DNA from: a plasmid | DNA length: 64,000 nt | Assembly: GCF_988243305.1 (NCBI RefSeq) | Contig: NZ_OZ547138.1 | Reading direction: 5' to 3' (one strand) | Shown here: positions 1 to 64,000 of the stretch, piece by piece | Layout: the number at the start of each line of letters is the position of its first letter | Numbering within the stretch: position 1 is the first letter of the stretch | The notes under the pieces: generated by a model | The model's input: only the letters and a program-made list of their open reading frames with translations | What the model was told of the DNA's origin: nothing | The model's database searches: none | Made by a program: the position numbers and the translations under genes

Positions 1-36
1 TGTTATCTTGTTATCTTGTTATCTCAAGGTGTTATC
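1..36. repeat. Inverted-orientation copies of the 8-bp GATAACAA-type repeat (TTGTTATC x3 plus a partial copy), cut by the window edge; candidate second centromere-like site downstream of the partition operon
   Basis: tgttatcttgttatcttgttatc at 1-24 is the reverse complement of the tandem repeat at 1084-1147. Confidence 0.5.
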
Positions 37-334
37 TTTGTTTTACTTCTGCTATCAATCGTGATACCTCTGTTTTTGATAGTGTTTTAAGTGCTTCTAC
101 CGCCGCCCTGACAACATCAGAACGATTCACTCTGCCTTTACCTGAAACCATCTCAGCCGTTATAAGGGCATCAATGTCTTTTAGGTTTTCTTCAAAAAAA
201 GAAATACTCACTGGTTTTGCTTTGCTTACAACCGATGATTTATCTGATGACTTTTTGGTATTATCAAGGCCAGCCGTGCCACCGTTAATAAATGCTGCCT
301 CGTCACGAGGTGAAGTGTTTGCTCTATTTCTCAC
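32..334 (-). CDS. Small partition partner protein (ParG/ParB-like, putative RHH centromere-binding protein)
   Basis: 100-aa ORF overlapping the ParA stop by 4 nt (ATGA); basic C-terminal region; position immediately downstream of ParA. Confidence 0.5.
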   Translation of the reverse strand: MRNRANTSPRDEAAFINGGTAGLDNTKKSSDKSSVVSKAKPVSISFFEENLKDIDALITAEMVSGKGRVNRSDVVRAAVEALKTLSKTEVSRLIAEVKQR

Positions 335-957
335 AGAATAACCTCTTTCACTAACGCTTCGATTTCTTGCTGGGCTTTATCATTTTGCGTTTCAAAAATT
401 GTCATTGATTCGGCCCAAGCATCTCGATGTGCTTTACGATCACATACCCGGGAGTTTGCCAGATGCATTTCAGGGTAATCCTTAAGTACTTCAGCTGCCT
501 CATTGGCTTCATTAACAAACATATTTGTGGGCGTCATGTTTAAAACGAGATATCCCCGAACATCCTCATTAAAATCTTTTGCTGCTGTAAAAACGGAGCA
601 TGTATGAGGCACAACATCCAGGTCCATCTGAGATGGGCGCAAAGGAGAAATGAATACATCTGCGGCCATCAATCCACTACGCATTTCTGCGCTATCACGG
701 CCAGCACAGTCTGCAATAACAAAATCATAGGATTTTTCGTGTTCCTTTAACATGGCTTTGATGTTACCTGTCGCGCCTGTAACCGGAATATGAGGGAGAT
801 CTTCAGGGCGATTGTTGTACCAGGTTAATACTGATTTCTGGTCATCTGCGTCGACAATAATCACTCTATTGCCTAGTGACATCAGATACGCAGCTATAGA
901 TACCGCCAGTGTACTTTTACCTACCCCACCCTTTTGACTACCTAATACTATTATCAT
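331..957 (-). CDS. ParA-family (ParF-like, type Ib) partition ATPase
   Basis: Deviant Walker A motif GSQKGGVGKST near the N-terminus; 208 aa; followed by small partner gene and flanked by repeats. Confidence 0.85.
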   Translation of the reverse strand: MIIVLGSQKGGVGKSTLAVSIAAYLMSLGNRVIIVDADDQKSVLTWYNNRPEDLPHIPVTGATGNIKAMLKEHEKSYDFVIADCAGRDSAEMRSGLMAADVFISPLRPSQMDLDVVPHTCSVFTAAKDFNEDVRGYLVLNMTPTNMFVNEANEAAEVLKDYPEMHLANSRVCDRKAHRDAWAESMTIFETQNDKAQQEIEALVKEVIL

Positions 958-1036
958 TATAGCCTCATATTAAGCTGTTAAGTTAACAACTTAATATTGC
1001 CATCTGAACACGAACCATGCAATTATTTTTGTTATG

Positions 1037-1057
1037 TTAACAACTTAGTAAGTTGTT
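1037..1057. promoter_or_regulatory. Perfect palindrome TAACAACTTA-g-TAAGTTGTTA in the partition operon promoter region; candidate operator
   Basis: 10-bp inverted repeat arms; related half-site TTAACAACTTA also at 975-990. Confidence 0.35.
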
Positions 1058-1083
1058 AAGTATTTGATTTATAGATTAATTAA

Positions 1084-1147
1084 GATAACAAGACAACAAG
1101 ATAACAAGATAACAAGATAACAAGATAACAAGATAACAAGATAACAA
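1084..1147. repeat. Eight tandem 8-bp repeats (GATAACAA, one GACAACAA variant); candidate partition centromere (parC/parH-like) or iteron array
   Basis: Direct tandem repeats read from the sequence upstream of the ParA gene start. Confidence 0.6.
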
Positions 1148-1168
1148 TATTATGGGTGGATTACATAT

Positions 1169-2440
1169 TCATAACTGGGCTACTGGCAAATCTGTCCATC
1201 TGGTGGTATACGCAGGAGAAAGCATTTCCCGTTTCATTTGCCATTCAGGGGCGGTTCCTCGCCCCGCAAACCACACTTTCCCTTTTCCCGACTGGTTCAG
1301 TTCATCGAGTGTTTTCATTAACTTTTCACTGTTTTTACGGGGCTGGATTTCATCAAATAATCCCGGCTGCGCTATACCCGATGGTGTGAAATCAGCCAGC
1401 ATGACTCCTGCCTTCATATAGCGGTACCCTTCACGCCAGACATGGTTTAAGGCTCTGCATGCGGCGGCAATAATGTCCCGGCTGTCCTGTGTGGGCAATG
1501 GAAGCTTTTCCACAGCGGCATTGCTGTAACAGGGTTCTTTTACTGCAAAGGGGGATGTCCGTACAAATGTCGTCACCTGCCGGCAATACTGACGCTCCCC
1601 ACGTAGTTTCTCTGCGGCCCGCTCTGCATACTGAACAACAGCCTGGTGCATGGCATCTTTGTCTGTGATTCGTTCACCAAAACTGCGACTACAGACAATC
1701 TGCTGTTTTGCCGGTGGTGCTTCTTCCAGGGATATGCAGGACTCGCCGTTGAGTTCGCGTACCGTACGCTCAAGAATGACGCTGAAGTTTTTCCGGATGA
1801 ATGCCGTGTTAGCCTGCGCCAGCTGCAGTGCTGTGTTAATACCCAGCGCATTCAGCTTTTCCGTCAGTCTGCGTCCTACTCCCCAGACCTCACCAACTGG
1901 CTGCAGCCCCAGTAGCTTCAAGGTCCGATTACGGTTTTCTGCCGTCAGCGCGACCACACCGGAAAACTGTGGCCATTGCTTTGTTGCCCACTGGGCACTT
2001 TTAGCCAGCGTTTTTGTAGGCGCAATGCCCACCCCCATGGTGAGTCCTGTCCAGCTCTTTACCTGTTCCCTGAGCTGATGACCAAAAATCTCCGGAGAGA
2101 TGCAATGATTTATCCCCCGCAAATCAATGAACATTTCATCAATTGAGTAGGGCTCAACTGCGGGAGAAAGCGACTCCAGAACAGCCATAACCCGTTGGCT
2201 CATGCTGTGGTACAGCGCATAATTGCTGGAAAATACATGTATTTTCTTCTCCAGGCGCATTTGTCTCACCTGAAACCAGGGCTGCCCCATTCTGATGCCA
2301 AGGGCTTTTGCCTCCGGGCTGCGCGCGATCACACAGCCATCGTTATTGCTGAGTACGATGACCGGTTCGTTGCGAAGGTCCGGGCGGAAAACTTTTTCAC
2401 ATGAGGCGTAGAAACTGTTGATATCAGCCAGTGCAAACAT
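1169..2440 (-). CDS. impB: Error-prone Y-family DNA polymerase subunit (UmuC/ImpB/MucB family)
   Basis: 423-aa translation starts MFALADINSFYASCE, the conserved UmuC N-terminus; operon with impA and impC. Confidence 0.9.
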   Translation of the reverse strand: MFALADINSFYASCEKVFRPDLRNEPVIVLSNNDGCVIARSPEAKALGIRMGQPWFQVRQMRLEKKIHVFSSNYALYHSMSQRVMAVLESLSPAVEPYSIDEMFIDLRGINHCISPEIFGHQLREQVKSWTGLTMGVGIAPTKTLAKSAQWATKQWPQFSGVVALTAENRNRTLKLLGLQPVGEVWGVGRRLTEKLNALGINTALQLAQANTAFIRKNFSVILERTVRELNGESCISLEEAPPAKQQIVCSRSFGERITDKDAMHQAVVQYAERAAEKLRGERQYCRQVTTFVRTSPFAVKEPCYSNAAVEKLPLPTQDSRDIIAAACRALNHVWREGYRYMKAGVMLADFTPSGIAQPGLFDEIQPRKNSEKLMKTLDELNQSGKGKVWFAGRGTAPEWQMKREMLSPAYTTRWTDLPVAQL

Positions 2441-2877
2441 CAGCGTAACTCCCGCGTCCTGTGTATCACGTGAGTGACAACACCAAAAATACAGATGTTT
2501 TCCGGATACAGTGTGCGGAACTCCGGGCTGTCTGAAACCGGCTCCAGTGCCGGGCGTGGGCGCAACAGCAGTCGTTTGACGGTGAACTCACCGTCGATCT
2601 CAGCGATAACGATGTCCCCGTGTTGTGGTTTTTCGGCCCTGTCCACTACCAGCAGATCACCATTCTGCACGCCAGCCTGGTTCATCGATTCACCGCTGGC
2701 GCGCAGAAAGAAGGTGGCTGCAGGTCTGCTGATGCAATAGCTGTTCAGATCCAGTTCCTGCTCAGCATAATCAGTGGCAGGCGAAGGAAAACCGGCCTGG
2801 CAACGATCGGCAAACAACGGTCGCACGTAACTGTCATCGCCTGAAGGGTCAGCCGGACGGTGATAAACGGTACTCAT
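2440..2877 (-). CDS. impA: UmuD/ImpA-like LexA-type S24 self-cleaving protein
   Basis: 145 aa with LexA-like C-terminal domain (GDSM..VVDRA..K); start/stop overlap with impB. Confidence 0.85.
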   Translation of the reverse strand: MSTVYHRPADPSGDDSYVRPLFADRCQAGFPSPATDYAEQELDLNSYCISRPAATFFLRASGESMNQAGVQNGDLLVVDRAEKPQHGDIVIAEIDGEFTVKRLLLRPRPALEPVSDSPEFRTLYPENICIFGVVTHVIHRTRELR

Positions 2878-3122
2878 GCTGCAGGCAGCCAGCTGTCGTC
2901 CTGCCAGATTTCTTCCAGCAGAGACAGGATACGTTCTTTATCCTTGTCGTTGCGGGCTCCTGTGACAGATACAGACGGGGCGCTGCCCTGGTCTATACGC
3001 AGCCAGATTTCCGGGTAGTGTGGTTTCAGACGTTGTTCGATTTCATTCTGTAGCGCCTGAAGTGTGCCTGATTTGAGGTTTTTTGTGCTCTGGCGGTCGA
3101 AAAGAATTTCAATGCGGATCAT
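2874..3122 (-). CDS. impC: ImpC small protein (first gene of the impCAB operon)
   Basis: Internal ATG at 3122 gives an 82-aa product MIRIEILFDRQ...; the longer ORF start at 3293 lacks support; LexA box directly upstream. Confidence 0.7.
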   Translation of the reverse strand: MIRIEILFDRQSTKNLKSGTLQALQNEIEQRLKPHYPEIWLRIDQGSAPSVSVTGARNDKDKERILSLLEEIWQDDSWLPAA

Positions 3123-3146
3123 GTTCTCATCTCCCTTTTCTTTATG

Positions 3147-3162
3147 CTGTATGTTTATACAG
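3147..3162. promoter_or_regulatory. LexA box (SOS operator) CTGTATGTTTATACAG upstream of impC
   Basis: Matches the CTGT-N8-ACAG consensus; located 25 bp upstream of the impC start. Confidence 0.6.
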
Positions 3163-3516
3163 TATTCTAATAACTGAATCCGCACACAGTCAAATGTCAT
3201 TGTTGTGACTAAAAAACGCTCAATTCTCTGAGTGTGTGGCTGTATGCCTGCTGTGGGCTGCTGTGTCCAGCTTATCCACAGCATTTTGCGCACGGTTCTG
3301 TGAATAAAATACCTGGTTACCCAGGCCGTGCCGGCACGTTAACCGGGCTGCATCCGATGCAAGTGTGTCGCTGTCGCCGGCCTCCTCACCCGGTCACGTT
3401 TCGTCGTTCCTCCTCCACGCGCTGCGGCTTCGGGGCCGCACCTGCATTCGTATGCGGTCGCCCGGTTACAGGTGCGGCACGGCCTGATGGAGGCCGCATG
3501 TGAGAGGAGAATTCCC

Positions 3517-4443
3517 ATGCCAAACTGGTGCTCGAATCGTATGTATTTTTCTGGTGAACCGGCACAGATCGCTGAGATTAAACGACTGGCCAGCGGCGCA
3601 GTCACACCGTTTTATCGCCGCGCCACAAATGAAGGTATTCAGCTGTTTCTGGCCGGAAGTGCCGGACTTCTGCAGACCACTGAAGATGTGCAGTTTGAAC
3701 CGTGCCCCGGACTGACGGCTGCCGGACGTGGTGTTGTATCGCCGGAGAATATCGCGTTCACACGCTGGCTGACACACCTGCAGAACGGTGTGCTACTGGA
3801 TGAACAAAACTGCCTGATGCTGCATGAACTCTGGCTGCAGAGCGGTACTGGACAGCGTCGCTGGGAAGGATTACCGGACGATGTCAGGGATACCATCACC
3901 GCACTTTTCACCGCAAAAAGAGGTGACTGGTGTGGCTTCTGGAGTAACGAGGATGTATCGGTGTGGTGGAACCGTCTGTGTGACAACGTACTGCCGGAAA
4001 AAACCATGCCGTTTGACCTGCTGACGGTTTTGCCGACCCGCCTGGATATTGAAGTGAATGGCTTTAACGGCGGTGTTCTGAACGGTGTTCCTTCTGCATA
4101 TCACTGGTATACAGAACGGTATGGCGTGAAGTGGCCTTGTGGGTATGACCTGAATATCAGCAGTCAGGGGGAAAACTTCATTCAGGTAGATTTCGACACG
4201 CCGTGGTGTCAGCCGGAAAGCGACGTTGTTGCAGAATTAAGCCGCCGTTTCAGCTGCACAATGGAGCACTGGTATGCCGAACAGGGCTGCAATTTCTGTG
4301 GCTGGCAGCGATATGAGCGTGGCGAGCTTGTTGATGTGCTGTGGGGGGAGCTGGAATGGTCTTCCCCGACAGATGACGATGAGCTGCCGGAAGTCACCGG
4401 ACCTGCGTGGATAGTCGACAATGTGGCGCATTATGGCGGATGA
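3517..4443 (+). CDS. Conserved leading-region hypothetical protein (Cys/Trp-rich)
   Basis: ORF with GAGGAG RBS 7 nt upstream of ATG 3517; the longer frame from 3472 lacks an RBS. Confidence 0.5.
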   Translation: MPNWCSNRMYFSGEPAQIAEIKRLASGAVTPFYRRATNEGIQLFLAGSAGLLQTTEDVQFEPCPGLTAAGRGVVSPENIAFTRWLTHLQNGVLLDEQNCLMLHELWLQSGTGQRRWEGLPDDVRDTITALFTAKRGDWCGFWSNEDVSVWWNRLCDNVLPEKTMPFDLLTVLPTRLDIEVNGFNGGVLNGVPSAYHWYTERYGVKWPCGYDLNISSQGENFIQVDFDTPWCQPESDVVAELSRRFSCTMEHWYAEQGCNFCGWQRYERGELVDVLWGELEWSSPTDDDELPEVTGPAWIVDNVAHYGG

Positions 4444-4455
4444 AGTATGACGGAG

Positions 4456-4485
4456 ACGGGCGGGCAACCGCCCGTTTCTTTTCCG
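4456..4485 (+). terminator. Rho-independent terminator candidate
   Basis: Hairpin ACGGGCGGG-caac-CGCCCGT followed by TTCTTTTCC. Confidence 0.5.
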
Positions 4486-4827
4486 GTAAAGGATGTCGCC
4501 GGGCTCCTCTTTTTACTGCGCCGGCTGACGCGGCGCGGCAGGAACGCTGCCTGTGGTCAGTGTCCCGCGTCCGGTGGGCACGGGACGGGCGCTTTTACCG
4601 CTCCCGGCTGGCACCGGTGACAGTGTACGCCAGCCCGTCGCCCTTTTCTGATGAACGCCCTTCAAGCCGCTTTCGCGGCATAGCCTTGCCGTCAGAAAGA
4701 CGACGGCTGCGGTATTCCACGGTCGGCCTGACCCGTTACCGGACGCGGTGAACAGCCCACAGGCAGCGGGGAACGGGCACCACAGGGGTGCCCTCCCGGT
4801 GTCCTCTGTAAGAGAAGGAGCGTTGTT

Positions 4828-5511
4828 ATGTCCCGTTTTGTCCTCGGTAACTGCATCGATGTTATGGCCCGTATTCCTGATAACGCCATTGATTTCATAC
4901 TGACTGACCCGCCGTACCTCGTCGGTTTTCGTGACCGTTTCGGGCGCACCATCGCTGGCGATAAAACCGATGAATGGCTGCAACCGGCCTGTAATGAAAT
5001 GTACCGCGTACTCAAAAAAGACGCGCTGATGGTGAGCTTCTACGGCTGGAACCGCGTCGATCGCTTTATGGCCGCCTGGAAAAATGCGGGATTCAGCGTT
5101 GTTGGTCACCTGGTCTTCACCAAAAACTACACATCGAAGGCCGCATATGTGGGCTATCGCCACGAATGCGCCTACATCCTGGCAAAAGGCCGTCCACGTC
5201 TGCCACAAAACCCGCTGCCGGACGTGCTGGGCTGGAAATATTCGGGCAATCGTCATCACCCGACGGAAAAGCCCGTTACCAGCCTGCAACCGCTGATTGA
5301 GAGCTTCACACACCCGAACGCAATTGTGCTGGACCCGTTTGCAGGCAGCGGCTCAACCTGCGTCGCTGCCCTCCAGTCCGGACGCCGGTATATCGGTATC
5401 GAGCTGCTTGAGCAGTATCACCGTGCCGGGCAGCAACGCCTTGCCGCCGTGCAACGGGCCATGCAGCAGGGGGCCGCGAATGATGACTGGTTTATGCCGG
5501 AGGCTGCGTAA
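4828..5511 (+). CDS. Orphan N6-adenine DNA methyltransferase (beta-class, DPPY motif)
   Basis: Motif LTDPPYL near the N-terminus and FAGSGST near the C-terminus; no adjacent restriction endonuclease gene. Confidence 0.8.
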   Translation: MSRFVLGNCIDVMARIPDNAIDFILTDPPYLVGFRDRFGRTIAGDKTDEWLQPACNEMYRVLKKDALMVSFYGWNRVDRFMAAWKNAGFSVVGHLVFTKNYTSKAAYVGYRHECAYILAKGRPRLPQNPLPDVLGWKYSGNRHHPTEKPVTSLQPLIESFTHPNAIVLDPFAGSGSTCVAALQSGRRYIGIELLEQYHRAGQQRLAAVQRAMQQGAANDDWFMPEAA

Positions 5512-5733
5512 ATGAACTATGCCGGACACGAAAAACTGCGCGCCGACGTGGCGGAGGTGGCCAATGCCATGTGCGACCTGCGTACAACCATGAATGAGAT
5601 GGAGCAGCGGTACAGCTTTAATGCCGACACCCTGCCGGAACGTCTGGTGCGTCAGACGCTGTTTCGCGCAAACCGCCTCCTGATGGAGGCATATACCGAA
5701 ATTCTTGAACTGGATGCGTGCTTCAAAGATTAA
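5512..5733 (+). CDS. Small hypothetical protein, translationally coupled to the methyltransferase
   Basis: Start codon overlaps the methylase stop (TAAATG); 73 aa. Confidence 0.35.
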   Translation: MNYAGHEKLRADVAEVANAMCDLRTTMNEMEQRYSFNADTLPERLVRQTLFRANRLLMEAYTEILELDACFKD

Positions 5734-5745
5734 GGAGGAGACGAA

Positions 5746-6180
5746 ATGTACGGAACATGCGAAACGCTCTGCCGTGAGCTGGCAGCAAAGTATCCGGGAA
5801 ACACGCCGCTGATGCTGCTTATCTGGTCCCCGGAAGAGATTCAGGCCCTCGCTGACGGAATGGATATTTCTCTGTCCGATCATGAAATCAGAACCGTCCT
5901 GGCGCGCCTGGAGGACATCCCGGAAGACCAGCGGACTGAATCCGGTATTTCTTCCGGTGCGGCGATGGAGATTATCAATAACGTGAGAGAAAACCGCCAG
6001 GTGACCGTCCCTGCTGAACTGCTGGCGTCCCTGATTCAGACCGCCGAACAGGCACTGTGGAAACGTGAGTGGGCCGCCCGTGATAACGGCCTCGCCGTCC
6101 CGGAATGCGTCACCCGCCGACAGGCGGTGGTTAATCAGGCCCGCGCCCTGCTGAAAAACAACACACGCGAAAACGACTGA
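5746..6180 (+). CDS. Hypothetical leading-region protein; paralog of the ORF at 7881-8303
   Basis: 144 aa; GGAG RBS; shares motif R..VTVPA..L and acidic character with 7881-8303. Confidence 0.5.
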   Translation: MYGTCETLCRELAAKYPGNTPLMLLIWSPEEIQALADGMDISLSDHEIRTVLARLEDIPEDQRTESGISSGAAMEIINNVRENRQVTVPAELLASLIQTAEQALWKREWAARDNGLAVPECVTRRQAVVNQARALLKNNTREND

Positions 6181-6224
6181 TGTTATCGCCGCCTGCGGGC
6201 GGCGATTCAGGGAGACCATGAATC

Positions 6225-6995
6225 ATGAACGAAACGCTGAATGCACTGATTTATCGCCACGCCAGCAACCTGCTGCTGGCGCAGGGCTGGCCGGAAGAGA
6301 CGGATGTTGACCAGCGTAATCCGAAGTATCCGGGCTGGATCAGCATTTACGTGCGGCTGGATGTGCCCCGGCTGGCGACGTTACTTATCAACCGTCACGG
6401 CGGCGTACTGCCGCCGCTCCTGGCCTCCGCCATTCAGAAACTGACCGGAACCGGGGCGGAACTGGTACTGTCCGGCAGTCAGTGGCAGTCGCTGCCGGTA
6501 CTTCCGGCAGACGGAACACAGGTGTTTTTCCCGTATGCCGGAGAATGGCTGACCGAAGACGAAATCAGGGCAGTTCTTGATGCAGTGCGCAATGCAGTAC
6601 GAAGCATCTGTTACCAAGTGGCAGAAGATGCCCGGCGTATCCGGGCGGCGCTGACCACCACCGGTCAGACGTTGCTGACCCGCCAGACGCGCCGCTTTCG
6701 TCTGGTTGTGAAGGAAAGCGATTACCCCTGCTGGCTTGATGAAGATGACGAAAATCTGCCCGTGGTGCTCGATGCCATTCTGAACCGTGGCGCTCGTTTT
6801 TCGTCGGTGGAAATGTATCTGGTCAGTGAGTGTGTGGAGCATATCCTGTCCAGTGGGCTGGCCTGCGATGTGCTGCGTATACCTGATGAACCGTCCCGTC
6901 GCTGGTTTGACCGGGATATTCTGCGGGAGGTGGTCCTGGAAGCCCGGACTGAAATCCGCAGCATGGCGGATGCACTGGCGAAAATCCGGAAATGA
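6225..6995 (+). CDS. Hypothetical leading-region protein
   Basis: 256-aa ORF in the same orientation as neighbours. Confidence 0.45.
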
Positions 6996-7051
6996 TGACG
7001 CTGGCGGGGAAAATCTCCGCCTTTTCCAGCCGGTCCCCGGAAAGAGCAAAA

Positions 7052-7390
7052 GGATGTCGCCGCAGGCTCCGCTTTACCCGGCCATGCGGGGCATGGCCTT
7101 GTGGGTTTTCAGTTATGTGGCCTCAGCGTCGTGTGCGGGCTGTGCCGTGCCTCCATCGTAGCCGGGCTTCTGCGGGCGGGTTGCAAGGTAAGGTGAACCG
7201 CTGCGGTCACCCGGTCCCTCCTTCCCGTCTGCCGTGATTTTCCGGTCGTTCACCCGCTCAGATTTCGCGGTCTCACCCTCCAACTCCCGTCAGCCGTGCG
7301 CGTCAGGCTGCGGCTTCCCTTGCGCCCTTGCAACCCTGCAGGTCCGGCAAAGATGGAGGCACGGCACCGCCCGGTGTCGCGGAATATGTG
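7052..7390. repeat. Structured GC-rich repeat, family A copy 1 (ssi/Frpo-like candidate single-strand promoter) upstream of klcA
   Basis: About 340 bp near-identical to 14001-14340; both end just upstream of an antirestriction gene start. Confidence 0.6.
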
Positions 7391-7408
7391 AACAACGGAG
7401 GAAATCCC

Positions 7409-7834
7409 ATGCAGTATGCGAAACCTGTCACTCTGAACGTTGAAGAGTGCGACCGTCTGTCTTTTCTGCCTTACCTGTTTGGCCTGGATTTTCTGTATGC
7501 CGAAGCGTCTGTATACGCGCTGGCGAAAAAAATGATGCCGGAATATGAAGGCGGATTCTGGCACTTCATCCGCCTGCCGGACGGTGGCGGTTACATGATG
7601 CCGGATGGCGACCGTTTTCATCTGGTCAACGGTGAAAACTGGTTTGACCGTACCGTGAGTGCTGATGCCGCAGGCATCATTTTGACTTCCCTTGTGATTA
7701 ACCGCCAGTTGTGGCTGTACCACGACAGCGGGGATGCAGGGTTGACACACCTGTACAGGATGCGCGATGCGCAGTTGTGGAGCCACATCGAATTTCACCC
7801 CGAATGCAACGCGATTTACGCGGCACTTGACTGA
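7409..7834 (+). CDS. klcA: KlcA/ArdB-family antirestriction protein
   Basis: Internal start MQYAKPVTLNVEECDRLSFLPY with GGAGG RBS gives 141 aa typical of KlcA. Confidence 0.8.
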   Translation: MQYAKPVTLNVEECDRLSFLPYLFGLDFLYAEASVYALAKKMMPEYEGGFWHFIRLPDGGGYMMPDGDRFHLVNGENWFDRTVSADAAGIILTSLVINRQLWLYHDSGDAGLTHLYRMRDAQLWSHIEFHPECNAIYAALD

Positions 7835-7880
7835 TTAACGGACGGGGCGGCAATGCCGCCCCTGTAAAGGAGACGAGAAC

Positions 7881-8303
7881 ATGTACTGTACTGTTAAAGA
7901 AATCATCCGCGATGTACTGGATACAGACGTGCCGGACAGTGAATGCGTTTTTGCCGTGGTGCTGACCCGTGGGGATGTGCGTCACATAGCCCAGGACTGG
8001 AACCTGTCAGACGATGAGCTGGAAACCGTCATGCAGCGACTGGACGATGCCTTTGAGCATGGTGCGGATGTCAGCGTTGTTCACGACGTTGTTCGTGAAC
8101 TGATGGAAGAAAAGCGCGCCAGCCGTCATGTGACAGTCCCGGCGGTGATGCTGGAAAAAGTGATGGCGCTGGCAGGCAGTGAAATGAAGCGCCTGTATGC
8201 CGTCGGGAGTGAGAACGGGGGCGACGGTGACGCATTCGTCAGGGAGGAACGCGAAGCAATGGACGTTGTGTTACAGGCGCTGGACGGGGAGACGATGTCA
8301 TGA
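7881..8303 (+). CDS. Hypothetical leading-region protein; paralog of the ORF at 5746-6180
   Basis: 140 aa; related to 5746-6180. Confidence 0.5.
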   Translation: MYCTVKEIIRDVLDTDVPDSECVFAVVLTRGDVRHIAQDWNLSDDELETVMQRLDDAFEHGADVSVVHDVVRELMEEKRASRHVTVPAVMLEKVMALAGSEMKRLYAVGSENGGDGDAFVREEREAMDVVLQALDGETMS

Positions 8304-8491
8304 ATATCAGCACAGAAACCCGCGAAATTCTGCGTAATTACAGGGCCGTGATTAATGCGCGGCGTCGTGAAATGGGGCAGAAACCGCTCACCACCGCGCA
8401 GATTGTTGATGAAATCTGCGATTTTGTGGCGAATCAGCAGGCGGTTTTCCTGGGCGGTCACTACATCCTTCAGGGCAGCAGAAACAGGTGA
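8300..8491 (+). CDS. Small hypothetical protein
   Basis: 63 aa; start overlaps the preceding stop (ATGA). Confidence 0.3.
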   Translation: MNISTETREILRNYRAVINARRREMGQKPLTTAQIVDEICDFVANQQAVFLGGHYILQGSRNR

Positions 8492-8693
8492 TACAGGGGC
8501 AGGCGGTGGAGGCCGCCTGTCAGCCCGCGCGAAAACCCCAGGCAGGCTGACGCCTGCCGGAAACGCGGGGTGCAGCGCCTGCGGCGCTGCCGGCCCGGCT
8601 TTCCGGTCAGAAGGTAGTGTATGGCTGTATGCAGGGAACAGGAGTGATATTCCGTGACACTGTCACCGTTTCTGGCTGTCTTTTATTGCGCCC

Positions 8694-9200
8694 ACTTCGG
8701 CTCCCGGCTGCCTGGCGGCATCCGGTCGTCAGGCCCGACTCCGACGGGCAGCTGCTGGCGCACCCGCCAGTCTCCGCCGAACCCGCTGGCGCGGTTTCGG
8801 GCTGCCGCTACGGTCCGATGCGTGAAAACCCGGCTTGCAGCGACCGTTCCGGTCGCGCCGCCCCTGTCGCGCCGTGACCTGCGCTCCCTGCACACCTGAC
8901 GGTGTGTGAGGAAACTGCGCCTGATGGCGCAGCAGTCCTCCCTCCTGCCGCCACTCCTGCGGCCTGTTTCCCGCTGTGGACTTTCCGGGGGGCAGACGTA
9001 ACCCCCTCCCGTTCCATCTGTCCAGGGTGAGATGCACCGGCCACAAAATTTTTAGCCATGAACCCGGCAAAAAATTTTGCGTCCGCCCCCGGACAGCTGC
9101 CCCGTGAGGCGGTAAACGGGCCCCCATCGGAAAGGTCCACTGCGGGGAGAAAACCCTGTGAAGTGGACGGCAGGAGGAGCTTTCGCTCCTCTGAAGGGGC
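8694..9200. repeat. Structured GC-rich repeat, family B copy 1 (ssi/Frpo-like) upstream of ssb
   Basis: About 500 bp homologous to 15041-15545 and, in part, 18071-18395. Confidence 0.6.
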
Positions 9201-9260
9201 ACATGAACGTCCCGTCGCCGGTATCCGGTTTATCTCACATCTTTCAGTCAGGAGGTTCTT

Positions 9261-9788
9261 ATGAGTGCACGTGGTATCAACAAGGTCATCCTCGTCGGGC
9301 GTCTGGGCAATGATCCGGAGGTCCGTTACATCCCCAACGGGGGCGCAGTGGCAAACCTGCAGGTGGCCACGTCAGAAAGCTGGCGCGACAAACAGACGGG
9401 GGAGATGCGGGAGCAGACGGAATGGCACCGCGTGGTGCTGTTCGGCAAGCTCGCGGAAGTGGCAGGTGAATATCTGCGCAAGGGCGCGCAGGTCTACATC
9501 GAGGGGCAACTCCGTACCCGTAGCTGGGAAGATAACGGTATCACCCGTTACGTCACTGAAATTCTTGTTAAGACCACGGGCACCATGCAGATGCTGGGGA
9601 GTGCACCACAGCAGAACGCTCAGGCGCAACCGAAGCCTCAGCAGTACGGCCAGCCACAGAGTGCTGACGCAACGAAAAAAGGGAGCGCGAAAACGAAAGG
9701 CCGTGGACGTAAGGCTGCGCAGCCGGAGCCTCAGCCGCAACCGCCGGAGGGTGAGGATTACTGGTTTTCAGACGATATCCCGTTCTGA
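9261..9788 (+). CDS. ssb: Plasmid single-stranded DNA-binding protein
   Basis: 175 aa, N-terminal OB-fold sequence [19 protein letters not shown], Gln/Pro-rich linker, acidic tail DDIPF. Confidence 0.95.
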
Positions 9789-9838
9789 ATGACTGACTGT
9801 GAAAACCGCCCCGTCCAGTGCGGGGCATCACCGGAGAT

Positions 9839-10078
9839 ATGAGGATGAGCGAATATTTCAGAATATTTCAGGGGCTGCCTGACGGCTCCTTTACCCGCGA
9901 ACAGGCTGAAGCCGTTGCCGCACAGTACCGGAATGTCTTTATCGAGGATGATCAGGGAACGCATTTTCGCCTGGTTGTCCGCAATAACAGTGGCCTGGTC
10001 TGGCGTACCTGGAATTTTGAGGACGGTGCCGGGTACTGGATGAACCATGTCATCCGGAATTTCGGCATTCTTAAGTAA
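9839..10078 (+). CDS. Small hypothetical protein (start uncertain: 9818 GTG, 9839 or 9845 ATG)
   Basis: ORF downstream of ssb in the same orientation. Confidence 0.35.
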
Positions 10079-10136
10079 GAGAGGTGCCGGACGCGCGAAC
10101 GTCCGGCAGGACATAAGCAATTATAAGGGGATGATT

Positions 10137-12095
10137 ATGCCTGTAACGAAGTGTGAACCAGAAACCACCCGCAAAGCAAGCCGTAAATCTGTAAAAACGC
10201 AGGAAACTGTCCTGTCTGCCCTGCTGGCGCAGACGGAGGAAGTGAGCGTGCCGCTGGCCTCGCTGATTAAATCACCGCTGAATGTGCGCACGGTGCCGTA
10301 TTCTGCGGAGTCCGTCAGCGAACTGGCGGAGTCCATTAAGGGCGTTGGCCTGTTGCAGAATCTGGTCGTGCATACCCTGCCTGGTGACCGTTACGGTGTC
10401 GCCGCAGGTGGTCGCCGACTGGCTGCACTCAACATGCTGGCAGAGCGTGGCATTATTCCGGCTGACTGGCCTGTACGCGTGAAGGTTATTCCGCAGGAGC
10501 TGGCGACTGCCGCATCAATGACTGAAAACGGTCATCGTCGGGATATGCACCCTGCCGAACAGATTGCCGGATTCCGTGCGATGGCGCAGGAAGGCAAAAC
10601 GCCTGCACAAATCGGTGATTTGCTGGGCTATTCGCCCCGCCACGTTCAGCGAATGCTGAAACTGGCAGACCTTGCGCCTGTCATCCTCGATGCGCTGGCA
10701 GAAGACCGCATCACCACAGAGCACTGTCAGGCGCTGGCGCTGGAGAACGACACCGCGCGTCAGGTGCAGGTGTTTGAAGCCGCCTGCCAGTCGGGATGGG
10801 GCGGTAAACCGGAAGTACAGACCATTCGTCGTCTGGTGACCGAAAGTGAAGTGGCGGTGGCGGGGAACAGTAAATTCCGCTTTGTGGGGGCTGATGCCTT
10901 CTCGCCAGATGAACTGCGCACTGATTTGTTCAGCGACGACGAGGGTGGCTATGTGGACTGTGTTGCGCTCGATGCCGCCCTGCTGGAAAAACTCCAGGCT
11001 GTTGCAGAGTTCCTTCGGGAAGCCGAAGGCTGGGGATGGTGCGCCGGACGCATGGAGCCTGTCGGTGAGTGCCGTGAGGATGCCGGAACATACCGCTGTC
11101 TGCCGGAGCCGGAAGCGGTGCTGACGGAGGCGGAAGAAGAACGCCTGAACGAACTGATGACGCGTTACGACGCGCTGGAAAACCAGTGTGAGGAATCCGA
11201 CCTGCTGGAAGCAGAAATGAAGCTGATTGACTGCATGGCGAAGGTCAGGGCGTGGACGCCGGAGATGCGTGCCGGAAGTGGCGTGGTGGTGTCCTGGCGT
11301 TATGGAAACGTATGTGTCCAGCGTGGTGTGCAGTTGCGCAGTGAAGATGACGCGACTGATGACGCTGACCGCACGGAACAGGTGCAGGAGAAAGCGTCAG
11401 TGGAGGAAATCAGTCTGCCGTTGCTGACGAAAATGTCTTCCGAACGCACGCTGGCAGTCCAGGCAGCACTGATGCAGCAACCGGACAAATCCCTGACACT
11501 GCTGGCATGGACGCTCTGCCTGAATGTGTTTGACAGCGGAGCGTACAGTAAACCAGCACAAATCAGCCTGGAATGTAAACATTATTCGCTGACCAGCGAT
11601 GCGCCGTCAGGGAAGGAAGGTGCCGCATTCCTGGCGCTGATGGCAGAAAAAGCCCGTCTTGCGGCCCTGTTACCGGAGGGATGGTCACGGGACATGACGA
11701 CGTTCCTGTCACTCAGTCAGGAGGTGCTGTTATCCCTGCTCAGTTTCTGCACCGCATGCAGCCTTAACGGTGTCCAGACCCGCGAGTGTGGTCGCACGTC
11801 ACGCAGTCCGCTTGACTCACTGGAGAGCGCCATCGGTTTTCACATGCGCGACTGGTGGCAGCCGACGAAAGCAAACTTCTTCGGACACCTGAAAAAGCCG
11901 CAGATTATCGCAGCCCTGAATGATGCCGGACTGTCCGGTGCCGCACGGGACGCAGAGAAGATGAAGAAAGGCGATGCCGCTGAACATGCAGAGTTCCATA
12001 TGAAAGACAACCGCTGGGTGCCTGGCTGGATGTGTTCACCACGTCCACAGACGGATGCCACTGAACGCGCCGATAACCTGGCTGATGCCGCCTGA
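10137..12095 (+). CDS. ParB-like nuclease domain protein of the leading region
   Basis: N-terminal ParB/Srx-like region (LQNLVVHTLPGDRYGVAAGGRRLAAL); about 650 aa; start ATG 10137 preferred (AAGGGG RBS). Confidence 0.7.
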   Translation: MPVTKCEPETTRKASRKSVKTQETVLSALLAQTEEVSVPLASLIKSPLNVRTVPYSAESVSELAESIKGVGLLQNLVVHTLPGDRYGVAAGGRRLAALNMLAERGIIPADWPVRVKVIPQELATAASMTENGHRRDMHPAEQIAGFRAMAQEGKTPAQIGDLLGYSPRHVQRMLKLADLAPVILDALAEDRITTEHCQALALENDTARQVQVFEAACQSGWGGKPEVQTIRRLVTESEVAVAGNSKFRFVGADAFSPDELRTDLFSDDEGGYVDCVALDAALLEKLQAVAEFLREAEGWGWCAGRMEPVGECREDAGTYRCLPEPEAVLTEAEEERLNELMTRYDALENQCEESDLLEAEMKLIDCMAKVRAWTPEMRAGSGVVVSWRYGNVCVQRGVQLRSEDDATDDADRTEQVQEKASVEEISLPLLTKMSSERTLAVQAALMQQPDKSLTLLAWTLCLNVFDSGAYSKPAQISLECKHYSLTSDAPSGKEGAAFLALMAEKARLAALLPEGWSRDMTTFLSLSQEVLLSLLSFCTACSLNGVQTRECGRTSRSPLDSLESAIGFHMRDWWQPTKANFFGHLKKPQIIAALNDAGLSGAARDAEKMKKGDAAEHAEFHMKDNRWVPGWMCSPRPQTDATERADNLADAA

Positions 12096-12146
12096 TGAAC
12101 AACCACACCGCCCCGCCGGAGACGGGGCGGCAGAGGGAGAAATACG

Positions 12147-12584
12147 ATGATGAATACCGAACTGACACTGAATGCCCTGCAGTCCATGAATGCCCAGGAA
12201 TATGAAGAAATCCGTGCTGCGGGAAGCGATATGCGCCGTAATCTCACTCACGAGGTGATGCGTGAAGTGGACGCACCGGCTAACTGGATGATGAACGGAG
12301 AGTATGGCAGCGAGTTCGGGGGCTTTTTCCCCGTCCAGGTTCGTTTCACGCCAGCCCACGAACGTTTCCACCTGGCATTATGTTCGCCGGGAGACGTCTC
12401 TCAGCTCTGGATGCTGGTTCTGGTGAATGGTGGTGGACAGCCTTTCGCCGTCGTTCAGGTGCAACATATCTTCACGCCTGTCGCGATCAGTCACACGCTG
12501 GCGCTTGCCGCGACACTGGATGCGCAGGGATACAGTGTTAACGACATCATCCATATCCTGATGGCAGAAGGAGGTCAGGCATGA
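12147..12584 (+). CDS. psiB: Plasmid SOS inhibition protein B
   Basis: 145 aa; [23 protein letters not shown]...HILMAEGGQ matches the PsiB family. Confidence 0.9.
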
Positions 12585-13300
12585 GCGCACGTTCACGGGC
12601 ACTGATCCCCCTCAGCGCAGAACAACAGGCCGCCATGCAGGCGGTGGCTGTCACAGAACAACGTCGTCGTCAGGGACGCACACTTTCAGCATGGCCTTAT
12701 GCCACCGCTTTCTTTCGCTGCCTGAATGGCAGTCGCCGGATTTCGCTGACCGATCTCCGCTTTTTTGCCCCTGCGCTGACGAAGGAGGAATTTCATGGCA
12801 ACCGTCTCCTGTGGCTGGCTGCCGTGGATAAACTGATTGAAAGTTTTGGGGAAGTCTGTGTTCTTCCCCTGCCATCCGATGCGGGGCACCGTCTGTTCCC
12901 GTCCGTGCCTTTTCGTGAAGGTGAGCGTCGTCGTCAGAAAACCACGCTGACAGAGCAGAAATACAGCCGCCAGCGGGAACGTGAGGCAGAACGACGGGAA
13001 CTGGAATACCAGACATGTTTTGCTCAGGCGCAGATTGACCTTGCGTTTCATACTCCCGCCACGGTCGGAAGCTGGTTGTCCCGCTGGTCTGGTGTTGTTG
13101 AGGAGCATGATCTGGAAACGATTTTCTGGGGGTGGTGCGGGCGTTTTCCATCACTGTCATCATTTGACCGGTTTTTCTGGCAGGAGGAACCACTCTGGCG
13201 GCTGATTTTTGAAGCCGGTGAGGCCGGTCGTGGTGCACCGGTACAGGTACGTGCACTTGAGCAGTGGATGATCCCGAACAAGCTGGAGAACGTAATATGA
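12581..13300 (+). CDS. psiA: Plasmid SOS inhibition protein A
   Basis: 239 aa immediately downstream of psiB with overlapping start/stop, the conserved psiB-psiA arrangement. Confidence 0.85.
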
Positions 13301-13893
13301 TGAAATCAGACGAAAAATACCAGGTTCCCGCGTGGATGCGACCTCTGTTGCCGTTGCTCTGCAACACCGGGGGGAACGATCCGGAAGAACTGCTGAATGA
13401 TACAGAAACCACTGCCAGTGCGAATGTTGTCCGTTATGTACTGATAGTTGCTGTGCGGTCGCAGGTTGATCTGCTGCAGCTTCTGTACAGGAAAGGGCTG
13501 TTGCGCACAGAGATACCAGGTGGCTTTTCACCGGAAGAAGCGCAGGCACTCCTGGATAATCTGGTGCGCAGCCATATCAGCAAGGCGCTGTCGGGCGAGC
13601 GAATGGCAGCCCGTGACAGAAATGCCGATCTGGCCTGGATTGGACAGCAACTGGTCGATGCCGCCTGGTTTGTCCGTGCCACACTGGAAGCGCATGGGAT
13701 GAGCGTCGGAAATGAGAGTCCCCCTGCTCCGCCGGAGACAATGCCGGACATACAGACACGGGAACTGGTGATGTTGATCAAGCGACTGGCATCATCGCTG
13801 AAAGCGGTGAAACCGGACAGTTGTGTGGTGCGTGAAGCGCAGGACTGGCTGCGCGACAGAAAACTTGTGAGCATCACGGATGTTCTCCGGTGA
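13297..13893 (+). CDS. Hypothetical leading-region protein
   Basis: ATG 13297 overlaps the psiA stop; about 198 aa. Confidence 0.45.
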   Translation: MMKSDEKYQVPAWMRPLLPLLCNTGGNDPEELLNDTETTASANVVRYVLIVAVRSQVDLLQLLYRKGLLRTEIPGGFSPEEAQALLDNLVRSHISKALSGERMAARDRNADLAWIGQQLVDAAWFVRATLEAHGMSVGNESPPAPPETMPDIQTRELVMLIKRLASSLKAVKPDSCVVREAQDWLRDRKLVSITDVLR

Positions 13894-14000
13894 ACCAGTG
13901 GAGGTATGCTTGAGGGGCAGGGACATGCCAGTCATGATCGTTTCATATCAGGGGTGGTCTGGAGGTCATGCGGTGTGCTCCCTGCTCTCGCCGGAATAAG

Positions 14001-14340
14001 GAAGTCGCCGGCGGCTCCGCTTTTACCCGGCCATGCGGGGCATGGCCTTGTGGGTTTTCAGTTATGTGGCCGCCGTGTCGTGTGCGGGCTGTGCCGTGCC
14101 TCCATCGTAGCCGGGCTTCTGCGGGCGGGATGCAAGGTAAGATGAACCGCTGCGGTCACCCGGTCCCTCCTTCCCGTCTGCCGTGATTTTCCGGTCGTTC
14201 ACCCGCTCAGATTTCGCGGTCTCACCCTCCAACTCCCGTCAGCCGTGCGCGTCGGGCTGCGGCTTTCCTTGCGCCCTTGCATCCCTGCAGGCCCGGCAAA
14301 GATGGAGGCACGGCACCGCCCGGTGTCGCAGAACATGTGA
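14001..14340. repeat. Structured GC-rich repeat, family A copy 2 (ssi/Frpo-like) upstream of ardA
   Basis: Near-identical to 7052-7390. Confidence 0.6.
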
Positions 14341-14357
14341 CTATGGAGGATTCGGGA

Positions 14358-14858
14358 ATGTCTGTTGTTGCACCTGCTGTATACGTTGGAACCTGGCACA
14401 AATACAACTGTGGAAGCATCGCCGGACGCTGGTTTGACCTGACCACGTTTGATGATGAGCGCGACTTTTTCGCCGCCTGCCGTGCTCTTCACCAGGATGA
14501 AGCCGATCCTGAACTGATGTTTCAGGATTATGAGGGATTCCCGGGGAATATGGCCTCTGAATGTCATATCAACTGGGCCTGGGTTGAAGGCTTCCGCCGG
14601 GCACGGGATGAAGGCTGCGAAGAGGCTTATCGTCTCTGGGTGGATGATACCGGTGAGACGGATTTTGACAGCTTCCGCGATGCCTGGTGGGGCGAGGCTG
14701 ACAGTGAGGAGGCTTTTGCGGTTGAGTTCGCCAGTGATACCGGCCTGCTGGCTGACGTGCCGGAGACGGTGGCGCTCTATTTTGACTATGAGGCGTATGC
14801 GCGGGATTTATTCCTGGACTCCTTCACCTTTATTGACGGTCATGTGTTCCGTCGGTGA
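14358..14858 (+). CDS. ardA: ArdA antirestriction protein (DNA mimic, anti type I R-M)
   Basis: Internal start MSVVAPAVYVGTWHKYNCGSIAGRWFDL gives 166 aa, highly acidic; about 5 kb from oriT as in IncI1. Confidence 0.9.
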   Translation: MSVVAPAVYVGTWHKYNCGSIAGRWFDLTTFDDERDFFAACRALHQDEADPELMFQDYEGFPGNMASECHINWAWVEGFRRARDEGCEEAYRLWVDDTGETDFDSFRDAWWGEADSEEAFAVEFASDTGLLADVPETVALYFDYEAYARDLFLDSFTFIDGHVFRR

Positions 14859-15040
14859 TTTACTCCCCCGCTCCGGCGGGGGTATGGCCTGCCAGGCCGC
14901 CGGAAAACCCTGGCAGGCTTACGCCTGCCTGAAATGCAGGAGGGCCGCGCCTGCGGCGCTGCCCTTCCTGCCCGTCATGGTGTGAGGCATTTTTCTGTTA
15001 TGTCGTTTCTGTTGTTCTGATTTCCGGAGGCGGGGACACC

Positions 15041-15545
15041 TTCGGCTCCCGGCTGCCTGGCGGCATCCGGTCGTCAGGCCCGACTCCGACAGGCAGCTGC
15101 TGGCGCACCCGCCAGTCTCCGCCGAACCCGCTGGCGCGGTTTCGGGCTGCCGCTACGGTCCGATGTCTGAAAAACCAGGCTTGCAGCGACCGTTCCGGTC
15201 GCGCCGCCTCTGTCGCGCCGTGACCTGCGCTCCCTGCACACCTGACGGTGTGTAAGGAAACTGCGCCTGATGGCGCAGTTGTCTGCCCTTCCGCCGCCAC
15301 CCCTGCGGCCTGTTTCCCGCTGTGGACTTTCCGGGGGCTGAAGCGGCCACAACACGTGTCAGCCGTCCAGGGGGGAGATGTACCAGCCACAAAACTTTTT
15401 GCCGCAAGCGTCAAAAACTTTTGCGTCTGCCCCCGGACAACTGCCCCGTGCCGTGGCTGTCGCTGCCCCATCGGAAAGGTCCACTGCGGGGAGAAACCCC
15501 GAAGAAGTGGACGGCAGAAGGGGCTTTCGCCCCTCCGGGGGAGCA
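15041..15545. repeat. Structured GC-rich repeat, family B copy 2 (ssi/Frpo-like)
   Basis: Homologous to 8694-9200. Confidence 0.6.
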
Positions 15546-15589
15546 ACCGGTCGGCCCGGCGACCTGATTCAGCAGAAGGAGACGTTTTC

Positions 15590-16024
15590 ATGACAGTCAG
15601 CAGCACGATTTCCGTTTTTTGCCGCGACGGGGTGTTCCGTACCGTTTACTGCCACCTGCACGGTGAGCCGACCTGGAACGGTCGCATCCTGCATACCCAC
15701 TATGCCACCGGTCAGCAGGCCGAAGCCCTGGTTGAACACGGTGATATCCGTTGCCTCGGTCCCCGTTGCGACAAACCCGCCGGGCATACGCTTCAGAACC
15801 CGGTGGACGGTGTGACGGCTTATTACGGACGTGACAGTGGTTTCCGGATGGACAGTGAGGCGCGTGAGTACCGTTCTTTCAGGGAGGCCATCGCCACGGA
15901 AAGCACTGAAGAGGTGCGCTTCCATTATGTGTTCATCGACGGCTACTGGAAGGTGATGTACCGCACGCCGGAAGGCTGGAAGATGAAGTCGCTTGCGCTG
16001 GCACTGCGCCGCTGTCCGAAATGA
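15590..16024 (+). CDS. Hypothetical Cys/His-containing protein directly downstream of an ssi-like element
   Basis: ATG 15590 with AGAAGGAG RBS; 144 aa (MTVSSTISVFCRDGVF...). Confidence 0.5.
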   Translation: MTVSSTISVFCRDGVFRTVYCHLHGEPTWNGRILHTHYATGQQAEALVEHGDIRCLGPRCDKPAGHTLQNPVDGVTAYYGRDSGFRMDSEAREYRSFREAIATESTEEVRFHYVFIDGYWKVMYRTPEGWKMKSLALALRRCPK

Positions 16025-16030
16025 AAAAAA

Positions 16031-16051
16031 GGCAGGGCGATAAACCCTGCC
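16031..16051. terminator. Hairpin GGCAGGG-cgataaa-CCCTGCC flanked by an A-run; candidate (bidirectional) terminator
   Basis: Inverted repeat immediately after the stop of the 15590-16024 ORF. Confidence 0.3.
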
Positions 16052-16117
16052 TCTCTCCGCCGGCGCTTCCCCGCCAGGAAGCCCGGCATCTCAATCACTA
16101 TCTATGGAGATTATGCC

Positions 16118-16384
16118 ATGAGACCATCAATTATCTTCGCAACCGCCGAGTATGTAAAGCGTCTGCGTGAAGAGTGCCTGCGGGAGAATAAACCCCTGCA
16201 CCGCCATACCCGCTTCAGACGTCAGGAGCTGGCACAGGATGAGATTAACCCGGACGTCCTGGCGATGAGCGGTCATATCGCCAGACGCTGCAGTGAGCAG
16301 AAGCGGGTGCGTATCCCCGCTATGAAAGCCAGCGAATGGGGCCACCTGCTCCGCGCGCTTGAAATTGAACGGGTCTGCCACTGA
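16118..16384 (+). CDS. Small hypothetical protein
   Basis: 88 aa; GGAG RBS. Confidence 0.35.
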   Translation: MRPSIIFATAEYVKRLREECLRENKPLHRHTRFRRQELAQDEINPDVLAMSGHIARRCSEQKRVRIPAMKASEWGHLLRALEIERVCH

Positions 16385-16448
16385 TTAACCCTTGCCGTCT
16401 GCCTGTGCAGGCGGCAGGATACGTTCAGACATCTCACCAGGAGGAACC

Positions 16449-17351
16449 GTGAGTAAGAAGAAAAACACCACAACGCCCACGCCGCATGATGCCGCGTTCC
16501 GGTCGTTCCTGGCGAATCCCGACGTCGCCAGAGATTTTCTGGAACTGCATCTTCCGGCGGAGTACCGGCAGTTGTGCGACCTGTCCACGCTGAAGCTGGA
16601 ACCCGCCACCTTTGTAGAGCCGGACCTGCATCAGTACGCCAGCGATATCCTCTGGAGCGTGAAAACCACCGGGGGTGAAGACGGCTATGTTTATACGCTC
16701 ATCGAGCACCAGAGCACCGAAAATCTGTACATGCCTTTTCGCATGTTACGTTACAGTGTGGCGGCGATGCAGAGACATCTGGAGCAGCACAAAACGTTGC
16801 CACTGGTGATTCCGGTGCTGTTCTATCACGGTGAGCGCAGCCCGTACCCGTACAGCATGAACTGGCTGGACTGTTTTGAGAATCCGGCACTTGCGGCTAA
16901 AATATACACAAAGCCGTTTCCGCTGGTTGATATCACTGTCGTTGATGACAATGAAATCATGAATCATCGCCGGATGGCCGCACTGACGCTGCTGATGAAG
17001 CATATCCGCCATCGTGACATGATGGAGCTGCTGGACAAACTCCCGAAGGTCATGGTGGAAATTTCAGACGAGCAGGTGCGTGTTCTGATTCATTACATCG
17101 TTAACGCAGGGGACTCTGTATCACCGGAATTTATGCGGGCGCTGGCTGAGCGTCTGCCGCAGCATGAGGATAAACTGATGACTATCGCAGAACGTCTTGA
17201 GCAAAAAGGTCGCCAGGAGGGCAGGATGGAAGGTGCGCTTGAAAAAGCCCTGGCTATTGCGTGCCAGCTTCAGAAAATGGGGATGACGCCGGAGCAGATT
17301 AAGCAGGCTACCGGGCTTTCCGATGACGAACTGAAGAAAATCACTCACTGA
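16449..17351 (+). CDS. Rpn-family (YhgA-like) recombination-promoting nuclease / putative transposase
   Basis: GTG start with AGGAGG RBS; about 300 aa with the YhgA-like core (ASDILWSV...YTLIEHQS) and the characteristic repeated C-terminal tail (ERLEQKGRQEGRMEGALEKA). Confidence 0.7.
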   Translation: MSKKKNTTTPTPHDAAFRSFLANPDVARDFLELHLPAEYRQLCDLSTLKLEPATFVEPDLHQYASDILWSVKTTGGEDGYVYTLIEHQSTENLYMPFRMLRYSVAAMQRHLEQHKTLPLVIPVLFYHGERSPYPYSMNWLDCFENPALAAKIYTKPFPLVDITVVDDNEIMNHRRMAALTLLMKHIRHRDMMELLDKLPKVMVEISDEQVRVLIHYIVNAGDSVSPEFMRALAERLPQHEDKLMTIAERLEQKGRQEGRMEGALEKALAIACQLQKMGMTPEQIKQATGLSDDELKKITH

Positions 17352-17363
17352 TGAGAGTATCAC

Positions 17364-17389
17364 AGCCCGGCAAAATGCCGGGCTTTTTA
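17364..17389 (+). terminator. Rho-independent terminator after the Rpn gene
   Basis: Hairpin AGCCCGGC-aaaat-GCCGGGCT followed by TTTTT. Confidence 0.55.
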
Positions 17390-17413
17390 TCCAGCAGGAG
17401 CAGAGCAAACAGT

Positions 17414-17584
17414 ATGACGCTTGCAGAACGTCTTATACAGAAAGGTTTTGAAAAAGGCGCTCTTGAAGTGGCGCGGGAAATAGCCTGTCGGCTTCGGGAT
17501 ATGGGCTGGCCGCCGAAACGGATTCAGGAGGCTACCGGACTTTCCGGTGAAGAACTGAAAAAACTGTTTCCTGATGAGCAGTAG
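17414..17584 (+). CDS. Small protein homologous to the Rpn C-terminal domain (free-standing RpnS-like candidate)
   Basis: 56 aa from ATG 17414 (CAGGAG RBS); MTLAERLIQKG..GALEVAREIACRLRDMGWPPKRIQEATGLSGEELKKL aligns with the Rpn tail TIAERLEQKG..GALEKALAIACQLQKMGMTPEQIKQATGLSDDELKKI. Confidence 0.45.
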   Translation: MTLAERLIQKGFEKGALEVAREIACRLRDMGWPPKRIQEATGLSGEELKKLFPDEQ

Positions 17585-17614
17585 CCTGGCATTCAGCCAG
17601 GCTGTGAATCACGC

Positions 17615-17866
17615 TCACACATCCTCTGCCGTTTCCCCCAGTTCATTTTCCAGACGCCTGATGATATCTGCCTTACGCATCCCCTGCATGTGAGGCAGCA
17701 GGTCACGGACTGAAAGAGCCTGGGTGGTCCTCCAGACGGTGACGTCCACCTGTTCCGCATTTTCCCAGGCGTGCCATGTTCTCTGCGTCACGCCAAATTC
17801 TCTGGCCGCTTTTTCGCGTGACCAGAGCATGCTTTTTCGCCAGATTCGCAGTTCCCAGTCGGTCAT
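17615..17866 (-). CDS. Small HTH (XRE-like) DNA-binding protein
   Basis: 83 aa; segment LWSREKAAREFGVTQRTWHAWE resembles an HTH; palindromic operators in its upstream region. Confidence 0.5.
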   Translation of the reverse strand: MTDWELRIWRKSMLWSREKAAREFGVTQRTWHAWENAEQVDVTVWRTTQALSVRDLLPHMQGMRKADIIRRLENELGETAEDV

Positions 17867-17880
17867 AAAATACCTTTGAA

Positions 17881-17968
17881 AAAGTGAAAAAACTTCACTT
17901 TATTTTATCACCATAATCACCAAATCAGCGCGAAAAATAAGTGTGAAAAAGTGAAGAAATTTCACTTT
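17881..17968. promoter_or_regulatory. Two palindromic operator-like sites AAAGTGAA-N5-TTCACTTT (17881-17901 and 17948-17968)
   Basis: Two near-identical 21-bp palindromes 67 bp apart in an AT-rich intergenic region upstream of the HTH gene. Confidence 0.4.
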
Positions 17969-18070
17969 TTTTAATTGCAGATGTCGTGCTGTTTTCTCTG
18001 TTTTCACCTGTGCGGGAGTGGTGTGCCAGTGACCACCACATGCCATTGTTGTGCCGTCGTTTTTCTTCAG

Positions 18071-18395
18071 TCGCGCCGGATGCGGCGCTCCCTGCACACC
18101 TGACGGTGTGTAAGGCCACTGCGCCTGATGGCGCAGCTGTCTCTGCCTGTCTGCCGCCGCACTGCGGCCTGTTCTCCGCAGACGGACTTTCCGGGGGAAC
18201 ATACACGACCACATCCCGTTTCAGTTATCCAGGGGAGAGATGTACCAGCCACAAAACTTTTTGCCGCAGGCGTCAAAAACTTTTGCGTCTGCCCCCGGAC
18301 AACTGCCCCGTGACGTGGTGAGCATCCCCCGTCGGAAAGGTCCACTGCGGGGAAATCCCCGAAGACCCGGACGGCAGAAGGAGCTTCGCTCCTCC
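18071..18395. repeat. Structured GC-rich repeat, family B copy 3 (partial; ssi/Frpo-like)
   Basis: Homologous to the right-hand 330 bp of 8694-9200 and 15041-15545. Confidence 0.55.
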
Positions 18396-18442
18396 GGGAA
18401 ATGACCTGGCTGACCCGGCAGTCGTGACGATGAGGAGACAAT

Positions 18443-19294
18443 GTGATGAATCAGACTTTACCCACTGCTGACCTGAATACTGCCGGCACGACAGATATTA
18501 TTCCGTCTGTGGCCATCGACCGCATTATCGCGCAGCGTAACGAAGGTATTGCACTGTTCATGCAGGCGATGGAATGCCTGGCGACAGCACGCAGGATTCT
18601 GCTCGATGCTTCTGGTGACATTTTTCTCTACGGGTTTGAAGACTGCGTGACTGACTCTGTTCGATGCATGGATAAACCGGAAGAAGCAAAAAAGAATATC
18701 ACCCGTCTTGCCGACCGTAAAATCTGGGACCGCCTGATGGCGGATACGGGGATGTACACCTTCATGAGTTCATGCCAGCGTGATGAGTGGAACAGCCAGC
18801 TGATGAGCGACACCTGTCCTGAAATCACCCTGGACAATGTGCTGGCAACTTTTCGCCATCTGAATGCCAGCAAGATGCAGACATTTGAACAGAGACTGAT
18901 TGATGTCTACCGGAAATTGTCATGGGATTACAGAACCAATAATCCCTGCCGTCTGGGCAAGAAAATCATTATTGAAAACCTGCTGTACCGCTGGAGTAAC
19001 GGGCGTGTGACGCTGGACTGCAGCGGACGGGAGGCACTGGATGACCTGGTACGTCCGTTTTATCTGCTGGAGGGACGCAACGTTCCTGACTTCAGGAACA
19101 GCATCGGGGCGCAGTATGGTGAATATCTCGGGAACGGCGATAATGTCGGTAAGCTGTTAGAAGGGGAATATTTTACGGTGCGTGGCTACCAGAAAGGGAC
19201 CGTACACATTGTCTTTAAGCGTCCTGACCTTGTTGAAAAACTGAATGATATTATTGCACGGCATTATCCTGGTGCATTGCCGCCACGAGTCTGA
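18443..19294 (+). CDS. Hypothetical protein directly downstream of an ssi-like element
   Basis: 283-aa ORF with GAGGAG RBS, followed by a terminator. Confidence 0.5.
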   Translation: MMNQTLPTADLNTAGTTDIIPSVAIDRIIAQRNEGIALFMQAMECLATARRILLDASGDIFLYGFEDCVTDSVRCMDKPEEAKKNITRLADRKIWDRLMADTGMYTFMSSCQRDEWNSQLMSDTCPEITLDNVLATFRHLNASKMQTFEQRLIDVYRKLSWDYRTNNPCRLGKKIIIENLLYRWSNGRVTLDCSGREALDDLVRPFYLLEGRNVPDFRNSIGAQYGEYLGNGDNVGKLLEGEYFTVRGYQKGTVHIVFKRPDLVEKLNDIIARHYPGALPPRV

Positions 19295-19304
19295 TTAAAC
19301 AGAA

Positions 19305-19336
19305 AAGCCCTGGTATTTATGCCGGGGCTTTTTTTC
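19305..19336 (+). terminator. Rho-independent terminator candidate
   Basis: Imperfect hairpin AGCCCTGG...CCGGGGCT followed by TTTTTTT. Confidence 0.5.
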
Positions 19337-19378
19337 TGTAATCATCATAATCTCAGAACACGATGTGACATTGTCACA

Positions 19379-19714
19379 TCAATTGTTGTTCATATCGATG
19401 CCATCTTTCCTGCCTGAATCTGTCTTTTTAGGTGCTGTTTTAGAGGAAGAACGGCGGGATGGTTTTTTCGATTCTGCTTCCCGAATAATGTCGCGAAGTG
19501 CTTTCTCTCCTACTTCATACCCTGCATTTTTGAGCGTGTCACGAACATCTGCCAGTGTATAACCCTTTGTCCTTACCAGGACAATGATGTCATCACGAAT
19601 GGCATCAAGAAAATCACGCAATGTTTTCCGTTGAGCGGTGAGGTCCGGCAATTCCGATAAGGCAGCTTTTGCCAGCTGGATGTCATCATCTGAGTAAAAT
19701 TTTTTAGAAGCCAT
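19379..19714 (-). CDS. Hypothetical protein with basic Ser/Lys-rich C-terminal tail, divergent from nikA next to oriT
   Basis: ATG 19714 (MASKKFYSDDDIQ) with GAGAGA RBS; 111 aa. Confidence 0.45.
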   Translation of the reverse strand: MASKKFYSDDDIQLAKAALSELPDLTAQRKTLRDFLDAIRDDIIVLVRTKGYTLADVRDTLKNAGYEVGEKALRDIIREAESKKPSRRSSSKTAPKKTDSGRKDGIDMNNN

Positions 19715-19769
19715 TGGCACTTTCTCTCTGTTTTATGTTGAAGCCTGATTTTATCACCAAAACTGCCTC

Positions 19770-19935
19770 CTGGCAGGGCTGCGCCCTGCCTCTGCCGTCT
19801 GCATAAGACTATGATGCACAAAAATAACAGGCTATAATTGACCGAAAAACGGGACAGGATGTGGGAATGTCGGACCGCGCACGCGCACTCAGACATTCCC
19901 CACCTGGTCAGGGCTTTGCCCCGACACCCCGGTAA
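19770..19935 (-). other. oriT: Origin of transfer (oriT) region with inverted repeats; nick predicted on the minus strand
   Basis: Intergenic region immediately upstream of nikA-nikB; inverted repeats GGCAGGGC-tgc-GCCCTGCC (19783-19801) and GGAATGTC...GACATTCC (19864-19900); sequence resembles my recollection of the R64 nick region. Confidence 0.5.
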
Positions 19936-19945
19936 GGAGCAGACC

Positions 19946-20278
19946 ATGAGTGAGAAGAAAACCCGAACGGGCAGTGAGAACAGGAAGAGAATTGTAAAAT
20001 TCACGGCGAGATTCACGGAGGATGAGGCTGAAATCGTAAGAGAAAAAGCGGAGTCAAGTGGACAGACGGTTTCAACATTTATACGAAGTTCTTCACTGGA
20101 TAAGGTGGTTAACTGCCGTACTGACGACCGTATGATTGATGAGATTATGCGTCTTGGCCGCCTTCAGAAGCATCTGTTTGTGGAGGGAAAACGCACTGGT
20201 GATAAGGAGTATGCAGAGGTTCTTGTTGCCATTACTGAATATGTCAATGCTCTGCGAAGAGACTTAATGGGACGCTGA
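19946..20278 (+). CDS. nikA: Relaxosome accessory protein NikA (RHH, oriT binding)
   Basis: 110 aa MSEKKTRTGSENRKRIVKFTARFTEDEAEIV with AAGGAG RBS; directly upstream of the relaxase. Confidence 0.9.
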   Translation: MSEKKTRTGSENRKRIVKFTARFTEDEAEIVREKAESSGQTVSTFIRSSSLDKVVNCRTDDRMIDEIMRLGRLQKHLFVEGKRTGDKEYAEVLVAITEYVNALRRDLMGR

Positions 20279-20289
20279 GATAACTGCTG

Positions 20290-23001
20290 ATGAATGCCAT
20301 TATTCCGCACAAAAGACGTGACGGCAGGTCTTCCTTTGAAGACCTGATTGCGTACACGTCTGTGCGGGATGATGTGCAGGAAAATGAGCTCACAGAAGAC
20401 AGCGAAATCAAGAGTGATGTCCCTCACCGCAACCGTTTCAGACGGCTTGTTGATTATGCAACACGCCTGCGTAACGAAAAATTTGTCTCCCTGATTGATG
20501 TGATGAAGGACGGCAGTCAGTGGGTAAATTTCTATGGCGTAACCTGTTTCCATAACTGCAATTCACTGGAAACAGCTGCTGAAGAGATGCAGTACAAGGC
20601 GGACAAAGCTGTTTTTTCCCGTAATGATACAGACCCCGTTTTCCACTACATTCTTTCCTGGCCTGCGCATGAAAGCCCGCGTCCTGAGCAGCTTTTTGAC
20701 TGTGTGCGTCACACACTGAAATCTCTTGAACTCTCAAAACATCAGTACGTGGCTGCCGTTCATACGGACACGGATAATCTGCATGTGCATGTTGCCGTGA
20801 ATCGTGTACATCCTGAAACTGGTTATATTAACTGGCTTTCCTGGAGCCAGGAAAAACTCAGCCGTGCATGTCGTGAACTTGAACTTAAGCACGGATTCGC
20901 GCCTGATAATGGCTGCTTTGTGCATGCACCCGGCAACCGTATTGTGCGCAAAACAGCGCTGGTACGTGAGCGCCGTAATGCCTGGCGACGCGGGAAAAAG
21001 CAGACGTTCAGGGAATATATTGCGCAGATGTCGATTGCCGGGCTGCGTGAAGAGCCCGCACAAGACTGGTTGTCTTTGCATAAACGGCTGGCCAGTGATG
21101 GTCTGTATATCACGATGCAGGAAGGGGAACTGGTGGTGAAGGATGGCTGGGACAGAGCGCGGGAAGGTGTTGCACTCAGTTCGTTCGGACCGTCATGGAC
21201 AGCTGAAAAACTGGGGCGGAAACTGGGGGAATATCAGCCTGTACCGACAGATATTTTCAGTCAGGTGGGGACACCCGGTCGTTATGATCCGGAAGCCATA
21301 AACGTTGATATCCGGCCGGAAAAAGTGGCAGAAACGGAGAGTCTGAAACAGTACGCCTGCCGTCATTTTGCCGAACGCTTACCGGAAATGGCGAGAAATG
21401 GTGAGCTGGAAAGTTGCCTGGATGTGCACAGAACTCTGGCAAAGGCTGGATTATGGATGGGGATCCAGCACGGGCATCTGGTACTGCATGATGGATTTGA
21501 TAAACAACAGACACCAGTACGTGCAGACAGTGTGTGGCCGTTAATGACGCTGGATTATATGCAGGATCTGGATGGTGGATGGCAGCCTGTACCGAAGGAT
21601 ATTTTTACTCAGGTTATACCCGGAGAACGATTCCGGGGACGTAATCTTGGTACTCAGGCTGTCAGTGATTACGAATGGTATCGTATTCGGATGGGGACAG
21701 GTCCACAGGGAGCAATAAAGCGCGAACTGTTTTCCGATAAGGAAAGTCTGTGGGGGTACACGACTGTTCAGTGTGAGTCGTTGATTGAAGATATGATCGC
21801 GGGCGGGAATTTCAGCTGGCAGGCGTGCCATGAGATGTTTGCGCGTAAAGGGCTTATGTTGCAGAAACAGCATCATGGTCTTGTGATTGTGGATGCGTTT
21901 AATCATGAGCTCACACCAGTGAAGGCCAGCAGTATCCACCCGGATTTGACGTTATCCAGGGCTGAGCCGCAGGCAGGGCCATTTGAGATTGCAGGTGCAG
22001 ATATATTTGAACGGGTGAAGCCTGAATGTCGCTACAATCCGGAACTTGCTGCCAGCGATGAAGTGGAGCTCGGCTTCCGGCGCGATCCTGTACTGCGTCG
22101 TGAACGCCGTGAAGCCCGTGCAGCTGCGCGGGAAGATTTGCGCGCGCGTTATCTTGCATGGAAGGAGCACTGGCGTAAACCCGACTTACGTTACGGAGAA
22201 CGGTTACGGGAAATTCATGCTGCCTGCCGTCGGCGCAAGGCGTATATCCGTGTGCAGTTCCGGGATCCACAATTGCGTAAGCTGCATTACCATATTGCAG
22301 AAGTGCAGCGTATGCAGGCGCTGATCAGGCTGAAGGAGAGTGTGAAGGAAGAGCGGTTGTCACTGATTGCGGAGGGTAAGTGGTATCCTTTGTCCTACCG
22401 GCAGTGGGTGGAGCAACAGGCGGTACAGGGAGACAGAGCTGCATTATCACAGTTACGTGGCTGGGATTATCGTGATCGTCGCAAAGACAAGCGACGAACA
22501 ACGAATGCCGACCGCTGCGTGATTCTCTGTGAACCGGGAGGAACTCCACTTTATGAAGACACTGGCGTTCTCGAAGCCCGTCTGCAGAAAGATGGCAGTG
22601 TGCGTTTTCGTGATCGGAGGAATGGCGAGTTAGTCTGTGTGGATTATGGGGACCGTGTGGTGTTCTACCATCATCAGGACAGAAATGAACTGGTGGATAA
22701 GCTGAATCTGATTGCTCCTGTATTGTTTGATCGTGAGCCAAGAATGGGTTTTGAACCGGAAGGCTCATATCAACAGTTTAATGATGTATTTGCGGAAATG
22801 GTGGCCTGGCATAATGCAGCTGGAATAACCGGAAGTGGACACTTTGTAATCAGCCGCCCGGATGTGGATTTACATCGTCAGCGTAGTGAACAGTACTACC
22901 ACGAATATATCAGGCAACAGAAAAGCATATCCGGGGGGCATGGCGCATCTTATGCTCCAGTTCAGGATAATGAGTGGACGCCACCATCACCTGGAATGTA
23001 G
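20290..23001 (+). CDS. nikB: MOBP-family relaxase NikB
   Basis: 903-aa ORF with relaxase histidine motif HVHVAVNRVHPETG; nikA-nikB organisation typical of IncI-complex plasmids. Confidence 0.9.
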   Translation: MNAIIPHKRRDGRSSFEDLIAYTSVRDDVQENELTEDSEIKSDVPHRNRFRRLVDYATRLRNEKFVSLIDVMKDGSQWVNFYGVTCFHNCNSLETAAEEMQYKADKAVFSRNDTDPVFHYILSWPAHESPRPEQLFDCVRHTLKSLELSKHQYVAAVHTDTDNLHVHVAVNRVHPETGYINWLSWSQEKLSRACRELELKHGFAPDNGCFVHAPGNRIVRKTALVRERRNAWRRGKKQTFREYIAQMSIAGLREEPAQDWLSLHKRLASDGLYITMQEGELVVKDGWDRAREGVALSSFGPSWTAEKLGRKLGEYQPVPTDIFSQVGTPGRYDPEAINVDIRPEKVAETESLKQYACRHFAERLPEMARNGELESCLDVHRTLAKAGLWMGIQHGHLVLHDGFDKQQTPVRADSVWPLMTLDYMQDLDGGWQPVPKDIFTQVIPGERFRGRNLGTQAVSDYEWYRIRMGTGPQGAIKRELFSDKESLWGYTTVQCESLIEDMIAGGNFSWQACHEMFARKGLMLQKQHHGLVIVDAFNHELTPVKASSIHPDLTLSRAEPQAGPFEIAGADIFERVKPECRYNPELAASDEVELGFRRDPVLRRERREARAAAREDLRARYLAWKEHWRKPDLRYGERLREIHAACRRRKAYIRVQFRDPQLRKLHYHIAEVQRMQALIRLKESVKEERLSLIAEGKWYPLSYRQWVEQQAVQGDRAALSQLRGWDYRDRRKDKRRTTNADRCVILCEPGGTPLYEDTGVLEARLQKDGSVRFRDRRNGELVCVDYGDRVVFYHHQDRNELVDKLNLIAPVLFDREPRMGFEPEGSYQQFNDVFAEMVAWHNAAGITGSGHFVISRPDVDLHRQRSEQYYHEYIRQQKSISGGHGASYAPVQDNEWTPPSPGM

Positions 23002-23021
23002 GGATGAGGAGTGGATATTAA

Positions 23022-23055
23022 AAATCTTAACTTGTATTAGTTAAGATTTTCTTTG
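23022..23055 (+). terminator. Rho-independent terminator after nikB
   Basis: Perfect 11-bp inverted repeat AAATCTTAACT-tgtatt-AGTTAAGATTT followed by a T-rich tract. Confidence 0.55.
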
Positions 23056-23104
23056 CTCTGACAGAGCTATGGTACTGAGATCTATATGGATTGAGGAGCA
23101 ATAT

Positions 23105-23500
23105 ATGGGGGTAAAGAAAATCGTTATGCTGGCTATTTTAGTCAGCTTTGTGGCGGGATGTGCGCCATTACATCCTTCAAATTGCCATAAAACTACAGCC
23201 CTGGGTAGTTGCAGTTCAGGACGTTGGGATGATCAGGATGAATGGGGGGAGCAAGCACGGGGAATCAGGGATGCAATTAATGCTAAACTTGATGATCCGC
23301 AAAAATGGAAAAGGAAAAAATGCAGGTTGCATATGGAATTCTCCCGGGATGGCACGGCGTTAAAAATATCAACCAGTAATGGCGATAAAGCCTATTGCGA
23401 AGCGATAAAGTCAGCAGCCCATAAAGCTAAATTCCCGGCCTTCAACAATCCGGAAGTTTATAGAGATTTTCAAAAATCCGGCTTTGACATGCGCGGTTAG
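23105..23500 (+). CDS. Putative lipoprotein
   Basis: Internal start MGVKKIVMLAILVSFVAGC gives a signal peptide with lipobox VAGC. Confidence 0.55.
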   Translation: MGVKKIVMLAILVSFVAGCAPLHPSNCHKTTALGSCSSGRWDDQDEWGEQARGIRDAINAKLDDPQKWKRKKCRLHMEFSRDGTALKISTSNGDKAYCEAIKSAAHKAKFPAFNNPEVYRDFQKSGFDMRG

Positions 23501-23785
23501 CTCCACGACATATCTGTAGGGCTAACAGAAGACTGTCAGGTTGGCTGATTACTACACTGGAACCTGAGGTACTTTGCCTCAGGTTATGTTGACATACTCA
23601 AAAATAGATTCTTACATTATCCCGGTAACGGCGTCCTTCATCGGCCTGCCAGTTACCATCAATGGTATTGGTACCCTCGTTCTTTCTGTCTGTGATGTTA
23701 ATAAGGGCAAAATTAATCAGCATGTCTGGCAGGAATGATTCCGCGTCTGGCACAGCCAGGCACCTGATGGCATGAAATGCCGCTA

Positions 23786-23812
23786 AGCCCGCGTAATTGC
23801 GGGCTTTTTTTT
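23786..23812 (+). terminator. Strong orphan rho-independent terminator hairpin (possible small-RNA 3' end)
   Basis: AGCCCGC-gtaatt-GCGGGCT followed by eight T; no protein gene ends nearby on this strand. Confidence 0.4.
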
Positions 23813-24042
23813 GTTTGTGTTTGGCACGATCTGGCAACGGGAGGAAGCGCCAAGCACCGTTTGAGCATGGCATTAAAGCTGGTATTATGGTTTGGCGATG
23901 CCATGATTGATGCCGATACCATGCTGCGTTCTTTTGTGTGTTCATGGTATTAATATTCTATAAGTTACTGTTTCGTAAGAAAAAATACGATAAATTCGAG
24001 ATTTTTTCAGCATGGTATCGGAGACGAAGAAGGACAAGGTAC

Positions 24043-24591
24043 ATGCTGACCGATACCAAGCTGCGCAATCTCAAGCCCAGGGACAAACTCTACAAAGTGA
24101 ATGACCGGGAAGGTCTCTATGTGGCAGTGACTCCAGCCGGCTCCATCTCGTTCCGTTACAACTACTCAATCAACGGTCGGCAGGAGACCATCACCTTTGG
24201 GCGTTATGGTGTCGGTGGCATCACCCTGGCCGAAGCCCGCGAGCTGTTGGGTGACGCCAAGAAGATGGTTGCGGCGGGCAAGTCGCCGGCCAAGGAGAAA
24301 GCCCGAGACAAGGCGCGGGTGAAAGATGCAGAGACGTTCGGTGCCTGGGCGGAGAAGTGGCTGCGTGGCTACCAGATGGCCGACTCCACCCGCGATATGC
24401 GCCGCTCGGTTTATGAGCGTGAGCTGAAGCCGAAATTCAGCAATCAGAAGCTGGTGGAGATCACCCACGAAGACTTGCGGGCGCTGGCTGATGCCATTGT
24501 TGAGCGAGGCGCACCGGCCACCGCCGTTCATGTGCGTGAAATCGTGTTGCAGGTATTTCGCTGGGCCATCGAGCGTGGGCAGAAGGTCGAA
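24043..24591 (+). pseudogene. int: N-terminal fragment of a P4-like tyrosine integrase, truncated by IS26
   Basis: MLTDTKLRNLKPRDKLYKVNDREGLYVAVTPAGSISFRYNY is a typical integrase arm-binding N-terminus; the frame runs into the IS26 terminal repeat at 24592. Confidence 0.6.
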
Positions 24592-25411
24592 GGCACTGTT
24601 GCAAATAGTCGGTGGTGATAAACTTATCATCCCCTTTTGCTGATGGAGCTGCACATGAACCCATTCAAAGGCCGGCATTTTCAGCGTGACATCATTCTGT
24701 GGGCCGTACGCTGGTACTGCAAATACGGCATCAGTTACCGTGAGCTGCAGGAGATGCTGGCTGAACGCGGAGTGAATGTCGATCACTCCACGATTTACCG
24801 CTGGGTTCAGCGTTATGCGCCTGAAATGGAAAAACGGCTGCGCTGGTACTGGCGTAACCCTTCCGATCTTTGCCCGTGGCACATGGATGAAACCTACGTG
24901 AAGGTCAATGGCCGCTGGGCGTATCTGTACCGGGCCGTCGACAGCCGGGGCCGCACTGTCGATTTTTATCTCTCCTCCCGTCGTAACAGCAAAGCTGCAT
25001 ACCGGTTTCTGGGTAAAATCCTCAACAACGTGAAGAAGTGGCAGATCCCGCGATTCATCAACACGGATAAAGCGCCCGCCTATGGTCGCGCGCTTGCTCT
25101 GCTCAAACGCGAAGGCCGGTGCCCGTCTGACGTTGAACACCGACAGATTAAGTACCGGAACAACGTGATTGAATGCGATCATGGCAAACTGAAACGGATA
25201 ATCGGCGCCACGCTGGGATTTAAATCCATGAAGACGGCTTACGCCACCATCAAAGGTATTGAGGTGATGCGTGCACTACGCAAAGGCCAGGCCTCAGCAT
25301 TTTATTATGGTGATCCCCTGGGCGAAATGCGCCTGGTAAGCAGAGTTTTTGAAATGTAAGGCCTTTGAATAAGACAAAAGGCTGCCTCATCGCTAACTTT
25401 GCAACAGTGCC
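24592..25411 (+). mobile_element. IS26: IS26 (820 bp) copy 1
   Basis: 14-bp terminal inverted repeats GGCACTGTTGCAAA (24592) and TTTGCAACAGTGCC (25411); no 8-bp target duplication. Confidence 0.95.
24655..25359 (+). CDS. tnpA: IS26 transposase Tnp26
   Basis: 234 aa MNPFKGRHFQRDIILWAVRWYCKYGISYRELQEM. Confidence 0.95.
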   Translation: MNPFKGRHFQRDIILWAVRWYCKYGISYRELQEMLAERGVNVDHSTIYRWVQRYAPEMEKRLRWYWRNPSDLCPWHMDETYVKVNGRWAYLYRAVDSRGRTVDFYLSSRRNSKAAYRFLGKILNNVKKWQIPRFINTDKAPAYGRALALLKREGRCPSDVEHRQIKYRNNVIECDHGKLKRIIGATLGFKSMKTAYATIKGIEVMRALRKGQASAFYYGDPLGEMRLVSRVFEM

Positions 25412-25480
25412 GGATTGAATATAACCGACGTGACTGTTACATTTAGGTGGCTAAACCCGTCAAGCCCTCAGGAGTGAATC

Positions 25481-26386
25481 ATGACCGTAGTCACGACCGC
25501 CGATACCTCCCAACTGTACGCACTTGCAGCCCGACATGGGCTCAAGCTCCATGGCCCGCTGACTGTCAATGAGCTTGGGCTCGACTATAGGATCGTGATC
25601 GCCACCGTCGACGATGGACGTCGGTGGGTGCTGCGCATCCCGCGCCGAGCCGAGGTAAGCGCGAAGGTCGAACCAGAGGCGCGGGTGCTGGCAATGCTCA
25701 AGAATCGCCTGCCGTTCGCGGTGCCGGACTGGCGCGTGGCCAACGCCGAGCTCGTTGCCTATCCCATGCTCGAAGACTCGACTGCGATGGTCATCCAGCC
25801 TGGTTCGTCCACGCCCGACTGGGTCGTGCCGCAGGACTCGGAGGTCTTCGCGGAGAGCTTCGCGACCGCGCTCGCCGCCCTGCATGCCGTCCCCATTTCC
25901 GCCGCCGTGGATGCGGGGATGCTCATCCGTACACCGACGCAGGCCCGTCAGAAGGTGGCCGACGACGTTGACCGCGTCCGACGCGAGTTCGTGGTGAACG
26001 ACAAGCGCCTCCACCGGTGGCAGCGCTGGCTCGACGACGATTCGTCGTGGCCAGATTTCTCCGTGGTGGTGCATGGCGATCTCTACGTGGGCCATGTGCT
26101 CATCGACAACACGGAGCGCGTCAGCGGGATGATCGACTGGAGCGAGGCCCGCGTTGATGACCCTGCCATCGACATGGCCGCGCACCTTATGGTCTTTGGT
26201 GAAGAGGGGCTCGCGAAGCTCCTCCTCACGTATGAAGCGGCCGGTGGCCGGGTGTGGCCGCGGCTCGCCCACCACATCGCGGAGCGCCTTGCGTTCGGGG
26301 CGGTCACCTACGCACTCTTCGCCCTCGACTCGGGTAACGAAGAGTACCTCGCTGCGGCGAAGGCGCAGCTCGCCGCAGCGGAATGA
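25481..26386 (+). CDS. mph(A): Macrolide 2'-phosphotransferase Mph(A)
   Basis: 301 aa MTVVTTADTSQLYALAARHGLKLHG; part of the canonical IS26-mph(A)-mrx-mphR(A)-IS6100 module. Confidence 0.95.
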   Translation: MTVVTTADTSQLYALAARHGLKLHGPLTVNELGLDYRIVIATVDDGRRWVLRIPRRAEVSAKVEPEARVLAMLKNRLPFAVPDWRVANAELVAYPMLEDSTAMVIQPGSSTPDWVVPQDSEVFAESFATALAALHAVPISAAVDAGMLIRTPTQARQKVADDVDRVRREFVVNDKRLHRWQRWLDDDSSWPDFSVVVHGDLYVGHVLIDNTERVSGMIDWSEARVDDPAIDMAAHLMVFGEEGLAKLLLTYEAAGGRVWPRLAHHIAERLAFGAVTYALFALDSGNEEYLAAAKAQLAAAE

Positions 26387-27621
26387 GCGAACGTCGATAT
26401 AGCCCGCTCGCGACGCTGTTCGCGGCGACCTTTCTCTTCCGGATCGGCAACGCGGTGGCGGCCCTCGCGCTTCCATGGTTCGTCCTGTCTCATACAAAGA
26501 GCGCGGCCTGGGCGGGCGCCACGGCCGCTAGCAGCGTCATCGCGACCATCATCGGCGCGTGGGTTGGTGGTGGCCTCGTCGATCGGTTCGGGCGCGCGCC
26601 CGTCGCATTGATCTCGGGTGTGGTGGGCGGCGTGGCCATGGCGAGCATCCCACTGCTCGATGCCGTTGGCGCCCTCTCGAACACTGGGCTGATCGCTTGC
26701 GTGGTGCTCGGTGCCGCGTTCGACGCACCCGGTATGGCCGCGCAGGACAGTGAGCTGCCCAAACTCGGCCACGTCGCCGGGCTCTCCGTTGAGCGCGTCT
26801 CGTCACTGAAAGCGGTGATCGGGAACGTCGCGATTCTAGGTGGCCCGGCCCTTGGGGGGGCCGCAATCGGCCTGCTTGGCGCTGCGCCAACGCTCGGGCT
26901 GACGGCGTTCTGCTCCGTCCTTGCAGGTCTGCTCGGCGCGTGGGTGCTTCCCGCGCGTGCCGCTCGGACGATGACCACGACGGCGACTCTCTCCATGCGC
27001 GCCGGCGTCGCTTTTCTCTGGAGCGAACCCCTGCTGCGCCCTCTCTTTGGTATAGTGATGATCTTCGTGGGCATCGTTGGCGCCAACGGCAGCGTCATCA
27101 TGCCTGCGCTGTTTGTAGATGCAGGACGCCAAGTAGCAGAGCTCGGGCTGTTCTCCTCAATGATGGGGGCTGGTGGTCTCCTTGGCATTGCCATTCATGC
27201 GTCGGTCGGCGCCCGGATATCAGCGCAGAACTGGCTGGCGGTGGCATTTTGTGGCTCTGCGGTGGGCTCGCTTCTGCTTTCACAGTTGCCAGGCGTGCCG
27301 GTGCTGATGTTGTTGGGCGCGCTCGTGGGACTGCTGACCGGCTCAGTCTCTCCCATTCTCAACGCTGCCATCTACAACCGCACGCCGCCAGAACTTCTCG
27401 GCCGGGTACTCGGCACGGTCTCGGCGGTGATGCTGTCAGCCTCGCCCATGGTTATGCTTGCGGCCGGCGCGTTTGTCGACCTTGCTGGTCCGCTCCCTGG
27501 CCTCGTTGTATCGGCCGTGTTTGCGGGGCTCGTGGCTCTACTCTCGCTCCGTCTTCAATTTGCTACAATGGCGGCGGCAGCCACAGCCTCCGCCCCAACC
27601 CATACAGAAGGTGAACACTGA
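26383..27621 (+). CDS. mrx: MFS-type membrane protein Mrx
   Basis: 412-aa polytopic membrane protein; start overlaps the mph(A) stop. Confidence 0.9.
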   Translation: MSERRYSPLATLFAATFLFRIGNAVAALALPWFVLSHTKSAAWAGATAASSVIATIIGAWVGGGLVDRFGRAPVALISGVVGGVAMASIPLLDAVGALSNTGLIACVVLGAAFDAPGMAAQDSELPKLGHVAGLSVERVSSLKAVIGNVAILGGPALGGAAIGLLGAAPTLGLTAFCSVLAGLLGAWVLPARAARTMTTTATLSMRAGVAFLWSEPLLRPLFGIVMIFVGIVGANGSVIMPALFVDAGRQVAELGLFSSMMGAGGLLGIAIHASVGARISAQNWLAVAFCGSAVGSLLLSQLPGVPVLMLLGALVGLLTGSVSPILNAAIYNRTPPELLGRVLGTVSAVMLSASPMVMLAAGAFVDLAGPLPGLVVSAVFAGLVALLSLRLQFATMAAAATASAPTHTEGEH

Positions 27622-28205
27622 TGCCCCGCCCCAAGCTCAAGTCCGATGACGAGGTACTCGAGGCCGCCACCGTAGTGCTGAAGCGTTGCGGTCCCATAGA
27701 GTTCACGCTCAGCGGAGTAGCAAAGGAGGTGGGGCTCTCCCGCGCAGCGTTAATCCAGCGCTTCACCAACCGCGATACGCTGCTGGTGAGGATGATGGAG
27801 CGCGGCGTCGAGCAGGTGCGGCATTACCTGAATGCGATACCGATAGGCGCAGGGCCGCAAGGGCTCTGGGAATTTTTGCAGGTGCTCGTTCGGAGCATGA
27901 ACACTCGCAACGACTTCTCGGTGAACTATCTCATCTCCTGGTACGAGCTCCAGGTGCCGGAGCTACGCACGCTTGCGATCCAGCGGAACCGCGCGGTGGT
28001 GGAGGGGATCCGCAAGCGACTGCCCCCAGGTGCTCCTGCGGCAGCTGAGTTGCTCCTGCACTCGGTCATCGCTGGCGCGACGATGCAGTGGGCCGTCGAT
28101 CCGGATGGTGAGCTAGCTGATCATGTGCTGGCTCAGATCGCTGCCATCCTGTGTTTAATGTTTCCCGAACACGACGATTTCCAACTCCTCCAGGCACATG
28201 CGTAA
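27621..28205 (+). CDS. mphR(A): TetR-family repressor MphR(A)
   Basis: 194 aa with N-terminal HTH; start overlaps the mrx stop. Confidence 0.9.
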   Translation: MPRPKLKSDDEVLEAATVVLKRCGPIEFTLSGVAKEVGLSRAALIQRFTNRDTLLVRMMERGVEQVRHYLNAIPIGAGPQGLWEFLQVLVRSMNTRNDFSVNYLISWYELQVPELRTLAIQRNRAVVEGIRKRLPPGAPAAAELLLHSVIAGATMQWAVDPDGELADHVLAQIAAILCLMFPEHDDFQLLQAHA

Positions 28206-28643
28206 ACGGAGGTGTGCAGAGTCCCTGCGGCAGGCGACGAACACGACCGTCGTCGATTAGTACCGGTACGGTCGGTGGTATCGAAGTCTTGATCACCACT
28301 CAGGTCTACGGCTTACAAATGGTGACCATCCCGATACTTGCGTCAGAGCACCGGGCCGATTCTTTGACAGTGAATCACTCCCGTAAGGTTGTGCCGGTGT
28401 GGGTGTCCCGGGTCGAGACGATACTCCGCCAATGCGCCCAGCAAACAACCTGGCCATCGCAGGTGGTGGGGAGCGGTGTGGCGGATGAGTTGGACAAGTT
28501 GGTGTAGCAGCACGAGCACGGCGAGATAACATCGCAGGAGTTCGACATGCTCAAGAGACAGCTGATTGCGAATCGCGATGCAGATTCATAACCCGATTGC
28601 GGGTTGGCTTCACTCCACCATCACCGAGCAGACTAGCACGGCG

Positions 28644-29523
28644 GGCTCTGTTGCAAAGATTGGCGGCAGTCAGAGGTAGGCTGTCGCTCTGCGCCGATCA
28701 GGCGGCTGCTGCGAAATGGTGGTTGAGCATGCCCATGGCCTCCGTCAGCGCCGAGGGCCCAATGCCAAAAGCTCTCTCCACAAGGCGCACCTCGCCCCTG
28801 ATGCCGGGCTGCAGGCACCAGGGGCGAGCCTGTCCTTTGCGCAGGGCTCGCATGACTTCGAATCCCTTGATCGTGGCATAGGCCGTGGGGATCGATTTGA
28901 AACCGCGCACCGGCTTGATCAGTATCTTGAGCTTTCCGTGATCGGCCTCGATCACGTTATTGAGATACTTCACCTGCCGGTGGGCCGTCTCCCGGTCCAG
29001 CTTTCCTTCGCGCTTCAATTCGGTGATCGCTGCACCATAGCTCGGCGCTTTGTCGGTATTGAGCGTGGCAGGCTTTTCCCAGTGCTTCAGGCCTCGCAGG
29101 GCCTTGCCCAGGAACCGCTTCGCTGCCTTGGCGCTGCGGGTCGGCGACAGGTAGAAATCGATCGTGTCGCCCCGCTTGTCGACTGCCCGGTACAGGTAGG
29201 TCCACTTGCCCCGCACCTTGACGTAGGTTTCATCCAGGCGCCAGCTCGGATCAAAGCCACGCCGCCAGAACCAGCGCAGCCGCTTCTCCATCTCCGGGGC
29301 GTAGCACTGGACCCAGCGATAGATCGTCGTATGGTCGACCGAAATGCCGCGTTCCGCCAGCATTTCCTCAAGGTCGCGATAGCTGATCGGATAGCGACAA
29401 TACCAGCGCACCGCCCACAGGATCACATCACCCTGGAAATGGCGCCACTTGAAATCCGTCATCGTTCCGTCCGTCCAATCTCCGCCAAGCATGCTCAAGC
29501 TTCACGATTTTTGCAACAGAGCC
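28644..29523 (-). mobile_element. IS6100: IS6100 (880 bp)
   Basis: Terminal inverted repeats GGCTCTGTTGCAAA (28644) and TTTGCAACAGAGCC (29523). Confidence 0.95.
28698..29462 (-). CDS. tnpA: IS6100 transposase
   Basis: MTDFKWRHFQGDVILWAVRWYCRYPISYRDLEEM, IS6-family transposase. Confidence 0.9.
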   Translation of the reverse strand: MTDFKWRHFQGDVILWAVRWYCRYPISYRDLEEMLAERGISVDHTTIYRWVQCYAPEMEKRLRWFWRRGFDPSWRLDETYVKVRGKWTYLYRAVDKRGDTIDFYLSPTRSAKAAKRFLGKALRGLKHWEKPATLNTDKAPSYGAAITELKREGKLDRETAHRQVKYLNNVIEADHGKLKILIKPVRGFKSIPTAYATIKGFEVMRALRKGQARPWCLQPGIRGEVRLVERAFGIGPSALTEAMGMLNHHFAAAA

Positions 29524-29688
29524 CACACGAGTATTGAGCATAGTCGAGATTGGTGCAGATCACTTCTGATATTGAACTGTCAGGAGCTGGCTGCACAACA
29601 GCCATTACGCCCAATCAACTGGTGCAGTCGTCTTCTGAAAATGACAATCCAGTTAGGGTATAGCTCAACCTGACATAGAAGCAAAAAC

Positions 29689-29994
29689 TCAACCACCTTC
29701 TACCAACTCTCCGAACAGCTCCTTGACCTTTGTTTTCGCATCAGCAAGTGCAGTTCTGCCTTGTTCAGTGATGTCATAAACACGCCGTTCACGTCGCCCG
29801 GTGCGTTCGTGGCGTGAGGTCAGATAGCCTTTTTTTTCCAGGCCGTGCAGCATCGGGTACACGGTGCCAGCGCTCATCTCGTAGCCGTGTCGGCGTAGCT
29901 CTTCGATGATCCCCAGCCCAAAGACAGGTTCCTCGGCTGCATGGTGAAGGATGTGCAGGCGGATCAAACCGCCGTAGAGGTCTTTGTCAGTCAT
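29689..29994 (-). CDS. padR: PadR-family transcriptional regulator
   Basis: 101 aa with PadR-like winged HTH (GYEMSAGTVYPMLHGLEKKGYL); canonical partner of chrA in class 1 integron 3' regions. Confidence 0.8.
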   Translation of the reverse strand: MTDKDLYGGLIRLHILHHAAEEPVFGLGIIEELRRHGYEMSAGTVYPMLHGLEKKGYLTSRHERTGRRERRVYDITEQGRTALADAKTKVKELFGELVEGG

Positions 29995-30004
29995 TTTTTG
30001 TGCC

Positions 30005-31210
30005 TCACAGAGCGACGCTCAACAGCCACCCAGCTGCACCGCTACCGAGGACAACCAGCCACGGCGGGAGCTTCCAGAACATAAGTGCGACAAGGGCAAC
30101 TAATGCCAAGCCGAAGTCTTGCGGCTGAAAGATGGCGCTAGTCCATACAGGCTGATACAGCGCGGCCAGCAGCAAGCCGACTACAGCGGCATTGATCCCG
30201 GCCAGCGCAGCTTGGATGCCTGTATTGCGGCGCAAACGCTCCCAAAATGGCATTGATCCGACGACCAGCAAGAACGAGGGCGCGAAGATAGCCAGCAGAC
30301 ACACAATGCCGCCGATCCAGCCCGACGGGGCGGTGTTCATCGAGGCACCAAGAAACGCGGCGAACGTGAACAAAGGGCCGGGCACCGCTTGAGCTGCCCC
30401 GTACCCCGCGAGAAAGGATTCATTGTTGACCCAGCCGGAGGGCACCACTTCGGCTTGCAGTAATGGCAGCACAACGTGACCACCGCCGAACACCAGTGAT
30501 CCGACACGATAGAAGGAATCCACCATTGCCATGGTTTGACTTGGCATCAGTTCGGCCAACACCGGCAGGCCAATCAGCAAGACAAAGAACAGCGAGAGCC
30601 AAAGCACGCCGGCCCGGTGACTGACCGTGATAGGTAGGGGGTCATGCTCAACAACTTTCGCTGGCTTGAACAATAACCGGCCTGCGATGCCTGCGATAGC
30701 AATCACGCCAACCTGTCCCCACGCGGACGGCACAAGTAAAACGACGCAGGTAGCAATTGCCATGATGGTGACTCGCAGCCCATCCGTGCATAGGTTACGC
30801 GCCATGCCCCATACTGCTTGAGCGACCACGGCCACAGCCACCACTTTTAAGCCATGCAACGCGCCCTGCGAGACGTAATCGCCATAGCTGGAGATGCCGA
30901 GCGCAAAAAGGATCAAGGCTATGGCAGACGGCAGCGTGAAGCCAGCCCAAGCAGCCAGCGCCCCGCTGTATCCAGCCCGAGACAGTCCTACCGCTATGCC
31001 GACCTGGCTGCTTGCAGGCCCTGGCAAGAACTGACAAAGCGCGACCAAGTCAGCATAGCTCCGTTCGGAGAGCCAGCGCCGCCGTGTGACAAATTCGGCG
31101 CGGAAGTAGCCCAAGTGCGCAATGGGGCCGCCAAAAGATGTCAATCCAAGCCGCAGAAAAATAAGAAAGACCGACCATGGTCTGCTGTCATCGGTAGGGT
31201 TATTCGTCAT
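30005..31210 (-). CDS. chrA: Chromate ion transporter ChrA
   Basis: 401-aa polytopic membrane protein with CHR-family repeats. Confidence 0.9.
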   Translation of the reverse strand: MTNNPTDDSRPWSVFLIFLRLGLTSFGGPIAHLGYFRAEFVTRRRWLSERSYADLVALCQFLPGPASSQVGIAVGLSRAGYSGALAAWAGFTLPSAIALILFALGISSYGDYVSQGALHGLKVVAVAVVAQAVWGMARNLCTDGLRVTIMAIATCVVLLVPSAWGQVGVIAIAGIAGRLLFKPAKVVEHDPLPITVSHRAGVLWLSLFFVLLIGLPVLAELMPSQTMAMVDSFYRVGSLVFGGGHVVLPLLQAEVVPSGWVNNESFLAGYGAAQAVPGPLFTFAAFLGASMNTAPSGWIGGIVCLLAIFAPSFLLVVGSMPFWERLRRNTGIQAALAGINAAVVGLLLAALYQPVWTSAIFQPQDFGLALVALVALMFWKLPPWLVVLGSGAAGWLLSVAL

Positions 31211-31365
31211 ACTTTCGCCTTCATGATCTGCAACGAGTTGATCAATAATAAGCGAAATTCGATAACGAAATTCGATATAAATCTAGAAAAAAATACCTCT
31301 ATGTGTACTACGCAGTTTTAGCTGTGGCTTTCACAGGAGCACGCTTACTTACGGCTTAGCGTGCT

Positions 31366-31569
31366 TTATTTTCCGTTTTCTGAGGCGATCCCTAGGAGCT
31401 CGGATCTCAGGACGAAGGTCTCCGCGAATGTCCGGTCGATCCGCGCGACGTCCCAGGCGGGCGTTCCCTTGGCGGACATCCACGCCGCAGCGTCGTGCAT
31501 CAGCCGCACAACCTCGTCGATATCACCCGAGCAGGCGACCCGAACGTTCGGAGGCTCCTCGCTGTCCAT
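31366..31569 (-). pseudogene. orf5: Truncated orf5 (GNAT acetyltransferase remnant of the 3'-conserved segment)
   Basis: MDSEEPPNVRVACSGDIDEVVRLMHDAAAWM is the orf5 N-terminus; ORF is only 67 aa. Confidence 0.6.
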
Positions 31570-31696
31570 TCGCTCCCCTGGCGCGGTATGAACCGCCGCC
31601 TCATAGTGCAGTTTGATCCTGACGAGCCCAGCATGTCTGCGCCCACCTTCGCGGAACCTGACCAGGGTCCGCTAGCGGGCGGCCGGAAGGTGAATG

Positions 31697-32536
31697 CTAG
31701 GCATGATCTAACCCTCGGTCTCTGGCGTCGCGACTGCGAAATTTCGCGAGGGTTTCCGAGAAGGTGATTGCGCTTCGCAGATCTCCAGGCGCGTGGGTGC
31801 GGACGTAGTCAGCGCCATTGCCGATCGCGTGAAGTTCCGCCGCAAGGCTCGCTGGACCCAGATCCTTTACAGGAAGGCCAACGGTGGCGCCCAAGAAGGA
31901 TTTCCGCGACACCGAGACCAATAGCGGAAGCCCCAACGCCGACTTCAGCTTTTGAAGGTTCGACAGCACGTGCAGCGATGTTTCCGGTGCGGGGCTCAAG
32001 AAAAATCCCATCCCCGGATCGAGGATGAGCCGGTCGGCAGCGACCCCGCTCCGTCGCAAGGCGGAAACCCGCGCCTCGAAGAACCGCACAATCTCGTCGA
32101 GCGCGTCTTCGGGTCGAAGGTGACCGGTGCGGGTGGCGATGCCATCCCGCTGCGCTGAGTGCATAACCACCAGCCTGCAGTCCGCCTCAGCAATATCGGG
32201 ATAGAGCGCAGGGTCAGGAAATCCTTGGATATCGTTCAGGTAGCCCACGCCGCGCTTGAGCGCATAGCGCTGGGTTTCCGGTTGGAAGCTGTCGATTGAA
32301 ACACGGTGCATCTGATCGGACAGGGCGTCTAAGAGCGGCGCAATACGTCTGATCTCATCGGCCGGCGATACAGGCCTCGCGTCCGGATGGCTGGCGGCCG
32401 GTCCGACATCCACGACGTCTGATCCGACTCGCAGCATTTCGATCGCCGCGGTGACAGCGCCGGCGGGGTCTAGCCGCCGGCTCTCATCGAAGAAGGAGTC
32501 CTCGGTGAGATTCAGAATGCCGAACACCGTCACCAT
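31697..32536 (-). CDS. sul1: Sulfonamide-resistant dihydropteroate synthase Sul1
   Basis: 279 aa from [21 protein letters not shown]; overlaps the qacEdelta1 stop as in the 3'-CS. Confidence 0.97.
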
Positions 32537-32877
32537 GGCGTCGGCCTCCGCAGCGACTTCCACGATGGGGATCGGGCGAGCAAAAAGGCAGCAATTATGA
32601 GCCCCATACCTACAAAGCCCCACGCATCAAGCTTTTGCCCATGAAGCAACCAGGCAATGGCTGTAATTATGACGACGCCGAGTCCCGACCAGACTGCATA
32701 AGCAACACCGACAGGGATGGATTTCAGAACCAGAGAAAGAAAATAAAATGCGATGCCATAACCGATTATGACAACGGCGGAAGGGGCAAGCTTAGTAAAG
32801 CCCTCGCTAGATTTTAATGCGGATGTTGCGATTACTTCGCCAACTATTGCGATAACAAGAAAAAGCCAGCCTTTCAT
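32530..32877 (-). CDS. qacEdelta1: Truncated SMR efflux protein QacEdelta1
   Basis: 115 aa [27 protein letters not shown]. Confidence 0.95.
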
Positions 32878-33082
32878 GATATATCTCCCAATTTGTGTAG
32901 GGCTTATTATGCACGCTTAAAAATAATAAAAGCAGACTTGACCTGATAGTTTGGCTGTGAGCAATTATGTGCTTAGTGCATCTAACGCATAGTTGAGCGG
33001 CGGGCGCAGCCCGTCCGCTTGAACGCCGAGTTAGGCATCAGATGCCCTCGGCGCGGGTCGATGCACTTTTCGCACATGCCGC
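32878..33082 (-). other. attC: attC recombination site of the aadA5 cassette plus cassette/3'-CS boundary
   Basis: Intergenic segment between the aadA5 stop and qacEdelta1 with GTTAG/CTAAC core-like repeats; boundaries approximate. Confidence 0.45.
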
Positions 33083-33871
33083 TCAACGCAAGATTCTCTC
33101 AATCGTTGCTTTGGCATATCGAACGAACGCGGCCGTCTCTTCGACGCGCATTGCTAGGTCGTCGTCCTCGCTACCCAGGTACGCCGCGCGTGCCTTGCAG
33201 ATGAGGGGCCGATGCTCGGCAGGCAAACGCTCCGATACCCATGCGGCAGCAACGTCCTTAGGAGCAATGAGACCAGTTGAAGCGCTGTACCAAATGCGAG
33301 CAAGAGCAAGAACGACGTTCCGCTCGTCACCCTTCCAATCCGACTCTGCATTCCACTGGGCAATAGTGTCGAAAAGCGCCTTGGAGAAATGCTCCTTCGG
33401 CACCGGCTCGAAAAACGTGGCTGCGGATGGGCCTAGAAGCGCAAGGCTGTGTTGCCTCGCCTTGGTCAGCAAAATCGCAAGATCGTGATCCAGAACGGCA
33501 GGCTCGAACGTTCCGGAAAGGATGTCGTGGCGGAGCCACTCACCGAACTGAAGCTCACGCCGCGCCGGATAGCGCCAAGGCACTACTTCGCTTCGAGCGA
33601 CAACAGTTAGCTCCAGCGGTCGCCATGTTCCGCCATCGCCTGGCGGTGATGAGACTTTCAGCAAATCGAGCATTAGCGCCTGCCGGAGCGAATCGTTAGG
33701 TGCGGCGCTGACGGTCACGAGCAAGTCTATGTCGCTGTCCGGCTTCAGCCCTCCATCGATCGCAGATCCGAACAGGTGGATTGTGTCCAGTGTCGCAGCC
33801 AGATGGCGCTCGATCACCGCGCGAGCGTGGGACAGCTGCTTGAAAACTTGTGCAGGGAAAAATTCACCCAT
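33083..33871 (-). CDS. aadA5: Aminoglycoside (3'') adenylyltransferase, aadA5-type
   Basis: 262 aa MGEFFPAQVFKQLSHARAVIERHL; aadA family; sequence recalled as aadA5 (dfrA17-aadA5 array). Confidence 0.85.
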   Translation of the reverse strand: MGEFFPAQVFKQLSHARAVIERHLAATLDTIHLFGSAIDGGLKPDSDIDLLVTVSAAPNDSLRQALMLDLLKVSSPPGDGGTWRPLELTVVARSEVVPWRYPARRELQFGEWLRHDILSGTFEPAVLDHDLAILLTKARQHSLALLGPSAATFFEPVPKEHFSKALFDTIAQWNAESDWKGDERNVVLALARIWYSASTGLIAPKDVAAAWVSERLPAEHRPLICKARAAYLGSEDDDLAMRVEETAAFVRYAKATIERILR

Positions 33872-34001
33872 GATGCCTAACGTTAAGTTCAGCGGCAGCT
33901 TTTAAGTTGCGGCTTTGTGGAATACTTTTGCGCAGCAAAACCACAAAGACGCGACTTAAAAGCTGTCCAAGGAGCGAAGCGACTGGTGCTGCAACGCATT
34001 G
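33872..34001 (-). other. attC: attC site of the dfrA17 cassette
   Basis: Short intergenic segment between cassettes; boundaries approximate. Confidence 0.45.
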
Positions 34002-34475
34002 TTAGCCTTTTTTCCAAATCTGGTATGTATAATTTATATTAGACATAAAAAACTGTTCAAAAACCAAATTGAAATTCTCAGGCATTATAGGGAATTTGAT
34101 ATCACCTTCGACTTCAACGTGAACAGTAGACAAATGAATTATATCTGCTTTTTCAATAAGGCTATTATAGATTTGACCCCCGCCAGAGACATATACATGA
34201 TCTGTAACTTTTGATAGCTCTTTCAAAGCATTTTCTATTGAAGGAAAAACTAGGACGTTTTCATTTGAGCTTGAAATTCCGTTCTTTGACACTACTGCAT
34301 ATTTGCGATTTGGAAGAACACCCATAGAGTCAAATGTTTTTCTTCCGACAAGGAGCCATTGATTATATGTGAGCGCTTTAAAGAGTAGTTGCTCACCTTT
34401 TACTGACCACGGGATATCAGGACCACTACCGATTACGCCATTTTCTGACACTGCAGAAATCAATGATATTTTCAA
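34002..34475 (-). CDS. dfrA17: Trimethoprim-resistant dihydrofolate reductase, dfrA17-type
   Basis: 157 aa from [23 protein letters not shown]; first cassette next to attI1. Confidence 0.85.
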
Positions 34476-34632
34476 TTTAACTCCCTTAATGGCTAACTTT
34501 GTTTTAGGGCGACTGCCCTGCTGCGTAACATCGTTGCTGCTCCATAACATCAAACATCGACCCACGGCGTAACGCGCTTGCTGCTTGGATGCCCGAGGCA
34601 TAGACTGTACAAAAAAACAGTCATAACAAGCC
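34476..34632 (-). other. attI1: attI1 integration site region of the class 1 integron
   Basis: Region between the intI1 start and the first cassette. Confidence 0.6.
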
Positions 34633-35646
34633 ATGAAAACCGCCACTGCGCCGTTACCACCGCTGCGTTCGGTCAAGGTTCTGGACCAGTTGCGTGAGCG
34701 CATACGCTACTTGCATTACAGTTTACGAACCGAACAGGCTTATGTCCACTGGGTTCGTGCCTTCATCCGTTTCCACGGTGTGCGTCACCCGGCAACCTTG
34801 GGCAGCAGCGAAGTCGAGGCATTTCTGTCCTGGCTGGCGAACGAGCGCAAGGTTTCGGTCTCCACGCATCGTCAGGCATTGGCGGCCTTGCTGTTCTTCT
34901 ACGGCAAGGTGCTGTGCACGGATCTGCCCTGGCTTCAGGAGATCGGAAGACCTCGGCCGTCGCGGCGCTTGCCGGTGGTGCTGACCCCGGATGAAGTGGT
35001 TCGCATCCTCGGTTTTCTGGAAGGCGAGCATCGTTTGTTCGCCCAGCTTCTGTATGGAACGGGCATGCGGATCAGTGAGGGTTTGCAACTGCGGGTCAAG
35101 GATCTGGATTTCGATCACGGCACGATCATCGTGCGGGAGGGCAAGGGCTCCAAGGATCGGGCCTTGATGTTACCCGAGAGCTTGGCACCCAGCCTGCGCG
35201 AGCAGCTGTCGCGTGCACGGGCATGGTGGCTGAAGGACCAGGCCGAGGGCCGCAGCGGCGTTGCGCTTCCCGACGCCCTTGAGCGGAAGTATCCGCGCGC
35301 CGGGCATTCCTGGCCGTGGTTCTGGGTTTTTGCGCAGCACACGCATTCGACCGATCCACGGAGCGGTGTCGTGCGTCGCCATCACATGTATGACCAGACC
35401 TTTCAGCGCGCCTTCAAACGTGCCGTAGAACAAGCAGGCATCACGAAGCCCGCCACACCGCACACCCTCCGCCACTCGTTCGCGACGGCCTTGCTCCGCA
35501 GCGGTTACGACATTCGAACCGTGCAGGATCTGCTCGGCCATTCCGACGTCTCTACGACGATGATTTACACGCATGTGCTGAAAGTTGGCGGTGCCGGAGT
35601 GCGCTCACCGCTTGATGCGCTGCCGCCCCTCACTAGTGAGAGGTAG
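34633..35646 (+). CDS. intI1: Class 1 integron integrase IntI1
   Basis: 337 aa [53 protein letters not shown]. Confidence 0.97.
34720..34748 (-). promoter_or_regulatory. Pc: Cassette promoter Pc, hybrid variant (-35 TGGACA, 17-bp spacer, -10 TAAACT) inside intI1
   Basis: Read on the minus strand: TGGACA-taagcctgttcggttcg-TAAACT. Confidence 0.7.
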
Positions 35647-35823
35647 GGCAGCGCAAGTCAATCCTGGCGGATTCACTACCCCTGCGCGAAGGCCATCGGT
35701 GCCGCATCGAACGGCCGGTTGCGGAAAGTCCTCCCTGCGTCCGCTGATGGCCGGCAGCAGCCCGTCGTTGCCTGATGGATCCAACCCCTCCGCTGCTATA
35801 GTGCAGTCGGCTTCTGACGTTCA

Positions 35824-35848
35824 GTGCAGCCGTCTTCTGAAAACGACA
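35824..35848. mobile_element. IRi, 25-bp inverted repeat marking the intI1 end of the class 1 integron
   Basis: GTGCAGCCGTCTTCTGAAAACGACA is the reverse complement of TGTCGTTTTCAGAAGACGGCTGCAC. Confidence 0.8.
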
Positions 35849-36199
35849 ATGGAGGTGGTAGCCGAGGGTGTGGAAACACCCGACTGCCTTGCGTGGTTGC
35901 GGCAGGCGGGTTGCGACACGGTGCAGGGTTTCCTGTTCGCCAGGCCGATGCCGGCGGCGGCCTTCGTCGGCTTCGTCAACCAATGGAGGAACACCACCAT
36001 GAACGCCAATGAACCGAGCACCAGTTGCTGCGTGTGCTGCAAGGAAATCCCGCTCGATGCCGCCTTCACGCCGGAAGGGGCCGAGTACGTGGAGCATTTC
36101 TGCGGGCTGGAGTGCTATCAGCGCTTCCAGGCGCGGGCCAGCACTGCGACCGAAACCAGCGTCAAACCGGACGCTTGTGATTCGCCGCCGTCAGGTTGA
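35849..36199 (+). CDS. tnpM: TnpM (urf2M-derived putative transposition modulator of Tn21)
   Basis: 116-aa ORF starting immediately after IRi ([28 protein letters not shown]), the Tn21 signature of integron insertion. Confidence 0.7.
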
Positions 36200-36374
36200 G
36201 GCATACCCTAACTTGATGTCAGGCAGGGCCGCGCCGCTTCGTCAGAATAGAGTCTGCTTTCCCATTTTTTGACACATGCCCGCGAAGGTTATAGATTTCA
36301 GCCTGACAGAAATGGGCTTTGAGGCACAACGGAACAGAAAGTGCACTTAAGCCGCCTTCAACCAAGGAGACATC
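36200..36374. other. res: res (resolution) site region of the Tn21-family transposon
   Basis: Intergenic region between tnpM and tnpR; assigned by position. Confidence 0.5.
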
Positions 36375-36935
36375 GTGCAGGGGCACCGCATCGGCTACGT
36401 CCGGGTCAGCAGCTTTGACCAGAACCCGGAACGCCAGCTGGAACAAACCCAGGTGAGCAAGGTGTTCACCGACAAGGCATCGGGCAAGGACACCCAGCGC
36501 CCCCAGCTCGAAGCGCTGCTGAGCTTCGTCCGCGAAGGCGATACAGTGGTGGTGCACAGCATGGATCGGCTGGCCCGCAACCTCGATGACCTGCGTCGCT
36601 TGGTACAGAAGCTGACTCAGCGCGGCGTGCGCATCGAGTTCCTGAAGGAGGGCCTGGTGTTCACTGGCGAGGACTCGCCGATGGCCAACCTGATGCTGTC
36701 GGTGATGGGGGCCTTCGCTGAGTTCGAGCGCGCCCTGATCCGCGAGCGGCAGCGTGAGGGCATCGCCTTGGCCAAGCAGCGTGGCGCGTACCGGGGCCGC
36801 AAGAAAGCCCTGTCCGATGAGCAGGCTGCTACCCTGCGGCAGCGAGCGACGGCCGGCGAGCCCAAGGCGCAGCTTGCCCGCGAGTTCAACATCAGCCGGG
36901 AAACCCTCTACCAGTACCTCCGCACGGACGACTGA
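36375..36935 (+). CDS. tnpR: Serine resolvase TnpR (Tn21 subgroup)
   Basis: 186 aa MQGHRIGYVRVSSFDQNPERQLE with catalytic serine and C-terminal HTH. Confidence 0.9.
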   Translation: MQGHRIGYVRVSSFDQNPERQLEQTQVSKVFTDKASGKDTQRPQLEALLSFVREGDTVVVHSMDRLARNLDDLRRLVQKLTQRGVRIEFLKEGLVFTGEDSPMANLMLSVMGAFAEFERALIRERQREGIALAKQRGAYRGRKKALSDEQAATLRQRATAGEPKAQLAREFNISRETLYQYLRTDD

Positions 36936-36938
36936 CAC

Positions 36939-39869
36939 ATGCCGCGTCGCTTGATCCTCTCGGCCACGGAGCGGGACACCCTGCTTGCGCTGCCGGAAAG
37001 CCAGGATGACCTGATCCGCTACTACACCTTCAACGACTCCGACCTGTCGCTGATCCGCCAGCGACGCGGCGACGCCAACCGCCTCGGCTTCGCCGTGCAG
37101 CTCTGCCTGCTGCGCTACCCCGGTTACGCGCTGGGAACCGACAGCGAGCTGCCCGAGCCGGTCATCCTGTGGGTGGCGAAGCAAGTCCAGGCCGAGCCGG
37201 CGAGCTGGGCAAAGTACGGCGAGCGCGACGTGACCCGTCGCGAGCATGCCCAGGAACTGCGCACCTACCTGCAACTGGCCCCGTTCGGCCTGTCCGACTT
37301 CCGCGCCCTGGTGCGCGAGCTAACCGAGCTGGCCCAGCAGACCGACAAAGGCTTGCTGCTGGCCGGTCAGGCCCTGGAGAGCCTACGGCAGAAACGACGC
37401 ATCCTGCCGGCGCTGAGCGTGATTGACCGGGCCTGCTCGGAAGCCATTGCGCGAGCCAATCGGCGGGTCTACCGCGCCCTGGTCGAACCACTCACGGACT
37501 CGCATCGGGCCAAGCTGGACGAGCTGTTGAAGCTCAAGGCCGGCAGCAGCATCACCTGGTTGACCTGGCTGCGCCAGGCACCGCTGAAACCCAACTCTCG
37601 GCACATGCTGGAACACATCGAGCGGCTGAAGACATTTCAGTTGGTGGACTTGCCCGAAGGCCTGGGCCGGCACATCCACCAGAACCGCCTGCTCAAGCTG
37701 GCCCGCGAGGGTGGGCAGATGACGCCCAAAGACCTCGGTAAGTTCGAGCCGCAGCGCCGCTACGCGACCCTGGCCGCCGTGGTGCTGGAGAGCACCGCGA
37801 CCGTGATCGATGAGCTGGTCGATCTGCATGACCGCATCCTGGTCAAGCTGTTCAGCGGCGCGAAGCACAAGCATCAGCAGCAGTTCCAGAAGCAGGGCAA
37901 GGCGATCAACGACAAGGTGCGCCTGTACTCCAGGATCGGCCAGGCGCTGCTGGAAGCGAAGGAAAGCGGCAGCGACCCCTATGCCGCCATCGAGGCGGTG
38001 ATTCCCTGGGACGAGTTCACCGAGAGCGTCAGCGAGGCCGAGCTGCTGGCCCGGCCGGAAGGCTTCGACCACCTGCACCTGGTCGGCGAGAACTTCGCCA
38101 CCCTGCGCCGTTACACGCCGGCCGCGCAAGGCGTGCTGGCAGCCGTGCAGACCCTGCGTGAGATGAACGCCGACAACCTGCGCAAGGTGCCGGCCGATGC
38201 ACCCACGGCCTTCATCAAGCCGCGCTGGAAGCCGCTGGTGATCACCCCGGAAGGCCTCGACCGGAAATTCTACGAAATCTGCGCCCTGTCCGAGCTGAAG
38301 AACGCCCTGCGCTCCGGCGACATCTGGGTCAAGGGCTCGCGGCAGTTCCGCGACTTCGACGACTACCTGCTGCCGGCCGAGAAGTTCGCCGCACTCAAGC
38401 GCGAGCAGGCCCTGCCCCTGGCGATCAACCCGAACAGCGACCAGTACCTGGAAGAGCGTTTGCAGCTGCTGGACGAGCAGTTGGCCACCGTCACCCGCCT
38501 GGCCAAGGACAACGAGCTGCCCGATGCCATCCTCACCGAGTCAGGGCTGAAAATCACCCCGCTGGATGCGGCGGTGCCGGATCGGGCGCAGGCGCTGATC
38601 GACCAAACCAGCCAGTTACTGCCGCGCATCAAGATCACCGAACTGCTGATGGACGTGGACGACTGGACGGGCTTCAGCCGCCACTTCACCCACTTGAAGG
38701 ACGGGGCCGAGGCCAAAGACAGGACGTTGCTGCTGTCCGCAATCCTCGGTGATGCGATCAACCTCGGGCTGACCAAGATGGCCGAGTCGAGCCCCGGCCT
38801 GACCTACGCCAAGCTGTCCTGGCTGCAAGCCTGGCACATCCGCGACGAAACCTATTCGGCGGCCTTGGCCGAGCTGGTCAACCACCAGTATCGCCACGCC
38901 TTTGCCGCCCACTGGGGCGACGGCACGACCTCATCCTCCGATGGCCAGCGCTTCCGCGCGGGTGGCCGGGGCGAGAGCACCGGGCACGTCAACCCGAAGT
39001 ACGGTAGCGAGCCGGGACGGCTGTTCTATACCCATATCTCCGACCAGTACGCGCCGTTCAGCACCCGCGTGGTGAATGTCGGCGTCCGCGATTCCACCTA
39101 TGTGCTCGACGGCCTGCTGTACCACGAGTCCGACCTGCGGATCGAGGAGCACTACACCGACACGGCCGGCTTCACCGATCACGTCTTTGCCCTGATGCAC
39201 CTGCTAGGCTTCCGCTTCGCGCCGCGCATCCGCGACCTCGGCGAAACCAAGCTGTACGTGCCGCAGGGCGTGCAAGCCTACCCGACGTTGCGCCCGCTGA
39301 TCGGCGGCACCCTGAACATCAAGCACGTGCGTGCCCACTGGGACGACATCCTGCGCCTGGCCAGCTCGATCAAGCAGGGCACCGTCACCGCCTCGCTGAT
39401 GCTGCGCAAGCTCGGCAGCTACCCGCGCCAGAACGGACTGGCCGTGGCCCTGCGCGAGCTGGGCCGGATCGAGCGCACGCTGTTCATCCTGGACTGGCTG
39501 CAAAGTGTTGAACTGCGCCGCCGCGTGCATGCCGGCCTGAACAAAGGTGAGGCGCGCAACTCGCTGGCCAGGGCGGTGTTCTTCAACCGCCTTGGGGAAA
39601 TCAGGGATCGGAGCTTCGAGCAGCAGCGCTACCGGGCCAGCGGCCTCAACCTGGTGACGGCGGCTATCGTGCTGTGGAACACGGTGTACCTGGAACGCGC
39701 CACCCAGGGGTTGGTCGAGGCCGGCAAGCCGGTGGACGGCGAGCTGCTGCAATTCCTGTCGCCGCTGGGCTGGGAGCACATCAACCTAACCGGCGATTAC
39801 GTCTGGCGGCAGAGCCGCAGACTGGAAGACGGGAAGTTTCGGCCCTTACGGATGCCCGGAAAACCTTAG
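36939..39869 (+). CDS. tnpA: Tn3-family transposase TnpA (Tn21 subgroup; 3' end in a Tn1721-type IR)
   Basis: 976-aa [34 protein letters not shown]; the stop lies inside the 38-bp terminal repeat. Confidence 0.9.
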
Positions 39870-39902
39870 CGTACGATTTTTTCCGAATTCTGCGGGCTCC
39901 CC
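39865..39902. mobile_element. 38-bp Tn3-family terminal inverted repeat, Tn1721-type
   Basis: CTTAGCGTACGATTTTTTCCGAATTCTGCGGGCTCCCC, reverse complement of GGGGAGCCCGCAGAATTCGGAAAAAATCGTACGCTAAG. Confidence 0.8.
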
Positions 39903-40200
39903 TATCTCATCTGCGCAAGGCAGAACGTGAAGACGGCCGCCCTGGACCTCGCCCGCGAGCGCCAGGCGCACGAGGCCGGCGCGCGGACCCGCGCCACGGC
40001 CCACGAGCGGACGCCGCAGCAGGAGCGCCAGAAGGCCGCCAGAGAGGCCGAGCGCGGCCGTGAGGCTTGGACGCTAGGGCAGGGCATGAAAAAGCCCGTA
40101 GCGGGCTGCTACGGGCGTCTGACGCGGTGGAAAGGGGGAGGGGATGTTGTCTACATGGCTCTGCTGTAGTGAGTGGGTTGCGCTCCGGCAGCGGTCCTGA

Positions 40201-40851
40201 TCAATCGTCACCCTTTCTCGGTCCTTCAACGTTCCTGACAACGAGCCTCCTTTTCGCCAATCCATCGACAATCACCGCGAGTCCCTGCTCGAACGCTGCG
40301 TCCGGACCGGCTTCGTCGAAGGCGTCTATCGCGGCCCGCAACAGCGGCGAGAGCGGAGCCTGTTCAACGGTGCCGCCGCGCTCGCCGGCATCGCTGTCGC
40401 CGGCCTGCTCCTCAAGCACGGCCCCAACAGTGAAGTAGCTGATTGTCATCAGCGCATTGACGGCGTCCCCGGCCGAAAAACCCGCCTCGCAGAGGAAGCG
40501 AAGCTGCGCGTCGGCCGTTTCCATCTGCGGTGCGCCCGGTCGCGTGCCGGCATGGATGCGCGCGCCATCGCGGTAGGCGAGCAGCGCCTGCCTGAAGCTG
40601 CGGGCATTCCCGATCAGAAATGAGCGCCAGTCGTCGTCGGCTCTCGGCACCGAATGCGTATGATTCTCCGCCAGCATGGCTTCGGCCAGTGCGTCGAGCA
40701 GCGCCCGCTTGTTCCTGAAGTGCCAGTAAAGCGCCGGCTGCTGAACCCCCAACCGTTCCGCCAGTTTGCGTGTCGTCAGACCGTCTACGCCGACCTCGTT
40801 CAACAGGTCCAGGGCGGCACGGATCACTGTATTCGGCTGCAACTTTGTCAT
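40201..40851 (-). CDS. tetR(A): Tetracycline repressor TetR(A)
   Basis: 216 aa from MTKLQPNTVIRAALDLLNEVGVDGLTTRKLAERLGVQQPALYWHF. Confidence 0.95.
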   Translation of the reverse strand: MTKLQPNTVIRAALDLLNEVGVDGLTTRKLAERLGVQQPALYWHFRNKRALLDALAEAMLAENHTHSVPRADDDWRSFLIGNARSFRQALLAYRDGARIHAGTRPGAPQMETADAQLRFLCEAGFSAGDAVNALMTISYFTVGAVLEEQAGDSDAGERGGTVEQAPLSPLLRAAIDAFDEAGPDAAFEQGLAVIVDGLAKRRLVVRNVEGPRKGDD

Positions 40852-40956
40852 GCTTGACACTTTATCACTGATAAACATAATATGTCCACCAACTTATCAG
40901 TGATAAAGAATCCGCGCGTTCAATCGGACCAGCGGAGGCTGGTCCGGAGGCCAGAC

Positions 40957-42156
40957 GTGAAACCCAACAGACCCCTGATCGTAATTCTGAGCACTGTCGC
41001 GCTCGACGCTGTCGGCATCGGCCTGATTATGCCGGTGCTGCCGGGCCTCCTGCGCGATCTGGTTCACTCGAACGACGTCACCGCCCACTATGGCATTCTG
41101 CTGGCGCTGTATGCGTTGATGCAATTTGCCTGCGCACCTGTGCTGGGCGCGCTGTCGGATCGTTTCGGGCGGCGGCCGGTCTTGCTCGTCTCGCTGGCCG
41201 GCGCTGCTGTCGACTACGCCATCATGGCGACGGCGCCTTTCCTTTGGGTTCTCTATATCGGGCGGATCGTGGCCGGCATCACCGGGGCGACTGGGGCGGT
41301 AGCCGGCGCTTATATTGCCGATATCACTGATGGCGATGAGCGCGCGCGGCACTTCGGCTTCATGAGCGCCTGTTTCGGGTTCGGGATGGTCGCGGGACCT
41401 GTGCTCGGTGGGCTGATGGGCGGTTTCTCCCCCCACGCTCCGTTCTTCGCCGCGGCAGCCTTGAACGGCCTCAATTTCCTGACGGGCTGTTTCCTTTTGC
41501 CGGAGTCGCACAAAGGCGAACGCCGGCCGTTACGCCGGGAGGCTCTCAACCCGCTCGCTTCGTTCCGGTGGGCCCGGGGCATGACCGTCGTCGCCGCCCT
41601 GATGGCGGTCTTCTTCATCATGCAACTTGTCGGACAGGTGCCGGCCGCGCTTTGGGTCATTTTCGGCGAGGATCGCTTTCACTGGGACGCGACCACGATC
41701 GGCATTTCGCTTGCCGCATTTGGCATTCTGCATTCACTCGCCCAGGCAATGATCACCGGCCCTGTAGCCGCCCGGCTCGGCGAAAGGCGGGCACTCATGC
41801 TCGGAATGATTGCCGACGGCACAGGCTACATCCTGCTTGCCTTCGCGACACGGGGATGGATGGCGTTCCCGATCATGGTCCTGCTTGCTTCGGGTGGCAT
41901 CGGAATGCCGGCGCTGCAAGCAATGTTGTCCAGGCAGGTGGATGAGGAACGTCAGGGGCAGCTGCAAGGCTCACTGGCGGCGCTCACCAGCCTGACCTCG
42001 ATCGTCGGACCCCTCCTCTTCACGGCGATCTATGCGGCTTCTATAACAACGTGGAACGGGTGGGCATGGATTGCAGGCGCTGCCCTCTACTTGCTCTGCC
42101 TGCCGGCGCTGCGTCGCGGGCTTTGGAGCGGCGCAGGGCAACGAGCCGATCGCTGA
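40957..42156 (+). CDS. tet(A): Tetracycline efflux MFS transporter Tet(A)
   Basis: 399 aa from GTG (VKPNRPLIVILSTVALDAVGIGLIMPVLPGLLRDL); divergent from tetR(A). Confidence 0.95.
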   Translation: MKPNRPLIVILSTVALDAVGIGLIMPVLPGLLRDLVHSNDVTAHYGILLALYALMQFACAPVLGALSDRFGRRPVLLVSLAGAAVDYAIMATAPFLWVLYIGRIVAGITGATGAVAGAYIADITDGDERARHFGFMSACFGFGMVAGPVLGGLMGGFSPHAPFFAAAALNGLNFLTGCFLLPESHKGERRPLRREALNPLASFRWARGMTVVAALMAVFFIMQLVGQVPAALWVIFGEDRFHWDATTIGISLAAFGILHSLAQAMITGPVAARLGERRALMLGMIADGTGYILLAFATRGWMAFPIMVLLASGGIGMPALQAMLSRQVDEERQGQLQGSLAALTSLTSIVGPLLFTAIYAASITTWNGWAWIAGAALYLLCLPALRRGLWSGAGQRADR

Positions 42157-42187
42157 TCGTGGAAACGATAGGCCTATGCCATGCGGG

Positions 42188-43072
42188 TCAAGGCGACTTC
42201 CGGCAAGCTATACGCGCCCTAGGAGTGCGGTTGGAACGTTGGCCCAGCCAGATACTCCCGATCACGAGCAGGACGCCGATGATTTGAAGCGCACTCAGCG
42301 TCTGATCCAAGAACAACCATCCTAGCAACACGGCGGTCCCCGGGCTGAGAAAGCCCAGTAAGGAAACAACTGTAGGTTCGAGTCGCGAGATCCCCCGGAA
42401 CCAAAGGAAGTAGGTTAAACCCGCTCCGATCAGGCCGAGCCACGCCAGGCCGAGAACATTGGTTCCTGTAGGCATCGGGATTGGCGGATCAAACACTAAA
42501 GCTACTGGAACGAGCAGAAGTCCTCCGGCCGCCAGTTGCCAGGCGGTAAAGGTGAGCAGAGGCACGGGAGGTTGCCACTTGCGGGTCAGCACGGTTCCGA
42601 ACGCCATGGAAACCGCCCCCGCCAGGCCCGCTGCGACGCCGACAGGATCTAGCGCTGCGTTTGGTGTCAACACCAACAGCGCCACGCCCGCAGTTCCGCA
42701 AATAGCCCCCAGGACCGCCATCAATCGTATCGGGCTACCTAGCAGAGCGGCAGAGATGAACACGACCATCAGCGGCTGCACAGCGCCTACCGTCGCCGCG
42801 ACCCCGCCCGGCAGGCGGTAGACCGAAATAAACAACAAGCTCCAGAATAGCGAAATATTAAGTGCGCCGAGGATGAAGATGCGCATCCACCAGATTCCCG
42901 TTGGAATCTGTCGGACGATCATCACGAGCAATAAACCCGCCGGCAACGCCCGCAGCATCGCGACCGTCATCGGTGAGAAGTTCGGCAGGTATTGGGTGGT
43001 GACAATGTAGGTGCTGCCCCAAATGGCAGGTGCTATCGCTGTGAACAATAAATCGGGCGTGCGTAATGACAT
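42188..43072 (-). CDS. pecM: EamA-family membrane protein PecM (Tn1721 tet module)
   Basis: 294-aa polytopic membrane protein convergent with tet(A). Confidence 0.8.
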   Translation of the reverse strand: MSLRTPDLLFTAIAPAIWGSTYIVTTQYLPNFSPMTVAMLRALPAGLLLVMIVRQIPTGIWWMRIFILGALNISLFWSLLFISVYRLPGGVAATVGAVQPLMVVFISAALLGSPIRLMAVLGAICGTAGVALLVLTPNAALDPVGVAAGLAGAVSMAFGTVLTRKWQPPVPLLTFTAWQLAAGGLLLVPVALVFDPPIPMPTGTNVLGLAWLGLIGAGLTYFLWFRGISRLEPTVVSLLGFLSPGTAVLLGWLFLDQTLSALQIIGVLLVIGSIWLGQRSNRTPRARIACRKSP

Positions 43073-43463
43073 GCGATTACAAGACCTCCGCTACGGCGAT
43101 GGGTTTTTGAGAGTTGCAGGCGCCGCGATGACCGCACCCTGACTTGGACTGGCCCTGCCTCGCACCAATCCACCTGCGGCTATGGCCGCGATCATGCGAG
43201 GCCCGAAAATTACACGACCTGTACACGTCCGCCGAACCCGGAACGCAACAGAGCTTCGTGGGCATCCCGATCCGGGTCGTAGCAGCAGTCCTGGACCAAA
43301 CGCACGTCGTAGTCCGCATCACTAGCCCAGGCGACGCTTGAAAGAACAACGCCGGTGGTGCTTATCCCGGCCATGACAAGCGTGCTTACGCCGCGCGTCC
43401 GAAGGTCGGCGTCGAGCGCCGTGCCATAAAAGACGCTGGCTCGCGGACATGCATAGAAAAGGT

Positions 43464-44283
43464 GGCACTGTTGCAAAGTTAGCGATGAGGCAGCCTTTTG
43501 TCTTATTCAAAGGCCTTACATTTCAAAAACTCTGCTTACCAGGCGCATTTCGCCCAGGGGATCACCATAATAAAATGCTGAGGCCTGGCCTTTGCGTAGT
43601 GCACGCATCACCTCAATACCTTTGATGGTGGCGTAAGCCGTCTTCATGGATTTAAATCCCAGCGTGGCGCCGATTATCCGTTTCAGTTTGCCATGATCGC
43701 ATTCAATCACGTTGTTCCGGTACTTAATCTGTCGGTGTTCAACGTCAGACGGGCACCGGCCTTCGCGTTTGAGCAGAGCAAGCGCGCGACCATAGGCGGG
43801 CGCTTTATCCGTGTTGATGAATCGCGGGATCTGCCACTTCTTCACGTTGTTGAGGATTTTACCCAGAAACCGGTATGCAGCTTTGCTGTTACGACGGGAG
43901 GAGAGATAAAAATCGACAGTGCGGCCCCGGCTGTCGACGGCCCGGTACAGATACGCCCAGCGGCCATTGACCTTCACGTAGGTTTCATCCATGTGCCACG
44001 GGCAAAGATCGGAAGGGTTACGCCAGTACCAGCGCAGCCGTTTTTCCATTTCAGGCGCATAACGCTGAACCCAGCGGTAAATCGTGGAGTGATCGACATT
44101 CACTCCGCGTTCAGCCAGCATCTCCTGCAGCTCACGGTAACTGATGCCGTATTTGCAGTACCAGCGTACGGCCCACAGAATGATGTCACGCTGAAAATGC
44201 CGGCCTTTGAATGGGTTCATGTGCAGCTCCATCAGCAAAAGGGGATGATAAGTTTATCACCACCGACTATTTGCAACAGTGCC
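43464..44283 (-). mobile_element. IS26: IS26 (820 bp) copy 2, inverted relative to copy 1
   Basis: Terminal repeats GGCACTGTTGCAAA (43464) and TTTGCAACAGTGCC (44283); no target duplication. Confidence 0.95.
43516..44220 (-). CDS. tnpA: IS26 transposase Tnp26
   Basis: Protein identical to the copy at 24655-25359. Confidence 0.95.
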   Translation of the reverse strand: MNPFKGRHFQRDIILWAVRWYCKYGISYRELQEMLAERGVNVDHSTIYRWVQRYAPEMEKRLRWYWRNPSDLCPWHMDETYVKVNGRWAYLYRAVDSRGRTVDFYLSSRRNSKAAYRFLGKILNNVKKWQIPRFINTDKAPAYGRALALLKREGRCPSDVEHRQIKYRNNVIECDHGKLKRIIGATLGFKSMKTAYATIKGIEVMRALRKGQASAFYYGDPLGEMRLVSRVFEM

Positions 44284-45151
44284 AGCTGAAACAGGCGCCA
44301 TAGTAGGTCGCATAGGTGATGCATCAAATCGGCTTAGCGAACACACCCGAGGCCTACTAAAGGATATTGAGTCAAGCAATGTACTTACAGTTGAGCAGCA
44401 GGCAGAGACAGATCAAATAGCAACGGCAGTAAACCAAATGGTGGCAAGCATTCAAGAGGTTGCGAGCAATGCACAGCATGCTGCAGATGCGGCCGGAAGA
44501 GCAGACACTGAGACGGCATCTGGCCAGCGTCTGGTAGCCCACACAAGCCAGTCAATCACTGCCCTTGAAGGTGAAATTAGGCAAGCCACTCAGGTTATTC
44601 ATGAGCTTGAAGGTCAAAGTAACGAGATATCAAAAGTTCTTGACGTTATACGAGGGATCGCCGAGCAAACGAATTTGTTGGCACTCAACGCAGCAATTGA
44701 GGCCGCGCGTGCTGGTGAGCAGGGGCGTGGTTTTGCTGTTGTCGCCGATGAGGTTCGCAGTCTTGCTGCTCGCACACAGCAATCGACAACGGATATTCAA
44801 AGCATGATCAGCGCTCTACAAGAGCGAGCGCAATCCGCTGTTACAGTCATGGAGCAAAGTAGTCGGCAAGCGCACACGAGTGTAGCTCACGCAGAGGAAG
44901 CAGCTACAGCTCTTGATGGAATTGGCCAACGCGTTAACGAAATTACCGACATGAACGCGCAAATAGCGACTGCGGTCGAGCAGCAGGGAGCAGTAAGTGA
45001 AGACATAAACCGCAGTATTATCAATATACGCGATGCTGCTGATACCAATGTACAGACCGGGCAGAATAATTTGCAAAGTGCGAAATCTGTCGCTCAGTTA
45101 ACTAGCGCTCTGAGCGAACTGGCAAAACAGTTTTGGGAAAAACGAGGATAA
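44284..45151 (+). pseudogene. C-terminal fragment of a methyl-accepting chemotaxis-like protein (Tn1721 mcp/orfI-like), N-terminus removed by IS26
   Basis: MCP signalling-domain sequence ([33 protein letters not shown]); frame begins at the IS26 boundary. Confidence 0.6.
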
Positions 45152-45302
45152 CGCTTTTCAGTATCTCGACAGGGATAACTTACTTTACCATCGGTTATCC
45201 CTTTTAGCCGCACAAATTTTAGCCATGGCTTTTCAGGAAGTCAGGGCTATCAGAATGGCCTTAGAAAGCCTAGTCAAAGAGCTGTCACGAGAACACCGTT
45301 AG

Positions 45303-45340
45303 CTTAGCGTACGATTTTTTCCGAATTCTGCGGTTCCCCC
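45303..45340. mobile_element. 38-bp Tn3-family terminal inverted repeat, Tn1721-type, second copy
   Basis: CTTAGCGTACGATTTTTTCCGAATTCTGCGGTTCCCCC; same orientation as the copy at 39865. Confidence 0.75.
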
Positions 45341-45516
45341 TAGAAAGCTTCTTTAAATCATTAAAGGCTGAGTTGATTTGGCGCAGACACTGGCAAACAA
45401 GGCGAGATATTGAGATTGCAATCTTCGAATATATAAATGGCTTTTATAATCCACGCCGAAGACATTCAACACTCGGCTGGAAATCGCCGGTGGCATTTGA
45501 GAAAAAAGCCGCTTAA
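45341..45516 (+). pseudogene. 3' fragment of an IS3-family transposase gene (integrase-core C-terminus; IS1133-like remnant as in Tn5393)
   Basis: Translation ...IFEYINGFYNPRRRHSTLGWKSPVAFEKKAA* is a typical IS3-family OrfB C-terminus; abuts the Tn1721 IR. Confidence 0.5.
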
Positions 45517-45622
45517 AATGAGAGATAGACCGGAACACAACCGGTGCAAGTCCATAGCAACTCGTTTCTTTTCGCAGGTTGAGCCACCTCCGCGCTTCAT
45601 CAGAAAACTGAAGGAACCTCCA

Positions 45623-46426
45623 TTGAATCGAACTAATATTTTTTTTGGTGAATCGCATTCTGACTGGTTGCCTGTCAGAGGCGGAGAATCTGGTGATTTT
45701 GTTTTTCGACGTGGTGACGGGCATGCCTTCGCGAAAATCGCACCTGCTTCCCGCCGCGGTGAGCTCGCTGGAGAGCGTGACCGCCTCATTTGGCTCAAAG
45801 GTCGAGGTGTGGCTTGCCCCGAGGTGATCAACTGGCAGGAGGAACAGGAGGGTGCATGCTTGGTGATAACGGCAATTCCGGGAGTACCGGCGGCTGATCT
45901 GTCTGGAGCGGATTTGCTCAAAGCGTGGCCGTCAATGGGGCAGCAACTTGGCGCTGTTCACAGCCTATCGGTTGATCAATGTCCGTTTGAGCGCAGGCTG
46001 TCGCGAATGTTCGGACGCGCCGTTGATGTGGTGTCCCGCAATGCCGTCAATCCCGACTTCTTACCGGACGAGGACAAGAGTACGCCGCAGCTCGATCTTT
46101 TGGCTCGTGTCGAACGAGAGCTACCGGTGCGGCTCGACCAAGAGCGCACCGATATGGTTGTTTGCCATGGTGATCTCTGCATGCCGAACTTCATGGTGGA
46201 CCCTAAAACTCTTCAATGCACGGGTCTGATCGACCTTGGGCGGCTCGGAACAGCAGATCGCTATGCCGATTTGGCACTCATGATTGCTAACGCCGAAGAG
46301 AACTGGGCAGCGCCAGATGAAGCAGAGCGCGCCTTCGCTGTCCTATTCAATGTATTGGGGATCGAAGCCCCCGACCGCGAACGCCTTGCCTTCTATCTGC
46401 GATTGGACCCTCTGACTTGGGGTTGA
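45623..46426 (+). CDS. strA: Streptomycin phosphotransferase APH(3'')-Ib
   Basis: 267 aa from TTG (MNRTNIFFGESHSDWLPVRGGESGDFVFRRGDG). Confidence 0.9.
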   Translation: MNRTNIFFGESHSDWLPVRGGESGDFVFRRGDGHAFAKIAPASRRGELAGERDRLIWLKGRGVACPEVINWQEEQEGACLVITAIPGVPAADLSGADLLKAWPSMGQQLGAVHSLSVDQCPFERRLSRMFGRAVDVVSRNAVNPDFLPDEDKSTPQLDLLARVERELPVRLDQERTDMVVCHGDLCMPNFMVDPKTLQCTGLIDLGRLGTADRYADLALMIANAEENWAAPDEAERAFAVLFNVLGIEAPDRERLAFYLRLDPLTWG

Positions 46427-47262
46427 TGTTCATGCCGCCTGTTTTTCCTGCTCATTGGCACGTTTCGCAACCTGTTCTCATTGCGGACACCTTTTCCAGC
46501 CTCGTTTGGAAAGTTTCATTGCCAGACGGGACTCCTGCAATCGTCAAGGGATTGAAACCTATAGAAGACATTGCTGATGAACTGCGCGGGGCCGACTATC
46601 TGGTATGGCGCAATGGGAGGGGAGCAGTCCGGTTGCTCGGTCGTGAGAACAATCTGATGTTGCTCGAATATGCCGGGGAGCGAATGCTCTCTCACATCGT
46701 TGCCGAGCACGGCGACTACCAGGCGACCGAAATTGCAGCGGAACTAATGGCGAAGCTGTATGCCGCATCTGAGGAACCCCTGCCTTCTGCCCTTCTCCCG
46801 ATCCGGGATCGCTTTGCAGCTTTGTTTCAGCGGGCGCGCGATGATCAAAACGCAGGTTGTCAAACTGACTACGTCCACGCGGCGATTATAGCCGATCAAA
46901 TGATGAGCAATGCCTCGGAACTGCGTGGGCTACATGGCGATCTGCATCATGAAAACATCATGTTCTCCAGTCGCGGCTGGCTGGTGATAGATCCCGTCGG
47001 TCTGGTCGGTGAAGTGGGCTTTGGCGCCGCCAATATGTTCTACGATCCGGCTGACAGAGACGACCTTTGTCTCGATCCTAGACGCATTGCACAGATGGCG
47101 GACGCATTCTCTCGTGCGCTGGACGTCGATCCGCGTCGCCTGCTCGACCAGGCGTACGCTTATGGGTGCCTTTCCGCAGCTTGGAACGCGGATGGAGAAG
47201 AGGAGCAACGCGATCTAGCTATCGCGGCCGCGATCAAGCAGGTGCGACAGACGTCATACTAG
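46426..47262 (+). CDS. strB: Streptomycin phosphotransferase APH(6)-Id
   Basis: 278 aa from MFMPPVFPAHWHVSQPVLIADTFSSLVWKV; overlaps the strA stop. Confidence 0.9.
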   Translation: MFMPPVFPAHWHVSQPVLIADTFSSLVWKVSLPDGTPAIVKGLKPIEDIADELRGADYLVWRNGRGAVRLLGRENNLMLLEYAGERMLSHIVAEHGDYQATEIAAELMAKLYAASEEPLPSALLPIRDRFAALFQRARDDQNAGCQTDYVHAAIIADQMMSNASELRGLHGDLHHENIMFSSRGWLVIDPVGLVGEVGFGAANMFYDPADRDDLCLDPRRIAQMADAFSRALDVDPRRLLDQAYAYGCLSAAWNADGEEEQRDLAIAAAIKQVRQTSY

Positions 47263-47330
47263 ATATCAAGCGACTTCTCCTATCCCCTGGGAACACATCA
47301 ATCTTACCGGAGAATATCGTTGGCCAAAGC

Positions 47331-47368
47331 CTTAGCGTAGGATTTCGCCCTCTCCCGCAAACGACCCC
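47331..47368. mobile_element. Tn5393-type 38-bp terminal inverted repeat downstream of strB
   Basis: CTTAGCGTAGGATTTCGCCCTCTCCCGCAAACGACCCC, a Tn3-family GGGG...CTAAG repeat. Confidence 0.7.
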
Positions 47369-47381
47369 AGGAGGAAAGGGC

Positions 47382-47606
47382 ATGAAGAAGCCGAACCAAG
47401 ACGACGAGCCGTTTTTCATCACCGAGGAGATTGCGGCCGAAATGATCGCCGGCGGCTATGAGTTCGAGCTGCCGCCCATTCCTTGCACCATCCGCCTACG
47501 CGACGTGCTGGAGCGCATGACCGATGCTGAGCTAGCATTGCAGCCGGGCGAGATCGCCGACCAGGAGCGTGAACGCTGCCGGCGCAAGCCGTGTTCAACC
47601 TCATGA
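47382..47606 (+). CDS. Small hypothetical ORF just outside the Tn5393 IR
   Basis: AGGAGG RBS 6 nt upstream of ATG; 74 aa; function unknown. Confidence 0.3.
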   Translation: MKKPNQDDEPFFITEEIAAEMIAGGYEFELPPIPCTIRLRDVLERMTDAELALQPGEIADQERERCRRKPCSTS

Positions 47607-47705
47607 TCTGGTCATGGTATTTTTCATGGCACTGAGCCTGATAGTTCTTGCAAATTGTTGTCACTAAAGGGTTTTGTGTGCTTGTTTACAATCGAGTGGG
47701 AGTGA
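47606..47705. repeat. ISCR2-associated end-like sequence, copy M (motifs CATGGTATTTTTCATGG and CTTGTTTACAATCGAGTGGGA)
   Basis: Shares two motifs at identical 51-nt spacing with 50893-50995. Confidence 0.4.
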
Positions 47706-47816
47706 CGGGCACTGGCTGGCAATGTCTAGCAACGGCAGGCATTTCGGCTGAGGGTAAAAGAACTTTCCGCTAAGCGATAGACTGTATGTAAACACAGTAT
47801 TGCAAGGACGCGGAAC

Positions 47817-49310
47817 ATGCCTCATGTGGCGGCCAGGACGGCCAGCCGGGATCGGGATACTGGTCGTTACCAGAGCCACCGACCCGAGCAAACCCTTCTC
47901 TATCAGATCGTTGACGAGTATTACCCGGCATTCGCTGCGCTTATGGCAGAGCAGGGAAAGGAATTGCCGGGCTATGTGCAACGGGAATTTGAAGAATTTC
48001 TCCAATGCGGGCGGCTGGAGCATGGCTTTCTACGGGTTCGCTGCGAGTCTTGCCACGCCGAGCACCTGGTCGCTTTCAGCTGTAAGCGTCGCGGTTTCTG
48101 CCCGAGCTGTGGGGCGCGGCGGATGGCCGAAAGTGCCGCCTTGCTGGTTGATGAAGTACTGCCTGAACAACCCATGCGTCAGTGGGTGTTGAGCTTCCCG
48201 TTTCAGCTGCGTTTCCTGTTTGCCAGCCGGCCCGAGATCATGGGGTGGGTGCTGGGCATCGTTTACCGCGTCATTGCCACGCACCTGGTCAAGAAAGCGG
48301 GCCATACCCACCAAGTGGCCAAGACGGGCGCGGTCACCCTGATCCAGCGTTTTGGATCGGCGCTCAATCTGAATGTTCACTTCCACATGCTGTTTCTCGA
48401 CGGTGTGTATGTCGAGCAATCCCACGGCTCAGCGCGTTTCCGCTGGGTCAAGGCGCCGACCAGCCCAGAGCTCACCCAGCTGACGCACACCATCGCCCAC
48501 CGGGTGGGTCGCTATCTGGAACGGCAAGGCCTGCTGGAACGGGATGTCGAAAACAGCTATCTGGCCTCGGATGCGGTGGATGACGACCCGATGACACCCC
48601 TGCTGGGGCACTCGATCACTTACCGTATCGCTGTCGGTTCACAGGCGGGGCGAAAGGTGTTCACTTTGCAAACTCTGCCGACCAGTGGTGATCCGTTCGG
48701 TGACGGGATTGGCAAGGTAGCCGGGTCCAGCCTGCACGCCGGCGTGGCGGCCAGGGCCGATGAACGCAAGAAGCTCGAACGGCTGTGCCGGTACATCAGC
48801 CGCCCGGCGGTATCCGAGAAGCGGCTGTCGTTAACACGAGGCGGCAACGTGCGCTACCAGCTCAAGACGCCGTACCGGGACGGCACCACGCACGTCATTT
48901 TCGAACCATTGGATTTCATTGCAAGGCTGGCCGCCCTGGTACCGAAGCCCAGAGTCAACCTAACCCGCTTCCACGGGGTGTTCGCACCCAACAGTCGGCA
49001 CCGGGCGTTGGTCACGCCGGCAAAACGGGGCAGGGGCAACAAGGTCAGGGTGGCTGATGAACCGGCAACACCAGCACAACGGCGAGCGTCGATGACATGG
49101 GCGCAACGGCTCAAGCGTGTTTTCAATATCGACATCGAGACCTGCAGCGGCTGCGGCGGCGCCATGAAAGTCATCGCCTGCATTGAAGACCCTATAGTGA
49201 TCAAGCAGATCCTTGATCACCTGAAGCACAAAGCCGAAACCAGCGGGACCAGGGCGTTACCCGAAAGCCGGGCGCCACCGGCTGAGCTGCTCCTGGGTCT
49301 GTTTGACTGA
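47817..49310 (+). CDS. rcr2: ISCR2 rolling-circle (IS91-family) transposase
   Basis: 497 aa with Cys-rich zinc-binding N-terminus (CESCHAEHLVAFSCKRRGFCPSCGARRM) and HUH-type core; classic sul2 neighbour. Confidence 0.9.
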   Translation: MPHVAARTASRDRDTGRYQSHRPEQTLLYQIVDEYYPAFAALMAEQGKELPGYVQREFEEFLQCGRLEHGFLRVRCESCHAEHLVAFSCKRRGFCPSCGARRMAESAALLVDEVLPEQPMRQWVLSFPFQLRFLFASRPEIMGWVLGIVYRVIATHLVKKAGHTHQVAKTGAVTLIQRFGSALNLNVHFHMLFLDGVYVEQSHGSARFRWVKAPTSPELTQLTHTIAHRVGRYLERQGLLERDVENSYLASDAVDDDPMTPLLGHSITYRIAVGSQAGRKVFTLQTLPTSGDPFGDGIGKVAGSSLHAGVAARADERKKLERLCRYISRPAVSEKRLSLTRGGNVRYQLKTPYRDGTTHVIFEPLDFIARLAALVPKPRVNLTRFHGVFAPNSRHRALVTPAKRGRGNKVRVADEPATPAQRRASMTWAQRLKRVFNIDIETCSGCGGAMKVIACIEDPIVIKQILDHLKHKAETSGTRALPESRAPPAELLLGLFD

Positions 49311-49485
49311 CGAGCCTGAAGGCCAACGATACCAATCAAAATGCTGCGTTCACAGCGCCGCGGCAGGGATCCGCCGTGCTGGTTGTCGGAAAAGGAGCCG
49401 CTAGTGGGAAAGAGGAGGGTAAATTTTCAGCGTTGCTGGCTCCCCGTCAGCCGGATTGGGTTGCATCGCAGGGGTGTCGAAAGAG

Positions 49486-49788
49486 TCAACTGCGGTCCAA
49501 AGCTGTTGGACTTGGGTGAAAAGGGCGTTTATTCTTCCTATACGTTGTCGGCAGCGGGCCAAAAAGGAATACGTCCATGCCCATCGAGGTGAAACCGGCT
49601 GTGAGCGCGGGTTCAAGCATATAGCCCGACAGGCGCGTATCCTTGCCGATCACGACACGATGGCGGTGGTCACCGCGACGAAAGACACGGCCAGCCGCCA
49701 TGCCGACGCGCAAGGCGGTTTCCGCCGTCATCGCGCCTTCGTTGGCTTTGCCACGAATACCGTCTGTGCCGAAATATTTGCGCACCAT
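49486..49788 (-). pseudogene. glmM: Truncated phosphoglucosamine mutase gene (glmM remnant)
   Basis: N-terminus [18 protein letters not shown] of GlmM followed by out-of-context sequence; lies between ISCR2 and sul2. Confidence 0.7.
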
Positions 49789-49874
49789 AAGGTCGATTAT
49801 CCTGTCGTCGGGTCGCCCTCAAAGGGGACATGCCTGCTGAACCGCGAATATAGAGAAATATCCCGAATGTGCAG

Positions 49875-50690
49875 TTAACGAATTCTTGCGGTTTCTTTCA
49901 GCGCCGCCAATACCGCCAGCCCGTCGCGCAAGGGGCGCGGCTCGTGTGTGCGGATGAAGTCAGCTCCACCTGCGGCGGCGGCAAGCTCTGCAGCGAGTGT
50001 CGCGGCCCCGACATCCCCCGGACCACGGCCTGTGAGCGCGCGCAGAAAGGATTTGCGCGAAACAGACAGAAGCACCGGCAAATCGAAGCGCAGCCGCAAT
50101 TCATCGAACCGCGCCAGCACCGAGAGCGAGGTTTCGGGAGCAGCCCCCAGAAAAAACCCCATGCCGGGATCAAGGACAAGGCGGTTGCGTTTGATACCGG
50201 CACCCGTCAGCGCCGCGATGCGCGCGTCAAAGAACGCCGCAATGTGATCCATGATGTCGCCAGCGGGTGCCTCGCGCCGATCTGCCTGCCCGTCTTGCAC
50301 CGAATGCATAACGACGAGTTTGGCAGATGATTTCGCCAATTGCGGATAGAACGCAGCGTCTGGAAAACCGCGAATATCATTGAGATAGGCCACACCACGC
50401 GACAAGGCATAGGCTTGCGTCGCGGGTTGATAACTGTCGAGCGAGACGGGAATGCCATCTGCCTTGAGCGCGTCCAGCACCGGCGCGATACGCGCGATTT
50501 CTGTGTCGGACGAAACAGGCGCGGCGTCGGGATTGCTGGATGCCGGACCGAGGTCGATCACATCTGCCCCCTCGGCCATCAGCTTACGCGCCTGCGCAAT
50601 GGCTGCGTCTGGCGCCAGATACCGGCCTCCATCGGAGAAACTGTCCGAGGTTATGTTGACGATGCCGAAAATGATGAGCGATTTATTCAT
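49875..50690 (-). CDS. sul2: Sulfonamide-resistant dihydropteroate synthase Sul2
   Basis: 271 aa MNKSLIIFGIVNITSDSFSDGGRY. Confidence 0.95.
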   Translation of the reverse strand: MNKSLIIFGIVNITSDSFSDGGRYLAPDAAIAQARKLMAEGADVIDLGPASSNPDAAPVSSDTEIARIAPVLDALKADGIPVSLDSYQPATQAYALSRGVAYLNDIRGFPDAAFYPQLAKSSAKLVVMHSVQDGQADRREAPAGDIMDHIAAFFDARIAALTGAGIKRNRLVLDPGMGFFLGAAPETSLSVLARFDELRLRFDLPVLLSVSRKSFLRALTGRGPGDVGAATLAAELAAAAGGADFIRTHEPRPLRDGLAVLAALKETARIR

Positions 50691-50892
50691 GGGGGCTTCT
50701 ATAATAATAATAATCGAGCATGAGTCTCATACGGATGCTCGGGTCGAAAGGGAATCCCCAGGCGAGTAACCTGTTTGCGGTGATCCATTAGCTGCAGGAG
50801 CAGAATAGCATACATCTGGAAGCAAAGCCAGGAAAGCGGCCTATGGAGCTGTGCGGCAGCGCTCAGTAGGCAATTTTTCAAAATATTGTTAA

Positions 50893-50995
50893 GCCTTTTC
50901 TGAGCATGGTATTTTTCATGGTATTACCAATTAGCAGGAAAATAAGCCATTGAATATAAAAGATAAAAATGTCTTGTTTACAATAGAGTGGGATC
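50893..50995. repeat. ISCR2-associated end-like sequence, copy R, beyond sul2
   Basis: CATGGTATTTTTCATGG ...51 nt... CTTGTTTACAATAGAGTGGGA. Confidence 0.4.
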
Positions 50996-51146
50996 TGGGA
51001 ATTCATACCAATATCCATAGAAGTGAATCTATTACGAACGTGGGGAACCCTGGCACCATTTTTTGTGCTGCCCATATTTGTTTTCATGTATAATTCATAA
51101 TCAAAGCGTTCATCCTGATTTAGCTTAACTGATTAAAATCCGTAGA

Positions 51147-51440
51147 TTATGATTTTATCAGTTTTGTGACTTTATTTATTATGGGGAGCTTACCCAGTAT
51201 TTCGAAATTATCGGGAGAACACTTGTACCATCTGTTTGAGCCTGCAAGTATTTCTCTGTCCCATCGTCTGACCCTCTCCCCGTTTCTGAGTATGCATATC
51301 ATATAGTTTTCGGGCACCATCAGTGTCCGGGCTGCCAGAAGACTATTTTTAAACGTCAGGGAAGTGATATTGATATCTTCTCCGGAATTTTTACGATAAA
51401 TAACAGACCATGAGTTTGTTTCCGGGCTACTAATACACAT
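51147..51440 (-). CDS. Hypothetical protein downstream of trbC
   Basis: 97-aa ORF; weak support. Confidence 0.3.
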   Translation of the reverse strand: MCISSPETNSWSVIYRKNSGEDINITSLTFKNSLLAARTLMVPENYMICILRNGERVRRWDREILAGSNRWYKCSPDNFEILGKLPIINKVTKLIKS

Positions 51441-51553
51441 TTATTGTACCTCTGGTGATGGATTGAAATCCTGAATCCTCCGCTTACTATGGTGAGCGGA
51501 GGAGATTAATAATCGCGTAAAGGTTGTTATTAAAATCAGCCATACAGGTGTTA

Positions 51554-53857
51554 TCAGAATCTTTTTTTACGACTCTCTTGTTTTCCACCTGATGGTGTCT
51601 GAGCGACATTTTTTTTATGGGGCGGGGATGCAGTTAGATCCGGTACAGGTAACAGCATCTCCAGGGGGAGCAGAGTATTCAGAATCGCCTTCACTGAAGG
51701 TATATCTTCAGGACCGGAGTGTTCCTCTTCCGGACGATTCAGTGTGATATAACATACCCGGCGTTCTTCCCTGGTTGTGTTATTGATAGTGTGCACAGCC
51801 TTTTTCCACAGTTCGTTTGCCCGGGATTCGATATCTGTATCATATTGCGGAAGCAGATCCAGTGATGTCTGCGCTGTTGCCAACTGGCGCTGGAATGTAT
51901 CAATGATACGGTAAGGCTCTGTACGGTTTTTACGACGTTTACGGGATGGTTTTGCTGTCAGTACACCGATGATGCTGCTGACATGCTCCGGTGTGGGGAG
52001 CCTGCGCTGCACTGTCCTGGGGACGAGACGGCGGAGACGCTCCAGCCGGGGGGCTTCAACGGAAATATAGCGGTTGATGACCACCGGATCACTGTCGCAA
52101 CTTTTCTCGCTGTCCGGAATATACACAGAGGCTGACGGCACCACATCCCCCTGGAAAACGGTAAAGAACTCACCAGCATTCAGTCTGATCAAATCCTGCA
52201 CGTCGATTTTGCTTTCCATCTGGATGGTGATCTGGTTACCGTCCACCCAGGACTCACCCATCACACCATCGTGGCGCTGCAGGCTGCCCATTCTGGCCCG
52301 TGCCTCTTCACCGGCGGCATTTTTCACCGTTCTTGCCGTTTTGTCGTCACTGACAATGCGTCCGGCGAATTTGGTGCCGGCGTTCTGCATCAGTGTGGCG
52401 GTGTTGGTGGCGGAGGTCTGCCCTTCAATTCGCTCCTGATCCTGCGCCGTCATTATCAGGGAAAACTCCAGTGAACGTACCTGGGTGGCCTCCACAGCAA
52501 TGCGGTCTGTGTAGTAGGCACCGACTTCGTCAAGGATACAGATATAGGGGAAGCTGCCTTTGTATTTTTTGACTTCCAGGGTCTGTGCATCTGTGCCTTC
52601 CAGCCGGTAGCCCAGGTCACGGGCGAGGAGCATGCTCTGCTGGGTGACGAACATACGACCGAGTGCCGACGTGGTATGAGCCGATGTGTCCAGTGCAGGG
52701 ATCATCACAATCAGAATGCGGTCGCTGTGAATACTGTCGCGAATATCGATGTCGCCGGCATCTGCCGCAAAGACGTCCCCGAAGGTTTCGGCAAAGGTTG
52801 TGAACGTTTCCGAGAACTGACCGGAGAGATAAGCATGCTGTTTACGGGGCTCCTCAGTCCAGGCTGACGGCGTTCTCACCAGTGACATATCGAATCCCGG
52901 GACATCCTGCAGGTAGTTTCGCAGTGGTGCGATAGCTTCTTCCGGCCACTGGTCATCAAGGCCACGGCAATAGAGTTTTGCCATCCCTTCCAGCGTCATA
53001 TGTTCCCGTAACATCTGCAGGGACATGGTTTTACCTTCCCGGACGCACCAGAATTTTGTGCCAAAGACCAGGGCCTTGTTCATGGCTATCGCCCGTGACT
53101 GCCATTCACCGCCCTGAACGTTCTGGGGCAGCATGGACTGCATGGTTTCGGCGGTGAAGGCTTCGGTGCTGAATGCGAACGGGTTCCAGGTGTTTGACTG
53201 TGGGCGGGATTTTTCGCCGCTCTGAATGATTTCACTGCGGGATTTTCCGCCGTTCATGAAGTTGATGACTTCGATATCATCCTCCCTGCCAAAACGTCGG
53301 GAGAGATACCAGATTGTCCTCGTGGTATCGTTCTGTGCCTTTCCGTCAACAAAGGTAAAGCCTCTTCCCCAGCAGAGCGGGTTGAGCAGCCAGGCAAAGG
53401 TGGTTTCTGTTTTACCGCCACCGGTGGTGGCAAAAAACATGACATGCCGGGTGAGGTCATCCATGCTCAGCCAGAGCTCACGACCGATATCGTTGATACG
53501 GCGGTAACCGACATAAAAAATCCCCCGGGCGGGGAATGTTTCATCCGCTTCATACTGAAACAGGGTGGGCCAGAAGCTGAAGAGGCTTCTCCTGACCTTT
53601 CTGTCCTGGGAGGGGTCATCAAGGCTGAGTGTCATGGGCATACGCAGGGGGCATCGCCAGCGTTGCAGCATGAATATCACGGAGGTGACCAGGGTGAACA
53701 GCAGGCAGACAGGAAGGGCCAGTGGCCATATCAGCGCCGTAATGATACTGCCGGCCAGACACAGACCAGTGATGTTCAGGTTATGCAGTGCATTCCACAA
53801 CGGGTTTCCCCAGGCCGTGCGGTGTATGAGGTCAGGATTAACGTGGTGCTGGCTCAT
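51554..53857 (-). CDS. trbC: Conjugal transfer ATPase TrbC (type IVB coupling-protein-like, Walker A)
   Basis: 767 aa; N-terminal transmembrane segments, Walker A FFATTGGGKTET; trbA-trbB-trbC operon convergent with nikB. Confidence 0.8.
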   Translation of the reverse strand: MSQHHVNPDLIHRTAWGNPLWNALHNLNITGLCLAGSIITALIWPLALPVCLLFTLVTSVIFMLQRWRCPLRMPMTLSLDDPSQDRKVRRSLFSFWPTLFQYEADETFPARGIFYVGYRRINDIGRELWLSMDDLTRHVMFFATTGGGKTETTFAWLLNPLCWGRGFTFVDGKAQNDTTRTIWYLSRRFGREDDIEVINFMNGGKSRSEIIQSGEKSRPQSNTWNPFAFSTEAFTAETMQSMLPQNVQGGEWQSRAIAMNKALVFGTKFWCVREGKTMSLQMLREHMTLEGMAKLYCRGLDDQWPEEAIAPLRNYLQDVPGFDMSLVRTPSAWTEEPRKQHAYLSGQFSETFTTFAETFGDVFAADAGDIDIRDSIHSDRILIVMIPALDTSAHTTSALGRMFVTQQSMLLARDLGYRLEGTDAQTLEVKKYKGSFPYICILDEVGAYYTDRIAVEATQVRSLEFSLIMTAQDQERIEGQTSATNTATLMQNAGTKFAGRIVSDDKTARTVKNAAGEEARARMGSLQRHDGVMGESWVDGNQITIQMESKIDVQDLIRLNAGEFFTVFQGDVVPSASVYIPDSEKSCDSDPVVINRYISVEAPRLERLRRLVPRTVQRRLPTPEHVSSIIGVLTAKPSRKRRKNRTEPYRIIDTFQRQLATAQTSLDLLPQYDTDIESRANELWKKAVHTINNTTREERRVCYITLNRPEEEHSGPEDIPSVKAILNTLLPLEMLLPVPDLTASPPHKKNVAQTPSGGKQESRKKRF

Positions 53858-54962
53858 TGTGATACTCCTCGCTATCTGTTGCTTTCAGGAAGAGGCGAAC
53901 GGAAGTGGCGTCTTTCAGGATGCCGGACGGCAGGTGCCAGCCGGTATCTGATAACACCCAGGGGGTTCCGCCAAAACCGAACTGGCGGAAAGCCTGGTTA
54001 TTGACATCGATGGCAGCACGTGCGGCGGTCAGACACTGTCCATCCTGTGCGGCCGGTGCATCGCCGGTGGGGGCCATACCACTGTCAGCGGAATACAGCT
54101 GATGCCATCCGGTCGCCCGTTTTTGTGAGTCCGGTTCACACAGCAGCGGAGCAGTCCGCTTTGTACTGGACTCCCCGCCAATCACGGAGACCGGATAAAT
54201 CACCACGCTGAATTCCCGGGCCAGTTGCTTAAGCGCGGGTTCCAGCAGACGGCAGTTGATGCATGCGGGGTCAAGGAAGGCGTACAGCGTGCGTTCATGA
54301 CCAGTGGACAGGTTAATGGTGAACATCCCCCGGTCTGCGTTGCGTTTAAGTACTGTGGCCAGATTACGGCGGGCCTCAGCGGCCTGAACGTGTTGTTCTT
54401 CCGTCACTGCCGTCGGGGCGGGGGCAGAAGAAGGTTCCTGCTGTGTGGGAGCCGGGCGGGCCGGGATGCTGTTAACATGATGTTCCGTATGTGGGCGTGG
54501 TGTCTCTGTGTCGGTTACTGGTTCAGCTCTCCATTCCTGAGATGTAGGGTAAGCCAGCGTGGAAGGGGGCTCTGCCTTCATCCAGTGGTAACCTGCAACT
54601 GTCGCCGGCAGAGCAATTCCGGCGATAAAGCCACACATCAGTGTCCGCCAGAAGCCATTTTTCCGGGAGGGATGTTTTCCTTTTCCGGCATATTCGGCAT
54701 CCAGGCAGGCATCAATCGCTGAGAGCATTCTGCCGATGTGATGTCCGGGACGTTCTGCATCAACGGTATCAACAAGCACCGTTTCGGTTATTTCGCGAAA
54801 AGGGGAACTGAAGGACAGGTGCATCAGCCTGTTATTACGGTTAATCAGTGCGCCCAGTTCTGTGACTGGCAGGATGGCAATCACCTCCCGATTACCGTCA
54901 GGGTACAGGGCGATCAGGGACAGGTGTTTATTATTCAGTGTTGCAGTGTAGTGGATGGTCAT
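53838..54962 (-). CDS. trbB: Conjugal transfer protein TrbB (thioredoxin-like, CxxC)
   Basis: 374 aa with CINC motif, Pro/Thr-rich linker and a transmembrane segment. Confidence 0.7.
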   Translation of the reverse strand: MTIHYTATLNNKHLSLIALYPDGNREVIAILPVTELGALINRNNRLMHLSFSSPFREITETVLVDTVDAERPGHHIGRMLSAIDACLDAEYAGKGKHPSRKNGFWRTLMCGFIAGIALPATVAGYHWMKAEPPSTLAYPTSQEWRAEPVTDTETPRPHTEHHVNSIPARPAPTQQEPSSAPAPTAVTEEQHVQAAEARRNLATVLKRNADRGMFTINLSTGHERTLYAFLDPACINCRLLEPALKQLAREFSVVIYPVSVIGGESSTKRTAPLLCEPDSQKRATGWHQLYSADSGMAPTGDAPAAQDGQCLTAARAAIDVNNQAFRQFGFGGTPWVLSDTGWHLPSGILKDATSVRLFLKATDSEEYHNEPAPR

Positions 54963-56293
54963 TGTTCTTTTTCCTTGTCGGCGGGATGCTGTTTTTCGGT
55001 GGTTTCGGTGGTTTCGGTGGTTTCGGTGGTTTCGGTGGTTTCGGTGGTTTCGGTGGTTTCGGTGGTTTCGGTGGTTTCACCAGTGTCAGTGTCTTCGTCG
55101 TTATCATGGCGGCGGGGTATCACGTCATCCGTGAGTGACCAGCGGGTCCTGATCTGACGTTTACGATCGCGATCTGGCTGAGGTTCGTCCCATATCAGGC
55201 CCAGCCCCAGCATGTCCCGTCGAAGCCCTTCAATGGCCTCTTCCACACAGGGTTCCGGGCAGGGGAGGCCGAGACGGCTGGCTTCATTTTCTGCCCGGGC
55301 AACGGCCACCACGCCGGCCCCTTCGATGAAGCCTTTTGTGGTGTTTGCCCGGTGAAGGGCATAGAAGAGCGTCCGGTCAACGCCCTTGAGCCACAGCCAG
55401 TTCGGAGGCGTCAGGCGCAAATCATGTGCGTAAAGCCAGACCAGACCGCTGCGAACGTAACGGTGCTGCCTGAGCCACTGTTGTGCGCCTTCTGTTTTGA
55501 TGACCCGGATAAAGGCGTTTCTGGCCAGTGAATACACCGGCGTGCTGAAACGCCCCTGGTCCCGTTTACTTTTGAGCCTGCAGGAGAGATTGAGGTTGTT
55601 CATCAGGGCTACCGCTGCTTTCCGGTCACCGAGGAAGAACTGCAGGCCAAAGATGGCAAAGAGCGCTTTTTCATGTGGGGCCATGTCTTTCCAGCTGGTC
55701 AGTGGTTGCCCCAGTTGCGCCATGAAGCACTGGCGTGTGGACGCAACATCGAGCTGCATGTTGCGGATAAGGTTGTTCTGCTCCACAAAGACTTCGGGGG
55801 TTAGTGCGACACGGCGCTCGGGACGTTTTTGTCCGTGGAAGAGTCTGTTGTTGTCTCCATCAGCCAGAACGGGGGCGATCGCCGGTGACAGAGCTGAAAA
55901 AATATGGGGCAGTGTGTGGATATTCAGTGGCCTGCGGGTAAAACGGGGCTGGGCCGGATGGTGAAACCACATCCACAGAAAGCCGAATGTCATGGGAAGC
56001 AGAATCAACCAGAGGATCCCCACTGTCCGGGACATAACATCCAGCCACTGGCCGAAAGTGATGGTTGCCGCGTTGTTAGCAGTGATGGCCAGCAGGTTGT
56101 AACGGGGGGCGGCAAAGTTGTGAAAGGGCCCCCAGTCAATCATGCCCCACAGTGTGTGCAGGATCAGGCAGGAGGCGAAGACGATTTCAGGTAAAAAGCG
56201 CCAGATGATAATCGCAAAGAGCAGGCATATGGCACCGACGATATACCATATAGCCATTGGATCTTCGGCGGCAGACGTCTGTTGGTAAGACAC
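54959..56293 (-). CDS. trbA: Conjugal transfer membrane protein TrbA with C-terminal TET tandem repeat
   Basis: 444-aa polytopic membrane protein, first gene of the trb operon; C-terminus GETTETTETTETTETTETTETTETTE. Confidence 0.7.
   Translation of the reverse strand: MSYQQTSAAEDPMAIWYIVGAICLLFAIIIWRFLPEIVFASCLILHTLWGMIDWGPFHNFAAPRYNLLAITANNAATITFGQWLDVMSRTVGILWLILLPMTFGFLWMWFHHPAQPRFTRRPLNIHTLPHIFSALSPAIAPVLADGDNNRLFHGQKRPERRVALTPEVFVEQNNLIRNMQLDVASTRQCFMAQLGQPLTSWKDMAPHEKALFAIFGLQFFLGDRKAAVALMNNLNLSCRLKSKRDQGRFSTPVYSLARNAFIRVIKTEGAQQWLRQHRYVRSGLVWLYAHDLRLTPPNWLWLKGVDRTLFYALHRANTTKGFIEGAGVVAVARAENEASRLGLPCPEPCVEEAIEGLRRDMLGLGLIWDEPQPDRDRKRQIRTRWSLTDDVIPRRHDNDEDTDTGETTETTETTETTETTETTETTETTETTEKQHPADKEKEQ
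54994..55080. repeat. Tandem 9-bp repeat (GGTTTCGGT, about 9.5 copies) within the 3' end of trbA
   Basis: Perfect tandem repeats read directly; encode the (TTE)n tract on the minus strand. Confidence 0.85.
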
Positions 56294-56436
56294 GGGGATT
56301 CCTCCATCGATAAATAGATAAATTTCGGGATGAGGCTGAGTGGAATTAATGCGAACAATCGCCGGTAATGACTGGGCAGGGCTGAATTCAGCAGGGCATT
56401 TTCACAGGAACAGCAGAAGGTGGTGAGAGACAGGCA

Positions 56437-56535
56437 CAAAAAAGCCGACTGGTGAGGCCGGCTTTTTTGCGATCCCAGGGAGAGTGGGTGGCTCTGGCCC
56501 GGAGGAAGTCTCTTTTCAACTAACGTTACCAGAAT
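56437..56535 (-). ncRNA. Candidate antisense antitoxin small RNA 1 (predicted, type I TA unit 1)
   Basis: Minus-strand promoter-like TTGCGA-17-TATTCT near 56560-56590, 34-nt segment complementary to the toxin-1 5' UTR (motif 56491-56524 versus 56727-56758), terminated by a hairpin plus T-run on the minus strand (56437-56467). Confidence 0.35.
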
Positions 56536-56829
56536 ATCGTTATATTCACCTGATCGCAATCTGTTCGTTACAGTCTATTGTTCCGGGAGTAGCGATATCG
56601 CCTGAAACAAGTATAATCAGCAAGTTAGCCTTGTCTGGAGACTTACCTTCGCATCAATCCATCGGGACTATGGATCTGTGCTATTCAAAGACCTGGCCGG
56701 ACAAACAGGTGGTGCTGCGTCTGGTGCTCTGGCCGGAGGAAGTCTCTTTTCAGCTAACAATGAAAGAGCTGTTGTGACAGGCAATGTAAGAGTAAACAAC
56801 AGTGATTTCCTCCATTGATGGAGAAACGG

Positions 56830-56925
56830 ATGATTAACCTGTTAATCATCGTTCTCAGGGCGGTTGTTGCTGTGGCTAACGCAGTGATAGCAATCCTGGA
56901 ACTGATCCGGGAACTGGTTGACTGA
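56830..56925 (+). CDS. Candidate DinQ/TisB-like type I toxin, 31-aa hydrophobic peptide (copy 1)
   Basis: MINLLIIVLRAVVAVANAVIAILELIRELVD; RBS GGAG embedded in the palindrome CTCCATTGATGGAG; strong terminator downstream. Confidence 0.55.
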   Translation: MINLLIIVLRAVVAVANAVIAILELIRELVD

Positions 56926-56946
56926 TAATCCCGGAAACGTACTTAA

Positions 56947-56975
56947 GGGCAGAGGGTCACCGCCCTCTGCCCTTT
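56947..56975 (+). terminator. Rho-independent terminator of toxin unit 1
   Basis: 10-bp stem GGGCAGAGGG-tcaccg-CCCTCTGCCC followed by TTT. Confidence 0.6.
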
Positions 56976-57163
56976 AATAATCTACGGACAGATTACTTTC
57001 TGTACTTCCAGAGCCTGTTTCTGTGAGTCAAACATGAGCTGGTTTTTACCGACTACACCCAAGTAAATATATTCGATATCTCCCATTTGCCGTATTTTCG
57101 TAAAATTCAACAGGAAATATTCAACGGGAGTGAGAGAACTGCTGTCCGGGGAGGAGGTACAGA

Positions 57164-57262
57164 CGCAAAAAAACCGACTGGTGAGGCCGGTTTTTTTGCG
57201 ATTCCGGATCGAAGTTGGTAGCCCTGACCGGAAGATAACTGCCTATAACTGACTATGAAATA
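57164..57262 (-). ncRNA. Candidate antisense antitoxin small RNA 2 (predicted, type I TA unit 2)
   Basis: Minus-strand promoter-like TTGCAG-17-TATTAT near 57285-57315, segment 57221-57252 matching the toxin-2 5' UTR motif (57410-57441), hairpin plus T-run 57166-57197. Confidence 0.35.
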
Positions 57263-57513
57263 ATACGGCTGAAATAATATTTCTGCAAGCACAGTATAAG
57301 TATATACTCGGTGTGTCAGCTTTGAGGCACGTTCTTTCCGGCATATCGTTCACCGGGATGAACAGGTTGCAAGTCCTGGCCAAAACATCAGGTGGTGCTG
57401 GTTTTGGTGCTCTGGCCGGAGAAGAACTGTCTATAACTGACACTATAGAAAACGTGGCGACAGGCAATGTAAGGGCAAACCACGGTGTTCTTTCTCCATT
57501 GATGGAGAAGCGG

Positions 57514-57609
57514 ATGATTAACCTGTTAATCATCGTTCTCAGGGCGGTTGTTGCTGTGGCTAACGCAGTGATAGCAATCCTGGAACTGATCCGGGAACTG
57601 GTTGACTGA
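57514..57609 (+). CDS. Candidate DinQ/TisB-like type I toxin, 31-aa peptide (copy 2, identical coding sequence)
   Basis: Coding sequence identical to 56830-56925, same RBS palindrome and terminator. Confidence 0.55.
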   Translation: MINLLIIVLRAVVAVANAVIAILELIRELVD

Positions 57610-57630
57610 TAATCCCGGAAACGTACTTAA

Positions 57631-57659
57631 GGGCAGAGGGTCACCGCCTTCTGCCCTTT
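57631..57659 (+). terminator. Rho-independent terminator of toxin unit 2
   Basis: GGGCAGAGGG-tcaccg-CCTTCTGCCC followed by TTT. Confidence 0.6.
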
Positions 57660-57997
57660 AACAAAATATGCTCAGGTTAAAAATCGAAAACCTTCCTGCA
57701 CTTCCTGTGCCTGTTCCCGTGAGTCAAACATGAGCCGGCTTTTACCCGGAACTCCCCAGGAAATATATTCTACATCCACCCACCATTTTCCGTATTCTTC
57801 ATACGGTCCGGATATCACTTTAGTGACAAATGCATCAACCAGGTTCATTTTTACACCTTTCTGTTATTCTGCTTATTACGACCAGCAGACAGCAAATATT
57901 AAAAATAACGCGGCGGTAAAAATGGCAATTTTTTCCATGCTGTATTTTTGCCATTTATTTTCTTTGAAATGGTTTTTTTCTTCATATCAGCAAATAA

Positions 57998-58465
57998 TTA
58001 TTTCTTATTCTGTTTTCTCCAGGTCCATGGTGGTACCGGATTTTTATCTGCCCATAATCCCCGCTTCAGGGCGCGGGCATCACGCTGGAGCGGCGGGAGA
58101 GTATAGTCATTATTGTAGTCCGGGTACACCCAGGCAGCGCCGTTACGGACCTGCCAGCGATTTGCTTCTGTGCCGTCAGCGGTATAGACCCGGCCGAGAA
58201 TACGGCCATACCTGTCTGTCTGCGCGTATTGCACGGTTACGGGCTTTCCGGCCACCAGGTCCTTCAGCTGAGTGGCTGACCAGCGTCCAAAGGGCTGTTT
58301 CTTTTCCGGTGCATCAATATTAGCCAGACGGACCCTGACAGGCTTTTTGTCCTGTAATATTTCCAGCGTATCACCATCAAGAACGCGGATGACGTGCCCC
58401 TGAATCTGTGCGGCACAGAGAGAGGCGGAAAAAATAATGGTGAGTGAAAATATATATTTTATCAT
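57998..58465 (-). CDS. nuc: Secreted thermonuclease-like endonuclease (SNase family, plasmid nuc-type)
   Basis: 155 aa with signal peptide and SNase-like motifs (VIRVLDGDTLEI, RLANIDAPE, DRYGRILGRV). Confidence 0.8.
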   Translation of the reverse strand: MIKYIFSLTIIFSASLCAAQIQGHVIRVLDGDTLEILQDKKPVRVRLANIDAPEKKQPFGRWSATQLKDLVAGKPVTVQYAQTDRYGRILGRVYTADGTEANRWQVRNGAAWVYPDYNNDYTLPPLQRDARALKRGLWADKNPVPPWTWRKQNKK

Positions 58466-58567
58466 TTCATCGTCTCCTTTTTATTTATGAAAACAGGTGC
58501 AATTAATATTGCGAAATAATAACGTTCAGGTGTGTTTTTTTTGGCAGTGTGATACTTCACGCAGGGC

Positions 58568-59248
58568 ATGAATTCCAGTACGCTGATATCCGTGATGATA
58601 CGGCAACAGATATCCGGTGACGGTATGCAGGAACATATTGATTATCAGATTGAGAAATATCAGTTCAGGGCCAGGAATGAGTCACCGCGACTGATGCGCC
58701 AGTGGGAAGATGTCATGCGTGAATGCCGTGATACCGGAGCAGGAGCCAGGGAGCGGCTGCGGATTGCCTTACTTAATGTTGATTATGTGACCAGTTTTGA
58801 ACTGCCGTTTCGTCTGCTGTTAACCCGGACACCGCAGATGATTGACAGCGTGCGGCGGGAATGGCAGCTCAGCCAGAAAAAAGTTGTATTCAATGAGCGG
58901 CAGCGGGGATGTGTATACAGTCTGCAGAATGACTTATCCGGCGTGCCGGATAGCTTCAGTTACAGTCTTGCGACGCGAATACGGCGGGCGGACAGCTATG
59001 GCATGACGACGCGTTGTTTCACTGATATAGCCGGGCAGGTTAAAGCCCCGACAGCACGGCTGAAACTGGCGCTGGAAAGCGGGTTAATTGTCACCGCGCT
59101 GGATGGTCTGTTCTGGCTTGGTATTCAACGTATTGCCGCAGATGTGCAGCGGCTGCGTCAGTCCGGAATGACAATCATCACCCGGGATGTTGAGGTCTCA
59201 GACTCGCTGACCGGAACCACACGGGTTGTTTCCGGGTACAGCCTTTGA
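58568..59248 (+). CDS. Hypothetical protein (start uncertain, possibly ATG 58626)
   Basis: 226-aa ORF; no recognisable motif. Confidence 0.4.
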   Translation: MNSSTLISVMIRQQISGDGMQEHIDYQIEKYQFRARNESPRLMRQWEDVMRECRDTGAGARERLRIALLNVDYVTSFELPFRLLLTRTPQMIDSVRREWQLSQKKVVFNERQRGCVYSLQNDLSGVPDSFSYSLATRIRRADSYGMTTRCFTDIAGQVKAPTARLKLALESGLIVTALDGLFWLGIQRIAADVQRLRQSGMTIITRDVEVSDSLTGTTRVVSGYSL

Positions 59249-59449
59249 TTTATGCAACAAAGTATCGCAGCGTCGAATATGAGCTATGGCCAGATTTTTG
59301 TTAATCGTGGTTGTTGCAACATGTAAGGCGAATGACCACACTATTCTGGCACGCTCGTAATCATGCTGAAATTCTGCTTCCTGTCCTGCCGTGATGAGTT
59401 CCGACCAGGACATACGGCGAAGTGTATGTCTGTCAGTAATATCCGTCAT
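59198..59449 (-). CDS. Small hypothetical protein (fourth gene of a coupled four-gene cluster)
   Basis: 83 aa; start overlaps the upstream gene stop by 4 nt. Confidence 0.35.
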   Translation of the reverse strand: MTDITDRHTLRRMSWSELITAGQEAEFQHDYERARIVWSFALHVATTTINKNLAIAHIRRCDTLLHKSKAVPGNNPCGSGQRV

Positions 59450-59661
59450 GAGCTCTCAGCCTCCTCCTTCGTATTTCCGTCAGAAACACAAACGCCCCGC
59501 AGAGAAAATTCGCCAACATTCTCCTTTTTAATGGCGCGCAATGCATCGCGGCAGGCCCGTTCGGTATGAAAGGCCTGGCTGTGCACCGCCAGTGTGGGCT
59601 GACGGGCATCACCGGAAGAGACATTAAAGGGCGATGAAAGCCAGAAAATCAGTAGCCACAT
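59446..59661 (-). CDS. Small hypothetical protein with N-terminal hydrophobic segment (third gene)
   Basis: 71 aa; MWLLIFWLSSPF signal-like N-terminus. Confidence 0.35.
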   Translation of the reverse strand: MWLLIFWLSSPFNVSSGDARQPTLAVHSQAFHTERACRDALRAIKKENVGEFSLRGVCVSDGNTKEEAESS

Positions 59662-59664
59662 GCG

Positions 59665-60048
59665 TCACACCTCGTCCTTTTTATGCGGGTATCTGGACAG
59701 AATATTGAGCGCCTGTAATGGCGCTTCATGCATTTCACGGATACAACGGGCATCGGTGATATTTTCCCGGTAATGTGTGGTTTCCAGCATCATATGATGC
59801 ATATGGAGCATCCGGGCCAGGGCTGCGCGGAGTTCTTCAATATGTTGTTCATGGGAATGCTGGCGGGGCTGTATCCGGCAGAGAGGGATAACCTCCACAT
59901 CATCCGGGTGCGCGCGAAGCCACGCGTCAGTGACTGCAATGTCGTCAGTGTAAAACCATGTGCCGGATGTCCCGTTGGCCAGAAAACGCATTTTCCAGGT
60001 TTCTGGGGTGGCGGTTGTGTTGTTATCTTTCATGGTGCCACCACTCAT
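59665..60048 (-). CDS. Hypothetical protein (second gene)
   Basis: 127 aa; start overlaps the upstream gene stop. Confidence 0.4.
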   Translation of the reverse strand: MSGGTMKDNNTTATPETWKMRFLANGTSGTWFYTDDIAVTDAWLRAHPDDVEVIPLCRIQPRQHSHEQHIEELRAALARMLHMHHMMLETTHYRENITDARCIREMHEAPLQALNILSRYPHKKDEV

Positions 60049-60236
60049 TCAACAGGCTTAATGCTGTCCAGGCGCAGTCTGCTCAGACTGTCGTGGCTGC
60101 CACAGCGGCGTCCAGTGCTTTTGCTGTAGCACTCCTGCCCCCTGATACACCATGCCGTTGGCGTTTCGTAGAGGCTGACACGTCGGGTTTTATCTTTAAT
60201 GATGAGAAGCCCGGTGTGAGTTTTTGTCTTTTTCAT
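60045..60236 (-). CDS. Small hypothetical protein (first gene)
   Basis: 63 aa. Confidence 0.3.
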   Translation of the reverse strand: MKKTKTHTGLLIIKDKTRRVSLYETPTAWCIRGQECYSKSTGRRCGSHDSLSRLRLDSIKPVE

Positions 60237-60323
60237 CGGTGGGGTACAAACGCAGAAATTTTGTTGTCATCAGTTTTTGCCTGCAGAGGCCTGAAAAGAC
60301 AGCGTTTTCAGGCCCTGTTCAGG

Positions 60324-60566
60324 TTAGTGAATATTCTTGCCTGGCTTTTCGGCAATATCAATCCCCTGAAGTTGCATGGATATCCCATGCCCATTGAGCA
60401 TCTGGCTGTCCATGGAATGGATACCGCATGTCATCATCAGGTTGTAACAAAGCGTACTCAGCATGGTGAGCGCCTCTTCTGAGGATTTACAATGTGTATT
60501 CATAAGGGCCAGAAACTGCTCAACAACATCCGGGTTAATGCTGGTACTGTGTATTTCATCCTTCAT
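60324..60566 (-). CDS. Small hypothetical protein (start taken at MKDEIHST)
   Basis: 80 aa from an internal ATG with a weak RBS; the longer ORF extends to 60644. Confidence 0.35.
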   Translation of the reverse strand: MKDEIHSTSINPDVVEQFLALMNTHCKSSEEALTMLSTLCYNLMMTCGIHSMDSQMLNGHGISMQLQGIDIAEKPGKNIH

Positions 60567-60747
60567 GATGTGTCCTTGTTTTTTATTATTTTGCATTTCA
60601 GAAAATAACACGATGCCTGCAGCCCGGAAAACAGATGTGTGCACACGTAGTCACTTTCCGGCTTTATTTCTGTCCCTGACACAAAATACGTGGTGGCATG
60701 AAAAGGATTGTGGCGGACAGGAAAACGATTAGAATAGCGGCGGGCGC

Positions 60748-61041
60748 TTGAGGCTGTATGCCGAAAGCGTTTTGTGGACGGCATGTAGCAGAAAGCCCCA
60801 GGCGATTTTTTTATCAATCAACCCAGGGCCCACTGTAATGCCTAGACAACATTATAGTAGCCCGATGACGGCCGAAAGGCAATGGAGGGGCTGCGATGCC
60901 ACAACGAACGTTTTTAATGATGTTAATCGTCGTCTGTGTGACGATACTGTGTTTTGTCTGGATGGTGAGGGATTCGCTTTGCGGATTTCGTATCGAGCAG
61001 GGAAATACGGTGTTTGTGGCAACGTTAGCCTACGAAGTTAA
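60748..61041 (+). CDS. pndC: Candidate PndC (mok-like frame overlapping pndA; true start uncertain)
   Basis: ORF overlapping pndA in another frame, as in hok/mok-type loci. Confidence 0.35.
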   Translation: MRLYAESVLWTACSRKPQAIFLSINPGPTVMPRQHYSSPMTAERQWRGCDATTNVFNDVNRRLCDDTVFCLDGEGFALRISYRAGKYGVCGNVSLRS

Positions 61042-61048
61042 ACGTTAA
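60896..61048 (+). CDS. pndA: Hok-family type I toxin PndA
   Basis: 50 aa MPQRTFLMMLIVVCVTILCFVWMVRDSLCGFRIEQGNTVFVATLAYEVKR, GGAGG RBS. Confidence 0.85.
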   Translation: MPQRTFLMMLIVVCVTILCFVWMVRDSLCGFRIEQGNTVFVATLAYEVKR

Positions 61049-61185
61049 CGGGCAACACGGCGGCAGGACATCTGCCGCCGGATTGTTGCGAAGGCTGACC
61101 TCAATGCGCCTTGTTTGTCTTTTTTACCGGACGACTGCTGGATGCTGCTGTCCGGCAGCTATTATTTTTTCCGTCCTGTGCGTCA

Positions 61186-62772
61186 TCAATTATGACAGTC
61201 GCTCTCATTTGGTTGTCTCTGGTTAGATGTATTATTAGATATTTTCGGGGTAATTCGATAAAAGTTATCCACTTCAGCACCAGACTGAATGATATATGCA
61301 ATAAGATCTAAACGATGAATCTCGTATCGTGTACGTAACTCCATCATTTCACGCCATGCTAAAATCCTTGATGTTTTCAGTTCAGCCTCTATAAGTTTCC
61401 ATGTGTTTGTTGAGATGGCATGTTCTTCCAGCTGACGTAACGAGAACCTATCACTAATGACCAACCATCCCCATCCTCGAGTATGTGCCCATTTGCGACC
61501 TGCATTACTTTTTATTCTCGTGAGACTCAAGGTCATTCGGTCTGTTGGCTTCACTTCCATAAGTAGGCACCGACCATCAACTGTCGCAATGAGTAAATCT
61601 GGATAGTATTTTTTTGATTTGTTTTTAAAACAATATGGAATAGAAAATGGTTGTTCTTGATAGAAAAGAACCTGATCGCAACATTCTAATAGATTCATTA
61701 TTTTAAACTCAAGCCCTGATTCGTACTGGACTGTACGACCTAATTTTTGAGAGTAAAAGAATCCAGATATGTCAGTATCATTAACCGCTCTCTGTGAACA
61801 TAGCTGTTCTACGGGGGGAGGAGGTGCGATATATTTTGGCCAATGTGTATTGTCTAGCCATTTACTGAATATGAACTCAACTCTTTCTTTCTTGATTCGG
61901 GCTCTTTCCTGAGCGTGAGCGTGTGCTAATTCTGCTCTTCGTTCACGTAACTTCTGCTTTTGTAATTGTGATATTAATGAGAGCGAATTTTTTATTTCAT
62001 CTCGTCTTGCTTTAGGAATGCCTGCGGCAAAAATGATGAATTTGGCGGCTAACTCAGAGGATGTAACGAAATCCCGATGAACAATACGATAAATCCATAC
62101 TGCTATATCATATGGTGAATTACCTATTGAGTTAATAAGGGCTTTAAGGCAAGCTCCAGGTGTCCCTTCATAGCGAGATTTAGCAGCTAGTAAGCCAAGG
62201 GCTCGTTCCTGAAGTTGTCTTACCCTTTCACGGGAAATTCCTAATTTGACGGCAATATCTGCCAGAGAATGAGGTGAATCATCTGTGCCGAGTCGCATTA
62301 GAAGAATATATTGATGTCGTTTATTAGATAAACTTTCGATAGCAGAATGAATTAGCATAATGACATCATGTTCATCGGCTATATAATCTTTAAAATCTGT
62401 ATTGGGTTGGCAGAGGGGGAGTGGGGTATTTTGTTTAAAACTATTCTTTTGTATTTCAACTTTATCATGAGCAATTGTTTTTGCAGTGCTCAATGATATT
62501 AAATTATTGATGATACTATTGTGTTCTTGGCGAGGAATCTTGTTGAAGTAATTGCTGAGATCATTCACCGTGTTTATATCGTTGAACTCAAGAAACTCAG
62601 AAGGAAGCAGGCGTTTGATTGCTCCACGTATTCCCCCGGACGATCGTTGATGTGTTTGAGTAAGTTTTTTTAGCGAGACGCCCTCCGCTATGGATACGAG
62701 AAGACGCTGTAACTCTTCAGTATTCCATGGAGTACCATGTCGTGCTGGAAAATTGCTGCGGGATTCAGACAT
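61186..62772 (-). CDS. Hypothetical protein combining a sigma-70 region-4-like HTH with a C-terminal PD-(D/E)xK (TnsA-like) nuclease-fold domain
   Basis: 528 aa; middle segment LADIAVKLGISRERVRQLQERALGLL; C-terminal YESGLEFK...YPDLLIATVDGRCLLMEVKP resembles the E...D...EVK catalytic arrangement of TnsA-like endonucleases. Confidence 0.5.
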   Translation of the reverse strand: MSESRSNFPARHGTPWNTEELQRLLVSIAEGVSLKKLTQTHQRSSGGIRGAIKRLLPSEFLEFNDINTVNDLSNYFNKIPRQEHNSIINNLISLSTAKTIAHDKVEIQKNSFKQNTPLPLCQPNTDFKDYIADEHDVIMLIHSAIESLSNKRHQYILLMRLGTDDSPHSLADIAVKLGISRERVRQLQERALGLLAAKSRYEGTPGACLKALINSIGNSPYDIAVWIYRIVHRDFVTSSELAAKFIIFAAGIPKARRDEIKNSLSLISQLQKQKLRERRAELAHAHAQERARIKKERVEFIFSKWLDNTHWPKYIAPPPPVEQLCSQRAVNDTDISGFFYSQKLGRTVQYESGLEFKIMNLLECCDQVLFYQEQPFSIPYCFKNKSKKYYPDLLIATVDGRCLLMEVKPTDRMTLSLTRIKSNAGRKWAHTRGWGWLVISDRFSLRQLEEHAISTNTWKLIEAELKTSRILAWREMMELRTRYEIHRLDLIAYIIQSGAEVDNFYRITPKISNNTSNQRQPNESDCHN

Positions 62773-63045
62773 GATTTTATCTTTATGTTTTCTAGGTACT
62801 GCCTTGAGTGTGTGGTTATGATAATTATTTATAATGATATTGTTATCTTTTATAGATAACTGATATGCAGAATTGTATTGATTTTGTCTACAGTGGGCAA
62901 GACAGTGCTAAGAATTTGTGGGGAAAACATAGAGACTCCATGCGGCGTCCTGAGATAGACGGCAGACAGGCATTCTGCCTGAAAAGAAAAAGCCGGTTCA
63001 GAGAAAACCGGCTGACGGATTATCGTCTAACAGTTGATAGCTACC

Positions 63046-63693
63046 TCAAAATACTTCTGCAACAGGAACACCGGCAACTTTTTCCCACTCTTTAACCCGA
63101 TACCGGATCATCTGTGGGAAACGTTCCTTGTACTCATATCCACGTGCAGCCATGGTGTGCATGGTGTTGGCCAGCGTCCTTGATGAGATGCCGGAGATTT
63201 CCAGTGGGATCATCGGCAGACTCACATATGTAGTGTGGATTTCCAGCTTGCCGTCTTCAGCAACCGTGCGGGTAAAGTTGTGAATATCCAGACCAATCAC
63301 ATCCATCACATTGTTCGGATAAATGCGCACATACAGCATGGTGCCGTTTTTAATGTCGATCCCGAAATAACAACTCTTCGAGAATGACAGTTGCTCATAA
63401 TCGCTGGTTGGAGCAAAGTGACAGCTTTCTTTTATCTGCTGAACAACCTGCTGGACTTTCTTTTTTTTCGCTCTGGTTCTCAGATATAGCCAGAGTAATG
63501 GGAGAATTATTAATGCCCAGCATCCATATGCAAAAATAAAATCCATTGTTTGAGATAAGGCTGAATCATGAACAATTAGTGTTCCGAAAAAAGCATAAAA
63601 TAATAAGCATGGTATGCCAAATATGAAATACGCATTGCGAACAAGGTAATAATATGGCCACCAGGAAGGATATCTGCTTTTTGTTGTACTCAT
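63046..63693 (-). CDS. Inner-membrane protein (two N-terminal TM helices plus soluble domain); possible entry-exclusion (ExcA-like) protein
   Basis: 215 aa; sits directly downstream of a partial gene that may be a traY-like transfer gene; exclusion assignment is positional only. Confidence 0.4.
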   Translation of the reverse strand: MSTTKSRYPSWWPYYYLVRNAYFIFGIPCLLFYAFFGTLIVHDSALSQTMDFIFAYGCWALIILPLLWLYLRTRAKKKKVQQVVQQIKESCHFAPTSDYEQLSFSKSCYFGIDIKNGTMLYVRIYPNNVMDVIGLDIHNFTRTVAEDGKLEIHTTYVSLPMIPLEISGISSRTLANTMHTMAARGYEYKERFPQMIRYRVKEWEKVAGVPVAEVF

Positions 63694-63780
63694 AATAAAC
63701 CCCCATATTCACCTGAATATATTTTAATCTCTTCAGGTGAATATGGCAATAGTGTTTTATTGGTTTTTCGATATTTTTAT

Positions 63781-64000
63781 TTATTGTTTTATTCCGTCTT
63801 TATCATCTCCATTAACATTTTTCAGTTTTTCTTCACGAACGCCAGGTGTTCTGCGCATATTGGTATTACCTCCGGCAATAATATCTTTGACTGAAGAAAC
63901 CATATTCCCCAGCATATTAACACCGTCACGTCCGCCCAGAAAATTAATTACATGGTCAGGCAGATAAGCCTGAAGCGCAAAAACGGCTGCAACCAGTGTG
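63781..64000 (-). CDS. 3' end of a gene running off the window (C-terminus ...KDIIAGGNTNMRRTPGVREEKLKNVNGDDKDGIKQ); possibly a conjugal transfer gene
   Basis: Open minus-strand frame from the window edge to stop TAA at 63781-63783; partial, absent from the ORF track. Confidence 0.4.
   Translation of the reverse strand, partial: TLVAAVFALQAYLPDHVINFLGGRDGVNMLGNMVSSVKDIIAGGNTNMRRTPGVREEKLKNVNGDDKDGIKQ

Follow-up and report, generated by a model that had tools for sequence, protein, structure and literature searches.

YgcA of an IncI-complex plasmid, a conserved leading-region protein and candidate establishment or counter-defence factor

ESBL and other resistance genes have IncI-complex plasmids among their major carriers, and the leading region of one of them, pESBL, contains a close counterpart of the gene considered here. 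An RNA-seq study reported in 2025 that six leading-region operons of pESBL are induced up to ~500-fold 15 min after transfer, and that every one of the six lies behind a hairpin promoter, with the start sites mapped by 5′ RACE (PMC12672017). Among these promoters, ssi1–3 make up class 1, i.e., the strongest class, which is homologous to the Frpo elements of plasmid F, while the klcA and ardA hairpins were assigned to class 2 and the M.EcoGIX hairpin to class 3 (PMC12672017).

The genes of this region have also been surveyed by TnSeq in pESBL. The gene for the hypothetical protein Hp16 obtained scores of 0.76 for non-essential, 0.24 for maintenance and 0.00 for transfer, and transposon insertions in it did not reduce transfer and did not clearly reduce maintenance in laboratory strains (PMC4288162). 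The genes ardA, psiB, klcA and ssb scored like Hp16 in the same study (PMC4288162), showing that such TnSeq matings cannot detect establishment or anti-defence roles. Leading-region proteins can also act outside defence, an example being the ParB-like protein YfjB with its part in host reprogramming (PMC13370423).

The present analysis concerns a counterpart of Hp16 encoded at 15.6 kb in a 64,000-nucleotide stretch of plasmid DNA (the window, to which all positions refer unless stated otherwise). In R64-style nomenclature, this gene is ygcA, and its product is 99% identical to Hp16 of pESBL (pESBL-EA11).

The ygcA gene and its leading-region setting

An earlier, sequence-only reading of the window had singled out an open reading frame of 144 codons as a candidate anti-defence gene, and this frame exists exactly as it was given, from an ATG to a TGA with AAGGAG 8 nt to the 5′ side (Table 1). 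The GC-rich stretch around ygcA is crowded with overlapping spurious ORFs, so that the length of the frame is by itself no proof of a gene. A search of 1.84 billion representative proteins returned 1983 relatives of YgcA at E ≤ 1e-3, counted as clusters at 50% identity, and in the alignment of relatives the Met start of the family lines up with the ATG of ygcA. The dN/dS of ygcA is 0.047 against plasmid pN11 and ~0.2 against diverged alleles, i.e., the gene is under strong purifying selection (omega 0.05–0.2). At least 1000 contigs encode exactly this protein, and the gene is found in 2016 PLSDB plasmids, 1974 of which have a copy at least 95% identical. The family matches with their aligned Met, the low dN/dS and the wide occurrence thus identify ygcA as a real gene, i.e., a genuine, well-conserved leading-region gene of an IncI-complex conjugative plasmid. 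A 258-codon GTG frame, which is the basis of a 251-aa UniProt entry, merely runs through the upstream repeat element.

Table 1. Positions of ygcA and of the other features discussed, in window coordinates
Feature	Position	Strand	Remarks
ssi/Frpo-type element copy 1, putative class 1	8695..9217	-	upstream of ssb; repeat finding
ssi/Frpo-type element copy 2, putative class 1	15040..15561	-	upstream of ygcA; direct-repeat families D2-D6
Ribosome-binding site AAGGAG	15576..15581	+	8-nt spacer to ygcA ATG; direct sequence reading
ygcA CDS	15590..16024	+	ATG start; TGA stop 16022-16024; 144 codons/aa; pI 8.3
Hairpin, 8 bp, GC-rich	16030..16052		6 nt past ygcA stop; A7 before
ygdA, 88 aa	16118..16384	+	downstream of ygcA, 94-nt gap, same strand
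ygdB, Rpn-family (Transposase_31 / PD-(D/E)XK) nuclease gene	16392..17351	+	annotation and Pfam
ssi/Frpo-type element copy 3, putative class 1	18067..18398	-	upstream of ygfB (DUF4942); repeat finding
Rfam sok RNA	60742-60898		125.6 bits
Overlapping upstream frame of Hok-type toxin	60748-61041		
Hok-type toxin, 50 aa	60896-61048		

The window matches IncI-gamma/K1-type conjugative plasmids, and NZ_CP145695.1 is 100% identical to it over a 1001-base query around ygcA. On the plus strand, a klcA-type antirestriction gene, a DUF1380 gene, ssb, a DUF905 gene, a parB-like gene, psiB and psiA are followed by ygaA, ardA, ygcA, ygdA and rpn (ygdB), so that ardA is the neighbour directly upstream of ygcA. 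Beyond rpn lie an HTH gene on the minus strand, ygfB (DUF4942) and yggA on the minus strand, and then oriT, nikA and nikB. This gene order is that of the classical IncI leading region. Transfer begins at oriT and runs toward lower coordinates, so that it is the minus strand that enters the recipient and acts as template for the plus-strand leading-region genes, including ygcA. Elsewhere in the window, Rfam matches were obtained to an AAC_AAD_leader/attI site (class 1 integron region; 34462–34543, minus strand) and to an AgrB antisense RNA (57165–57252, minus strand). These matches, together with the blaCTX-M-15, mph(A), sul1 and IS26 that are annotated in the 100%-identical relative of the window, mark a resistance region.

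On the downstream side, ygdA is probably co-transcribed with ygcA, and ygdB (rpn) is presumed to belong to the same operon. The ygcA–ygdA–rpn trio keeps its synteny in pN11, in pESBL, in three further loci (L004-L006) and in an IS-flanked remnant (L093). The hairpin just past the ygcA stop folds as RNA at −19.6 kcal/mol (z = −2.3). Its minus strand has the canonical terminator form of a hairpin followed by U7, the U-tract of the plus strand is weak, and a consensus scan gave no entry for it; a 3′-end stabiliser, a partial terminator and an antisense terminator are its candidate roles. A 77-aa ORF on the plus strand (17351–17584) directly follows rpn, and its last 55 residues share 56% identity with the C-terminal domain of Rpn itself (E 7e-16). 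The Rpn C-terminal HTH domain is thus present here a second time as a protein of its own, which may be an antitoxin-like partner of Rpn. Farther on, two AT-rich 42-nt direct repeats (17867–17908 and 17934–17975; 83% identical, 67 nt apart) are located between the minus-strand HTH gene (17615–17866) and ssi copy 3, and may serve as operator or promoter repeats for the HTH regulator.

The slot of ygcA is not always occupied by the same allele. A 52%-identical protein (P0054) occupies the exact ygcA locus in a few IncI-complex plasmids (L004-L006, 8001–8432 in locus coordinates). In a comparison with one of these plasmids, the 100-nt intervals flanking the ORF show 90–100% DNA identity, and identity is mostly above 90% (lowest 84%) over 12001–18000, vs. 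43–61% over 15601–16000. The dS between the P0054 allele and ygcA is ~2.5, i.e., saturated, with omega ~0.2, vs. a dS of 0.01–0.14 in the neighbouring genes. These values rule out rapid positive selection behind the divergent allele; P0054 is instead an old variant that arrived by recombination between conserved flanks. The exchange is a cassette-like xenologous replacement confined to the ORF and bounded by the ssi element and ygdA, and it shows that a member of the family is maintained in this slot. Two deletion chimeras are also on record, in which the N-terminus of the DUF1380 protein is joined to YgcA residues 5–56 (P0050, 150 contigs) or ArdA residues 1–118 are joined to YgcA residues 99–144 (P0051, one contig). 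These truncated and fused forms show that ygcA can be lost and is not indispensable, and they point to deletions having occurred repeatedly in the leading region with its many repeats.

The element upstream of ygcA

The sequence-only reading had placed the start of ygcA 45 bp after the second copy of a repeated ssi-like element, in the same arrangement as ssb after the first copy. The plasmid has exactly three copies of this family (family B), which share 85% column identity in an alignment reaching ~35–50 nt before each start codon. These three aligned copies, as well as homology to elements of pESBL and F, bear out the position of ygcA directly behind an ssi-like element, as for ssb. The likeness to ssb therefore stands, and the distance has to be taken as approximate, being ~28 nt for ygcA vs. 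~43 nt for ssb.

Folded as single-stranded DNA, the minus strand of 15150–15590 gives a long hairpin of −134.5 kcal/mol (z = −10.2), a stability that was equalled by none of 100 shuffles. Copy 2 is 92% identical to the pESBL region upstream of Hp16, and it matches the leading region of plasmid F at two sites, with identities of 92–94% over ~70 nt and 75% over 143 nt; one of the F matches lies upstream of ssb, and one lies upstream of the gene preceding a DUF932 gene. Inspection of the copy 2 hairpin by eye gave no convincing placement of −35 and −10 boxes. The Frpo/ssi homology, the repetition before operons and the stable hairpin on the transferred strand characterise copy 2 as a putative class-1 ssDNA promoter. 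A second repeat family of the window (7073–7372 and 14022–14321; 300 nt, 97% identical) lies upstream of the klcA-type gene and of ardA, and by its position corresponds to the class 2 single-strand promoters of pESBL.

The presence of exactly three family-B copies, taken together with the data on ssi1–3 of pESBL, suggests that ygcA would be the first gene of one of three ssi-driven operons. Given that it is preceded by an ssi copy, ygcA/hp16 is probably induced in fresh transconjugants. Early expression from single-stranded DNA has been demonstrated for the near-identical pESBL element, and by analogy we infer it for the ygcA described here. In the proposed course of events, the transferred minus strand would fold into the class-1 ssi/Frpo hairpin directly upstream of ygcA, and this hairpin would serve RNA polymerase as a promoter for as long as the DNA is single-stranded. 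Synthesis of YgcA in the recipient would thereby start within minutes of entry, and would be turned off once the complementary strand has been synthesised.

The protein family, its predicted fold and its conserved residues

The sequence-only reading could not assign the protein to a family, and the profile searches agree with it: Pfam gave no match to YgcA below E 0.33, NCBIfam and PADLOC gave none, and no Pfam or NCBIfam profile related YgcA to ArdA, ArdB-KlcA, ArdC or PsiB. Pfam searches with 76 family members yielded no meaningful match either, one member having a chance-level match to Acb3 at E 0.05, and no nucleic-acid-binding domain was recognisable by Pfam in YgcA or in family members. 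Among phage protein clusters, YgcA matches phrog_1987 (E 5.3e-21, residues 1–126) and PHROG 23089 (E 5e-19), and the full-length profile match together with the shared predicted fold places it in the PHROG 1987 family. This family occurs in 55 cultured phages (GAP32-like jumbo phages, KVP40-like vibriophages and T4-like cyanophages) and on at least 568 IMG/VR viral contigs, and its AFDB relatives come from diverse bacteria and one archaeon, labelled 'Uncharacterized protein'. The phage members sit in arrays of small same-strand accessory genes, in which the neighbour analysis found no fixed partner gene, the commonest neighbour being present in at most 16 of 75 loci. In the longer members, no fused domain that hints at a function was found, and the C-terminal extensions are heterogeneous and unconserved.

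A 43% relative of YgcA (P0055/P0307) is encoded in an integrative element on Salmonella and Citrobacter chromosomes, one gene away from two ArdC-N/metalloprotease (MPTase) genes. Known anti-restriction neighbours are therefore present in two unrelated element types, i.e., ArdA in IncI plasmids and ArdC-like proteins in the integrative element. The Citrobacter/Salmonella segment (L099/L003) is a compact anti-restriction island. One of the ArdC-N/MPTase genes by P0055/P0307 is fused to CbtA-toxin-like and N6-methyltransferase domains, and at the loci L099 (10001–15763) and L003 the element encodes a canonical-type YgcA relative near an integrase. The YgcA family as a whole is a large dark family with an unmatched predicted fold, and is disseminated by phages, plasmids and integrative elements.

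The AlphaFold (AF2) model of YgcA, obtained with a 76-sequence alignment, has a pLDDT of 96.8 and a pTM of 0.91, and begins with an N-terminal beta-hairpin, continues with two helices, a long loop and a short helix, and ends in a C-terminal three-stranded sheet with flanking helices. YgcA is a basic, soluble alpha/beta protein. The model agrees with the AFDB models of the family at TM 0.8–0.95, and distant AFDB members superpose on YgcA at TM 0.8–0.86 with 23–31% sequence identity. A profile search of PDB sequences gave nothing below E 0.19, a Foldseek search against the PDB found no solved structure resembling the model (best E 0.68), and a search of AFDB50 with YgcA returned uncharacterised relatives only. 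The remote-homology search and structure prediction that the sequence-only reading had proposed as a check, with searches of these three collections, gave no housekeeping or structural homologue.

Eight polar positions, T3, H22, D24, S54, H66, R81, D82 and R83, are near-invariant (94–99.6%) among 284 distant full-length members, with all eight residues kept in 242 of the 284 and three or more positions differing in only 5. Such a set looks like an ancestral active (catalytic) or ligand-binding site of the family. YgcA keeps H22, H66, R81 and D82, and has V3, H24, R54 and S83 at the other four positions, i.e., 4/8 are changed. It also has E26 for Tyr and F85 for Glu; T3, D24, Y26, S54, R83 and E85 are 90–99% conserved in the other members. 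Y20, Y79, Y113 and W120 are common to YgcA and the family. The IncI protein is therefore an unusually derived member by descent, and possibly not by activity.

The Cys/His motifs that had been quoted as potential metal ligands are present in YgcA, with C11, C21, C55, C60 and C142 and H22, H24, H35, H37, H50, H66 and H112. Among these residues, only C21 (80%), H22 and H66 are conserved in the family, and C21 is replaced by S, V or A. Metal binding by the cysteines does not hold up, because C11, C55, C60 and C142 are not conserved in the family and a Cys-based site is thus unsupported. The histidines of 'CHLHGEP' coincide with the H-x-D motif of the family, and the His in place of D24 is still a metal ligand, so that a His/Asp-based metal site in YgcA is possible.

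Candidate functions and comparison with known systems

The genetic context, i.e., ArdA upstream, ArdC-like genes near a relative and accessory gene arrays in phages, favours a counter-defence or establishment role. The anti-defence function proposed by the sequence-only reading is thus plausible, with YgcA as a candidate for either anti-defence or establishment. The leading explanation, to which we assign a probability of roughly 0.45, is that YgcA is a transient establishment or counter-defence factor acting through a remodelled ligand- or partner-binding site. In this role, YgcA would use the remodelled ancestral site to bind or sequester a molecule of the host, be it a small ligand, a protein or a metal-dependent substrate, and it would be no part of a killing system. 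A DNA-mimic mechanism like that of ArdA (pI 4.1) is unlikely for YgcA and was rejected on charge, given its basic pI of 8.3. A wider proposal can be made, in which the YgcA family would be a new structural class of mobile-element counter-defence proteins, with an enzymatic phage form and an IncI form remodelled into a decoy or sponge that acts during the single-stranded phase of conjugation; we consider this proposal speculative and rather improbable.

Phages and plasmids are well known to encode small enzymes that destroy defence signals, and YgcA might likewise be an active small metalloenzyme that modifies or degrades a host or signalling molecule early after entry. The family pattern H-x-D ... 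H ... R-D-R is in keeping with such an enzyme, and the change of D24 to His keeps a ligand while H22, H66, R81 and D82 are retained, so that H22, H24 (for D24), H66 and D82 could form a three-His/one-carboxylate site replacing the ancestral two-His/Asp site. We regard an active enzyme as unlikely nonetheless, and place at a similarly low level a role in establishment that does not involve host immunity, e.g., help in processing the incoming DNA strand, a part in recombination with the Rpn nuclease, or host reprogramming. Such a role would suit the synteny of ygcA, ygdA and rpn, which is kept even in the IS-flanked remnant, and other ssi-driven genes are not strictly anti-defence either, namely ssb and the gene of the ParB-like YfjB (PMC13370423). 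However, the family occurs in phages and in the integrative element without ygdA or rpn and with no fixed partner gene, and YgcA has no recognisable nucleic-acid-binding domain. It is less probable still that ygcA is dispensable cargo, i.e., the decaying remnant of a phage-type gene. Half of the conserved polar set is gone from YgcA, truncated and fused variants exist, and TnSeq scores the gene as non-essential (PMC4288162), all of which speaks for cargo; however, the dN/dS of 0.05–0.2, the near-uniformity of the copies (1974/2016 plasmids at ≥95% identity), the listing of ygcA in the IncK2 core genome (PMC12987596), the intact ribosome-binding site and the location directly behind the strongest promoter class speak against decay.

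A last explanation comes from the databases, where many NCBI and UniProt entries name YgcA 'post-segregation killing protein PndC'. This label is the only point in favour of YgcA as a PndC-type modulator of post-segregational killing, to which we attach a negligible probability. The genuine hok/sok-type (pnd) locus of the window lies elsewhere, at 60742–61048, where both the toxin frame and the sok RNA are found, and neither is present at 15.6 kb. The PndC frame of pESBL measures 204 bp, overlaps pndA and lies 14 kb from Hp16 (PMC4288162), whereas no toxin gene is overlapped by ygcA, whose 144-aa product has a globular fold. The PndC identity is thus refuted, as YgcA differs in locus, size and architecture from the PndC/Mok of hok-sok-type loci, to which its likeness is one of database name alone, and the name on YgcA is an annotation error. 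The wrong label needs correction because it contaminates toxin–antitoxin counts in plasmid surveys.

The presence of ygcA in ~2000 plasmids, its position behind the strongest early promoter class, the wide occurrence of its family in phages and the confidently predicted fold make it a cheap and well-defined target for anti-defence or establishment screening. A positive result on YgcA would at one stroke give an annotation to thousands of genes in phages and plasmids. If YgcA is indeed a counter-defence decoy or sponge, its target could expose a host defence pathway against incoming conjugative DNA.

Compared with known systems, YgcA resembles its PHROG 1987 / 23089 relatives in length, predicted fold and the residues H22, H66, R81 and D82, and differs from them in that T3, D24, Y26, S54, R83 and E85 are replaced in the IncI protein. 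The anti-defence enzymes and sponges Acb1, Tad1/Tad2 and Acb2 are small soluble phage and plasmid proteins that are encoded in accessory or early regions and carry conserved His, Arg and aromatic residues. Their relation to YgcA is one of functional analogy, with no detectable homology. The HxD...H...R pattern of Fe(II)/2-oxoglutarate oxygenases recurs in the canonical family as H22-x-D24, H66 and R81, in the same order and with roughly the same spacing. However, these oxygenases have a double-stranded beta-helix, in contrast to the mixed alpha/beta model of YgcA, in which H also replaces D. An oxygenase identity was rejected, since the YgcA model contains no double-stranded beta-helix and no oxygenase is found among its structural neighbours.

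A further likeness is to the genes of the leading region itself. As in the case of ardA, ssb, psiB and klcA, ygcA lies in the leading region with the transferred strand as its template and a hairpin promoter directly upstream, and those four genes are dispensable for transfer in laboratory matings, as is Hp16 (PMC4288162). The promoter of ardA belongs to class 2, in contrast to the class-1 element ahead of ygcA, and ArdA, a very acidic DNA mimic, has no sequence or fold similarity to the basic YgcA. With this position and these shared features, YgcA joins the known class of leading-region early genes.

Follow-up and report, generated by a model that had tools for sequence, protein, structure and literature searches.

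Does the free-standing copy of an Rpn C-terminal domain that lies directly downstream of a plasmid-borne rpn gene serve as the antitoxin of that nuclease? We addressed this question for one window, a stretch of 64,000 nucleotides of plasmid DNA. An initial annotation had described a 300-aa Rpn/YhgA-like nuclease with the family's tail, followed by a terminator and a 56-aa ORF homologous to that tail, and had read the ORF as a diverged, separately encoded equivalent of the internal-start antitoxin. The relevant features are, in window coordinates:

15200..15540, minus strand: Frpo/ssi-like single-strand promoter element, recognized by its ssDNA fold, upstream of the ygcA-ygdA-rpn string
16449..17351, plus strand: rpn (ygdB in IncI1 nomenclature; RpnP2-L allele), with a PD-(D/E)xK nuclease domain and a type-1 C-terminal tail
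16876..16903, plus strand: candidate sigma-70 promoter inside rpn, TTGAGA-16-TAAAAT, from a consensus scan (10/12 matches)
17166..17351, plus strand: internal RpnS frame, 57 aa, in frame with rpn (SD GAGGA at 17166-17170, ATG at 17178)
17208..17231, plus strand: four-residue repeat region of the tail (GRQE GRME), whose copy number differs among plasmids
17352..17413, plus strand: 62-nt spacer with terminator hairpin (17364-17384) and T-run, then a conserved CAGCAGGAGCAGAG motif (AGGAG at 17396-17400)
17414..17584, plus strand: free-standing C-terminal-domain gene of the RpnSs class, 56 aa, assigned by tail homology, TIGR01784 and a match to 7th0

The nuclease reads from a GTG at 16449 to 17351 (300 aa), and its product matches PF04754 over residues 11-207 (E 1.9e-78) as well as TIGR01784 (E 3.1e-54), in agreement with the initial description of the protein. 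To our knowledge, anti-phage activity has been demonstrated for RpnP2 alone among Rpn systems. The published deletion primer AO739 and start-codon primer AO733 for RpnP2 match the window exactly, and the first 399 visible nucleotides of gBlock AO591 (RpnP2) are 99.2% identical to window positions 16149-16547. Because these published sequences match, we identify the gene on sequence as an allele of RpnP2, the anti-phage toxin of the ECOR13 plasmid. Residues D14, D66, E86 and Q88, whose codons are altered in gBlock AO730, are all kept; AO730 is the published inactive mutant with changed catalytic residues (Zhong et al. 2023, PNAS, PMC10400941). According to the same source, RpnP2-L is toxic and is neutralised by RpnP2-S, and T-even phages plaque less well in the presence of RpnP2-LS from the E. 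coli ECOR13 plasmid. The ECOR13 and window alleles share the locus, the GTG start, the catalytic residues and the position of the internal RBS and ATG, but differ in the tail, which is type-2 (IQQG repeats) in ECOR13 and type-1 (RQEG/RMEG repeats; 49-73 aa among type-1 nuclease tails) in the window, and are only ~80% identical over 16820-17203. A PADLOC search with the nuclease and the small protein gave no match for either.

The antitoxin start internal to rpn is retained in the window as GAGGA-N7-ATG at Met244, and both RBS and ATG are kept in all compared loci. For the ECOR13 allele this internal RpnS is an antitoxin proven by experiment: mutation of the RBS and ATG in gBlock AO714 (GAGGACAGCATTATG to tctgacaccatttta) abolishes RpnP2-S (PMC10400941). 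The candidate sigma-70 promoter sequence, which could drive a short transcript for the internal RpnS, is also present in AO714, and internal transcription start sites are reported in K-12 rpn genes (Zhong et al. 2023, PMC10400941). The published RpnP2 clone carries just 101 bp 3′ of rpn and is non-toxic and protective (PMC10400941). These 101 bp cover the spacer and the first 40 nt (13 codons) of the small ORF. Since a clone without the intact small ORF is non-toxic, the ORF constitutes a second copy that is unneeded for neutralising the nuclease, and the view that a diverged separate gene takes the place of the internal antitoxin is not supported.

The homology of the ORF to the Rpn C-terminal domain, by contrast with its proposed role, proved robust. 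BLASTP aligns tail residues 244-298 to ORF residues 1-51 with 31 of 55 positions identical (56%) and one 4-aa gap (E 3e-16 with composition correction), and the Smith-Waterman score of 139 compares with 24.3 ± 4.8 for 5000 shuffles (z=23.8). Low-complexity repeat content, which the initial annotation had named as a possible source of the similarity, was ruled out: the non-repeat C-terminal part alone yields z=21.4. The ORF also matches TIGR01784 positions 226-273 (E 1.9e-6). PF27070 (HTH_Rpn_C) is recorded on many of its close homologues, and the window's 56-aa variant gave no match in the Pfam library used. Met1 of the ORF has two counterparts in the alignments, Met244 of the nuclease and the first residue of 7th0, the RpnA-S crystal chain. 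With moderate confidence, given the small size of the protein, we predict a three-helix bundle with a long first helix (AF2 mean pLDDT 73; helices 3-29, 34-41 and 45-51), for which 7th0 RpnA-S is the best Foldseek match in the PDB (probability 0.99, TM 0.72, rmsd 2.3 Å, E 0.21).

The predicted first helix carries the four-residue repeat polymorphism typical of RpnS. The window ORF has a single GFEK repeat (17447-17458), and its homologues contain 0-6 GF(K/D)x copies from residue 11-12, giving lengths of 52, 56, 60, 64, 68, 72 and 76 aa; relatives of the ORF fall into 327 protein clusters, and the retrieved sequences step in length by 4 aa. The ORF is under purifying selection, with a pN/pS of 0.19 (20 DNA alleles; synonymous diversity 0.13) and an intact frame, free of frameshifts and stops, in 52 of 52 complete loci.

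For the start of the ORF, sequence comparison favours the 56-aa reading (ATG 17414 to 17584) as the right one, Met1 being the sole start conserved across loci. RefSeq calls a 77-aa product from the ATG at 17351; we rejected this call, because its extension, which contains the terminator, is unconserved: the spacer varies between 58 and 62 nt among loci, so that the upstream frame shifts, and several loci are without that ATG. The proposed terminator between rpn and the ORF is borne out by a hairpin at 17364-17384 of nine pairs (seven G-C) followed by TTTTTA. The hairpin is kept in every related locus compared; the 6-bp core GCCCGG/CCGGGC is invariant, and the outer pair changes from A-T to G-C in a compensatory manner. 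The claim that the ORF has its own RBS stands in part: AGGAG at 17396-17400 is present, and both this motif and the start codon are conserved, but at 13 nt from the ATG the spacing of AGGAG is suboptimal, and the GAG at 8 nt is weaker. A consensus scan of the spacer for a promoter of the ORF found none, and no Rfam family was found in 14500-20000.

The rpn-spacer-ORF region occurs in at least 1973 PLSDB plasmids. Spacer and ORF are found in 1336 of 5426 complete E. coli genomes (~25%), and are mostly missing in only 43 of the 1408 matching E. coli records (~3%). The module belongs to the leading region of I-complex plasmids, as had been supposed: the ORF has ardA, psiB and ssb as neighbours, and its distance from oriT is ~2.2 kb. 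It also lies between two Frpo/ssi-like elements. The element at 15200..15540 folds as ssDNA into one long hairpin (dG -111.7 kcal/mol, z=-9.5), and a second copy at 18058-18400 is 91% identical; class-1 ssi elements of IncI1 plasmids have been described (PMC12672017). We regard the element as a candidate context for early expression of the rpn string after transfer. By tblastn, the ORF had no match in 50,697 phage records; two PHROG families weakly resemble the Rpn tail.

Comparison of the related loci points to the origin of the ORF. One locus (L033) and a group of others (L046-L052) carry three-cassette arrays with an identical spacer after each cassette, the type-1 cassette is seen both fused to the nuclease and free, and in a natural fusion (L057) the tail switches from type-1 to the ending of the ORF at a conserved ATGLS block. 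On these sequences, we interpret the ORF as the final member of an array of tail cassettes that undergoes recombination. It does not co-segregate with the tail of the toxin: loci of all three tail types (1, 2 and 3) share the commonest protein allele of the ORF. Although it directly adjoins rpn, as the RpnSs class does, and the type-1 tail is nearest to it (56% identity, compared with 45% for type-2, 44% for type-3 and 33-44% for the K-12 RpnA/B/C/E tails), it occurs no less beside type-2 and type-3 tails. Its repeats are Phe-based and those of the nuclease tails Met- or Ile-based. The length of helix 1 equals that of the adjacent tail in 0 of 10 distinct type-1 combinations, a weak statistic as the comparison set consists of 56 loci of shared ancestry.

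We searched for a full-length Rpn with an ORF-like (S-type) tail among 5.8 billion clusters and 1.84 billion representatives and found none. The best 120 matches to the ORF are all of at most 93 aa, with no full-length Rpn among them, and the best match of full-length Rpn size among the 1.84 billion representatives (317 aa) is 39% identical. A chimeric query joining the end of the nuclease domain to the ORF matched type-1 tails exclusively, with identities no higher than 83% and with only partial Rpn entries listed.

We favour, with as much reserve as conviction, the reading that the ORF is the last tail cassette of an RpnSs-class array, an orthogonal accessory module that is not the main antitoxin of its neighbour. 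The unit of this array would be a tail ORF beginning at the RpnS-start methionine together with the 58-62-nt spacer that holds the terminator hairpin and the Shine-Dalgarno motif. RpnP2-L would come from the first cassette, which is joined to the nuclease domain, and RpnP2-S, the sufficient antitoxin, from the internal start of that cassette. The last cassette would be translated alone, presumably from transcripts that read through the terminator, into a three-helix protein with a long helix 1 bearing 0-6 GF(K/D)x repeats. Three-cassette arrays would result from unequal recombination at the conserved cassette ends, and fusions from recombination between tail and ORF; recombination between cassettes would thus be both the origin of the ORF and the route of tail exchange. 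The protein most likely acts as RpnS does, its helix 1 pairing with a C-terminal domain whose repeats agree with its own in type and length. Since repeat type and length mismatch the adjacent tail, the ORF is predicted not to be the neighbour's main antitoxin, and is probably not the main antidote of the adjacent nuclease; it may bind RpnP2-L weakly or conditionally. Its predicted role is to form a homodimer or to partner S-type tails. The terminator ahead of the ORF, the SD motif 13 nt off and the failure of the searches to return an S-type full-length Rpn count against such an accessory module.

On the view that goes back to the initial annotation, the ORF would be a cognate second antitoxin of the adjacent Rpn, would bind the C-terminal domain of that nuclease and would add to or replace the internal RpnS, for example by buffering a burst of the nuclease on entry into a new host. 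This is unlikely in our judgement, even though the ORF is homologous to a proven antitoxin domain, lies immediately downstream on the same strand, resembles the neighbour's type-1 tail more than the K-12 tails, stays with rpn throughout the PLSDB plasmids counted above and has a K-12 counterpart, YpaA/RpnE-Ss, that is made as a protein (PMC10400941). RpnP2 clones do without the intact ORF and are non-toxic, and the ORF shows no co-variation with the three tail types. Moreover, RpnC-L is inhibited only by an RpnS of equal repeat number, and one extra repeat abolishes inhibition (PMC10400941), a rule shown for RpnC only that may not extend to a 56%-identical paralogue. This rule and the helix-1 mismatch together weaken the case for a neighbour antitoxin: repeat number differs in every distinct type-1 combination, and so does the repeat residue.

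Conservation of the ORF independently of the neighbouring tail would also fit a counter-defence decoy of the leading region, expressed early and inactivating Rpn nucleases of the recipient, whether chromosomal or on competing plasmids. The proximity to oriT, the neighbours ardA, psiB and ssb, the Frpo/ssi-like elements on both sides and the over-representation of orphan antitoxins in leading regions (PMC11541004) agree with such a role. We nevertheless give it little credence: the cluster and representative searches returned no nuclease with a matching tail, the ORF is only distantly related to the K-12 Rpn tails, RpnA-S and RpnB-S fail to cross-inhibit (PMC10400941) though their tails are 46% identical in our alignment, and the ORF stands behind a terminator, not directly behind the single-strand promoter. 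A conserved DNA target would likewise explain constancy, if the ORF were a small HTH DNA-binding regulator such as an autorepressor of the rpn operon or of leading-region genes. The domain is catalogued as HTH_Rpn_C, Hin/resolvase and DeoR HTH domains follow 7th0 among the structural neighbours, Zhong et al. noted a relation to HTH motifs by HHpred (PMC10400941), and the DNA upstream of rpn is 99% conserved. However, no operator was identified, the Foldseek scores to HTH proteins are weak (E above 0.4), and 0-6 repeats in helix 1 would alter the geometry of the dimer, an odd feature if the operator is fixed; we consider this role quite improbable. Finally, unequal recombination clearly happens at the locus and could have left a non-functional crossover relic that is passively carried, in line with the annotation of K-12 ypaA, flagged as a pseudogene in MG1655, and with the upstream terminator and poor SD spacing. 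The low pN/pS at appreciable synonymous diversity, the absence of frameshifts and stops from all 52 complete loci, the retained start codon and SD motif and the small share of E. coli records without most of spacer and ORF make a relic hardly credible.

An extension of the cassette-array reading, which we regard as distinctly unlikely, treats the tail cassettes as a system of recombinational diversification. Mutually orthogonal Met-, Ile- and Phe-based 'zipper' domains would be kept as free, expressed genes and swapped onto the nuclease by unequal crossover at the conserved ends of the cassettes, letting nuclease and antitoxin escape inhibitors of phages or plasmids; in a variant, the constant Phe-type copy would be a decoy or regulator of the leading region that acts in the recipient. 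Possibly, a RecA-independent recombination activity of Rpn itself promotes the swaps. The locus matters as a defence module with an extra tail gene in the leading region of I-complex resistance plasmids, roughly one in four complete E. coli genomes containing its spacer and ORF. Should the ORF turn out to modulate the nuclease, to supply a swap-in tail or to be active in recipients, the view of Rpn specificity, of the hypervariable repeats and of release from inhibition would change, and plasmid establishment would be tied to a defence toxin-antitoxin system. Without any measurable effect, the ORF would be an ordinary example of an arrangement already described.

That arrangement is the RpnSs class, a free-standing small tail gene published for ypaA after rpnE and also for rpnC-rpnCSs (Zhong et al. 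2023, PMC10400941), to which we assign the ORF by sequence. As in rpnE-ypaA and rpnC-rpnCSs, the free tail copy lies directly downstream on the same strand and starts at the MT(I/L)AERL methionine; a four-residue repeat sets it apart from the upstream tail, as the additional KLEG of YpaA does in rpnE-ypaA. The two differ in divergence and in the intervening DNA: YpaA and the RpnE tail are 79% identical, compared with 56% here, and the K-12 spacer is 12 nt long with a strong AAGGAG and no terminator, in contrast to 62 nt with a conserved terminator in the window. Unlike in rpnE-ypaA, the downstream copy is constant beside three tails, and arrays of two free cassettes occur. For RpnP2, the small ORF is not discussed in the accessible text of Zhong et al. 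2023, whose constructs stop 101 bp after rpn and so leave the gene incomplete (PMC10400941).

Orphan antitoxins are over-represented in leading regions and have been suggested to act against toxin-antitoxin defences of the host (Samuel et al. 2024, Nature, PMC11541004; Rpn is unmentioned in its main text). The ORF shares with them a small, antitoxin-like coding sequence in first-transferred DNA near ardA, psiB, ssb and single-strand promoter elements, but has a toxin homologue adjacent to it and no target found in recipients. By analogy only, the cassettes recall the IncI1 shufflon at the PilV C-terminus, where alternative C-terminal segments lie in tandem downstream and are exchanged at conserved ends. 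Unlike the shufflon, the locus is without a dedicated recombinase or inversion site, shows rare unequal crossovers or deletions in place of programmed switching, and stores a cassette that itself looks like an expressed ORF. Beyond these known systems, the present comparison adds selection on the ORF, repeat variation of its own, its constancy beside three tails, the length mismatch, and the arrays and fusion.

The window's best match in PLSDB is NZ_CP145695.1 (100% identity across 16300-17700), a plasmid typed as IncI-gamma/K1, MOBP and MPF_I, and the window corresponds to leading-region DNA of conjugative I-complex plasmids. The genes ardA-like, ssb, parB-like, psiB, psiA, ardA, ygcA, ygdA, rpn, the small ORF, an opposite-strand HTH gene, a DUF4942 gene and oriT with nikA/nikB follow in this order, which bears out the leading-region position proposed for rpn and the small ORF in the initial annotation. 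The features considered here are as follows.

15200-15540: copy 1 of a ~340-nt element
16449-17351: rpn, GTG start, 300 aa (PF04754 nuclease domain, E 1.9e-78; TIGR01784, E 3.1e-54)
17166-17180: internal RpnS start GAGGA-N7-ATG within rpn, destroyed in gBlock AO714
17364-17384: terminator-like hairpin and T-run between rpn and the small ORF
17414-17584: small ORF, 56 aa, after rpn and the hairpin
18058-18400: copy 2 of the ~340-nt element

In related loci L004, L011, L012, L022-L024 and L058, an additional 129-aa gene, ccgAII, lies between ygdA and rpn, its end overlapping the rpn start. Two AT-rich 42-nt direct repeats, 83% identical (17867-17908 and 17934-17975), immediately precede the HTH gene (17615-17866, minus strand) and may be operator sites for the regulator encoded there.

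The small ORF aligns from residue 1 with nuclease residues 244-298 (31/55 identical, one 4-aa gap, BLASTP E 3e-16), scoring 24 SD over shuffles and still 21 SD with the repeat region excluded, so that the homology to the Rpn tail noticed initially holds and is more than low-complexity content. Further matches are to the C-terminal end of TIGR01784 and, residue 1 to residue 1, to the RpnA-S crystal chain 7th0; the latter is the top PDB match (probability 0.99, TM 0.72) of its AlphaFold2 model (pLDDT 73), which comprises three helices, the first one long. Across related loci the core of the hairpin, GCCCGG/CCGGGC, does not vary, and the outer pair changes from A-T to G-C on both sides. The ribosome-binding site attributed to the small ORF is plausible, not strong, because the strong AGGAG lies 13 nt from the ATG and only GAG lies at 8 nt. 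RefSeq annotates 77 aa (17351-17584, ATG at 17351 overlapping the rpn stop). This reading is wrong: its 21-aa N-terminal extension spans the terminator and is not conserved, and across 15 plasmid loci and ~40 further contigs the spacer measures 58-62 nt, so that the upstream frame varies; the upstream ATG is missing in some of these loci, and the MT(I/L)AERL start is present in all. Some homologues are named 'RpnC/YadD family protein' in newer RefSeq records.

Surveying homologous plasmids for the gene pair, as had been proposed, we found the rpn-spacer-ORF region in 2040 PLSDB plasmids (1973 with at least 80% coverage). Spacer and small ORF occur in 1336 of 5426 complete E. coli genomes, where 1431 of 1446 places are plasmid-borne; the remaining 15 are chromosomal, and the copy at L041 sits in a 5.2-Mb contig. 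Among 52 complete loci no frameshift or stop interrupts the small ORF, and its non-repeat core has 20 DNA and 12 protein alleles (pS 0.13, pN 0.025, pN/pS 0.19). On sequence grounds, the small ORF is a real gene. At 0.13, its synonymous diversity exceeds that in the adjacent nuclease domain (0.043) roughly threefold. Homologues measure 52, 56, 60, 64, 68, 72 or 76 aa, according to the number of GF(K/D)x repeats (0-6) that follow residue 11, and they thereby resemble RpnS proteins, RpnSs included, for which repeat-number polymorphism is typical (Zhong et al. 2023, PMC10400941). No match to the small ORF was obtained by tblastn in 50,697 phage records. The protein of 16449-17348 as query showed PHROG families phrog_12274 and phrog_5416 (66-position profile), of unknown function, to resemble the Rpn tail weakly, a hint that phages may encode small proteins of this kind.

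Zhong et al. 2023 (PMC10400941) reported that an internal start in rpn genes yields small RpnS, which blocks toxic full-length RpnL, and that RpnP2 of the ECOR13 plasmid protects against T-even phages. Two of their oligos, AO739 and AO733, are found unchanged in the window; of the RpnP2 gBlock, 399 nt are visible and share 99.2% identity with 16149-16547; AO740 corresponds to the type-2 allele spacer in related locus L013; and AO714 removes precisely the GAGGA-N7-ATG found in the window. This comparison with the oligonucleotide table identifies RpnP2 as the window's rpn locus. The RpnP2 clone extended only 101 bp beyond rpn (Zhong et al. 2023, PMC10400941), a length that in L013 takes in the 61-nt spacer and 40 nt of the small ORF, so that no RpnP2 experiment included the small ORF intact. 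Since RpnP2-LS was still non-toxic and protective in that form (Zhong et al. 2023, PMC10400941), the window's nuclease has an internal antitoxin of its own and the small ORF is an additional copy, contrary to the initial view that the antitoxin equivalent here is a diverged separate gene.

The nuclease tail exists as three allelic types, ~70% identical to each other in DNA and each variable in copy number: type 1 (repeats RQEG/RMEG, the window's), type 2 (IQQG...VQQG, that of ECOR13) and type 3 (IQQG...IQKG). A fourth type is represented by the small ORF, whose DNA stays 92-96% identical regardless of the preceding tail and whose commonest protein allele is found beside all three. Its identity to the adjacent tail is 56%, falling to 44-45% for the other two plasmid types and to 33-44% for the tails of K-12 RpnA/B/C/E. 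Among the matches listed by homology searches with small ORF and chimeric queries, there was no full-length Rpn with this S-type tail.

The rpn locus is a tandem array of tail cassettes. In the three-cassette loci L033 (1010-1695) and L046-L052, a type-2- or type-3-tailed nuclease is followed by a free type-1 tail gene (53 or 57 aa) and then the small ORF, with an identical terminator/Shine-Dalgarno spacer 3' of every cassette. L057 (975-1874, NZ_CP074775.1) has one cassette and no separate small ORF; its Rpn tail is type 1 up to ATGLS and then takes the small ORF's ending, GEELKKLFPDEQ. As read from this junction, L057 is a natural deletion-fusion of the tail with the downstream copy at the conserved ATGLS block; free-standing RpnSs copies can disappear through deletion or fusion (Zhong et al. 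2023, PMC10400941).

These observations bear on the role of the small ORF. That it serves the adjacent nuclease as a true second antitoxin appears rather unlikely, although the adjacent tail is its closest relative among those compared: helix-1 length was equal in 0 of 10 distinct type-1 combinations, repeat numbers of tail and small ORF following a negative trend in type-1 plasmids (Spearman -0.67, nominal p 0.035, n=10 combinations, lineages not independent). One extra repeat abolishes inhibition in RpnC (Zhong et al. 2023, PMC10400941). A decoy encoded in the leading region and directed against Rpn nucleases of recipients is improbable. Leading regions are enriched in orphan antitoxins (Samuel et al. 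2024, PMC11541004), the main text of that study makes no mention of Rpn, and identity to the K-12 tails is low. The two ~340-nt elements are mutually 91% identical and flank the rpn module. As ssDNA the element forms a single long hairpin (dG -111.7 kcal/mol, z=-9.5); it resembles the class-1 ssi/Frpo promoters that serve early expression of IncI1 leading-region genes (PMC12672017) and is probably one of them. Copy 2 precedes the DUF4942 methyltransferase-like gene adjoining oriT; copy 1 is placed upstream of ygcA-ygdA-rpn and points the same way, and early rpn expression after transfer is therefore plausible. We consider an HTH regulator as improbable as a decoy, and a relic the least probable reading of all, given the intact frame.

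The best-supported reading, which we hold to be about as likely as not, is a composite one in which the small ORF encodes an RpnSs-class accessory protein. It would have arisen by unequal recombination between rpn alleles, to which it would still be subject, would probably be translated from transcripts passing the terminator, and would probably act like RpnS, its first helix pairing with a like domain. We judge it unlikely to be its neighbour's main antitoxin because its repeat residue (Phe versus Met or Ile) and length differ from the neighbour's and the small ORF does not co-vary with that neighbour. Overall, the initial observation is confirmed and its interpretation partly supported.

The small ORF is a further case of something known, since both the arrangement, as a class, and the large gene, as a system, have been published before. 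What sets it apart is the constant fourth tail type, the length mismatch with the neighbour, the cassette arrays, the natural fusion and the omission of the small ORF from published constructs. K-12 rpnE-ypaA (L016, 6905-8002) is unlike the plasmid locus in having a 12-nt gap, a strong AAGGAG and no terminator; ypaA carries a RefSeq pseudogene flag, yet its protein was detected (Zhong et al. 2023, PMC10400941). YpaA and the RpnE tail share 79% identity and are one repeat apart, whereas the identity between the small ORF and its adjacent tail is 56%.

Follow-up and report, generated by a model that had tools for sequence, protein, structure and literature searches.

Two exact 21-bp palindromes of one consensus stand upstream of a gene for an 83-aa helix-turn-helix (HTH) protein on a plasmid, and they raise the question of what this protein controls: itself, its neighbors, or both. 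In the 64,000-nucleotide stretch that we analyzed, hereafter the window, the gene occupies positions 17615-17866 on the minus strand. A first-pass annotation had suggested an autoregulated repressor that might also gate an adjacent reading frame driven by a single-strand promoter (ssi) or a pair of Rpn genes. The evidence assembled here favors the first of these roles: the 83-aa protein is probably a dimeric XRE-fold repressor of its own promoter, which would act through both palindromes, the putative operators O1 and O2.

The window is the leading region, the part transferred first, of an IncI-gamma/K1 conjugative resistance plasmid. The 1.2 kb around the locus matches IncI-gamma/K1 conjugative plasmids at 100% identity and ∼2000 further enterobacterial plasmids, nearly all of them conjugative, at 90-99%. 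As read from the annotation of the best match and the list of open reading frames, the genes follow the classical IncI leading-region order of ssb, a ParB-like gene, psiB, psiA, ardA, Rpn, an Rpn-tail ORF, and DUF4942, all on the plus strand and pointing toward oriT and nikA-nikB at ∼19.8-23 kb. Since leading genes are read from the transferred strand, the transferred strand is the minus strand of the window. The HTH gene (WP_032180366.1), publicly named either "helix-turn-helix transcriptional regulator" or, in R64-type annotation, "YgeA", is the sole minus-strand gene of the leading region apart from a MobC/YggA-like gene beside oriT. It is monocistronic: its downstream neighbors, the Rpn-family nuclease gene (16392-17351, plus strand) and the small ORF resembling the C-terminal tail of Rpn (17351-17584, plus strand), are convergent with it, and its upstream neighbor, the DUF4942 gene (18443-19294, plus strand; Pfam PF13708, E 2e-50), which is the first leading-region gene after oriT, is divergent. 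A hairpin read from the sequence, AGCCTGGC-ATTCA-GCCAGGCT at 17585-17605, lies where the 3′ ends of the HTH gene and the Rpn-tail ORF converge and is a possible bidirectional terminator; it has no T-run, and a terminator scan did not call it. The gene family has probably been counted before. Family 22 in the leading-region survey of Samuel et al. (Nature 2024, Supplementary Table 1) has 2333 members at a median position of 2 from oriT, oriented opposite to the T-strand and annotated as HTH regulators with a few aca6 HMM hits; we match it to the present gene by position, orientation, and abundance rather than by accession. The family is listed in that work, and its operators and function are not described there.

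Two further features of this neighborhood deserve mention in their own right. The small ORF at 17351-17584 matches only the C-terminal tail of Rpn (TIGR01784 positions 219-273, E 1.7e-6), and a terminator-like hairpin with a T-run lies at 17364-17384, inside its annotated 5′ end, so the true start may be the ATG at 17414 (MTLAERL...); if begun there, the ORF may give a separately expressed Rpn-tail peptide. Beside oriT, a 113-aa gene annotated "MobC" (19379-19720, minus strand) appears to be the YggA gene of R64, going by its position beside nikA, and is a second small putative minus-strand regulator near the HTH gene. Deletion of Orf35 of pCTX-M3, a homologue of YggA, derepresses nikAB and raises mobilization more than 100-fold (PMC6112013).

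The palindromes themselves are exactly where the first-pass annotation had placed them. The proximal site O1, AAAGTGAA-N5-TTCACTTT (AAAGTGAAAAAACTTCACTTT), occupies 17881-17901, and the distal site O2, AAAGTGAAGAAATTTCACTTT, which has the same consensus, occupies 17948-17968; both were identified by exact match and by conservation, and the distance between them is the 67 bp claimed, start to start as well as center to center. O1 begins 15 bp upstream of the ATG of the HTH gene. Each operator forms the core of one copy of a 42-nt direct repeat (family D1; 17867-17908 and 17934-17975, 83% identical), and together the repeats make up a control region of 109 bp, 17867-17975, that is indeed AT-rich, with a GC content of 25.7% against 55% for the window. 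When up to two mismatches are allowed, the 21-bp motif has exactly two matches in the 64-kb window, O1 and O2, for a chance expectation of 0.01 from dinucleotide-preserving shuffles, and none of 100 shuffles gave two or more matches. A search of the entire 126-kb reference plasmid, for which the window was combined with L015 and L016, gave no further operator with fewer than four mismatches; two matches to the core with one mismatch fall in IS26 copies, both without the A/T flanks. The centers of the half-sites are ∼12 bp apart, a spacing that fits a dimer bound in successive major grooves.

Palindromes in such DNA might instead belong to some other known element, be it ssi/Frpo, oriT, or a host-factor site, or be chance symmetry with no relation to the HTH protein. 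Symmetry is commoner in AT-rich DNA, on the transferred strand each palindrome can fold back into a small hairpin (-5.8 and -7.8 kcal/mol), and GTGA-N7-TCAC is one base off the spacing of a CRP site. The shuffles speak against chance, and homology to ssi begins only at 18067, ∼100 bp beyond the distal palindrome. The palindromes thus lie just before the GC-rich ssi-like element, as had been noted, and are not part of it; the two other ssi copies of the window are without such sites. An Rfam search of 13000-20500 returned two chance-level matches only, and no family covers the palindrome region. A known element enclosing the palindromes, which the first-pass annotation had named as one outcome that would speak against its proposal, was therefore not found with either ssi homology or Rfam. 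We regard this alternative as extremely improbable, and the homologues described below weigh against it further.

The 83-aa gene is a real open reading frame, as had been claimed: it is annotated in ∼2000 plasmids, and comparison with an 83%-identical Salmonella variant gives a dN/dS of 0.07-0.09 at a dS of 1.0-1.3, which indicates strong purifying selection on the protein. Sequence profiles place it near, and below, the thresholds for HTH families, with 21 bits for Pfam HTH_31 against a cut-off of 27 and 16.8 for HTH_3 against 23, both over residues 5-40. An AlphaFold2 model built from a 40-sequence alignment has a pLDDT of 89.8 and five helices (3-12, 17-24, 28-35, 42-60, and 65-76), in which helix 2, a turn, and helix 3 form the characteristic unit within a compact helical HTH fold. 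Nearly all of the best Foldseek matches are to repressors of the XRE type, with Aca2 first, followed by HipB, HigA2, Aca1, and C.Esp1396I; the probability reaches 0.9 with an rmsd of 1.4-2.4 over 48-56 columns, and none of these matches is significant, the best E being 0.48 for a domain so small that all E-values here exceed 0.4. A phmmer search of the PDB finds Aca2 proteins only, through the first 38-39 residues (E 6e-4), and 1329 relatives emerge at E ≤0.001 when a profile is run against 1.8 billion representative proteins. Taken with the model, these matches suggest an XRE-fold HTH protein that is DNA-binding in its fold. The protein of the window starts MTDWEL; at position 3 (codon 17858-17860), glycine is found in 34 of the other 39 relatives in the alignment (MTG[WYF]EL). 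Only six plasmid records reach an identity of ≥99% to the version of the window.

We considered whether this fold could serve another function. A type II antitoxin of the HipB/HigA/MqsA type was rejected, there being no same-strand neighbor and no cotranscribed toxin gene, and NCBIfam matches are far below cut-off. An antitoxin of the Rpn pair was rejected on the convergent orientation and on the lack of Rpn in L003, L004, L009, and L010, four of the homologous loci introduced below. A restriction-modification controller (C) protein was set aside as well, with no linked restriction gene and operators 67 bp apart. The literature search (ygeA, IncI1/pESBL regulators, leading-region repressors) found no publication on the 83-aa protein; the "ygeA" of the F plasmid is a different gene, downstream of Frpo1, and AcrIE9/10a is a different HTH-like protein.

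The rank of Aca2 as best match in both sequence and fold suggests a more specific alternative, namely an Aca-like autorepressor that damps a strong anti-defense promoter after an initial burst. The few aca6 HMM hits in the probable same family of Samuel et al. point the same way, as does a leading region rich in anti-defense genes (ArdA, PsiB, methylases, KlcA-like). The similarity is nevertheless confined to the first 38-39 residues, the C-terminal domain of Aca2 is absent, the monocistronic gene with its convergent neighbors leaves no acr-type gene in an operon, and the plasmid has no other operators. We consider this reading very unlikely.

If the palindromes are operators of the HTH protein, they would be expected to travel with its gene, and they do. 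By tblastn, the family is present in 3688 plasmids, ∼2000 of them close IncI-type and ∼1660 with a homologue below 60% identity. We sampled 20 loci from seven protein groups and searched 220 bp of upstream DNA per gene. Homologues of 31-83% identity have AAGTG-N9-11-CACTT palindromes within ∼100 bp upstream of their own start codons, and a site equivalent to O1 is found in L003, L004, L010, L011, L014, L017, and L020. In three loci with 83% identity and the synteny of the window (L011, L014, L017), two palindromes with mixed GTGAA/GTGTA half-sites occupy the same positions as in the window. The leading regions of other MOBP plasmids (L003, L004, L010; 31-37% identity) have two AAGTGCA-N5-TGCACTT sites 56-57 bp apart, and a leading-region-like locus, L009, has one such site with the GTGCA half-site. 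More distant versions include CGCAAAGTGTCA-N3-TGACACTTTGCG with GTGTCA half-sites in two phage-plasmid-like loci (L007, L019), an upstream palindrome AAGGTGACA...TGACACTTT in L013, AAAATGTTCA-N4-TGAACATTTT with ATGTTCA half-sites in L006 and L021, and two TGCAGA(A/T)TCTGCA-type sites in L005 and L012. Two sites are present in eight of the nine leading-region loci examined and mostly one elsewhere. The genomic contexts differ, and the motif also stands beside the HTH gene in nonleading contexts and in phage-plasmids that lack ssi or oriT; it thus accompanies the gene whatever its neighbors, which is a point against assigning the palindromes to another element. The inner bases of the half-site vary with the protein group; the recognition helices are TQRTWHAW (window), TLRTWHAW (L011), and SLRTWKVY (L003).

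A closer look at the upstream DNA of the window and L011 reveals what is kept. Each operator is identical at 18 of 21 positions (15 of 16 for the arms of O1), a predicted extended -10 element, TGATAAAAT, is identical at 9 of 9, and the AAGG-bearing leader at 13 of 14, whereas the 37-bp spacer between the operators is 32% identical and the coding dS is ∼1.1. In both upstream alignments (A4 and A5), no block other than TAAAAT and the two palindromes is conserved. This pattern reads as a footprint: synonymous sites are saturated (dS ∼1.1), yet the palindromes, the extended -10, and the ribosome-binding site are conserved. RefSeq annotates a 65-aa hypothetical protein (WP_024192906.1; 17900-18097, minus strand) that covers both operators and overlaps the margin of the ssi element; it is probably spurious because the inter-operator stretch that it spans is only 32% conserved between the window and L011.

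Some members of the family have been put to other settings. Several distant ones, among L008, L018, L009, and L021, adjoin plasmid recA-umuD-umuC or umuDC operons, either divergently or directly upstream, and Samuel et al. note that most umu-like operons of leading regions likewise run counter to the transferred strand. A pOXA-48-type IncL plasmid has a homologue of 29-31% identity with a TTG start (L002, 4001-4249), set within a same-strand string of a hypothetical gene, the homologue, and a restriction-endonuclease-like gene, upstream of a resolvase gene and parM. No palindrome lies directly upstream of this homologue, and the locus represents a different use of the same protein family.

The conserved blocks also point to the promoter on which such a repressor would act. 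The predicted extended -10 TGATAAAAT lies at 17902-17910 on the minus strand, with its TAAAAT hexamer at 17907-17902, and is followed, past O1, by a 5′ leader (17867-17880, minus strand) in which a ribosome-binding site, AAGG at 17876-17873, ends six bases before the ATG. TAAAAT abuts the proximal palindrome in the window, L011, L003, L004, and L010, and in the IncI group it is preceded by TG. From this arrangement we infer a transcription start near 17895, inside O1. A consensus promoter scan of 17300-18500 called no sigma-70 site on either strand; it missed the HTH promoter because there is no good -35, so this promoter is read from the conserved extended -10 alone, and the scan offers no candidate for a divergent one. 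We considered a second promoter at the distal repeat and rejected it, since its -10-like hexamer lacks the final T and is unconserved in the alignments; neither side of the distal site has a conserved promoter element in the two alignments.

Taken together, a motif that travels with the gene, a half-site that shifts with the protein group, and an O1 that abuts a conserved -10 bear out the earlier proposal of an autoregulated repressor, as far as sequence can. The 83-aa protein would bind, probably as a dimer, to the two operators upstream of its own gene. O1 directly follows the extended -10 and covers the predicted start, so bound protein would occlude RNA polymerase, and the gene would limit its own expression by classical negative autoregulation. 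O2, 67 bp away, would be a second binding site, for which extra occupancy, a roadblock, or control of something unseen are candidate roles. The center-to-center spacing of the operators is 67 bp in the window, 56-57 bp in L003, L004, and L010, and 37 bp in L005; these values amount to ∼n + 0.4-0.5 helical turns and place the sites on opposite faces of the helix, so simple looping is not favored. Such a circuit is real and conserved but ordinary. A repressor of itself only is an incomplete explanation for the strong purifying selection on the gene, and plain autoregulation leaves one further feature unexplained, the unusual and conserved place of the gene next to a single-strand promoter.

That promoter element is the third Frpo/ssi-type copy in the window (18067-18442, plus strand), recognized from repeat families and from its single-strand fold; the other copies are at ∼9065-9217 and 15209-15561, and homology between the third copy and the stretch 15209-15456 starts at 18067. 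On the single-stranded transferred strand, it folds into a long hairpin (-131.7 kcal/mol, z = -9.4; main hairpin ∼18135-18380). Class-1 ssDNA promoters ssi1-3 have been mapped in the IncI1 plasmid pESBL (PMC12672017), and by analogy the third element matches Frpo/ssi class 1 and would direct transcription of the DUF4942 gene off the transferred strand. The stretch upstream of ardA (∼13850-14300) shows only poor alignment with the three ssi copies and may correspond to the other, "class 2" hairpin reported in pESBL. Only the oriT-proximal ssi copy has the HTH/operator module beside it.

Does the HTH protein then gate its neighbors, as the first-pass annotation had suggested? For the Rpn pair, the suggestion fails on geometry: the pair lies downstream of the HTH gene and points toward it, and so O1/O2 cannot control its promoter. 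For the ssi-driven DUF4942 unit, the protein could in principle bind O1/O2 once the DNA is duplex and silence, insulate, or time the oriT-proximal unit. An order of leading gene(s), a GC-rich region of 400-750 bp, two operators, and the antisense HTH gene is kept in the window, L003, L004, L010, and L011, and the GC-rich regions fold as long single-strand hairpins despite their different sequence classes (z of -9.4, -5.5, -5.3, and -7.0). The pairing of operators in leading regions, set against the mostly single sites elsewhere, agrees with such a switch, and a leading-region repressor has a precedent in ArdK of R388/pKM101. Against this, no sigma-70-like promoter faces DUF4942 in or near the operators, nothing is conserved beyond O2, and some distance separates O2 from the ssi homology (∼100 bp) and from the main hairpin (∼170 bp). 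The divergent gene also varies among plasmids (DUF4942, DUF945/DUF932, small hypothetical proteins), and single-strand promoters are reported to switch off by themselves upon conversion to duplex (PMC12672017). With no other operator on the plasmid and no divergent promoter found, gating of either DUF4942 or the Rpn pair is unsupported, and we consider control of the DUF4942 unit unlikely; the conserved adjacency of hairpin, operators, and antisense HTH gene still leaves room for a functional tie to the first leading transcription unit.

The orientation of the gene bears on what such a link might be. The transferred strand carries the sense sequence of the HTH gene, so no transcription can occur until the complementary strand is made, and the ssi promoter fires before the HTH gene is transcribable at all. 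The HTH gene would accordingly be a double-strand-stage gene at the upstream edge of the oriT-proximal single-strand-promoter unit. One could go further and see in the antisense gene and its two operators a conserved "duplex-stage sensor" coupled to the oriT-proximal single-strand promoter of MOBP/MPF_I plasmids, a proposal that we hold to be quite unlikely. The gene would fire only once complementary-strand synthesis arrives, just before the hairpin that stalls this synthesis, and a burst followed by self-shut-off would mark or enforce the switch from a zygotic (single-strand) to a vegetative (double-strand) program. The protein might do so by acting as a roadblock or insulator that borders the first leading unit; alternatively, supercoiling from divergent transcription might keep the hairpin promoter extruded until repressor accumulates.

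The purifying selection that self-control leaves partly unexplained could also come from elsewhere, if the main targets were outside the plasmid, on the host chromosome or on coresident elements, and O1/O2 only set the protein level. Strong constraint without any other target on the plasmid is what this would predict, and the homologues beside plasmid recA/umuDC operons hint at host stress responses. Among the exact-motif matches listed from 100,044 species genomes, though, the hits are single and scattered over unrelated phyla, and no candidate site in a host emerged. Operator specificity also diverges among plasmid groups, which fits self-recognition better than a conserved host target. External targets as the main role are in our view very doubtful, and repression of its own promoter remains the reading that we prefer for the 83-aa protein.

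Plasmids of the IncI complex rank among the main carriers of ESBL genes and other resistance determinants, and the HTH gene is present in ∼2000 sequenced plasmids with relatives in ∼1600 more. How leading genes are switched on from ssDNA and then silenced is under active study (PMC9849209, PMC12672017, PMC11541004). That work centers on genes readable from the transferred strand; the HTH regulator is a conserved exception in orientation, with a clearly defined and easily testable putative operator pair. If it acts on itself only, the result is a minor gain in annotation, in that "YgeA" receives a named operator and promoter; control of the first leading unit, or a part in marking the transition from single to double strand, would make it a missing regulatory layer in plasmid establishment.

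Among known systems, Aca2 is a small repressor encoded on mobile elements, and it binds inverted repeats within the promoter of its own gene. The Aca2 of phage ZF40 of Pectobacterium and its relatives (PDB 7vjp, 7ezy; cited in PMC12248084) is the closest in N-terminal HTH sequence and the top fold match. It differs in length and architecture, having 120-125 aa with a distinct C-terminal dimerization domain where the HTH protein has 83 aa and two C-terminal helices; the 83-aa protein has no Pfam DUF1870 match, and its homology to Aca2 does not extend over the full length. Aca2 is also cotranscribed with an anti-CRISPR gene, whereas the HTH gene is monocistronic. ArdK of the IncW plasmid R388 and the IncN plasmid pKM101, a KorA-family HTH repressor of establishment and leading-region promoters that allows a burst and then shut-off (PMC9723621), is alike in being a plasmid-encoded HTH repressor in the region that enters the recipient first. 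It belongs to another fold family (Foldseek probability 0.05) and binds direct repeats at the -35 of five promoters, unlike the two inverted repeats at a single locus here. The Cro/CI, HipB/HigA, and C proteins share with the HTH protein the five-helix XRE fold, palindromic operators whose half-sites are spaced by about one helical turn, and negative autoregulation, which for our protein is predicted. HipB/HigA and the C proteins differ in their partners, as the HTH gene has no toxin or restriction-modification gene in its operon. C-boxes are two adjacent palindromes within ∼35 bp, against 56-67 bp between the operators of the HTH family. This comparison would place the HTH protein among the autoregulated XRE-type repressors, from which it stands out by its conserved antisense position in the leading region.

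Follow-up and report, generated by a model that had tools for sequence, protein, structure and literature searches.

A DUF4942 gene beside oriT is the first gene readable from the entering strand of an I-complex plasmid and encodes a stand-alone protein to which the methyltransferase label does not apply

Which gene of a conjugative plasmid can be read first from the strand that enters the recipient, and what could its product do there? The question is raised by a 64,000-nucleotide stretch of plasmid DNA (contig NZ_OZ547138.1 of assembly GCF_988243305.1, hereafter the window), in which a first-pass annotation had drawn attention to an open reading frame at 18443-19294 on the plus strand. It described a 283-residue protein with no recognisable motif, encoded behind an ssi-like element and followed by its own terminator, and expected it, as the last leading-region gene before oriT, to be among the earliest genes expressed in the recipient. 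The gene order around this reading frame (ardA, a 144-aa ORF, an Rpn-family nuclease gene, a helix-turn-helix regulator gene on the minus strand, the gene under study, yggA on the minus strand, oriT, nikA and nikB) is that of the I-complex leading region. Among the cargo of the window are resistance genes such as mph(A). The genes and the transfer origin that matter for the argument are the following.

4828-5511: M.EcoGIX homologue, the only methylase on the matching plasmid described below
14358-14858, same strand as the DUF4942 gene: ardA (PF07275 match)
17615-17866, minus strand: divergent gene for an 83-aa helix-turn-helix regulator, Hp21 (weak Pfam matches, NCBI annotation)
18446-19294, plus strand: DUF4942 gene (open reading frame, NCBI annotation, PF13708, identity to R64, dN/dS, AlphaFold2)
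19379-19714, minus strand: yggA, Hp23 (ORF list, NCBI annotation; named in the pESBL table)
19849-19931, minus strand: oriT core with the nick-region motif (pESBL offset, identity to R64)
19946-20278: nikA
20290-23001: nikB

The open reading frame is present on the plus strand and comprises 283 codons when counted from GTG 18443, but its second codon is ATG 18446, from which the protein has 282 residues. The shorter form is most likely the correct one, with the GTG as an alternative start: the NCBI annotation of the Escherichia coli plasmid NZ_CP145695 begins the gene at the ATG ("DUF4942 domain-containing protein", 282 aa), and close homologues likewise have 282 residues. NZ_CP145695, a 126-kb plasmid typed as replicon IncI-gamma/K1, relaxase MOBP and mating-pair type MPF_I, is 100% identical to the window over 1.6 kb around the reading frame. 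The same 1.6-kb query matched 2036 plasmid records, 1903 of them conjugative. The protein matches the Pfam family DUF4942 (PF13708) with an E-value of 2e-50 and 171.5 bits against a cut-off of 25, the alignment spanning residues 91-276 of the protein and positions 5-189 of the 190 in the profile, and all 103 aligned homologues match the same profile. An exhaustive HMMER search collected 2071 clusters (50% identity) at E<=0.001, 194 of them at E<=1e-30. In comparison with the 78%-identical copy on a Salmonella IncI plasmid, where the neighbours are alike, dN/dS was 0.14 at a dS of about 1.0, so that the gene is under strong purifying selection. Together with the Pfam score and the homologue clusters, this value identifies the reading frame as a real gene and not a chance one. 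It is an I-complex member of the DUF4942 family and the orthologue of Hp22 (O3K_25947) of pESBL; the R64 protein (WP_001077047) is 97% identical over 282 residues. The description of the protein as lacking any recognisable motif therefore stands as far as catalytic motifs are concerned and falls for the family, which is readily recognised. The profile search did not assign the protein to a well-characterised non-defence family, DUF4942 not being a characterised family.

The oriT interval was located by the offset of the pESBL oriT coordinates relative to nikA. The region shares 91% identity with its R64 counterpart and conserves the segment GGGACAGGATGTG, the reverse complement of which, on the minus strand, is CACATCCTG/TCCCG (the slash stands for the nick). 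We take this motif to be the nick region of the IncI/IncP type and, from R64, place the nick between 19855 and 19854 on the minus strand; the position in R64 reportedly goes back to Furuya and Komano in 1991, a paper that PMC3817090 cites. This placement agrees with the pESBL oriT interval just upstream of nikA. The distance from the motif to the DUF4942 gene is 0.56 kb at the stop codon and 1.41 kb at the start codon, within the 1.5 kb that had been predicted. A nick at 19855/19854 means that the minus strand is transferred with its 5' end leading, in the direction of lower coordinates, and that it serves as the template for plus-strand genes. No other gene becomes readable from it before the DUF4942 gene. 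The DUF4942 gene is not the last gene before oriT in the literal sense, because the small gene yggA intervenes; what holds of the earlier description is that it is the last plus-strand, T-strand-templated one. The sense strand of yggA is the T-strand, and yggA can consequently not be transcribed before second-strand synthesis.

The window contains the following signals.

8864-9194: ssi3-type copy (matches Frpo3, 98.5%)
15210-15537: ssi2-type copy (matches Frpo2, 88%)
17883-17899 and 17950-17966, no strand: two perfect palindromes AGTGAA-N5-TTCACT, candidate operators for the helix-turn-helix protein
18068-18396, minus strand: class 1 single-strand DNA promoter/ssi element, orthologue of ssi1 (Frpo1) (homology, hairpin fold)
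18432-18437, plus strand: ribosome-binding site GAGGAG, 8 nt before ATG 18446 (read from the sequence)
19303-19335, plus strand: intrinsic terminator with an A-tract, a GC-rich stem (19307-19313 with 19322-19328) and a U7 tail (RNA fold)

The minus strand at 18068-18396 is identical to ColIb-P9 Frpo1/ssi1 at 323 of 329 positions (98.2%), the ColIb-P9 Frpo references being the sequences listed by Samuel et al. The ssi-like element that had been noticed upstream of the gene is therefore an ssi1 orthologue, one of three ssi copies in the window. Folded as single-stranded DNA, the minus strand at 17960-18445 reached -114.5 kcal/mol (z = -5.9). The element thus forms, like other class 1 elements, a long hairpin on the transferred strand, and it reads into the DUF4942 gene, an orientation given by the nick strand. 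A consensus hairpin common to the three copies retains 11 pairs despite changes on both sides and contains an unpaired GGTACATCTC bulge. This bulge may be the -10 region, as in Frpo; if so, the transcript would start approximately at 18295-18300. When the window is compared with the diverged Salmonella plasmid, the element is 85% identical, as against 77.5% for the coding sequence. A promoter scan of the duplex found no sigma-70-like promoter ahead of the gene on the plus strand, and neither the ssi element nor the terminator matched a family in Rfam.

The predicted terminator was also found. The hairpin at 19303-19335 folds with -26.1 kcal/mol (z = -5.98) and is followed by the U7 tail; the region folds on the minus strand too (z = -5.4), and in the Salmonella homologue the stem is kept while the loop is changed. 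A simple consensus scan had overlooked it. The DUF4942 gene is accordingly a single-gene unit between the ssi1/Frpo1 hairpin promoter and an intrinsic terminator.

The expectation of early expression gains support from the published work on the orthologous locus. RNA-seq and 5'-RACE of pESBL (IncI1) by Wen et al. (2025, PMC12672017) describe six leading-region operons that are induced up to ~500-fold at 15 min, each preceded by a hairpin and with its start site mapped; three of the six are driven by ssi1-3, termed "class 1", and show the highest transcription. In near-identical plasmids, ssi promoters are active in the recipient within minutes and silent once the DNA is double-stranded. The position of the gene behind ssi1, its template on the T-strand and the induction of the ssi1-3 operons of pESBL all point to early expression, and Hp22 itself is very probably induced early after transfer.

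The helix-turn-helix protein Hp21, encoded divergently, matches HTH_31 and HTH_3 in Pfam weakly, under the curated cut-offs; by size and position we place it, putatively, in family 22 of Samuel et al., whose members lie on the opposite strand at a median position of 2. The palindrome AGTGAA-N5-TTCACT occurs in the window four times with at most one mismatch, against 0.16 expected, the two exact occurrences being the pair upstream; both fall inside direct repeat D7. A conserved pairing of a helix-turn-helix gene with DUF4942 across elements was considered and rejected, since the helix-turn-helix proteins of the window, of a Burkholderia pseudomallei island and of pOXA-48 are unrelated. The other neighbour, yggA, has a homologue in pCTX-M3, Orf35, that represses nikA, nikB and traH (PMC6112013).

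The surroundings of the gene might suggest that its product serves the processing or regulation of plasmid DNA, in second-strand synthesis, in recircularisation or in the timing of the transfer genes near oriT. Membership of yggA in a family that represses nikAB/tra is in keeping with this, as is the additional ability of ssi elements to prime complementary-strand synthesis (PMC12672017; PMC7736820). A wider survey of homologues speaks on both sides. In a tblastn search of a plasmid collection, homologues were present in at least 5000 records; of the best-scoring 5000, 4588 are conjugative. In an F-like plasmid of Pantoea the order DUF4942, DUF5983, SLT on the minus strand, traM makes the gene oriT-adjacent on a MOBF backbone unrelated to that of the window, so that adjacency to oriT is seen on two unrelated backbones. 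On the IncL plasmid pOXA-48, however, the homologue is a leading-region gene accompanied by ssb, a KlcA-like gene and DUF1380 but lies ~6 kb from oriT, and others occur in chromosomal islands and in phages, which have no oriT. The gene is moreover dispensable for transfer and maintenance in a transposon screen (see below), and we consider a role in DNA processing unlikely. Further homologues were found on Klebsiella IncF-type and other large plasmids, among the transfer genes of an Acidovorax plasmid, and next to DUF932 and YqaJ genes in the Burkholderia pseudomallei island. No recurrent partner was found near the distant stand-alone homologues, whose contexts comprise DUF932, YqaJ, SNase, KfrB and transfer genes.

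For the function of the protein itself, the existing label is "methyltransferase", which would make it an orphan DNA methyltransferase that modifies the incoming DNA. The family goes by names such as Methyltransferase, Restriction methylase and Methyltransferase domain, the phage homologues are annotated as DNA methyltransferases, and in PHROGs the protein matched families of unknown function and one family of fused methylases (PHROG 6263, "DNA methyltransferase"). None of the hallmarks of such an enzyme were found in the DUF4942 protein. SAM-binding motif I (e.g. LEPSAGxG or DxFxGxG) is absent by regular-expression search and alignment and present in fused relatives; catalytic motif IV, (D/N/S)PP(Y/F/W), is absent as well, NPPF/NPPY occurring solely in the C-terminal domain of the fusions. 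No methyltransferase match was obtained in Pfam, the NCBIfam search was empty, and PADLOC returned a single insignificant match. The AlphaFold2 model (pLDDT 91.3, pTM 0.80) shows a helical N-terminal half with small beta-meanders and no Rossmann sheet, i.e. the seven-stranded alpha/beta fold was not found in it. The search of the PDB with this model, a check proposed in the first-pass annotation, yielded no structural relative and no methyltransferase among the matches, and nothing was retrieved from the PDB by single-sequence or profile searches. On the grounds of the missing motifs I and IV, Rossmann fold and Pfam match we rejected the methyltransferase assignment; the reading as an orphan methyltransferase is effectively refuted by the sequence and very improbable.

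The origin of the label lies in a minority of relatives of 440-580 residues that carry an additional C-terminal gamma-class domain (LEPSAGxG ... NPPF), weakly resembling M.TaqI and HemK. These fusions were found in metagenomic proteins (P0245/P0211) and in all three phages examined (Marinomonas P12026 gp32, Pseudomonas phiPSA1 gp22 and Salmonella SSU5_095); the best match among predicted viral structures was a 531-aa protein named "Type I restriction enzyme". The window protein aligns over its full length with the N-terminal ~270 residues of the fusions and stops exactly at the domain boundary (...YPGALPPRV). The "methyltransferase" family label thus traces to the fused relatives and ought not to be carried over to the plasmid proteins that stand alone. 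One might regard the gene as what is left of a fused methylase gene in decay, now functionless, given that relatives possess the catalytic domain that is missing here. A dN/dS of 0.14 at saturating dS contradicts this; the stand-alone form, furthermore, predominates in every homologue list obtained, with the fusions in the minority, and ribosome-binding site, promoter and terminator are intact, the promoter being better conserved than the coding sequence. Decay is the least credible explanation of the gene.

If the catalytic part were encoded separately, the protein might act in trans as a targeting or specificity partner of another methylase, M.EcoGIX or a host enzyme, and steer methylation to the entering strand. 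In favour of this, the module is attached in the fused relatives to a minimal methylase domain of 170 residues that lacks a recognition domain, and M.EcoGIX is likewise small and induced from a single-strand promoter and protects pESBL from EcoRI and EcoGIII. Searches by tblastn with seven fused proteins, however, matched only the DUF4942 region in the window and in the matching 126-kb plasmid, so that the idea of a split methylase whose other half is encoded elsewhere on the plasmid was rejected, and a gamma-class domain was equally absent beside the stand-alone homologues of Burkholderia, Acidovorax, IncL and IncF. The M.EcoGIX homologue belongs to the permuted beta class, in which DPPY precedes the SAM motif, and has no relationship to the gamma-class domain of the fusions; a link to it through homology of that domain was rejected because class and motif order differ. 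The module is also too uniformly conserved for a specificity-determining domain. The AlphaFold2 model of one fusion consists of two well-folded domains with a low-confidence linker (pTM 0.60), for which reason no interface between DUF4942 and methylase could be read from it. A targeting partner is, on balance, quite unlikely.

Conservation within the module raises the alternative that the protein is an enzyme of unknown chemistry. Among 103 sequences of 29-78% identity, W94, D200, H254 and N267 are invariant and D90, S159, N165, R203, D215 and R217 nearly so; the invariant residues are the same in the fused forms. The W/D/H/N cluster could form an active site acting on DNA, a nucleotide signal or a host protein, and a fold that has no relative in the PDB might be a new catalytic one. 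Against this, no catalytic family was matched in Pfam, NCBIfam, PADLOC or the PDB, and the conserved polar residues would suit a binding surface equally well, so that enzymatic activity appears improbable. The conserved polar residues D90, D200, D215, R217, H254 and N267 could still mark an active site, which would speak against a purely binding role.

DNA mimicry of the ArdA/Ocr type was rejected in view of the near-neutral charge; nor did the protein match the ArdA profile (PF07275), which the ArdA of the window does. The protein has a net charge of -2 and a pI of 6.0, the family median pI being 7.2; with this near-neutral pI it is neither a DNA mimic nor obviously DNA-binding.

Much of what is described here has been published. 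In Supplementary Table 1 of Samuel et al. (2024), the proteins form family 24 of the leading region, with 2171 members, a median position of 1 from oriT and T-strand orientation (strand +1), labelled "Uncharacterized; DUF4942; Methyltransferase" with the UniProt-derived names YdiA and YgfB. The gene of the window agrees with this class in location, being a leading-region gene for which the T-strand can serve as template. The same study compared family 24 with known anti-CRISPR and anti-restriction proteins by sequence and structure and obtained no match. In a transposon screen of pESBL, Hp22 was scored as non-essential (probability 1.00), both for maintenance and for transfer into E. coli K-12, and so were ArdA, KlcA and M.EcoGIX (PMC4288162). 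Our literature search on DUF4942 found no functional study of the family and none reporting inhibition of defence. With the observation almost wholly published, the gene is a known unknown rather than a discovery, albeit a well-defined one, since it is the first to be templated by the T-strand, has a promoter of the strong class, and is conserved and widespread. The present analysis adds that the methyltransferase label is inapplicable to the stand-alone protein. It also defines the split between stand-alone forms, in plasmid and island contexts, and fused forms, in the three phages examined. Further additions are the confidently predicted fold that has no relative in the PDB, the purifying selection, and the adjacency to oriT on two unrelated backbones.

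The reading that we favour, at a rough probability of 0.45, is that the DUF4942 protein is an early, non-catalytic establishment factor with a binding role against restriction-type defence. As others have shown for near-identical plasmids, transfer of the minus strand starts with its 5' end at the nick (~19855), and in this order the gene body arrives first and the promoter hairpin ~1.5-1.9 kb later. Host RNA polymerase uses the hairpin as a promoter only as long as the DNA is single-stranded, producing a burst of transcription within minutes that ends with the synthesis of the complementary strand. The product would be a stand-alone module of ~270 residues corresponding to the N-terminal part of NPPF/NPPY amino-methyltransferases, which are probably N6-adenine DNA methylases. 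Having no catalytic domain of its own, and with none elsewhere on the plasmid, it could not methylate; it would instead bind nucleic acid or a host factor and help the incoming plasmid to establish itself, most plausibly by blunting a restriction-type defence, as a conditional factor similar to ArdA, KlcA and M.EcoGIX. Two published observations run against an establishment or anti-defence role: insertions in Hp22 were neutral for maintenance and transfer into E. coli K-12, and the comparison by Samuel et al. with known anti-CRISPR and anti-restriction proteins gave no match. The more far-reaching proposal, a new anti-defence factor derived from a non-catalytic orphan-methylase module, which would work by binding or by a new enzymatic activity at the W/D/H/N site, is possible but rather doubtful. 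If it were true, the earliest protein to be expressed from the incoming strand in IncI and some F-like plasmids would neutralise a host defence; the possible targets would include methylase-containing restriction complexes (Type I, BREX) or their DNA sites and single-stranded DNA intermediates. I-complex plasmids (IncI1, IncI-gamma, IncK and IncB/O) and IncL plasmids (pOXA-48) are major carriers of ESBL and carbapenemase genes, and DUF4942 is one of the largest uncharacterised leading-region families, with homologues in plasmids, genomic islands and phages.

Comparison with known systems places the favoured establishment factor among familiar company. ArdA, KlcA/ArdB, PsiB and M.EcoGIX share with the DUF4942 protein the region, the strand, the logic of the single-strand promoter and the "non-essential" class in pESBL, but have no sequence or fold similarity to it; ArdA in particular is an acidic DNA mimic, unlike the nearly neutral DUF4942 protein. 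The orphan amino-methyltransferases of phages and mobile elements have the DUF4942 module at their N-terminus, with the invariant residues common to both, and differ by their C-terminal gamma-class Rossmann domain, which the window protein does not have. The F plasmid contains no DUF4942 copy; its last annotated plus-strand gene before oriT is a DUF932 gene, which fills the equivalent first-position slot, and a leading-region family of Samuel et al. with similar names (YubP, YgeB, PF06067) also has a median position of 1. The two proteins have no detectable homology, however, and a relationship between them was rejected (hhalign probability 0.1%). The promoter resembles ColIb-P9 ssi1-3 and F Frpo in its hairpin and in its orientation into a T-strand-templated gene, and at 98.2% identity to Frpo1 it shows no difference of note from ColIb-P9 ssi1. 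With F ssiD there is no more than a partial likeness, and the strongest local match (78% over ~150 nt) falls on the ssi2 copy at 15331-15480. Closest of all are the R64 protein and Hp22 of pESBL, whose genes have the same neighbours (the helix-turn-helix gene on the minus strand, ssi1, the gene itself, yggA on the minus strand, oriT, nikA and nikB); essentially nothing distinguishes the window copy from them: it is the same gene in a plasmid of the IncI-gamma/K type.

The ssi1 element, a ColIb-P9-type class 1 single-strand DNA promoter upstream of the DUF4942 gene, was compared with its counterpart on the diverged Salmonella IncI plasmid (window 18068-18443 against L018 3626-3998). The element is 85% identical, against 77.5% nucleotide identity for the adjoining coding sequence, and the non-coding ssi1 is thus more conserved than the neighbouring DUF4942 coding sequence. 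The downstream terminator has the same stem but a different loop in the two plasmids.

On the IncL plasmid pOXA-48, a 95-nt stretch upstream of the DUF4942 gene (L005 6438-6531, minus strand) matches the 3' part of "Frpo* 4", a candidate element of Samuel et al., at 82% identity, and the intergenic region before the gene has a T-strand fold z of -4.0. The IncL homologue may also lie behind a single-strand promoter. A further homologue, 56% identical, is found on a Pantoea plasmid with an F-like backbone (traM/traL):
L019 681-3603: DUF4942 gene, DUF5983 gene, SLT gene (opposite strand) and traM
Here too, oriT adjoins the DUF4942 gene, on an unrelated relaxase backbone. Among the 103 DUF4942 homologues of alignment A1, three also match Pfam kleA_kleC (best E 2.3e-05); kleA_kleC comprises KorC-regulated proteins of IncP plasmids.

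The region before ssi1 contains the following features:
17615-17866, minus strand: divergent HTH gene
17883-17899 and 17950-17966: perfect palindrome AGTGAA-N5-TTCACT, two copies between the HTH gene and ssi1
17900-18097, minus strand: hypothetical ORF of 65 aa (NCBI annotation)
A pattern scan of the window for this palindrome with at most one mismatch returned four occurrences, against 0.16 expected, and the two listed are the only exact copies among them. They are likely operators for the HTH regulator, which in size and position looks like the "Aca6-like" leading-region family of Samuel et al. (opposite strand, median position 2). The 65-aa ORF, which overlaps both the palindromes and ssi1 (3' end), is probably not a real gene.

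Two features were noted in yggA and nikB:
19379-19714, minus strand: yggA (Hp23)
21226-21266 and 21574-21614: internal repeat of nikB, 41 nt, 80% identical
The NCBI annotation name of Hp23 looks like a misnomer. Its homologue in pCTX-M3, Orf35, represses nikA, nikB and traH, and its deletion increased mobilisation more than 200-fold (PMC6112013). Since the T-strand is the sense strand of yggA, the gene can be expressed only after second-strand synthesis. At the protein level, the nikB repeat gives a peptide repeated outside the relaxase part of NikB (…YQPVPTDIFSQV… / …WQPVPKDIFTQV…).

The sole methyltransferase of the matching plasmid (NZ_CP145695) is a beta-class enzyme, in which DPPY precedes the SAM motif:
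4828-5511, plus strand: homologue of the ssDNA methylase M.EcoGIX, 227 aa

Over its left part, the ssi2 locus shares 94-97% identity with the ssi3 locus (window 15040-15337 against 8695-8991), yet the whole ssi2 element is just 88% identical to ColIb-P9 Frpo2, a sequence pattern that suggests recombination between ssi copies. In pO111-CRL115, 9.7 kb between two such repeats was lost (PMC3817090). Another repeat is present in the leading region:
7073-7372 and 14022-14321: direct repeat, 300 nt, 97% identical
Its copies, which stand upstream of a KlcA-like gene (7409-7834) and of ardA (14358-14858), fit the "class 2" single-strand promoters of pESBL, described in 2025.
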